DNA of 38,322 nt from Octopus bimaculoides (taxonomy: Eukaryota). A model generated the notes under the pieces. That model was given only the letters and a program-made list of their open reading frames with translations, did not search any database and was not told the DNA's origin. The position numbers were made by a program, and so were the translations under genes. The DNA lies in the NCBI RefSeq assembly GCF_001194135.2, contig NC_068985.1, positions 89,544,382 to 89,582,703 on the forward strand, in the 5' to 3' direction. Below, one piece after another: positions 1-38,322 of this stretch (positions within the stretch are counted from its first letter, which is position 1; each line of letters opens with the position of its first letter).

Positions 1-73
<73 letters not shown>

Positions 74-152
74 TAAAGAGAGAGAGATAGTAAGAAAGAG
101 AGAGAGAGAGAGAGAGATGGATAGATAGATAGATAGATAGATATAGATAGAA
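1..152. repeat. Compound microsatellite (TA)n-(GA)n-(GATA)n
   Basis: Directly visible tandem di- and tetranucleotide runs at the window start. Confidence 0.97.
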
Positions 153-641
153 TAACAATATAAAATAAAACTATAATTAATGATATAGAAGAGACAATGT
201 ATATGCTGAAAATAGACGCTAAATCATCAAACTACGTAAAATCATTTCTTTAATAGAACACACGTGCTAAAACCGAGAGAGTAGGCTAACAGACGTTCAT
301 AAAGTAATACAGGTAGCCTTAGATTGCTCAATTTCTGGATTAGTCTAATGACTTTTTCTCATCTTCAAAGCGTACTAATGAAAATTGATCAATCCAATGC
401 TCACCATTATTCTATGACTTTCTGACAGCCTAGTCCCTCGATTTCAAAACGTGTGTATTGTTAAATTGATGATTTTCGTAGTTTGGTGATTTAGCGTCTA
501 TTTTCAGCATAGGCATGGTCTTTTCTATGCCATTAATTATAATTGTATTTTATTCTATTGTAAATCTCTATATATGAATGTACCTTAATAGGCCTATTTT
601 ATATGCACGCCACTGATAAGATTTTTAACGATTTTATCCTG

Positions 642-642
<1 letters not shown>

Positions 643-689
<47 letters not shown>

Positions 690-706
690 TATTGTTGTTG
701 TTGTTT
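643..706. repeat. (ATT)n/(GTT)n microsatellite
   Basis: Directly visible. Confidence 0.95.
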
Positions 707-858
707 TCATTGTATACGGAGAGGTACAGAACAGTTCCTGGTTTCGTGTAAAGGATAATAAAGGAGGGCCAATTAATTATTATTCTTTTCAACATATACC
801 CTTCTCAGATGCACATGTTTATTACAGCGCTCTTTCAATTTTTCTAAACGTTTTAAAA

Positions 859-930
859 CTTTGGTTCCCAAACTAGTGTTCGCGTACCCCTGGGGCTTCG
901 CGAAGCAGTTTTAGGAGATACGCAAAGGGA
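859..930 (+). mobile_element. Probable solo terminus of a hAT-like DNA transposon/MITE
   Basis: CTTTGGTTCCCAAACT..GTTCGCGTACCCCTGGGG..TTCGCGAAG resembles the CAGTGGTTCCCAAACT-type hAT (Charlie-like) end with a subterminal palindrome, from recalled consensus. No partner end or TSD found. Confidence 0.4.
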
Positions 931-1106
931 TTGCCAATTTTCAGATTTATAATGTTCAAAACCCTAGGGTTTTCCGATATTAGCTACAACTAGAACCATT
1001 GAACATGCATGCACTACCGGTAACCCCTAATTTACGTCGTAAAAAAGAAACTTGCAGATATAATGCATCTGAGGCGACGTGCGCGTACTTGAACGCAGGT
1101 GTCTGT

Positions 1107-1149
1107 CTGCAGCTTTATCTATCACTGCAGCTTTATCTATCACTGCAGC
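1107..1149 (+). repeat. 18-bp tandem duplication (CTGCAGCTTTATCTATCA x2 + CTGCAGC)
   Basis: Exact copies at 1107-1124 and 1125-1142, partial third copy at 1143-1149. Confidence 0.95.
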
Positions 1150-1498
1150 GGTAACAGCTCCGAATATAACCCTGCCCAAACTATACTCCTCCAGACCAAC
1201 AGGCCAGAATATACCGCTCTCCATAGTATACCGCATGTTTACGGACAAATAACGAGTCTTGGCAATGACATACAGTTCAGGTGCGCTGCGCAGCTTGCGC
1301 AAGTCGTCTACTTTTTTTCCAATCTACCTATACATTGGGTTTATATTGGTACGTTGAATATTTGGATTTCATCACTTTAAATTGCATTGTTTAAATCGAA
1401 ATTTACATGTAACTTTTAATTCTTCATCGATTGATATTAAATATTATATATGTCTTGGGGCAACGCTTAAAAGTGTGGCACATATGTGCTATTTGTCT

Positions 1499-1665
1499 CC
1501 AGGAGTGGCTGTGTGGTAAGAAGATTGCTTCCTAATCGCATTGTTTCAGGTCCAGTTCCAATGCGTGACATCGAGTGCAAATGTCTTCTACTATAGCCTC
1601 GGGTCTACCAAAGATATGTGAGTGAATTTGGTGCTTTAAAACTGAAAGATGCCAGTCTCATCTAT
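1499..1665 (+). mobile_element. tRNA-derived SINE, family A (octopus OR/OK-type), 5' half
   Basis: Head AGGAGTGGCTGTGTGGTAAGAAG..GGTCCAGTTCCA and body GTCTTCTACTATAGCCTCGGG..CCAAAG..GTGAGTG.ATTTGG..AAACTGAAAG, shared with copies at ~9000, ~14030 and ~28535. Confidence 0.85.
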
Positions 1666-1799
1666 AAATGTATATATATAAAACAGATCTTGTTATTAAG
1701 AAATTAAGAGTCTGTCCCGTTCTCATTTCGTCCTGATCGGTATTACCTGAAAGTGTTGTTCACTGTTTTTCTTTCACTAGCATTAACGGTAGACAGACA

Positions 1800-2738
1800 G
1801 GCATAACTACAGGGTTTTACTCCCCAGATTTTGGGAGGTCATAACTTTCAGTAAAATGAATATTTTTTAATGAAATGTTTTATGCATATTGTATTTACTA
1901 TGTAGAATCCGAATATACAAAAGTTTCCGGTGAAAGTGTTTTGGAATGGGGGTGGGGGACAATTTTCGGAAATTCCAACAGTGTCCACTTAAATTCTTCT
2001 TAACTTCCAGGAAAAATTAATATTTTTTCGTGAAATTTTCTACAAATATGCCTTGATGTATGTACATTCTGAGCATATAGGAATTTTGAAGGAAACAATT
2101 TCAGGTTATTTTTGAGAAGTGTTCCCCTCTCGGTGGTGTTTCGGAGCAAGTCGTCCATAATTGTTTATTATGTGCGTATGTGCATCCGTAGATTTCTAAT
2201 GAAGTAATACGCTGCTTCTGTTCTCTTATACTTCTCTACTAGAAACGCTTACTTTGGAATTTACTTCTATTGAGGAAAAAAAATCGTGTGCATGTTATTT
2301 TGAACGAATGTTTTCTTATGACGGCTTCTCTTTTCTGCTTATTACTTCATTACAAATCTACGGATGCACATACGCACATAATAGAGACAAATGAAACAAA
2401 TATGGACGACTTACTCCGAAACACCACCGAATGGGGAACGCTTCTCAAAAATAACCTGCAGTAGTTTCCTTAAAAATTTTTACATGTTCGAAATGTACAT
2501 ACATCGAGGTATATTTGTAGAAAACTTCACGAAAAAATATTAATTTTCCTGGAAGTTAAGAAGAATTTAAGTGGACTCTGTTGGAATTTCCGAAAATTGT
2601 CTTCCACACCCATTCCAAAACACTTTTAGATTCGACATAGTAAATACTATATGCATAGAAAATTTCATAAACAAATATTCATTTTTCTGAAAGTTATGAC
2701 CTCCCAAAATCTGTGGGGTAAAACCCTGTAGTTATGCC
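1800..2738. mobile_element. Non-autonomous fold-back DNA transposon (long-TIR MITE; Merlin- or MULE-like)
   Basis: Ends GGCATAACTACAGGGTTTTA... and ...TAAAACCCTGTAGTTATGCC. Inverted arms ~1800-2209 and ~2340-2738 align throughout with substitutions and two indels. Spacer ~130 bp. Perfect 8-bp TSD GACAGACA at 1792-1799 and 2739-2746. Superfamily is an inference from GG ends plus 8-bp TSD. Confidence 0.93.
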
Positions 2739-3431
2739 GACAGACACTCTCTGCAGAAAGTTCCCGAAACACTTTACAATAAAAAATTCCCATTTCATTA
2801 GTGAAATGTTTTGCTTTGTGTATTTATATATGCGGTTGCTTATTTTCTGTATGTATCATTCGTATTTCAATGTGATTGTTAATTAAGAATCACAATTAAT
2901 GTAAAGCAAATATTTCATTAATCACTTCTGCTCTGTCTTTAATCGATTCTAGCTGAGAATTTAATATATCTTGATAATTATCACTTTTTGGATCACTGCT
3001 TAGAGTCTTATTACCAGGTTTCTATTTGACATTAATTTCCTTATTAATATGTCATTTACTCATAATTTCTGCATAGAAATGTTGTGAAAGTCTTAAAAAT
3101 ACGCTCCACAAACTTCCAGATTTAATATTCGTTTATTAAGTTATTTGAAGAAATATTAATGGTTAGATTAAAATATATTCACATTATGGAATTGTCGCAG
3201 AAATAAATGAGAAATGTATCGAGACATTAATGTTGAAGTATACTGTGTACTGTATTTACAAGGAATTAAATAAAATTTCTACTCGGTTCGCCTAATTGTG
3301 TAGCCCGATATCCGAATCACAGTGAAATTTCACGAATATATTACATGGAAAAAGAAACTATACGTAAAGGCATTCTGGTCTAAATAATACTTAATTACAT
3401 ACTTTAAATATATTCGGGCAAAGGGTTAGTT

Positions 3432-3592
3432 GGTTATATCCACCCCAGCGTTTAACCCGTACGTTATTTCATCAATCCTGAAAACAGTAAAATGTATCAG
3501 TTGAATTCGGTGGAATATGAAATCAGTAAAACGGACGAGAGGCCGCGAAGCATTTTACCCGGGTTGCTAACGATTCTGCCAGCTCGCCGTTT
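3432..3592 (-). mobile_element. tRNA-derived SINE, family B
   Basis: GCTAACGATTCTGCCAGCTCGCC terminus plus TTATTTCATCAATCC..GGACGA..GCATTTT body, shared with 30955-31168 and 27150-27335. Confidence 0.8.
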
Positions 3593-4309
3593 TACATACC
3601 TTAAATGCACTGCAACATTTTGTACATCTCATATCAACAGGGACAAGAGGATATTTTACTGATGAATAAAATGCACAATGTGGTCGAAACATAATCTTTG
3701 TCTCATTTCTCTGATTGTCTATCTGCTTTGTAAAGAAAGAAGTATGGAATCATATTATTGGAAGCAAACAGTATTTATAAAACCTTCTGCCATCGTCTGT
3801 TTTAACTATACTGAACGTTAAATTTAAAAAAAAAATAACTGAAATAACATATTCCATATTCCAAATGTATTCTATTACAAGAAATCACTTATCAACAATA
3901 GAACTTCAATTCTCCGTCGCTTCCAGTTACACGTAAATTTATAATTATTTCTTTTTGCTATATCTCAGAATGAAAGTTGAAATATATCTTTCTGCGAGAA
4001 AAAAGTTCGTTTTATATACACTGTTCTTCCGAATACGATGATTTCAAAACTTTAGACTGTTACCAGTTATTCAAAACGTATAAGAACCAGTATGTTTCGC
4101 GTCATCTGAGGAATAAAGATAGAAATAGACATTTATAAAAAGTGTAATGTCAAGAATTATGGCATCATTACAATTATTTCAATATAACATGCATTAGATT
4201 CCTTGATAATTATCAAACAGGACGAAATGAAATCTTTATAAAATAAAGAAAATGTATTTATTACCTCAAAATGAATTAAACAGAGCAAAATCTTCATTTG
4301 TATAACGCT

Positions 4310-4553
4310 ATTATACTCATTCACCACAATTTTGTCTCACTTTTATTCCTGTTTCTGTTGTTCCTGTATTTCAATAAGCCGGCTTTGTCACACTCTGTAT
4401 TACGCTGAATCTCTCCAAGAACTACGTTAAGAGTACACGTGTCTCTGGAATGCTCAGCCACTTGCACGTTAATTTCACGGGCAGGCTGTTCTGCTGATCG
4501 AAACAACTGGAACCCGCATCTTCGTAACTGACGGAATGCCACTATGTGTGTGT
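4310..4553 (+). mobile_element. SINE family C, 5'-truncated copy
   Basis: Long match to the reverse complement of 22293-22480 (CCTGTTTCTGTTGT.CCTGTATTTCAA..GCC.GC.TTGTCACAC..GCTCAGCCACTTGC.CGTTAATTTCA..GCAG.CTG..CGTAAC.GACGGA.TGCC). Confidence 0.88.
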
Positions 4554-4631
4554 GTGTGGGGGGGGGGTGTCTGTGTGTATGAGTATAATCACCATGTTGG
4601 ATCGCTGAACTCAGCATTTTTTCTTTCGTTG

Positions 4632-4772
4632 TCTCTGTTCTTTTTCTCTTATTCCTTCTTGTTGAAGAGCATAGGCTCGAAATGTAAAATACAATTGTAT
4701 ATAACCCGCGTGTCAAGACTCTTGCGATTTGTTCGTACACCCGTCTTCATCTTTTGTTTTTCTATAAATTTG
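4632..4772 (+). repeat. Interspersed ~150-bp repeat next to microsatellites (possibly a Penelope-like terminus)
   Basis: Second copy at 34385-34545 shares TTTTCTCTTATTCC..GTTGAAGA.C.TAGGCTCGAAA..AAA..CGCG.GTCAA..TTTGTT..ACAC..GTCTTCA..TT.TGTTTTTCT.TAAATT. The Penelope assignment is an inference. Confidence 0.75.
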
Positions 4773-4845
4773 AAACAAGCACCCACACACACACACACAT
4801 GTATATATATATACATACATATATATATATATAATNNNNNNNNNN

Positions 4846-4879
<34 letters not shown>

Positions 4880-5756
4880 GCGTGATGCCTAATATAGTAT
4901 TATATGATAAGTGGAACCACGTAAAGGAGTAAGCAAGCGTCTATACATACGGCATGGGATTCGAACAAACATCCAATAATCCTAATATAATTTCAGAGAT
5001 GCTCACTTGAATATGTGAGTCCATATATGTTGACCACTTTGAGGAATGGTACTTGCATGTGTAGATGGATAAGTGTTCCGAAGATGGACACAGTTTATCG
5101 GTGGAATACTGACACTCTATTGATCACAATTAATCCTTTTAAGCTATGAAATATAAATAAGTAAAGTGTTTAGTGTGATGAAAATCTATTTATTTAGGAA
5201 GATAATTATGAATCTAATGTTCAATATTGGAAAACAAAACAAGGTTGTAGTGTTAATGGGAAAAAGGACAGTTTCATTGTTTCACTTCATTTATATATTG
5301 ATTAGATATATTGATTGAGTGCTTTGGTTTTTTTCTTTTCTTATAATTTTTATTTAGTTTTATTCTGTATCGTATTACAAGATATCGATTTCTATATTTC
5401 AGTGCTTTGCTTTAGATTAATTTTATAAATATATCTTTCAAGTAGAGTTAAAAACTATACCGATGGCACTTGGGAATACATTCACGTTATTCTTCTCTTT
5501 CTAGATCTAATTGCTTCTATTCCATCGTCAATTCCCACATTGGCAATATCAGTAACTGACAATAACAAAATAACTATCAGTATTATTCCGTACTCTTAAT
5601 TCTTATTTCGTACTTTAACTGCAACAGTGAGCACATTTGTGCGTTCAAATCTATCTATTTATCTATATGTTCATCTATCTTTCTCTCTCCCTCTCTCACT
5701 CTCTGTATATGTATGTGCGTATAGATATATATATAAGAGTATATATATATATATAT

Positions 5757-6186
5757 NNNNNNNNNNNNNNNNNNNNNNNNNNNNNNNNNNNNNNNNNNNN
5801 NNNNNNNNNNNNNNNNNNNNNNNNNNNNNNNNNNNNNNNNNNNNNNNNNNNNNNNNNNNNNNNNNNNNNNNNNNNNNNNNNNNNNNNNNNNNNNNNNNNN
5901 NNNNNNNNNNNNNNNNNNNNNNNNNNNNNNNNNNNNNNNNNNNNNNNNNNNNNNNNNNNNNNNNNNNNNNNNNNNNNNNNNNNNNNNNNNNNNNNNNNNN
6001 NNNNNNNNNNNNNNNNNNNNNNNNNNNNNNNNNNNNNNNNNNNNNNNNNNNNNNNNNNNNNNNNNNNNNNNNNNNNNNNNNNNNNNNNNNNNNNNNNNNN
6101 NNNNNNNNNNNNNNNNNNNNNNNNNNNNNNNNNNNNNNNNNNNNNNNNNNNNNNNNNNNNNNNNNNNNNNNNNNNNNNNNNNNNNN
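5757..6186. other. Assembly gap (N run) flanked by (TA)n; further gaps at 4836-4845, 17033-17042, 23217-23457, 32507-32654, 35373-35389
   Basis: Directly visible; each gap sits between TA runs. Confidence 0.99.
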
Positions 6187-6227
<41 letters not shown>

Positions 6228-6617
6228 TTAGAAGAAACAATAAAGTTTGTCATTATAGTACTCGGAGTTTCGAATGTCGGAGCGGAGAACTATGATACAT
6301 TCCGTTTTGAATATCTGCGAATTTATCGTTTTTAATAATCTATAAGAAAGGTATTCAGTCTATCTCTGACATCATCTGAGGAAGTAATATCATGTTTTGG
6401 AAAATATAATGTGCATAGAGCCATTAGGTTTTCCTAGTTCATAATATCTTCTTAGCTCATTAATATGCAATTTCATTCTCATCCGTCTATAAAAGATTTT
6501 CAACGCATCTGCTATACATCTATTATCTCCTACTGTGATAACAACAATATTAATATCTAGTAACTTATTTTAAGAATTTGGAAACGACTAATGTAATATG
6601 TATATATTCGTGTGCTA

Positions 6618-6775
6618 CAGCAGCAAGCTGGCAGCATCACTAACACACCCGACGAAATGCCGCTAAGCATCTTGTCCATCTCTTGAATTTCCGCCAAGGT
6701 TGATTTACCTTCTAGTCTTTTCTGGGTCGGTAAAATATATTACCATGTGAGGAGCTGGACTGATGCAATCGATTA
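6618..6775 (+). mobile_element. tRNA-derived SINE, family B
   Basis: GCAAGCTGGCAG..AC..GAAATGC..TAAGCAT..GAATTTCCGCC.AGGT.GA.TT.CCTT...TCTTT..GGGTCG.TAAA; degenerate forward copy of the family B sequence. Confidence 0.75.
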
Positions 6776-8996
6776 GGATACTCCGGTAAAATTTTAGACT
6801 TTATAATAAAGGAGAAAAAAAATGGATATTATCGTTATTGTTTTGCTGTTGCAGTTCTTTGCTACCAAATTTATAACAGTGCCAATTGTCCATAAATTTT
6901 ATGGTACCGCTCTTCATTTAGTTATCGAGAACTCTCGGGAGATCAAAGTAACAGTTTTCGGTAGATCTATAACTTTAAGTTTACGATTATCTCTTGAATG
7001 CAGTTAGTCATCTGGATACAGAGTCACAAACCTCCGAAATATCAACAACATCTATAAGACTTACTTTCTACAAAGACCAGAATATCTTACCTCTCATTTC
7101 AAATCATTATAACTGATTTGTTTCTCTTCTATATCCTATACTCTGTCATGACGATGGCGTACAATATCGGTGAATAAAGGAATATATGTTATCATTCTTG
7201 ACAACCACTATTACGAACTTTCATTGGATCACTAAGTCCTCTCACAATATCTTTATATGGTCATTCACTATCACTCCCTCTGAAGTTTATCAAACCTCCG
7301 TTTTTGCTCTAATCTATGTGCATAAGAAAATGCGTCCTTTTGATTGTATTATATTTTTCGCTGTCTCAATTATGTAAGAATATAAGCAGTGTTATACATT
7401 TCATTGGGTTTGTGCGTATAAATTATCATTCTGATGTTGGCTATATATATCTATGACATTGGTATCCCGTCTGTGTAAACTTTTCTTAAATAACAAAGAC
7501 ATATTTATACACGTCTTACTTTCATGACCGTTCATCTGCTTACTATCATTTCAATATATGATAAATGGAGATTTGGGAATAATTTATTTTATCTTATTTA
7601 AATTTCGTCACGAAACAGATATATGTTTATAGTTAAAATGTATGTTCTGCAAACTTTGAAGTTGTTATTTTTTTCACTTTTTTTCTTAAGTCTTTATTAA
7701 AAACTCGAATTTGCGTATTGCCATCAGCTGTAGCGGTAACTATCTAAAAAATGGGTAAATGTGGCAAGAATGGTAAGAATGAAAGACGACACCATTTTAA
7801 GCATAGACTTGTAACAAAAAGAGACAAAAAGAGAGAAGGTACTTACTTTCATGTACCTTAAAAAAAAAAAGCCTGAGGTGACCGTGGTCTTTTCCGTAGG
7901 CTTTTCTCTCCACGGATAAACCTAATCTGTTCCCCGTTTTTTACATCGACTGTGATACACGATCCCTATTGATCCCAGTTTTTTTTTTTTTCTTCCCGCG
8001 ATCCCTTTTGATCCAAATTATCCCCCCCCCCAAAGCTCTACTTTGTAATTTGTCCATTTTCTGTATTTAGCCCTGTGTGGCTATAATAAAAAGATATCTT
8101 ACAATATAATCTGTAAACTTTATTCCGTATAAGATTGTCTACGCTTGGATGTTCCATATATATCTCCTTTCGAGTTATTACAGCCCATTGTAATTTAGTC
8201 GGTTCCAAAGAGACGTTTGCTTTACGTTCACACCAAGTGTTTTCCGAATGCTTATATCTAAACATATTACATATTCACTAAAATAAGATTGTAGCAACTC
8301 TGTCATGTGTACCGTTCTATAAAACGTCTGTGCAATTATCATTCAGAATCTCCATGTAAAACACTCGTTTCTTCAACATTCTACATGCAGCGACATACAT
8401 GCTTGCATTACTTTTATATATCCTTTCTGACAAATCTCAATCTGATTGCTTAATTTCAAACAGAGAGAATAATGTCATCCGTTTCTTTCTTCAAATCATC
8501 TTCCGTAGGAGCTGAAATTACTTGTCCAATCAGAAACTTTAAGTATCCACCCCACCACCACAAAATGGTGTGTGTATGGGAGAAATTTTTCAGTCCATAT
8601 ATTTGTTTTAAATCCGAGAAATTCATGTGCATCGGTCTTCGAGTAAATTCTTCTTACCAGTCTTAATGTAAAATGTACCCCACCCCCACACACATACACA
8701 AACATACAGACACACACATACAAACACACATGCAAACACACACACAGAAACAAACACACACACACACACACGAACACGCACATACATACACACTCACAAA
8801 CACAATCGCACTCACATAAAGAAACGCATACACACAATGATTTAAACGTATCAGCTCTCTCCTAGTGCTAGCGAACGATGAATCGAGTGGCAACTACATG
8901 ATGAGTGGTAATCACTTTTATGAAAGCAGATATGTCTTTAGAGGCAAACACAGATATACAATTTTATTTGCGAACATACATAATAATTATGAAAAT

Positions 8997-9272
8997 GTTA
9001 AGAAATTTGCTTCCCAACCAGATGGGTTCTGCTTCAGTCCCACTGCATTGTACTTAGGTTAAATATCTTTTACGATAGCCTAGGGCTGACCAAAGTCTTC
9101 GGAGCGCATTTGCAAGACGGAAACTGAAACAAGAAAGTCGCATGTCTATGTGTGGAAGTGGGGTGTGTGTTGCTGTCTGTTTTTATGTCTGTCTCCCATC
9201 ACCAGTTGACCACACGTGTTGATGTGTGTACGTCTCAGTAAGTTAGTGATTCGGCAGAAGTGACTAATTTGA
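8997..9272 (+). mobile_element. SINE family A including 3' segment
   Basis: AAGAAATTTGCTTCCCAACCA..TTCAGTCCCACTGC..ATAGCCT.GGGCTGACCAAAG..AGACGGAAACTGAAA, then GTTGAC.AC.GTGTTG.TGTGT.TACGTC.C.GTAA.TTAG.G.TTCGGCA. Confidence 0.82.
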
Positions 9273-10446
9273 CTAATTTATTTAGAAGGCTCTGCCACAG
9301 CTTGGCAGCAGTCAATCCAATGACTGAAACAAGAAAACGAGGAAAGATAAGTAAGCACATAAATATAAATATCAGCATTATAAAAACGGTGACATATGTA
9401 GAAAAAAAAAACGTAATATGAAAATATGAAGAGAATTTGTATGTGTGTGTGTGCGTATGTAGGTGTATGCATGCATGTATAAGTGTCTATGTATACCTAT
9501 GTGTTTGTGTGAATAAAGAACTTGCGAGAGTGTATTTGAGAGAGTAAGAAATTCGAACGCTGGAATTTAAGGGCGGTCGTCTAAAAACTGTCAAAGACTA
9601 GAAACATTGCATAGTAATGCTCCTGTTTGTCTACGTCCATTGATTACATTTGAAGTGTAAACGCTGCGCAGACAGAAATCGAAATGCTTGTCCGACAAGT
9701 TTATTCTTTACCATTTACTTCATTGATTTCACAAAAACTTCTGACAAAAGGAAGAGGAACTGCATTAAGTCATTATGATACGTTAGGTGAGTTTTGTAAA
9801 ATGGAAAGAGGCATCGGTAAAAAATTTGAATCGCTTAGTTTAAGTGGTTGTAAGAAATCGAAACAAAAGCTTTTAGAATATATTTCATTTTCTATGTTTA
9901 ACAACAGTAAACTAAAAGAGAAATCATACTTTTATCTGCGATAGAATTCTCAATCACTTAAAAAAGCTGAACATTTGTGTTAGATATATAAGTCCCATAT
10001 AAGCTGGTTCCTTTATATAATCGTATGAAATGACAGTAATGGAAATATTATTTGATATAAATTTCATATATACATAGTTGTAATTTTTTCTATAAGTTAT
10101 AAATATTAATTCTCTGCATTTTGCAAATCCTTATGCTTATATAAAGATGCATATTTAAAGAAAATAAGAATCTTCCTTTCAAGTGTCTTTTGCGATAAAC
10201 GAAATTTATCATGGAGTTGTTTTTTGAATAGAAATACAGAGAAAAGTAGTCAAATAAGCAATTTAATTTGCTAAAATAACGTTTATCCAGCTTTACAAAT
10301 ACGGATTATAAATAAAATTTAGCTAAAAAACAAGCACACACATATATCTATAAAGTTAAAGGTGTGTATGTTTATGTGCTATTGTGTGTATTTGTGTTTA
10401 AGAACGCACACACACATATATATATATTTATATACATTGGATTTGA

Positions 10447-10930
10447 TCTAGTCTAGTTTCAGTTCATGAGCTATGGCCATGCTGGGGCACCGACATTTGG
10501 TGTTGCTACATAATTCTTCTTCAATAATTCTTTTTAGAAATTGACCTTTGGTGCATGAGGGCGTTTCAGGCCGCTGCCCTCATCTGCACGTCCTCCGGTA
10601 AAGTTGTCATCTGGGACACTGGAGAGTAAGAGATATAATTTCGTCTTGAAGACACCTGTTCCAATCCATGTTAGTCTCTCAGGTCCTTCGGGAGTATATT
10701 GAAGAGCTGTTGGCTATTAAAGCCCAGGTTGTTGCAATATCTTATCCTATGTCTTGATGACAAATTTGGAGTATTTGGTACTGTGCAGTGGCATTAGTGT
10801 AACTCTCGATGCCAAAGTTTGAGACACGTGCTTCTGGGATCTTCGAGATGTATATTATAGCATATCTTTCCTGCATACGCTTTAAGGAAAAGAGTCTCCT
10901 TTTTGGCAACACGCCATTCCTGGGAAAGAA
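10447..10930 (-). mobile_element. Decayed CR1/L2-group LINE: ORF2 C-terminus plus 3' UTR/tail
   Basis: Minus-strand translation across frameshifts and stops gives RLFSLKRMQERYAIIYISKI..VSNFGIESYTNA / RYCNNLGFNSQQLFNILPKDLRD / GVFKTKLYLLLSSVPDD / VQMRAAA*NALMHQ. This matches the LFSLERRRER..GP.LFN.LP..LR..FK..LD..L..VPD C-terminal pattern of CR1/L2-type ORF2. Confidence 0.85.
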
Positions 10931-12327
10931 AGGCTCCCCAAGTCATCCGACATAGGGAGGATTAAAATATGCCATAAGACGTACACTTATGTATTGTTCT
11001 AATGTACCAAGAATTACTTCTAGTTTTGGAACGCAAGATTTTCCTTTGGTAGGTTAGGTATACATGTGTATTCTATGGGTGTACGTTGAAGAGTTTAAAA
11101 GATATGTATAGAAATACGATGCTTGCATGTTAATCAGAGTCTATGAAGACAATGCTCAGAAATTGATCTATCGCAATTAAATGCCATGACAGTATTTCCG
11201 GTTGCTGTTATAAGATACACACCTCTGTGGAGACACCTTGTGTCTTAAACTAGATTGGAAACTCACAGTGGTTGCTTGACACTCCAAAGATGTAAAATGT
11301 TTATGAAACTGCAAAGCCACTACGTATACTCGAGATAGCATTTTATGATATATGATTTACGCGCAGAGAATATTAATTACTAGCTCATATTTTCAGATAT
11401 ATCAAATTGGTTAAAATATAAAATACAATGAAAATAATTACAGCGTCTATTTCATGTGTATTTTATGATTTAACTATTTACGCCATCAAATTAAATTTAA
11501 TGTAAATTTATCAATCTGCTGCCGAATTTACTATTTGATACGTTTAATTAAATAGCTAATTGGCAAAGATTTTAGTGTCGAGATACAATGATTTACCGTA
11601 TTTGCACTCTGCTTCTGAGCGAGTCCGACTTCGACGGTTATGACGGTGTAATCGTTACGTTGTTTCGCTACCAGTCTTGAGTTGAAGTCAATTATTTTCT
11701 CCTTTCTTTCAACATGTTTCCTCTTAGTGTCGACACTTCACCAGAAGAAATATTCGAGATAAAAACACTCACAGGCACATTTAGCCCTACGCAGTTAAAG
11801 TTTAAAATGAGAAGCTAGCAAATTCTTTTCATAGAAGAAACATATTGGGAAATATGTCAATTTATTGGTTTGCTTAAAATTTTTGACGCAGAAGAGTTTT
11901 CACAGGAAATATTGTCGTTAATTCTGCAATAAATAAACACACGCGTATCTTTTTTGTTCTGAATAATTATTTTCATTTTAATAACAGAACTAAAAATCAA
12001 CTTGGTGTGGTATATTTTCAAGCCCATTTTAAATACATGACAAAATTCATAGTAATTCCTCAACACTTTCTCCCAAGGACAAGCGAATAGTATAAAGCAA
12101 AACAACATGCGTTTCTATCCAACACTTTTGAAGATATTTACAACGGACGATAGTCTCAACTGCACCAGCTTGTCTCAAAATCTCAGATCATGCGCCTCAA
12201 TCTAAAAGAGTTTATATTAATTTTATTACCATTATTAATGTTGTTGTCGTTGCTCCTAATGTAGTCGTTAATGTTTTTGAAGGTGTTATTGATGGTGGTT
12301 TCTTTGTTATTTGCCTACAAATATATA

Positions 12328-12359
<32 letters not shown>

Positions 12360-13038
12360 CGTTTGTATTCAATGAAAATATATGAAATATAATGCGAAAA
12401 CCATTAGTTTATTATTGAATTCGATTTGTGACCTTATATTTTAAAGCCCTCGGTAATTCATGGAAGCACAAGAGGAAGGAAATATATGTTAGAACATTTT
12501 GAATCTTTTTAGAAATTTTATGTCAATAGTACAACAACGAATTCCAAAAAATGAATGGATTTGTGCTTTGATTTAGTTTGAAGATATTTCTTGTAAACTT
12601 TCGAATGTTTTTGTTTTTGGTGTCGAGGATGAACAAATTATTGAAAATTAAATACAGGACGAAAATAATCATAGAAATGATGAACAAACTTGGTATTGGT
12701 GATAAAACGAGAAAATAAATTTATGATATTTTCATAGGTATTCTTGGGAAATCGATATTTTGAAATTTTTGAAATTCTATCCTTCAATAGCAACTCTAGC
12801 AAACGATATTATTCATCATGTTTAACTTTAATAAATATTACTCACAAGAAATCAATGCAAAGGAAACAAGGTTTTGTCTTGAAGCATACAATATATTTAT
12901 ATTTCGTGATAGGTTTGTGTTTATCTGAATTCAAGAGCAACAGATTAATAAAAAGATGGAGGAATACAACCTAACTTCAGACGCTGTTTTGATATATTTA
13001 CACGTTATTATTCTACATCAAGTTAAAGAGAACAGCAC

Positions 13039-13049
13039 CATTATTATTA

Positions 13050-13087
<38 letters not shown>

Positions 13088-13216
13088 ATTATTATTATTA
13101 TTATTATTAACAACAACAACAACAGCAACAACAAAAATAATAACAACAACAACACCAACAACAACAACAACAACAATAATAATAATAATAATAATGATAA
13201 TAATGACGATGATGAT
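13039..13216. repeat. Compound trinucleotide microsatellite (ATT)n-(AAC)n-(AAT)n-(GAC/GAT)n
   Basis: Directly visible; directly abuts the 5' end of the R4/Dong fragment. Confidence 0.97.
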
Positions 13217-13525
13217 AAGGAAGAAAGAAATGTCAAGAGATATGACAGGTTAGCTTGGGAAGTGAAGCAGTTTTGGTCGATAAAATAGGTAGCGGTAGTA
13301 CAAATAATTGTCGGAGCCCTGGGGACAGTGATTAAAAATCTCGGGAAATACGTAGAAAAAATAGGGGCTGAAAGAAGGGTGGAGCACTTACATAAAACAG
13401 AACTGCTTGGAACCGCTCGAATACTCCAGAAGGTGTTCGAAAAATAAGAGGTGTTACCTTAGTTTACTGGGTAATAACAGCTGACAGTGTAGTACATTTC
13501 CAGCATTAGAAACTGTGCAAATGCA
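13211..13525 (+). mobile_element. 5'-truncated R4/Dong-clade non-LTR retrotransposon (restriction-like endonuclease C-terminus plus 3' UTR)
   Basis: One frame, 13211-13447: DDKEERNVKRYDRLAWEVKQFWSIK*VAVVQIIVGALGTVIKNLGKYVEKIGAERRVEHLHKTELLGTARILQKVFEK*. This matches the KE..K..KY..LA.E....W....V.P.I.GALG...K..L...........LQK..LLGTA.ILR.VL signature, with one internal stop. Confidence 0.92.
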
Positions 13526-13540
13526 ACAACCGCAAGAACA

Positions 13541-13570
13541 GCAACAACAACAACAACAACAACAACCACT

Positions 13571-13602
<32 letters not shown>

Positions 13603-13605
13603 AAC

Positions 13606-13639
<34 letters not shown>

Positions 13640-13692
13640 ACAATGATAATAATAATACTACTACTACTAATAATAATTATAATAATAATATA
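13541..13692. repeat. Compound microsatellite (AAC)n-(GAC)n-(AAC)n-(AAT/ACT)n
   Basis: Directly visible, at the 3' flank of the R4/Dong fragment. Confidence 0.97.
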
Positions 13693-14031
13693 TTGATTTT
13701 AGTTAACGTTTGCTACAAACATAAAACAGAAATAAGCCCAATGAATGAGGATACATTGAGTAGTATCGTTCTAAAATCAAAAATTAATTTATACTAGCAT
13801 TATAAGGATTCTGCGGATTATTGAATATTAATGTTTTTATCCGTAATATAACGGGTATCTTTGGATGTGAGGTTTTACAACAATGTGTAGAATAAGGAAA
13901 TATATCATACATACAATAATTATAATCCAAAAGTTTTAGTTTTGTATACCTATACGAAATGATTAAATTAAATTTTAATTTCGAAAACAAAAATACTTAT
14001 TTCCTTGCAATAAACTGAAATAAAAAAAAAA

Positions 14032-14330
14032 CGTGTCTGTCCGGTAAGACGCTTGCTTTCGAACTACGTGAGTCTCGGTTGGCCCCACTGCGTTGTATCT
14101 TAGGCAACTGTCTTTTACTATCTCCTCAGCTTGAACAAAGCCGTTAATAGATTTGCTAAAACAACTTTCTTCTATATATACATATGTGTCTGTTTGTGTA
14201 TGCCATTCCTGTCCTCTTTGTTTGTCCTCTGGCAGCACTGGGCTGCTTTTATCGTAACTCAGAGGTCCGTGAAAAGATACAGGTTGAATAAGTGCTGTGG
14301 TTTGATTTATTCGCTTAAACTACCGTCAAA
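14032..14330 (+). mobile_element. SINE family A, degenerate near-full-length copy
   Basis: GGTAAGACGCTTGCTTTC.AAC.AC.TG..CCCACTGCGT..CTTAGGCAA.TGTCTTTTACTAT..CAAAGCC; 3' part TAACTCAG.GGT.CG..AAAAGA..GAATAAGT.CTG.GGT..GATTT.TTCG. Confidence 0.7.
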
Positions 14331-15139
14331 ACGCTGTCTTTCTCTCTATTTCTCTCTCTTCTGTATCTCTCCCTCTACCTTTCTCTATACGGGATACGGA
14401 GCGTGTCCCGAGAAATCGTGCAAACGACCAACTAACATATCTATAAACAGTTATTATATACAGATATTAAAACTCTTATAAATATCCTGATATTTGAAAC
14501 TGAAATGCACTCACATACTTCGGATTTGAAGATATACGTTTAGACACAATGAAAGCAAGGCCATTATCCATCGGAAAATAATCAATATGTAACAAGTCGT
14601 TGTTCTTTAGCCATTTCCACAACACCTGCCAGCTACAATCTAAAATAAGAAACTGTGCCCTTTAGCATCTCACAGCCTGTTACATTTTGCATCTAAGTGC
14701 TTTGGGACATAGCATTCGAATTTCAGAATATTTCCTTCTGTTTTCGAGATTCCACCAATGTATTCTCGTCATTGTATGCTATGCTCTTACAGAGGAATAC
14801 CAAAAGATTTTCGTCGCCTCGATTTACAGGTACATACAACCACCCTCCACCAGCACGGTTTCGACATTTCTAGTTGTGCCACTACGCAGACGTACAAGAC
14901 AGTTGCGAAAGTACATCTACCCTCCTCAAGTCCATAAGTCATCCAGCTCTCATATTGTCCCCCATCATTAGTCTACAAAACACTAAGACATCAACTTAAT
15001 TACTATGACAGAGAAACAAAAATTTCTGTCCCCACTTACATTGCAAATATGCTAGTTTAGATTTCCTGTTATCAACACAGTTTTCAACCGTCATCGATTA
15101 ACTGATTTACAGTTTTCAACTGTGTCATCGATTATATGA

Positions 15140-16005
15140 TGACCAAGTTCTGTGAGCGAGTTTTTAGCATTACCTTCCAGAAGTAACACCTTACCGACCT
15201 GGAGTATGCGGATGATTCCACGCTGTTCAGCAACTCGATCGATCATATCAAGGACGCACGGATCAAATACAAAGAAGACTCAGAAAAACTTGGCCTTCAG
15301 GTGTGTTGCGCAAGGAACAACCTGGTGCATATCGGAACCAGCCCAACGTCGTGGAATTTGCTCAGCGCCTTCGTTTACCAGGGCTCCACTCTCACAGACT
15401 ACGAAAACCTGAAACCGGACAACAACCGCAGATGTGGTCTGGCTGTTTGGGTCATTTATCACTTATGGAAATCCTTTTGGCACCACTGCTCTATTTCTCG
15501 GATAACGAAGCTCCGCATCTACAATGCATCGGCTCTCTACATTGTGCACCAGGGAGCAGAAACGTGACTCCTCTCGAAGTCCCTGGCAAACGAGATTGAT
15601 ATATCGATAGCAGAACTGTGAGAACCTTTGAGATAATCAGATGGCACCATGAAGTTTCTTACAATGAACAGAGTGCGCACAGTTATCAGCCTGCATCCTG
15701 CCACCTCATAGCTGACTATGGCATGCGGTAATACGAAAATGTGTCCTTCTCTCTCTAGATCATCCTTCCAGAGCTTTATTCTCATTCGAAGCAGCAGCTG
15801 CAGGGTGGAAAAGGGTTCGTGGCAGGCCTGCAAGAAATAGTTGGGCGTGATTGAGGAAGATTTCCAGGGGCTCTATGTCACCTTGCGGGATACAGAGGGG
15901 CCGGTACGGTATCGCTAGCGATGGAGAGAAGTGTTAAACCAGGTCGCCTTAACGCAGACCTCTATTCTGAGATGACACTAGTCCCATCATGCAAGAACAA
16001 CAAGA
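15140..16005 (+). mobile_element. Decayed RTE-clade LINE, 5'-truncated within the reverse transcriptase domain
   Basis: Frame with LTDLEYADD (YADD at 15205-15216), then FVYQGS, RRCGLA..LWK.FW...ISRITKLRIYNAS....GAET*; later IIRW..VS..E and GWKRVRGRP. These are RTE ORF2 motifs with stops and frameshifts; the element ends near a CAAGAACAACAAGA tail. Confidence 0.93.
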
Positions 16006-16975
16006 AAGCATCAGGGAAAATTACAATTTTTGGTTACATAACAGAATTCACACTGGAAATATGCGAAATGAGTCAGCCATGATAATTATTTTAGCTCATT
16101 AAACTCGTAAATGCGAATTGATTACTCATTTTGTATATTATAATTAATCAGAAGTGAGTCACACTCCTCATACGGGATAACTTCATGTATCTCACATACA
16201 TCTACTGAGGGAATCTCAATAATGTCATTCATATTAATATCATATATATTGTTTCTGTATATCCAAAATCTTCATTTATTCTCGTTAAATGTTTGGATTT
16301 ATGGTTAAGATAGAGAAGTAAAGTGATATTGGAATATTCTGCTACGTAAATAGAAGGCTAATGACATTGTTGATGTAATATTTGAAAGGGAGGTATTCAC
16401 GTTCTTAATTCATAGCTAGATGGTTACTTGTGTAAATATATCCAGTTTTGAAACAAAACATTTTATAACTTGAATAAGAATAGCACTACCTCCGAACCGT
16501 TTTCAGTTAATTACGTTTATATTTTCTCAACCTTAACATTCACTGTTTATAAACCTATTAAATATGGCGAAACCATCTAACTGCAAACAGTATAATGGCA
16601 AATTTGTTAACTGTCACAAAGTCTCTAAATTAAATGTAAACACGAAACCAAATTTGATCGAAGCGCCAGCTGAAAAATATATATTTCCAGAAGTTTCAAA
16701 ATACACGGTTATTAGACGAGAAGTAATTGTCATTTCAACTCATTTTTCAAAATTACACTTTTATTAAGGTATCCCCTCCCTGAATAAGGGTGAAATTTCT
16801 ATGGCATTGAAAGTACAAATTTTACTAAAGTCGCTTGTCTTTGATAAACACCACTTATAAGAACTTAAGTAAAGATTACCTCATTTACTTAAAAAAATAT
16901 CGCATCAAAATCCAGCTCTTACTATTTGTCTAATAAAAGTTCTCCTCAATTTTATAATGATTCACTCTTTTCCTT

Positions 16976-16977
<2 letters not shown>

Positions 16978-17012
<35 letters not shown>

Positions 17013-17042
17013 ATATCTATATATATATATATNNNNNNNNNN

Positions 17043-17084
<42 letters not shown>

Positions 17085-17125
17085 CTAGCTATCTATCTAT
17101 CTAACTATCTATCTACCTATCTGTC
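16978..17125. repeat. (CTAT)n/(TA)n microsatellite around a 10-N gap
   Basis: Directly visible. Confidence 0.95.
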
Positions 17126-18369
17126 TATTTATATGATACTGGATGTCCTTGCATGATGCGAATAATTATTAGGAAAATTATTCCTTACATCTGTAAATAA
17201 AATCGCAGTTGACAGGAAGCGCTTGAGAACATGTCTGAATCTGGATATTTAATGTTAGTTGTGTAATTGAGTCGTAGATTTGACAGAGAAACGATGGATA
17301 AAGCAATAAATGAGAAGGGTAAATAGACGAAACCTCATAACAGACTTGTATGATGTTTGAAGTCTCATTTTCAGGACACGCACCAGTGCGACTGTAAATC
17401 TGTCATTTTATTCCAGTCACCATAATCAGCAAAGACCCAACATCTTAATCCGCCAACATAAATAACATCGGTTTCTCTTTAATGTCTTCTTGTTAGTAAT
17501 TACACTGGAAATACTATATCTAATTAAAGACGACTTTGTTTACAGAAGATGCAATGTTAACAACGAAATCTCATAAAACGAAACATATCCCTTGAAATCC
17601 TATTATATGCGTGTATTTACATATATGCACACACAAATACACACATATGTATATATTCACACACAATCATTTATGCGTTTTTGTAGATCTGAACGAATGC
17701 ATTGCTTTAGGGATTAACTGCAGTTGCGTGCGAGTAATTAGTACAACATTACCGACGGTATGAGCTATTAAAAGCAACAGATTTCTGTGAATGTTTTAGT
17801 TAACACTTCATAGATATAGCGAGCAGATGAAAAGGAGATACTTAAATTGTATGATCTCCAATTATTTTCCATTAAGAAAAAGAAAATAACGCAGTAGAAG
17901 AGAAATTTAAAAAAAAAAGTTACTGGGAATAGGCCATTGATAATGTATGAAGAAACAACCATGAAAAATGCCTAAATTATAAATGCATGGAAACAATACA
18001 TAGAACAGAGAACAGACTTTTACTCCGATATTTTAAATATATTAAATTACTAGCTTCCTCAACAGATCGTTACCTGTAATTATCTATTTTAGATCATTTG
18101 TCTCGCTCTAAACATTTCTTTGATCAATCTTTTCATCATACTCATTATTTACAAATGCAACAAATGTTATGTATATTTATACATTGGTACAGACCCCTAC
18201 ACACTCCTCTCACCTATAGATCTTACTGATGCTACCCGCCGTGCAGTTAATATTCTTGTATGCTTTGTTATGCATCTATCAATGACTATACATCTTCAAC
18301 AATTATTTGCAATTTTCTACATGTTTTGGGACTCTCTCTCTATATATAAAATATTATATACATATACAA

Positions 18370-18370
<1 letters not shown>

Positions 18371-18412
<42 letters not shown>
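18371..18412. repeat. (GT)n microsatellite
   Basis: Directly visible. Confidence 0.97.
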
Positions 18413-18414
<2 letters not shown>

Positions 18415-19649
18415 AAGTATAAAAGTATATGTGAACGTGGAAAATAACATATCGTCAATTACGACTGATTTAGTAACGTACTGTGTCCTTTCAAAATTGT
18501 ATTATTTTTTCTTTCATTTTCTTTCCCGTGATATGACTTCTAAATTTATAAATAATGAATACTATTAACGGAAAAGATGAGAGCAACAAATATCTCCTGG
18601 AATATCAATCAGAAGTTTCTAAAATAAGCTCAACCATAATTAAAGAAAGTGTATATGTCTCTTCCTGCTGATTATATAAGGAAAAATGCATTTTGGCTTT
18701 TGTTGTTTCTTTTTTCAAAGAGAAGCATGTAGAACCAATAGATTTATGTGGAATGTTTTAATTAGAAAGGAATTCAATAAAATATTGTCATAAATATTCT
18801 ATGGAAAAAGTCAGTCAGAAAAAATAGAAAGGACAATTAATTATATTTTACTAACGAGATATTTCATTAGGTTGTCCCAGCAATCTAAGTTCAAATTCAG
18901 ATGTCGTGGAACTTGTGGCTCATGAATTCAAAACCAGTATTTCAAATGCTTGTAATTGTTTTGTGAACCCGTTTTTCTTAATTTGTTGACTAGAAAATTA
19001 AATAGTGCAAAATAGTTACCACTCCCGAAAAAATATCGTGACACCAACAGTTATAGTTTTCTAACAGCAAAAAACCCTTTCAGAAATATATTAGTGAAAT
19101 TTGCTACAGTTTCTAATCCACAAAAAATAATGATAGTTTTCCTTGGTCGAAACATTTGGTAAAAATTGGACTAAATGCATCTTAGTGCTATTGAGTTATG
19201 GTAACCGTTGTTGCATACAAATGTTTTCATACTGGATATAATACTCCAGTTATCAATCTAAACGTTCGACAATTACTTAGCGACAAATTGACTAATACCG
19301 AGTGATAAGTACTCAGTTGATACTACTGAATAAAGGGGACGGGGTTGTCGTCACAACACGCTATCTTTTGATAATGCTAAAGATTAATAATGCTAAAGAT
19401 AGGGTTATACTTTCCAAAATATTCATAACGAGGAGGTGTTAATAAGAATTATACTTGTTTTACGTATTTCAAGTTGAATTTTCTTCAAAGAAATGCCAGC
19501 CAAAATCAGAGAATCTCTCATATACCTTGGCAGCACTGTGCATGACTCTGGAACCTGTTATTGTAGAGAAATCATTTTTTATGTGTTCAGAAAACATAAT
19601 ATTTAAAAGCAATTTCAGAAATAATTGTTTAAACGGAAAGGCAAATCTT

Positions 19650-19790
19650 CAGATCCACCTGCTTCACACGTCAGATGTCGAAATGATAGCAGAGCAACGT
19701 GTAATGAAGTGCTTTGCTCAAAAACACAACGAAACGTCTAGTCTAGGAATCGAACCGTGAGTGCAACACCTTAACCACTAAGTCATGTAC
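19650..19790 (-). mobile_element. tRNA-derived SINE, family D
   Basis: Reverse complement reads CATGACTTAGTGGTTAAGGTGTTGCACTCACGGTTCGATTCCTAG..TTGAGCAAAGCACTTCATT..GTTGCTCTG..CATTTCGACATCTGAC (A- and B-box-like motifs), matching 33645-33815. Confidence 0.85.
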
Positions 19791-21074
19791 CTATGCAGAC
19801 ATAAGTGCGTTCGCTCACGTGTGTGTGTCTCTGTGTGTTGTATTTGAAGGTGCGTACAGATAGTGTATATTGAGAAAAAGAAGGCAGTCAGCATTTTGGA
19901 TAATTCTTTATTAGCGCTTTCGTTGGTTTATGGTAAACGTCAACTCAAAATCAAAATCAAGATGGTAGAAACATAATGTTTCCTTGTTTATTTCTATGAA
20001 ACAAATGCTATGTTGCTTAATTTAGAAGAGGAGACACACAGATACACAAACACAGACACAGACACACACACACCCACACACACAAGCATGTATAAAAAAC
20101 ATCTATATAGGCATATAATTACGTATATATGTATGCACCCACATATCTATGCATGCATACACAGTGGCGTATTATACAAACGTCAATTATCCAAAGCCTA
20201 ATTATTCATTGACAGTGAAATTGGGTCCCCGGAATGGTCTAGAAACCTAAGCAGTACATTGTACTTCTAACTGAAAAAAAAAAACAAAAAAAAAAACTCG
20301 CACATTCTTCTACGCATTCACGCAAGCTTGGAATGAAAATTACACAATGTGTAAACGCGTACGCAGAGTTGGTGACCAACTTGACCAACTAAATTAATGT
20401 TCTCTATTCAACGTATAGGTCCCATATTGCAAACATAATATAGTTACTTTCATATATGTCGTATACAAAAATATATTAAGGTATATATCTGATCATAACA
20501 AATCCCATTCGATTTGGATGTCGCATAATGTCTTCCGAATATATAGTATCCTTTTCTCTCTTTCTCATAATCAGGTTACTTTTTATGGAAGAAATAATTA
20601 GCTTTCACTCCAATGGATGTTGATTTATCCATTATCCCCAAAAATAGCGATTCCAAAAAAATCGCGAAGGTCTTATGCGATTCTACAAAAGGTTTGCCTA
20701 CAGAAAATTGAAATATTAATGAATTCCTAGCGAATAAAATATGTAAAGGTTTACTTAAAGAATATCCTACCGGATGTGTATAAATATTTTTAAAAAAATG
20801 TATTGCACAGAAGAATATAAATACTGAATTTCGAAGAAACGTATTTTAAGATAAGGAAATCTTCAGCGTGAACGAAAATATCATTTGCATTAATAAGCAG
20901 CGGAATCCATGGACTGCATTTATTTCAGTACTAGAAGTAAAAATTACTTTCTCCCTGAGCGAAGGATAATCTTATCCTTTCTTCTGTTTATATATTTCAT
21001 TTTGTTTCATATCGGAAGTACAACTGAAATAACTTCGAGCATTTAGTCTTGTTTTACATTATCACTATCAGTAA

Positions 21075-21159
21075 ATACACACACACACAAACACACACAC
21101 ACACACATATATGTATGTATATATGTATATATAGGGAGAGATAAATATGTGTATATGTT

Positions 21160-21218
<59 letters not shown>

Positions 21219-21440
21219 ATGTGTGGGTGGGTGTGTGTGTGTGTATGTACATATATATATATACATATATATGCGTGTGTGCGTGTGTGTGTGTGTATCA
21301 AACGAACACATCATACTTGAACTCTCAGCAATATATATTTACTTACATACAAAAACATGCACATATATATGTATGCGCAAATACATACATGCACATATGT
21401 GTGTGTGGGCGGGTGTGCGTGTGTGTGTGTGTATGTGTGT
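21075..21440. repeat. Mixed (CA)n/(TA)n/(TG)n microsatellite cluster
   Basis: Directly visible; source of the many overlapping spurious ORFs in the track. Confidence 0.95.
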
Positions 21441-22292
21441 GGCCATACTGATCGTTATATGCAAACTTTTTTTTTTTTTTACATTGATGAGGAATAAACT
21501 TTCTCTGATTTGCACAACATTTATGAGAAAGAAGTTTCACATTTTACTAAAAGAAAAAAAAAACACCTTCAATTTTAATAAATGAATATTTGCATTCTTG
21601 AAATATTTTTTCATTGAAATGTCACTCTGTTTTTAATTAACCCAAGAGGGTAAATGAAAAGCGGTGAACGAAAGATAATATTCGCTGGAAAATATATCCT
21701 ATATTTGAATCGTAGCTAGATGTAACCGAATTTGTATATGTGTGTGTGTAAGAGTGACTTAGCGTAATTTCAAATATCATTTTGGTGCAACAAAATACGA
21801 AAAAAAAAATACATATATCACGTGTTGATAAATGAAAATATAAAATCAATGATAATAATGAGATTCTGTACCAAGAAAATTGTCGTGATCAGTTCCCCTA
21901 CACCGATCATATCACGTCGATTTGGGGAGCGTTAAATACTTATCCACGCTTATCTATGATGCACTTAAACTACACAGGAGTCGTTTTTACACAAAATAGG
22001 ATGGAGATATTCCCAGTGCTGTTAAATGTGAGTTTTGTTTATGTGTGTGGGGAAGCAAAGATATTTACATTTTAATGTTTAACATTAGGTAGGATTAAGT
22101 GCTGGTTCCTTTCCAACACAAAGTACAAACTGCCTATATACACATCTTCACTACCAGGGAACTGGTTTCTTGGAAGACAGCATTTATAGAAACAAAAGCT
22201 CGCAACTGACATCGTGTTAAACACGTCATTATATATTTCAAACTATCATTAAAATCCTGAAAAAAGAAGTCTCGCTCAGTATGTTAGCGCAA

Positions 22293-22560
22293 TGCCACAT
22301 TCCTTCGGCACTCCGTCGGTTACAACGACGAGGGTTCATATTGATCGGATCAGTTGAGCAGGCTGCTCCTGAAATTAACGAGCAAGTGGCTGAGCATTCA
22401 GTGATTCCGCGTGACGCAGTGTGTGACAAGGCTGGCCCTTTGAAATACAGGTACAACAGAAACAGGAAGAAGGAGTGACAACGCCCGGTCTGGGAATCGA
22501 AACTGCGATCCTACAACCGTGAGTCCGCTACCCTAAACACTGGGCCACTGCACCACCAGG
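22293..22560 (-). mobile_element. SINE family C with tRNA head, apparently internally deleted
   Basis: Reverse-complement head GGTGCAGTGGCCCAGTGTTTAGGGTAGCGGACTCACGG..AGTTTCGATTCCCAG has A- and B-box-like motifs; body matches 4330-4553. Confidence 0.9.
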
Positions 22561-22626
22561 CAATGTCATATAGTCAGTAGACACAAACGCACACGCACAC
22601 ATAAACATATGTATAGCTTTTAGCTT

Positions 22627-22850
22627 GTATTTGTTTCAGTTATCAGACGGCGGTCATGCTGGGGCACAACCTTGAAGAATTTTAGTCGAATGAATCGACT
22701 TCGTACTTTGTATTTCTAAATTCTGGTACTTATTCTATGGATTACTTATGCAGTGCTGCTTTATTTCGTGGACGTAAACACGCCAACACCGGTTGTCAAT
22801 CGGTAGCGGGAGCAAACCACAGGGTCAAAGACACACACATCGATATATTC
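22627..22850 (-). mobile_element. SINE family A, 3' half
   Basis: GTTTCAGT..GGTCATGCTGGGGCAC..TAGTCGAATGAATCGAC..GGTACTTATTCTAT..GGACGTAAACAC.CCAACACCGGTTGTCAA is the reverse complement of the 3' segments seen at ~9200 and ~14260. Confidence 0.8.
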
Positions 22851-23178
22851 ACATATTTGTGTGTAATACGATATATGACAATTATTCCGTTGCCATAATA
22901 ACACTCCGAGTTTAGAATGTCAAGGTGGAAAGCTGCACTGTCATATCTTCAGTTATCGAAGCAATCAAAAAATGCTATGAAGATGACCGTTAAACAAAGG
23001 GAAATTACTATGTCGTTGTCCGTTATTCAGACAAAATAGCTATTAGAATGACCCGACATCCGAAACTCGGAGTTTTATTATAGCAACTGAATAATTGCCA
23101 CATATTATATTACAGATAAATTCCTCCATTTACATAATATCATGGTCTCTTTGATTGTTTTGTTGTCCTACATTACTG

Positions 23179-23216
<38 letters not shown>

Positions 23217-23457
23217 NNNNNNNNNNNNNNNNNNNNNNNNNNNNNNNNNNNNNNNNNNNNNNNNNNNNNNNNNNNNNNNNNNNNNNNNNNNNNNNNNNNN
23301 NNNNNNNNNNNNNNNNNNNNNNNNNNNNNNNNNNNNNNNNNNNNNNNNNNNNNNNNNNNNNNNNNNNNNNNNNNNNNNNNNNNNNNNNNNNNNNNNNNNN
23401 NNNNNNNNNNNNNNNNNNNNNNNNNNNNNNNNNNNNNNNNNNNNNNNNNNNNNNNNN

Positions 23458-23491
<34 letters not shown>

Positions 23492-23848
23492 TTATATAAA
23501 TAAGGATAAGATCGATATTTAAAATACTGATTTTATCAAGTGGCCAACGGGAATAATCCCATGTAAGTATGCTGTATGTTTATATATATATATATATATG
23601 TTTGTGTGTATGTACTTTTCTGAGTATATTCCACCGATGAAGGCAAATCATTTATTATGCAAAGCCAGAAATCCGGGATCTGGAATTATCCAGTTATCTT
23701 TACTAGTTTACTTTGTCTTCGTCTTCGCTCTTTGTGCTGTATGAACATTTATTGTGGTTTACAGTCAAGATTTGACTGCTATTTTTCAGCGTGACGGTAT
23801 CTCTTAGATACCCTATATTATAATTTTAAATATATATATATATATATA

Positions 23849-24590
23849 TTCTCCCGTCGTGAAAGACAATTGGCGGTAGCAGTAGAATACAGCGCTAATC
23901 AAGTCCTACATTTTGTTTCATTTGAGGCCTGCTGGTGCCTTGCAAACATATTGGCAAATACCACAAGTTAGTAACTCTACTGCTTGTGGATCATATGCTA
24001 TGCGTTTTCTTGAGTGTAAGGCAAGACCTCCTTTACTCTGCCCTACAAAGGCACTATAGAGGGTCCAAGTCTCCATGTAGAGGAGAAGCTTTTATTCAGT
24101 ATGTCATCATGCTTGCACGAAGTTGGTCCCGATGTTGGAGTCGACATTGCACAAATATTTGAACTGAGGTGAAGGATGACTGGTGCCATGCCCTGCGTTC
24201 GGTTGTATTGTTTTCCAAAGAAGAAAATGGAATGTTGCATCGCTTCAGATTGTCTTTTAGTTTGTCTTTGATGCGTAAGAGTGGCCTTCCAAATGACCAT
24301 CCTGTTGGGAATTAGCCAAAGAGAAGTTGCTTTGAAATTCTGATATCATTCATACGTGAGAGATGAACTGATCATCACAGCTGAATTTTAATGGGGATGG
24401 CTTCTATACATGATATGTTGCATTTTAGTAGCACCTCGCTTTTATGAATATGGTCACTGGGTTTTATGTCTTATGAAAAGCGTCAATCTGATGTGATTTC
24501 GGTACAGAGCACGATAAAGCAGTGATGTCAAATCCACCGATTGTTGAATAGCAATCAAGATAACCTTAGCCAGATCCTTAATTTCAAGTG
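23849..24590 (-). mobile_element. Decayed RTE-clade (BovB-like) LINE, 3' end
   Basis: Minus frame: IKPSDHIHKSEVLLKCNISCIEAI.IKIQL**SVHLSRMNDIRISKQLLFG*FPTG.SFGRPLLRIKDKLKDNLKRCNI, followed by a C-terminal CxxCxxxC zinc-knuckle remnant (LTCGICQYVCKAPAGL); 3' end ..TTGTCTTTCACGACGGGAGAA runs into (TA)n. Confidence 0.92.
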
Positions 24591-25485
24591 CAATTCAAGT
24601 ATTAACAATCACCGCCTTATCCACCTATTTTAATTTCAATTAATGTTAAATTATTCTCAACGGATTTTTAAGGGTGAAACATATCCGTATCTCCTGTTTG
24701 TGCTTTAGCCATTAGCTAGCAACATAATATTTAAGTATTTTAAATCGCTTTGCACTGACCACCATCCAGCTCCTTTCTTGTGTCTATCTCATGAATCTGG
24801 TTCCTGTGTAGCCACAACATTTCTCGTCTTTTATTAAAACCTTCCTCTTTAACTGTAAATATTAGCACTTCTGTAGGTTGAACTATTAAGAAATCCAAGA
24901 GTAGAAGTAATTTGAAGATCGGATGCGTTTTGATTTTAATCTGATTAAATCTTGAAATATCTTTAATTAATTTAATTAAAGATGTGTACAAAATTTATTC
25001 TGATACCAATCTTAAGTGTCTTTCGATTAACCTTATAAGTATATATATGTGTGTATGTGTGTGTGTGTTTGTATAGCCCTGTTAGGTTTCCATTCGTTCG
25101 CTAAGATGATAACAATCAAAACAATTAATTTAACTGATGCACAGTTTCCAAGATAAACCTGTATTAATTCAACGACTTATCCCAGAGGGTATTTCTCAAA
25201 ACGTTGCCATTACTGGAAGTTTATGGAGTCCGCTGTCCCTGATCTATGATTAGATATTGATACACCATCAAGTTGTCATTTAAAGTGGAATAAAACTAAA
25301 CTCAGTCTTTTATTCTCTCATACAAAATACGAATTTTCGACATTGATTACAACATCCGTAATCGTTTTCTCTCTATTTATTGAACCTCTTCCTTTTTCCC
25401 TCTTTCTTCATTTTGTCACTCTGCTTCCTTTCTTTATTTCTTCTTCATGGCTTCCTCCCCCTCTCCGCCTCCTTCCCCTATTATT

Positions 25486-25608
25486 CTTCTTCTTCTTCTA
25501 CTAATTTTTCCTCTCCTCCTCCTCCTCATCATCATCATCATTCACGTCTTTCTTCTTCTTCTTCTTCTTCTTCTTCTTCTTCTTCTTCTTCTGCTTCTTC
25601 AACTTCTT

Positions 25609-25684
<76 letters not shown>
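25486..25684. repeat. Compound trinucleotide microsatellite (CTT)/(CCT)/(CAT)/(CTT)/(CTA)
   Basis: Directly visible; followed by (CT)n/(ATCT)n at ~25770-25830. Confidence 0.96.
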
Positions 25685-25685
<1 letters not shown>

Positions 25686-25795
25686 TTCTTTTTCACCTTC
25701 TTTTTGCTTTCAGCTTTCAGTCACATTTCTTACACACATTCTGTGTGTCTTTCTTTAGTTCTCTCCCTCTTTCTCTCTCTCTCTCTCTCACTCTA

Positions 25796-25830
<35 letters not shown>

Positions 25831-26874
25831 TTATCTCTGTAAGTCTTTCTTTATATCTTTCTGTATTTCCCTCTTTCCTTTCTTTTCGCTCCCTTGTTTT
25901 CTCCATTTATGTAATTCTTTCTCACAGTCTTATCCCCTCTTTCTTTCATTTCTACTTTCGTTTTTATTTTTCATTCCTCTTTTCTCCACAACACACAACC
26001 CAATTCCTCAATCTCTATCTCTCCCGCTCAGTGTAATCTTCCCAGCTTTCGCAAATCTACTGTCGTCATCTTCATAAAAGCAAATAAGATTACGGGATTT
26101 TTATCCAGTATGTACTTTGCGCTTATACGCATATCAACATGAAACCACTCGATACCGATTTTTCCCATCACTTCCACACGGTCTCAGTTTCCTGTGGGTG
26201 CTGCATTCGTCATGTCGTAGATAAAAATGACAAGGGTGAGAAAGAAAGACTCATAGACAGGTGTACAAACTGTGCGAAGAAATGAAAGAGAAACAAAACG
26301 AAAGTGGTTAAAAACCGTAAACAAGAAAAGAGGAGAAAATGTAGAAGTAAAGTCAAGTTCCACATTATACGGGGAGTAAATTTTGGAAGTTTGCTTTCAC
26401 CAACATGGGCTGTATTAGGAAAGAAGGCATTCATATAATAATTATAAATACAATGTTGTCAAATTTCTTGGTGACTATAGAAGGTAATTCAGATAATACA
26501 CATTTGAAATTAGAAATAATGATCAACTTAGAATAAAATTGTATAAACAAATTTCTGTTGAGTGAATTCTCTCATAAAATCTCTGTCATGTATTTCCTTT
26601 ATTGCTACCATCACCGTCTTTTTCTTTCCATGATTCTTTCTCTCGTGTGTGTCTGTCTATAGCTTTCTTTCACTCATTGTCTGCCCCCAAACCTAGTATG
26701 TGCACTCAGCATATGCTTCATATACTGTCTTCTTATTTCTGAGTCTCTTTCTGTTGACCTTCTCTCTATAGTCTGGAGTGGAGAATCAACGAAAACCGTA
26801 CGCTACACTCAATCTGTAGTTTTGGAAAAGTAAAAAAAACAATTTGAAAAAGTTAAAGGCTATGTCTAGTATAT

Positions 26875-26937
26875 AAAGACGGACGAATTTCTACTAAGCG
26901 TTTTACAAGGCATGTTAACGATTCTGGCAGCGCGCCA
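26875..26937 (-). mobile_element. SINE family B, 5' fragment
   Basis: GACGGACGAA....CTAAGC.TTT....GGC.TGTTAACGATTCTG.CAGC.CGCC. Confidence 0.65.
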
Positions 26938-27149
26938 ATTTCCGAATTATGAATATTGCAACGAATGTGTAATAAACAATTAATCTGTGGACGAATGGAG
27001 AGAGTGAGAGAGTGAGAGAGAGCAGAATTTCTTACACGTGGATATTGTGCTAAGGATCTTCGTAAACAAATGTGCCCCTCCGTAAGAATTCACGAACATA
27101 CTATGGCATAAAACCCACAAACGTTTACTCAAAATTTGGCACAATGCCA

Positions 27150-27335
27150 TCGATTTCAGGGGGTAGTTCCAGTTGATTATCTGGAACCCAATGCTCAATT
27201 GACTCTTATTCTATCGCACCCGAAAGAATGAAAGGTAAAATTCTATCTCAGCAAAGTTTGAACTCAGAATGCAAAAACTGACGAAATGCCGATAAGCATT
27301 TCAACCGTCTTGCAAACGATTCAGTTCGCTACCTT
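27150..27335 (-). mobile_element. SINE family B
   Basis: CTTATTCTATCG.ACCCGAAAG.ATGAAAGG.AAA..TTTGAACTCAGAA..GACGAAATGCCG.TAAGCATTT..AACGATTC. Confidence 0.82.
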
Positions 27336-28531
27336 AAAACCCAGTAATATTAGAAATTGATATGAACTGGATAAAACAATTTGCATATTTAACATTTTCT
27401 TAGCTGCTAAATCGATCCCGAATTCATTGGTGTCGTAACATTGTTCTCGTTCTATTTAATGTTGTCGGTAGATATTGCATGTATAGTTCATTATTTCCAT
27501 TATTTCCATAATCCTATGTCAGGATTTCTTGTATTTATTTTCTATTTGTACTTACTCCGGGTAAGCCAAAGTCGAGCAATTCTACCATCCTAGTCATTAT
27601 TTTCAGTTTCAGTTGAAGTGGTTTATTATCAAAATGATAATTTGTTATTTTAGTGAGATTGGCTGTTATTTCTACAAAACTAGTGACCACGTTCCGTTCC
27701 CGTTTTTCGAAGTTACAATATATGGGATGATGTCATCGATATAATTATCTAAATTGCTCTTCAAAATTTGTCTTCATCAGTATTGAAAACATAATTTGTT
27801 TGAATTCAAAGTAAAATTATGCTCAGGGGTTCCATTTGCGATAACAGCTATAAAGCGCCAACGTCGAAGAGCGAATCAAATACGAAGATCAAATCAATGA
27901 TCACCAAAGACGCTGATTGAATATTGTTTCACAGAAACAATTTTCAAACTCTCCTTCGAAGTTCCGTTTGATAACTGTAATTAAATCTAACGCTAATTGT
28001 TCTATAAAATTTATATTTTGTTTTTCAGAAATAATCAATTAATTTTGAATATGAAACGATTTTAATTATTTCTGCGTAATGAAATACCAGAATTGTATTT
28101 AAAGCAGGCTCGTCCATTATTTACTATTATGAAATCGTCATTTGTTTATCAATTTGTTTTGTAACAAATTACTGGATCGTAACTTCTAAGTAGGCACGTG
28201 ATTATTTTAATCTTAGAGGTCGAATTCTTAAATGAAATGGTAGTTAATACCAGTCATAATAATTCCAGAGTTGACAAGTTAACTGTTAAATTATTTCCCA
28301 AGATAATCTAAATCTCTGAGTAGTGCTAACTGAAATGCAAGTTAAAACCTTCGAAATATTTTTCTTTAAATATTATTGAAATAGGAGATGAAATGTCATT
28401 ATAATTGCATGGTGATGATGGAAAATACATCTTTTTGTATGCTTCGATTTAGGTTCAAGGATTCATGCTCCACATGAAACCGAAATAAAATAAATTATTT
28501 CTTTATATACGTCAAAAACTAGAAATAAACA

Positions 28532-28692
28532 CAGCTGGATTTGTTAAGGAATTCACAATGCAATCACAGGGTTTCGGCTTCGGTTTTACTGCGCTGTATC
28601 TCAGACACTGTTTTCTACCCTGGCCTCGAGTTAAACAGGGCTTTGTGAGTGAATCTGTTAGACGGAAACTGAACTGTATGCAATCGTCTAGT
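28532..28692 (+). mobile_element. SINE family A, 5' half, degenerate
   Basis: CACAGGGTTTCGGCTTC...ACTGCG..TGT.TTCTAC...GCCTCGAG...CA..GC.TTGTGAGTG.AT.TG.TAGACGGAAACTGAA. Confidence 0.7.
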
Positions 28693-28708
28693 ATATACAA
28701 ACACACAT

Positions 28709-28742
<34 letters not shown>

Positions 28743-28770
28743 CACACACACACACACATGCATACATACA

Positions 28771-28806
<36 letters not shown>

Positions 28807-29602
28807 TATAATCATAAATATATAGGGATTGACAGTAACCTGCTTCTCCAACACACTGAGAATTCAGAAATAGCAGTCAAAGAACTACTGATTTCAAAAC
28901 TACAAATTATTACTCCAGATTGATAGCGATATTTTTGATACACACAGAACAAAAAACAGTAGAGAAGAGTAAAAACCACCTGCCTTTAGTTAATTTAGTA
29001 CGATCGTTTCACAGTTAAGAAATCTATCGTTTCACAGTTAAGAAATCTATCGGCCAGTGAGTTCAAAATATCTCGCCCTGTTAATTATTAATTGTATTAC
29101 TAATTGACGATTCCTTGACCTGCATGTCTATATTTTAATAATACCTCTAAGGTGAATAGTTAAACCGCAAGAAGTTCGTATGGGTCTCTTTTCTATGCGG
29201 GACTATTTATGATGCACACTGAATTGAATTCATTAGGGCGAGAGATTTTGAACTCACTGGCCGATAGATTTCTTAACGTCTCCCTCACGTGGTATTGATG
29301 TCGCATGGTCAAAATGAACCTGAGTTATTTAGACGTTAACAAATTTATTGGAATATTTAGCTGAAGATCAGAATAGAGTATTATTTACTCTTAACTGTGA
29401 AACGATCGTACTAAATTAACTAAAGGCAGGTGGTTTTTACTCTTCTCTACTGTTTTTTGTTCTGTGTGTATCAAAAATATCGCTATCAATCTGGAGTAAT
29501 AATTTGTAGTTTTGAAATCAGTAGTTCTTTGACTGCTATTTCTGAATTCTCAGTGTGTTGGAGAAGCAGGTTACTGTCAATCCCTATATATTTATGATTA
29601 TA
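28807..29602. repeat. 214-bp inverted repeat, identical by eye (arms 28807-29020 and 29389-29602)
   Basis: Base-by-base reverse-complement comparison found no mismatch; spacer 368 bp. Confidence 0.96.
29037..29277. repeat. Nested 43-bp inverted repeat (29037-29079 and 29235-29277)
   Basis: GTTAAGAAATCTATCGGCCAGTGAGTTCAAAATATCTCGCCCT versus its reverse complement, one mismatch. Confidence 0.95.
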
Positions 29603-29702
29603 AATGTTTTTTACCGAAAATATTTTTTCATACTGAGCTACCCGGCAAAATTGTTAATTATTAATGTTATTACTAATTGACGATTCCCTGCCCTGCATGT
29701 CT
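29080..29702 (+). repeat. 50-bp direct repeat (29080-29129 and 29653-29702)
   Basis: GTTAATTATTAAT..TATTACTAATTGACGATTCC.TG.CCTGCATGTCT, four mismatches. Confidence 0.92.
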
Positions 29703-29949
29703 GCATATATATATATATATGGTGGCGAGGGTGCGTTATGCACGTATCTGTGTGTGCATGCATGTGTGCAATATTTTTGTTTTTTGTGTTTGTCATTCCA
29801 CATCAAACATGTTGGTTTGGTTACCTTCCTGTAACTCAGCGGTTTCGACTTAATACGTGAAGTACAAGACTTGAGAAACTGAAAGAGAAAATGACGATGA
29901 AAGTGACATTGACTCATTTGACTTGTTCGAGTTAAACACTTATCAAAGA

Positions 29950-30047
29950 TAATTTAGTGAGAATTTGAACTCAGCGAGCAACAGGGGACGAAATGTCACG
30001 AAACTTTTTTGTCCGGCGTTGTAACAATTCCACCAAATCGCCGTTTT
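29950..30047 (-). mobile_element. SINE family B fragment
   Basis: GAATTTGAACTCAG..GGACGAAATG..TTTTGTCCGGCG....AAC.ATTC..CCA..TCGCC. Confidence 0.7.
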
Positions 30048-30194
30048 ATAGGCATTACATCCTATTCCTTCAGTTTCAAAGAAGTTCGTTTAAAGGAATG
30101 CGTTTCAGTAGTAACATGAAGTATAAAAGGATAAATGAATATTTACTGAAAAGGAATTATATGTACCACAGCACGTATTTTTATATATTTAATT

Positions 30195-30280
30195 TTTTAC
30201 TTGTTTCAACCATTGAACTGCAGCCACAATGGGCCACCCCTTTTAATGAATCGATAACACCTATCATATTTTAAGCGTGA
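30195..30280 (-). mobile_element. SINE family A, 3' tail fragment
   Basis: CTTGTTTCA..CATT.AACTGC.GCCA...TGGG.CACC..TT..AATCGA, degenerate match to 22627-22700. Confidence 0.55.
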
Positions 30281-30690
30281 CGAGGCATTCTGATCTTCAA
30301 CATTACATTTTCATCACGTGTTTTACAGTCCTGTTTTGCCAAACCTGTCTCTCTTTCTGTCTCTACCATTTTGTCCCTCTACCTCTACTTCCTCCTCTCT
30401 TTGTCTCTCTATAGTTATATATGTGTGTGTATGTTTGTGTGCGTATATGTCCGTCTTTATGTGTGTGTGTCTACGACGGTCCTGATTAGCGTCGTCAAAA
30501 TTCATTCAGAATGTATCGGTATCGACAGACAGTGAGCGAACTGAAAGTTTCTTGTTGCAAAGCGAAATTAATATGCAAAAAAAAAAAAAAGGCTGATATC
30601 GTAGTTAGAAACCGGGGAGATATTTGAAAGTAAATGTAAAAAAAATTGACATATTTCTTATTACAAACATAAAACTCTTATCTTTTTCAG

Positions 30691-30753
30691 CTGATATTTG
30701 GGATCGAAGACTTAGACAAATAATTTTTACAAGACGTCAGAGAGTGTGATTAG
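30691..30753 (+). other. Candidate 63-nt exon (splice-signal prediction only)
   Basis: Acceptor CTCTTATCTTTTTCAG| and donor TAG|GTGAGA are both consensus-like. All three frames contain a stop; the longest reads DIWDRRLRQIIFTRRQRV*, so it would be a non-coding or last coding exon. Confidence 0.25.
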
Positions 30754-30954
30754 GTGAGAAAGGTTGTTTTATTGAACACGAGACTCGACTTCTACAAAAA
30801 AGTGTATTCCGGTAGAACCGCATAAATTGGCTTTTCCTGGTGCTAAAATGAGTGAGAAATTAAGTCTACCACTCTAAGAAGAAGGAATCGGTATATGATA
30901 TTTAATGGTAACTTGTCTACTGGAATAGTTAAATAAAGGAAGCATTATATTTTT

Positions 30955-31168
30955 TTCCAGTTCTAGGCACAATGCCCCAGATTTTGGGGGAGGTGTCAGT
31001 CGATTAGATGTACACCAGTACGCGACTGTTATTTAATTTATCGACCCCGAATGGACGAAACGCAATGTCGACTTCCGCAGAATTTGAACTCAGAACACGA
31101 AGACAGACGAAATAAGGATAAGCATTTCGCCCGGCGTGCTAACGTCTCTGCCAGCTTGCTGCCTTAAA
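30955..31168 (-). mobile_element. SINE family B, near full length (best-preserved copy)
   Basis: Reverse complement: AAGGCAGCAAGCTGGCAGAGACGTTAGCACGCCGGGCGAAATGCTTA..TCTGAGTTCAAATTCTGC..GGGGTCGATAAATTAA..; A-box-like TGGCAGA and B-box-like GAGTTCAAATTC. Confidence 0.9.
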
Positions 31169-32686
31169 GGAGACATTATATTACATACAAACGGAAATCC
31201 CTAGAAGACTTGTGCATCTTTCTTTCGACGAAAGCAAAGCGAAGGTGCGTAATATTTATGTGTCGGTGATTCATTGTAGGTAATTAATTCAATGATTTGG
31301 TGCCACATACAATAGCCTGAAGATTACAGTTTAAAACAGCTTACTATTAGGCGTGCCTTACAAAGAAATTTACTATGTTGGTTATAACATATATTATTCT
31401 AAATCATGTGTTTAGTTACATTATGTTTTCGAGGTCTCCCTAAAGAGAGTTCCTTTTGTTGTACGTGTTACTTTTGGTATTACATCCTAGCTTTCGCAAC
31501 AAATATAATGGCGTTAGTGTTAATCTAACATTCTACATAAAATGAGGGGAGAGTAGTATTTGACGTTAATTGTTTCAAATATGATATGCTTCATACTGGT
31601 AAACAAGTATCAAAACGTAATGGATGTTCATACTGAGTATTTGAAAATATATGCCGTGGTAAAATTTAAGATTTTATTAATGTCTACAGAAATACTTTGC
31701 ATTTATATGAATACAAAGCTATGACTACTTACCTTATATTATCAATGGAAGAATTCCCTTCATAAAAATGAACACAATACATCTGAACTTAACAGTTTAA
31801 CATAATTTCCGTAAAGTCTTCAAGAAAATAATTTCAGCTAATTTTACGAGGCAGCAAACTGGAAATTTATGATAGCCGATTATACATTATTATTGAACAT
31901 ATTTCCGATAGAGCTATTCAAAACTAAATTATTTCGATCCTGAATCCTGATTTAGATGATCGAAATTGAAAACACTTTCGGAACCACTATATATAGATTT
32001 GTCTTCTATTCTCGCAACACACACACACACACGCACACACAGAGAGGCAACCACAGACACACAGACACACACACACATACACACACACACGCACACACAC
32101 AAACATACACACACACAAACATGCAAAAATATGTGTAGGTATATGCGTTGGTGAATGATATGAAAGTGAAATAACTGCCCCTGGTCACTTTTATGACTGA
32201 TCGAAATAGTAGTTTAGATATAACAAAGAATGTACAAACACGTTTTGCTTCTAAGTTTTTCTTTCCTAATTTTCTTTTCTTGACGCTGATAGATTTCTTT
32301 AAATGTCTTGATTTGCATGGTCGATATCACAGGAAAGAGTCGAATTCTGAGTCAGTCAAGCAAATATTCCAGAAATGGCTACATAAATTTTACACAATAT
32401 TGATATGGACTGCTTCATATTCTAAAACGGACGGAATGATTCCAAGAAACGAAAATTAAACGAAATTTATGAACAACGAACCAAAAATTCAATAAACTAT
32501 ATATATNNNNNNNNNNNNNNNNNNNNNNNNNNNNNNNNNNNNNNNNNNNNNNNNNNNNNNNNNNNNNNNNNNNNNNNNNNNNNNNNNNNNNNNNNNNNNN
32601 NNNNNNNNNNNNNNNNNNNNNNNNNNNNNNNNNNNNNNNNNNNNNNNNNNNNNNTATATATATATATATATATATATATACATACA

Positions 32687-32717
<31 letters not shown>

Positions 32718-33584
32718 GCATATGTGTGTGTTTGTGTGTGTGTGTGTGCCTGTGTGTTTGTGGGTGTATTCGCATGTGTGTATATAGATATATGTTTGTA
32801 TCATTCTATCGATTGAAGGCAAGGAAAATCATATCTTAAATAGTTCTATTTATAATCAATTATCCGTGTTAAATATATATTTACTGAGAATGATTCGAAG
32901 CCAGTGTTCATTGGACCAGTAGCAATAAATCTTTCAATTTTTTTAAACATAAATTGAGTTAGAAATACATAATGAAGAATTGGTGATTAAAAGTAGAAAA
33001 CTTCAAATTACAAAACGCAAAAAGAAACCTATGAAGAGACAGAACCCCGAGGATATATGATGAACAGTAATGACTTAGTGTGTATAGTAACTATAGAAAC
33101 GAAATAAGGAAGAGATTTACGTATACATTTAAACACACGCGCGTGCGCATGCTTAGACACATACAAGCAAACAAACACACAGACGCATATATATTCATTA
33201 TTTAAATATCATCGACCAATAGTTTCAAGTTCTGGAAAAACAATTCCGGCAGATCTATATATTGTGTCCTGTGTCTGCATGTGATCCTCCAGGCTTGAAT
33301 ACTGATATTTAAGTATACTGTGGGTTAAATAATCTTTACATCATACTGGCCGGGTTATATTTATGTTGTTCCTAGTCATAACTGCCAAGCTCTGCACTCG
33401 TCAGTTGCTTTGAATTGAATCATGTTTATATTGAGATGGACACCAATATTTTAGTATTGATATACCTAGGTGAAATAACATTAGCGACAACAGCAATAAA
33501 TATTTACACACACATACATGCACATACATACGTACATACATACATACATACACATACATACATACATACATACATATTAAATAC

Positions 33585-33639
<55 letters not shown>

Positions 33640-33644
33640 TGTTG

Positions 33645-33815
33645 TGGAGGCAAGGTGTTGCACTCACGATTTCTAAAGGGTGTGTTCCCAGACCGGTCGT
33701 TGCTTTATGTTCTTGAGCAAAGAACTTCATTTCATGTTGCTCTGAGACCATTTCGACATCTGACATGGATCCCCCGTTGCACCTGTACTTGTAATCTCGA
33801 TCTGATGGAGGATTT
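33645..33815 (+). mobile_element. SINE family D
   Basis: GGTGTTGCACTCACGA..TTCCCAGACC..TTCTTGAGCAAAG.ACTTCATTTCA.GTTGCTCTG..CATTTCGACATCTGAC, matching the reverse complement of 19650-19790. Confidence 0.85.
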
Positions 33816-34384
33816 ATATTAAGTAGTCTGAAGTACTTACAAGAATATTGGAAATTCTATTTAGGTCCTGTTTATTCGATATCATGCTTGATGGAATCTC
33901 TATGAAGATGGCTGCCTACAGTCCATATATGACATCATTCAATGTATCTATTTGATGTTACTACAATGTTGCTCTCTGTTACTTAACTGAATTAAAAGAT
34001 ATCACTTATGATATGAACCTGAAATATATTGAAGATAATCGACGTGAGGATGTAGTGGCGGGGGGATTCGTACGACAATGTTCAACCGCTTCTTCATTGC
34101 CCCTTGCACCAGAGCGCCTTTGCTTCGATGACCTAAAGTTAATCTTTAAAAAGAACTGATTTTTATAAAATGCGGAAAAGGAAACTTTCGTTTCTTTTAC
34201 ATCAAATCTAATCATCTCAAAGGTTATTTTATTTACAAATGGTTTCAAGTTGTCAATCCTTTCCTCTGGTTGTCAAACAAATTACATATACATTCCCGTA
34301 TGTGTCTTCTTGAGTGTATGTAACTTTAAATGTGCGTGCGTTTACATATATATATATATATGTGTGTGTATATACAGACACACT

Positions 34385-34545
34385 CTCTCTGTTTATTTTC
34401 TCTTATTCCTGTATGTTGAAGAACGTAGGCTCGAAACGCAAAAGACTTTATCAGTTTCACGCGCGTCAAAATATTACATTTGTTTGTTGCTCACACAACT
34501 GTCTTCACTTTATGTTTTTCTGTAAATTCCAACTCTTATATATAT
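34385..34545 (+). repeat. Second copy of the ~150-bp interspersed repeat (see 4632-4772)
   Basis: Pairwise similarity to 4632-4772. Confidence 0.75.
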
Positions 34546-35215
34546 ATTAATCGTAATTAATACGGCACGGGACCTGTAGCTGAGATCTCGATCAATGCCT
34601 GTAACCCGTGTTACGACGAGTAACGCAAGATTTATGTAATATAATCCACTTCATTCGATATTTCGAAACATTATTTTAAACAGAAGCTTTATCTCATACA
34701 AACTATTTGCCTAGGTACCAGTAGAACACCCGCCAAATGACAAGGAATGGATGTAGAGAGAAAATTATGGTTGGAGAAAGGGAACGGAAAATATATACGT
34801 ATACATGTAACATCGTCTGTTTGTTTGTGTGTGTGTGTGTATATACGTGTTTGTGTTTGAGTGTGTGTGTGAATGTTTGTGTGTGTAGTATATTTATACA
34901 TCATTATCTTTCCAATGTTACATGCCTATTTCATATTCAGTACCATTTAAGCCATAACACTTCCCCATAATGTCTTCTAAGTTGACAGAAGACAGCGATA
35001 TATTAAAGCAAATATATTCTCGTTAATCGCACAACTAGAAATTTTATACACTTCATAATGCAAATCATATAACAAATTCTTCCAATGAAAATATTCACTG
35101 CTAGAAAACTTTTCACACAGTTGTGCAGTATTTTGATATAATTTTAGAACTGTGTTCAGATATAAACAGAGTATTTATCTATACTATATTTCTCTTTTTT
35201 CACAACTATTCCTTT

Positions 35216-35219
35216 TTTA

Positions 35220-35269
<50 letters not shown>

Positions 35270-35305
35270 GTTGTTGTTGTTGTTATTGTTGTTCTTGTTG
35301 TTACC
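35216..35305. repeat. (ATT)n/(GTT)n microsatellite
   Basis: Directly visible; same ATT-to-GTT order as 643-706. Confidence 0.95.
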
Positions 35306-36600
35306 GTATAATTTATATTATGTTGAGTATATTCTTTATAAAGAACAATAAGTTTATATATATATATATATANNNNNNNNNNNNNNNNNATATATATATG
35401 GCTGTCTTTGGGTCTCTATTTGTACAGACAGTGAGAGACAGGAAGAGAAAAATAGACAGAGAGAGAAAAGGAGATATTAATAGAAAGAAATTGGAAAACT
35501 CATAAGTTATAAATCGTCCTGCTGGAAAAATAATTGTGTCAGTTTGTCTGCTTCAATTATTAATGGGCTGCTAAATACTATCAGATGATATATTCATCAT
35601 TCATTACATCATAAATATAACGACACCCGGGAGGAAGAAAAAAGTATATTTCAGCTAACGTGTACAAATAAACACACAGGTAGACGAGCACATATAAACA
35701 TAAACATATAAACATACAAACACATAAACATACAAACATGCAGACATGCACCAACATTTGCATGCACACGCGCATATATAGTCGTATATATGGATAGAAA
35801 TATGTGTGTATGTACATATATTAATTACAAAGAAATTAAGATATTAATTTGAATTACATACGCATGTATACATATGATTTAAAATACAAACAAAATGGAA
35901 AAATATTGAATATAACAAGTGACTTACATCAATTATTATTTCTTAATTCAATACAAATAGACTGCATCTCATCTAACAGGTGTTTTTGCTTCCATTGTCA
36001 TATGGTATTGCCATTGATATGCTAGAAATAATATTCATCATATTTGGTAATAAAACCAATCTGGAATATAGGGCTTCATCAGACTGAAGGAAAATAGGTA
36101 CACAAAAAGAAGAGTCTAGAGAAGTAAAGGAATGGCTGAATATCTTTAAAACATACCATTTTGTTCATGTGTCGTTTTGGGATGTTGTGTAAATGACTAA
36201 AATTAAAATAGTAATTCGTGGGTTATTTTATGGGAATTTTTTCAGCAGGATATGCCAATAGGTTTAGTCAAAGTTTTGAAGTATTCGTAATAGTTCTTAA
36301 TAATTATGTTTTACATAGTAATTAATAGCTTTTTTTATCATAATCAAGGGCCCATTATTTCGTTTCAATTATTTACTTACTAAAATGTCCTGAAGTCCAA
36401 CCACCTTATTTCATATACTACATTTCCATACTTTATTTATTTATTTATGAACTGAAATCAACGACTTCCCATGATTCAGCCTTGCCATTTTTATTCCTTC
36501 TGATGCAGTGTTTACCACCTGCACAAAAGGTTATTCTTCTTTCCGAGTCATGTTTATATAATTTGTACTTCTGTGTTAAGCGAGGTGTACCTTTTCTTAC

Positions 36601-36757
36601 CTTGCCCCACATCCAGACGCGTTCTCCTACAACATTTTACATCTGATAAAGAAACCCCTGAACAAACTGACTTTCTCTTCGTTTCGACACCTACAATTTC
36701 TTCTCGACTTTCTCTCAATGCGGCAGAAAAGTTTGAAATATAAATACCTTCAAAACG
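36601..36757 (-). other. Candidate coding exon (unidentified)
   Basis: A 52-codon stop-free frame (RFEGIYISNFSAALRESREEIVGVETKRKSVCSGVSLSDVKCCRRTRLDVGQ) ends exactly at a strong donor CAAG|GTAAGA. The acceptor is ambiguous and no family is recognised. Confidence 0.2.
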
Positions 36758-38069
36758 CTAGTTTTCCTTCCTCTATATTTTAGTTTTCGCTATTCAGACA
36801 ATACCAAAATATGTTTGGGAACGAATATTTCCTTTTCCGAAATAAAGTATTTATTTATTTATTGCTCTTTTATGTTTTTTGAAACATCACTGATGTGTGT
36901 TTGAAGCATGCTTGAGCTGATATGTCTCATACAATAGAAAAATGAATATCGTAATCAATGTATGAAAGGAAGTTTAAATGCAATGGAAATAATAGCTTTC
37001 ATTACGTCCAACGTTCAACATTTTTAGGTCATTTCAAATAATATTAATACGACTTCCATTAACATTTCTGATTCTAGCAACATTTTCAAAAAGAGCTGCT
37101 TGTTTGTAACAGTTCATTCCACATGAAATATAATAATCATTAAAATTATGCATTAGAAGTAAGCTGAAGAGTATGAAGACTTGCAAAATTCAACTGCAAT
37201 TAATGGAATTTTAGAAAATGTTGGAGACCTAACTAAAATGATAACTTTGACAGAACGAAAAGTCGCACATTAATTATTATCTGAAGTTTCCGGTCCAGTG
37301 ATTGCAGTTGTGGCGGATTCCTAATCACTTTGTTGTTAACTATTGATTATGGAATTTAAAATATTTTTAATTTTTTACTTAAATCCTTGCAAATTCTAAT
37401 CTAAAGAACAAACACAAACACGGGTTTTTAACATAACTTTTCTTCCTATATTGTTTATTATTTAAACACGCCTAAACTTTGTAAATATTCATAAAATGTG
37501 TTTCATCATGCTAATGATTCACATGCAAATACGTGTGAGTCCATGTGTAAATATACATGCGCATATACACGCGCAGTCACACACACACGCACAGACATAT
37601 TCTCTTTCATTTTACACTGTTTAAACGAAAATATGCTATGGTGCGTGTGAAGGATACAGACACGTATACTTATACACGGGTGTGTATTCATGTTTATATA
37701 TATACAGAGAGAGGGGTAGAGAGACAGAGAGACGGAGAGACAGAGATAGAGGTAGATATGGTACAGAATAATGCACATGTATATTACCTGCAAGGATTAA
37801 TAAATTGATGTCGTTGAACTTCTAAAATATTTACTGAAATATTTTATGGCAGTTAACGGCATGAATTAAATATTTTAAAATTAGATTTTAGCATCTTACT
37901 AATACAGTGTTAAGAATATTTATAAATAGTCATCGGCATAAATTTGCTGATTCTCGATTTATGGAAATCAAATGTAAAATCCATCTTCCTTTCTGCAGAA
38001 TAAAATGTCTGAAATTATTATGGTTATGTGTTTGTATGTATGCATGTAGGTGTGTATTGCTAAGGCGTA

Positions 38070-38295
38070 TGTGTCATTGGATAGAGCATCGTGCTCATAA
38101 AAATGTAGTAGAGAGTTCGATTCCCGGAATGGGCTTTGTGTTGTGTTCCTGAGCAAAGCACTTTATTTCACGTTGCTCCAGTTCACTCATATTTAGAAAT
38201 GAGTTGCGGCGTCACTGATGCGAAACCGTATCGGCATTTGCATCTCCCTTACAAAACATTGGTGGTGTGAAGAGGAGAGGCCTGAATGCATGGCC
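38070..38295 (+). mobile_element. tRNA-derived SINE related to family D (different 3' part)
   Basis: TCATTGGATAGAGC..GAGTTCGATTCCCGG (B-box), then TTGTGTTCCTGAGCAAAGCACTTTATTTCACGTTGCTCCAGT central domain shared with family D. Confidence 0.82.
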
Positions 38296-38322
38296 GAATA
38301 TATATATATATATATATATATA

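What the first reader, a model, noticed from the sequence alone, without database searches (positions are those of the whole stretch)
28807..29702. Nested inverted-duplication structure with a mismatch-free 214-bp hairpin
Segment order is A(28807-29020), B(29037-29079), C(29080-29129), unique, B'(29235-29277), unique, A'(29389-29602), unique, C2(29653-29702). A/A' has no mismatch by eye, B/B' has 1 in 43, and C/C2 has 4 in 50. Every other dispersed repeat here is visibly decayed, so the A duplication is very recent or is being homogenised. The different divergence levels suggest layered events. The layout (inverted copies of upstream flank inside a direct-repeat-bounded segment) fits replication template switching (FoSTeS/MMBIR-type) or capture by a small element. 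If transcribed, it would fold into a 214-bp perfect duplex with a second stem in its loop, a strong candidate ADAR or endo-siRNA substrate in an animal group known for extensive A-to-I editing (inference).
Basis: partly seen in the sequence, partly recalled or inferred. Interest (0 to 1): 0.72.

Follow-up and report, generated by a model that had tools for sequence, protein, structure and literature searches.

The report
Inverted partial duplicate of a repeat copy
The perfect 214-bp hairpin is present in the assembly, but it is made of a mobile-repeat family with thousands of genomic copies, one copy of which was partly re-copied backwards next to itself, and no RNA from this locus was detected, so it is an ordinary, probably inert structural scar.

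Summary
A (28807-29020) and A' (29389-29602) are perfectly complementary over 214 nt. B/B' has 1 mismatch in 43, and C/C2 is a 92% direct repeat.

Every segment belongs to a high-copy interspersed repeat family. Raw-read depth is 200-3,700 against about 0.8 for unique flanks, which means roughly 250 to 4,600 copies.

Reads show that the right half, C-loop-B'-111 bp-A'-u-C2, is the normal family layout. The C/C2 repeat is therefore inherited from the family and was not made at this locus.

The left arm, A-B, is the derived part. It lacks 118 bp, lost between two 7-bp repeats, and carries a 23-bp tandem duplication. Its A-to-B junction has only single-copy depth.

Both arms share letters that are rare in the family, so one arm was copied from the other. 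The copying happened long after the resident copy had drifted about 2-5% from the family consensus.

The best explanation is a recent local inverted duplication by fold-back repair or template switching.

A and B do not differ significantly in divergence (p=0.17).

Unique flanks have zero RNA depth, so the ADAR/siRNA idea has no support here.

The assembly is a gapped scaffold, and independent read support for the left arm is thin. Interest is low.

The parts
28692..28806 (.). Compound microsatellite (CA)n(CATA)n(TA)n abutting the outer end of the left arm. It is the outer breakpoint of the inverted copy.
   Evidence: D1. The homology of A to rc(A'+u) stops at TATAATCAT, inside TA-rich sequence.
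28807..29020 (+). A: left arm, the inverted copy of A'. It is high-copy repeat-family sequence, with a core at 28842-28900 present in about 4,600 copies.
   Evidence: Perfect 214-nt complement of 29389-29602. Depth is 640-3,700 against 0.8 for unique sequence. It shares the rare letter C at 28854, where the family has T in about 98.6% of reads.
29003..29048 (+). Perfect 23-bp tandem duplication (ATCGTTTCACAGTTAAGAAATCT x2). It spans the site where 118 bp are missing relative to the right arm and the family. This junction is specific to the locus.
   Evidence: (D5). Raw-read depth over 29022-29036 is about 1 read in X21, 0.5 in X22 and about 0.3 in RNA. One X21 read at >=99% covers 29021-29056.
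29037..29079 (+). B: inner part of the left arm, the inverted copy of B'. It ends at the B|C breakpoint (29079|29080), which has 1 bp (T) of possible microhomology.
   Evidence: 42 of 43 matches to rc(29235-29277) (I8). It shares the rare C at 29047, where the family has T. In the family, C is preceded by u, not by B (section 5c).
29080..29129 (+). C: a family module at the 5' side of the resident copy. It is a direct repeat of C2 and forms the first part of the spacer between the arms.
   Evidence: 92% to 29652-29702. The family letters at 29115, 29118 and 29126 differ from this copy. The C-to-loop continuity is common in the family (joint 29699->29127).
29130..29234 (+). Loop: single-orientation family sequence that makes up the rest of the 155-bp spacer (29080-29234).
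   Evidence: Depth is 160-580 and rises towards B'. Loop-to-B' continuity is shown by the joint 29079<->29234 on opposite strands.
29235..29277 (+). B': the original (template) copy of B within the resident element. It ends in TCTTAAC (29271-77).
   Evidence: Family depth is continuous across it.
29278..29388 (+). The 111-bp segment present in the right arm and in the family but deleted from the left arm. It is bounded by the 7-bp direct repeat TCTTAAC (29271-77 and 29389-95).
   Evidence: In 369 (X21) and 623 (X22) reads, A is followed by GTAAATAATACTCTATTCTGATCTTCAGCT, which is rc(29359-29388), so the segment is ancestral (section 7).
29389..29602 (+). A': the original (template) copy of A within the resident element.
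   Evidence: The family continues beyond 29602 into u, so the end of the arm is not an element terminus (depth and loose ends at 29568 and 29623).
29603..29652 (+). u: family sequence joining A' to C2. It is absent from the left arm.
   Evidence: Letters found between A and C in family reads, for example ...CATACTGAGCTACCCGGCAAAAT (section 5c). Depth is 450-1,180.
29653..29702 (+). C2: the family's terminal module. Family similarity ends at about 29694-29702 and is followed by heterogeneous AT-rich sequence.
   Evidence: depth falls from about 1,080 to 13 after 29712, and the loose ends at 29694 agree only weakly (0.46).
29703..29720 (.). (TA)n tract after C2, a possible simple-repeat tail or insertion target of the resident copy.
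   Evidence: All six N-gaps of the window also lie in (TA)n tracts.

Best explanation
A resident copy of a high-copy, unclassified interspersed repeat occupies about 29080-29702, in the order C-loop-B'-111 bp-A'-u-C2. It probably moves as a non-autonomous, retroposon-like element.

Long after that copy was inserted, a roughly 368-bp internal piece of it (B' through A') was re-synthesised in inverted orientation. The new copy was joined immediately upstream of C, leaving a 155-bp single-copy spacer (C plus loop).

The most likely route is as follows (inferred). A break or stalled fork occurred at the neighbouring (CA)n(CATA)n(TA)n microsatellite or element boundary. The free 3' end folded back or switched to the complementary strand, copied B' to A', and was recaptured in the (TA)n tract.

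The copied arm lacks 118 bp between two 7-bp repeats and carries a 23-bp tandem duplication exactly at that point. These are slippage-type errors, made either during the same error-prone synthesis or soon afterwards (inferred).

The product is a 214 + 43 bp inverted repeat. It could fold if it were transcribed, but no transcription of this locus is seen. It is best read as a neutral, recent and possibly polymorphic structural scar, not as a functional hairpin gene.
For: High copy number:
- X21 raw-read depth is 200-1,100 over 28810-29718, against about 0.8 on unique flanks.
- Depth reaches 3,700 on the core.

The right half is the canonical family layout:
- The C-to-loop joint (29699->29127) is seen in 79 and 139 reads.
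- Loop-to-B' continuity is shown by a joint.
- A is followed by rc(111-bp segment) in 369 and 623 reads.
- A'-u-C continuity appears, section 5c.

The left-arm layout is unique to this locus:
- Depth over 29022-29036 is about 1 read.

The arms derive from each other:
- Both carry C/G at 28854/29555, where the family has T/A in 98.6% of reads.
- Among reads at >=99% likeness, only 8 of about 530 carry the window letter, which is about 1-2 genome copies.
- Both also carry the rare letter at 29047/29267.
- The arms are identical at about 10 sites where the family is split roughly 50:50.

Age contrast:
- The resident copy differs from the family at about 11 near-fixed sites and about 31 majority sites in 575 bp (2-5%).
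- The arms differ by 1 in about 250 nt.

Breakpoints:
- Both ends of the left arm lie inside the family unit, not at its termini.

Known precedent:
- The layout of inverted copy, single-copy spacer, then original is the signature of fold-back inverted duplication (PMC3907307).
- It also matches templated inverted insertions at breaks, where the second end is captured by end joining (PMC11724301).

Independent support:
- One X21 read at >=99% spans the A-dup-B junction.
Against: - Microhomology at the B|C junction is only 1 bp. Published fold-back junctions show 2-8 bp (PMC3907307), so the mechanism is not pinned down.
- No independent read unambiguously spans the B|C junction. At >=99% likeness, 29082-29141 has zero depth in all three raw DNA runs, where about 6 reads were expected.
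- Left-specific depth (about 1-3 reads) is lower than right-specific depth (about 6.4 reads). The left arm may therefore be polymorphic, or the assembly may be locally wrong.
- The assembly is a gapped scaffold (N-runs in (TA)n).
- Other near-identical family copies also have (TA)n right after the position equivalent to 29602 (24 X22 reads; an expressed copy). The outer 'breakpoint' could therefore be a recurrent or inherited feature of the family.
Confidence: 0.62

Rival explanations
1. Two independent insertions of the same young repeat family landed head-to-head in opposite orientation. The left one is a 5'-truncated copy with its own (TA)n(TGTA)n(TG)n tail. The arms may later have been homogenised by gene conversion.
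For: - The family is abundant and has many near-identical members. Depth is about 75-175 per run at >=99% likeness over the core of A.
- Other copies end at the same position (the equivalent of 29602) followed by (TA)n or (TA)n(TGTA)n.
- Similar compound microsatellites occur at several other places in the window.
- Octopus-type genomes are reported to hold hundreds of recently active SINE families and Dong-R4 LINEs (PMC13282606), if organism A is such a genome.
Against: - The arms share letters that only about 1-2 genome copies carry, and they are identical at all family-polymorphic sites.
- The two copies abut with no intervening base, and no target-site duplication is visible.
- The right copy has u-C2 after A', so the two would belong to different subfamilies and yet be identical.
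- The inner end of the left arm is not a family terminus.
- Gene conversion would have to cover both A and B exactly.
Confidence: 0.15
2. The left arm, or its joint to C, is an assembly artefact. It would be a chimeric or mis-closed stretch inside a high-copy repeat in a short-read scaffold.
For: - The window has six N-gaps, all in (TA)n, and the finding lies between two (TA)n tracts.
- No Logan contig from X1, X2, X4 or X10 covers 29021-29044 or 29111-29135.
- No run's contigs hold the left-specific words.
- 29082-29141 has zero raw-read depth at >=99% in three runs.
- The B|C junction is not unambiguously spanned by any read.
Against: - The contig negative is uninformative. The same contigs also miss the right copy's private stretch 29269-29360.
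- The A-dup-B junction is a unique sequence that an assembler cannot build without reads, and one independent 2026 read matches it at >=99%.
- A second read carries B's private A at 29070.
- A missed-adapter palindrome would have no 155-bp asymmetric spacer and no indels between the arms.
Confidence: 0.13
3. The locus is a functional hairpin-RNA source. Transcription through the inverted repeat would give a roughly 214-bp duplex that is edited by ADAR or diced into endo-siRNAs, which would act against the transcribed members of the same repeat family.
For: - The predicted fold is extremely stable.
- The family is transcribed elsewhere in the genome (RNA depth 60-230 at >=88%).
- Some RNA-only T>C and A>G differences at 20-30% occur in family reads, at 28836, 28844, 28909 and 28912.
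Against: - Unique flanks 27800-28607 and 29820-30122 have depth 0 in raw RNA run X24 and only isolated bins of low contig depth in the three RNA contig sets.
- The locus-specific junction has about 0.2 reads.
- At >=97% likeness, all RNA reads at 28854 and 29555 carry the family letters.
- RNA-only differences include non-editing types (28975 A>C, 29006 G>A), so they probably mark a few expressed copies.
- No small-RNA data could be examined.
Confidence: 0.04
4. The whole block is a member of a fold-back or MITE-type transposon family, and A-B / B'-A' are its long terminal inverted repeats.
For: The segments are present in hundreds to thousands of copies. The block lies between TA-rich tracts.
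Against: - The A-dup-B junction is single-copy.
- With both arms available, 29012-29112 has only about 14 depth against 500-1,100 on the right half.
- The family continues past the outer end of A' into u-C2.
- In the family, B' is preceded by loop and C is preceded by u, so the arms are not element termini.
Confidence: 0.03

Closest known systems
Fold-back inverted duplications with a single-copy spacer (Hermetz et al. 2014, PMC3907307; yeast foldback inversions, PMC7467729)
   Same: The order is inverted copy, non-duplicated spacer, then original, and the junction lies at the spacer edge. Repeats and microsatellite-type sequence sit at the breakpoints.
   Different: The scale is about 370 bp with a 155-bp spacer, against kilobases to megabases with 0.8-70 kb spacers. 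The event is interstitial, with no terminal deletion. There is only 1 bp of inverted microhomology, against 2-8 bp.
Templated inverted insertions at double-strand breaks by foldback synthesis plus end joining (PMC11724301); FoSTeS/MMBIR template switching
   Same: A local template is copied in inverted orientation next to the break, and the second end is captured by (micro)homology-poor joining. Extra slippage errors are present: a deletion between 7-bp repeats and a 23-bp tandem duplication with 4-bp ATCG homology.
   Different: The insertions reported in yeast are mostly 5-34 bp, while this one is about 250-370 bp. The enzymology and timing cannot be tested from sequence.
Inverted SINE pairs (for example inverted Alu pairs) as dsRNA and ADAR substrates (own knowledge)
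   Same: Two copies of a high-copy short repeat lie in opposite orientation within 400 bp and could form a long duplex if they sat within one transcript.
   Different: Here the pair arose by local duplication, not by two insertions. The locus shows no transcription in the RNA data examined, so no editing can be assessed.
Drosophila hairpin-RNA (hpRNA) endo-siRNA loci born by inverted duplication (own knowledge)
   Same: A young inverted duplication has near-perfect arms, and transcribed targets exist elsewhere in the genome.
   Different: There is no evidence of a promoter, a transcript or small RNAs. The arms are repeat-family sequence in a non-coding, gap-rich region.

Membership tests
Fold-back / MITE transposon family with long terminal inverted repeats | Many genomic copies share the same inverted-arm layout | tested here: not met
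   Depth over the A-dup-B junction (29022-29036) is about 1 read, against 400-3,700 on the arms. 29012-29112 has about 14, against 500-1,100 on the right half.
Fold-back / MITE transposon family with long terminal inverted repeats | The outer ends of the arms coincide with the element termini and are flanked by a target-site duplication | tested here: not met
   Family reads continue from A' into u-C2 (section 5c). No target-site duplication is seen beyond trivial TA.
Fold-back inverted duplication (PMC3907307) | A non-duplicated spacer lies between the inverted and the non-inverted copies | tested here: met
   The 155-bp spacer 29080-29234 (C plus loop) is present once between B and B'.
Fold-back inverted duplication (PMC3907307) | Inverted microhomology of at least 2 bp at the spacer/inversion junction | tested here: not met
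   Only 1 bp (T at 29079) can be shared between the end of B and the family sequence preceding C.
FoSTeS/MMBIR-type replicative template switching | Several template switches with microhomology at each joint, giving a complex product | tested here: inconclusive
   The joints have 1 bp (B|C), about 4 bp of TA-type homology (microsatellite|A), a 7-bp repeat (118-bp deletion) and a 4-bp ATCG match (23-bp duplication). These could equally be successive independent events.
tRNA-derived SINE | tRNA-like head with Pol III A and B boxes | tested here: not met
   ARAGORN finds nothing in the window or in a majority-corrected consensus. No Rfam match was found. Only a loose A-box-like motif is present, and no B box.
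Non-LTR retroposon-like interspersed repeat (SINE or LINE tail) | High copy number, a shared 3' end followed by variable simple or AT-rich tails, and variable 5' truncation | tested here: inconclusive
   Copy number is hundreds to thousands. Similarity ends at about 29694-29702 and is followed by heterogeneous AT-rich sequence. Depth rises from 29125 to 29290. No autonomous partner, target-site duplications or full consensus could be obtained.
hpRNA / endo-siRNA or ADAR-substrate hairpin locus | Transcription through both arms in one RNA | tested here: not met
   RNA depth is zero on the unique flanks in raw run X24 and near zero in three RNA contig sets, and about 0.2 reads on the locus-specific junction. 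RNA reads on A carry the family letters, not the locus letters.
hpRNA / endo-siRNA or ADAR-substrate hairpin locus | 21-22-nt small RNAs or clustered A-to-G changes that map specifically to the arms | not testable with these tools
   No small-RNA run was available, and there were no locus-specific RNA reads in which to score editing.

The most novel reading that the evidence does not exclude
The inverted duplication is a newly born, still polymorphic hairpin locus. In some tissue or stage that was not sampled, it would be transcribed and yield dsRNA-derived small RNAs (or a hyper-edited RNA) against a young, transcribed repeat family that has many near-identical copies. That would be a snapshot of how a genome first acquires an RNAi-type 'trap' for an active element.
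Probability: 0.04. Interest if true: 0.6.

Novelty: new member of a known kind. Interest (0 to 1): 0.17.

Why it matters
As found, it matters little. It is one more small inverted duplication inside repeat-rich, non-coding DNA.

It has two modest uses:
- It is a clean, datable example of a sub-kilobase inverted duplication with a spacer. It shows that fold-back or template-switch events known from human disease and yeast also sculpt repeats in this genome.
- It is a caution for scans. A 'mismatch-free' hairpin can consist of a repeat family with many near-identical copies, so perfect identity alone does not mark something special.

If long reads showed the structure to be polymorphic among individuals, it could serve as a marker for a very recent rearrangement next to a compound microsatellite.

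Tried and rejected
- Self-BLAST of 28601-29900 against the whole window found no other copy of A, B or C, only microsatellite hits.
- tRNA and Rfam searches, including on a majority-corrected family consensus, gave nothing, so the family could not be classified as a tRNA-SINE.
- A search for PacBio runs found none, so no long-read test of the assembly was possible.
- Logan contigs were tried as a test of the left-arm junctions. I rejected them as evidence because a positive control failed: the contigs also miss the right copy's private stretch 29269-29360.
- I tested whether the sequence left of the microsatellite (28540-28705) is an inverted copy of u, C or loop, which would extend the palindrome. 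It is not significant: the best hit is a 22-nt alignment at p~0.03 before correcting for six tests.
- ORF listing of the whole window and its GC-richer parts shows only low-complexity or repeat-derived frames, with no gene to place the locus in. These frames were not searched against protein libraries.
- I considered RNA-only T>C and A>G differences as a sign of editing. I rejected this as proof because RNA-only A>C and G>A differences occur at similar frequency.
- The 28-nt palindrome at clipped read ends was considered as a genomic partner sequence. I judged it to be a library linker, because it occurs at many different positions and between joined fragments.
- An 8-mer, GGCGAGGG, is shared between the right flank (29724-31) and the family form of B'. 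I judged this a coincidence, because nothing around it aligns.

Full report
**1. What is in the sequence**

- 28807-29020 is a perfect reverse complement of 29389-29602 (214 nt). It extends to 28804/29605 with a single mismatch at 28806.
- 29037-29079 matches 29235-29277 with 1 mismatch in 43.
- 29079-29129 and 29652-29702 are a 92% direct repeat.

As single-stranded RNA the region folds at -491.6 kcal/mol, against -169 +/- 4.6 for shuffles (z = -70.6). Chance is excluded.

Two details change the anatomy.
- First, A and B are one arm. In the right arm they are separated by 111 bp (29278-29388) that lie between two copies of TCTTAAC (29271-77 and 29389-95).
- In the left arm these 111 bp and one 7-mer are missing.
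- Second, a perfect 23-bp tandem duplication (29003-25/29026-48) sits exactly at that point.

A+B against C (4/50) is significant (p=0.003).

**2. The segments are a high-copy repeat family**

Raw genomic reads of run X21 give about 0.8x on the unique flanks but 200-1,100x over 28810-29718.
- With one arm as the only reference, the core 28842-28900 reaches about 3,700x, or roughly 4,600 copies.
- The rest of A gives about 640-1,000x, C about 900x, and the loop 200-480x.
- At >=99% likeness, depth over the core of A is still about 75-175 per run. These are mostly partial local matches, so they show many near-identical members but not a firm copy count.

A mismatch-free pair is therefore less remarkable than it looks. 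ARAGORN and Rfam find no tRNA-like head or known RNA family, so the family stays unclassified. Its similarity ends at about 29694-29702, followed by heterogeneous AT-rich sequence, and depth rises from 29125 to 29290. This resembles a retroposon-like element, but that is inference.

**3. Which half is original**

Reads reconstruct the family layout as follows.
- C is followed by the loop (joint 29699->29127, 'goes back 573', in 79 and 139 reads).
- The loop is followed by B' (joint 29079<->29234).
- A is followed by the reverse complement of the 111-bp segment (369 and 623 reads continue as GTAAATAATACTCTATTCTGATCTTCAGCT).
- A' is followed by u and then C (section 5c).

The right half, C-loop-B'-111 bp-A'-u-C2, is therefore an ordinary family member, and the C/C2 direct repeat comes with the family.

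The left arm is the derived part.
- Its A-dup-B junction has about one read of depth.
- In the family, C is preceded by u, not by B, so 29079|29080 is a locus-specific breakpoint.
- The family also runs on past the outer end of A'. Both ends of the left arm therefore fall inside the family unit.

**4. The arms were copied from each other, recently**

- This copy differs from the family at about 11 near-fixed sites and about 31 majority sites in 575 bp, or 2-5%.
- The arms differ by 1 in about 250 nt.
- Both arms carry C/G at 28854/29555, where 98.6% of family reads have T/A.
- Among reads at >=99% likeness, only 8 of about 530 have the window letter, which is about one or two genome copies.
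- Both arms also carry the rare letter at 29047/29267, and they agree at about ten sites where the family is split roughly evenly.

Two independent insertions would not be expected to share all this.

**5. Mechanism (inferred)**

The order 'inverted copy, single-copy spacer, original' is the signature of fold-back inverted duplication (PMC3907307). It also matches templated inverted insertions at breaks, in which one end is extended by synthesis and the other is captured by end joining (PMC11724301).

A break or stalled fork beside the compound microsatellite would leave a 3' end that folds back or switches strand. That end would copy B' through A' and rejoin in the (TA)n tract.

The 118-bp loss between 7-bp repeats and the 23-bp duplication with 4-bp ATCG homology look like slippage in the same error-prone synthesis. 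They could also be later events.

Against a strict fold-back reading, the B|C junction offers only 1 bp of microhomology.

**6. Is the assembly right?**

The window is a gapped scaffold. All six N-runs lie in (TA)n, and the finding sits between two (TA)n tracts.

Logan contigs show nothing on 29021-29044 or 29111-29135. They also miss the right copy's private stretch 29269-29360, so this negative is uninformative.

In raw reads:
- One X21 read at >=99% spans 29021-29056.
- Another X21 read matches 29050-29079 and includes B's private A at 29070.
- X22 and X23 give 0-1 left-specific reads, against 2-3 per run on the right-specific stretch.
- 29082-29141 has no read at >=99% in any of the three runs.
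- No read unambiguously crosses B|C.

The left arm therefore exists in at least one independent data set. Its linkage to C remains unverified, however, and it may be polymorphic. No long-read run could be found.

**7. Transcription and editing**

At >=97% likeness, raw RNA run X24 has zero depth on the unique flanks (27800-28607 and 29820-30122). The three RNA contig sets show only isolated bins of low depth there. The junction bin holds about 0.2 reads, and every RNA read at 28854 and 29555 carries the family letters. RNA on A therefore comes from other copies.

RNA-only T>C and A>G changes at 20-30% occur at 28836, 28844, 28909 and 28912. RNA-only A>C (28975) and G>A (29006) changes occur too. 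These are better explained by a few expressed variant copies than by editing. The ADAR/siRNA proposal has no support at this locus, and small RNAs could not be tested.

**8. Verdict**

What it shows is an ordinary kind of thing: a recent, local, inverted partial duplication of one copy of a very abundant repeat, in non-coding, untranscribed, repeat-rich DNA.

Estimated confidence for each explanation:

| Explanation | Confidence |
|---|---|
| Local inverted duplication | 0.62 |
| Two independent insertions, with or without gene conversion | 0.15 |
| Assembly artefact | 0.13 |
| Functional hairpin-RNA source | 0.04 |
| Fold-back transposon family | 0.03 |

Noticed in passing
Read ends laid at many places, e.g. 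28823, 28887, 28929, 29538, 29546, 29586 (runs X21-X23): Clipped parts of many genomic reads read GGTTCGTCCATCGATCGATGGACGAACC, a perfect 28-nt palindrome. It also appears between two joined fragments. It is most likely a bridge or linker of a proximity-ligation-type library and not genomic sequence. It makes most reads of these runs only partly alignable.
   Followed up: partly
window 4836-4845, 5757-6186, 17033-17042, 23217-23457, 32507-32654, 35373-35389: All six N-gaps of the window lie inside (TA)n tracts. The assembly is therefore a gapped scaffold that breaks at TA microsatellites.
   Followed up: yes
window 28608-28708: The roughly 100 bp just upstream of the (CA)n(CATA)n(TA)n microsatellite are also high-copy (about 1,600x in X21). 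The family letters differ from this copy at 28652, 28655 and 28658. This looks like the end of another repeat whose tail may be the microsatellite.
   Followed up: no
window 30123-30223 and 30325-30526: Two further moderately repeated stretches (about 85x and 160-350x in X21) lie downstream of the finding. The second is partly a TG-rich microsatellite that pairs weakly with the CA tract at 28709-28786.
   Followed up: no
position 29602 (equivalent to 28807 on the left arm): Other family copies also switch to (TA)n or (TA)n(TGTA)n exactly after ...TGATTATA. There are 24 X22 reads at >=99% likeness, and one strongly expressed copy (55 RNA reads, TATATATGTATGTATAAATATTTTGATATA). The outer boundary of the left arm is therefore a recurrent microsatellite site in the family. 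This is unexplained.
   Followed up: partly
28836, 28844, 28909, 28912, 28975, 29006, 29607 (family-level RNA reads, run X24): Differences at 20-55% in RNA are below 1-2% in DNA at most of these sites (about 12% at 29607). Four are T>C or A>G (possible editing of other copies) and three are not (A>C, G>A, T>A). More likely a few expressed variant copies dominate the RNA.
   Followed up: partly
window 4321-4740 (-) and 22281-22478 (+); 19455-19760 (+) and 33401-33766 (-): Two pairs of ORF-like frames share motifs (…CDKAG.LKYR.NRNR… and …SDVEM..EQ..MK.FAQ.H…). This shows that older dispersed repeat families are present in the window, some next to compound microsatellites.
   Followed up: no
window 25001-26000: This is a strongly strand-skewed, low-complexity, pyrimidine-rich stretch (GC skew -0.54, AT skew -0.37). 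It translates into long S/T/L runs.
   Followed up: no
runs X21 against X22/X23 over C/u (29082-29126, 29629-29691): The C/u module is 2.5-3 times deeper in X22 than in X21, while the loop is similar in both runs. Either copy number differs between individuals or library bias affects this module.
   Followed up: no
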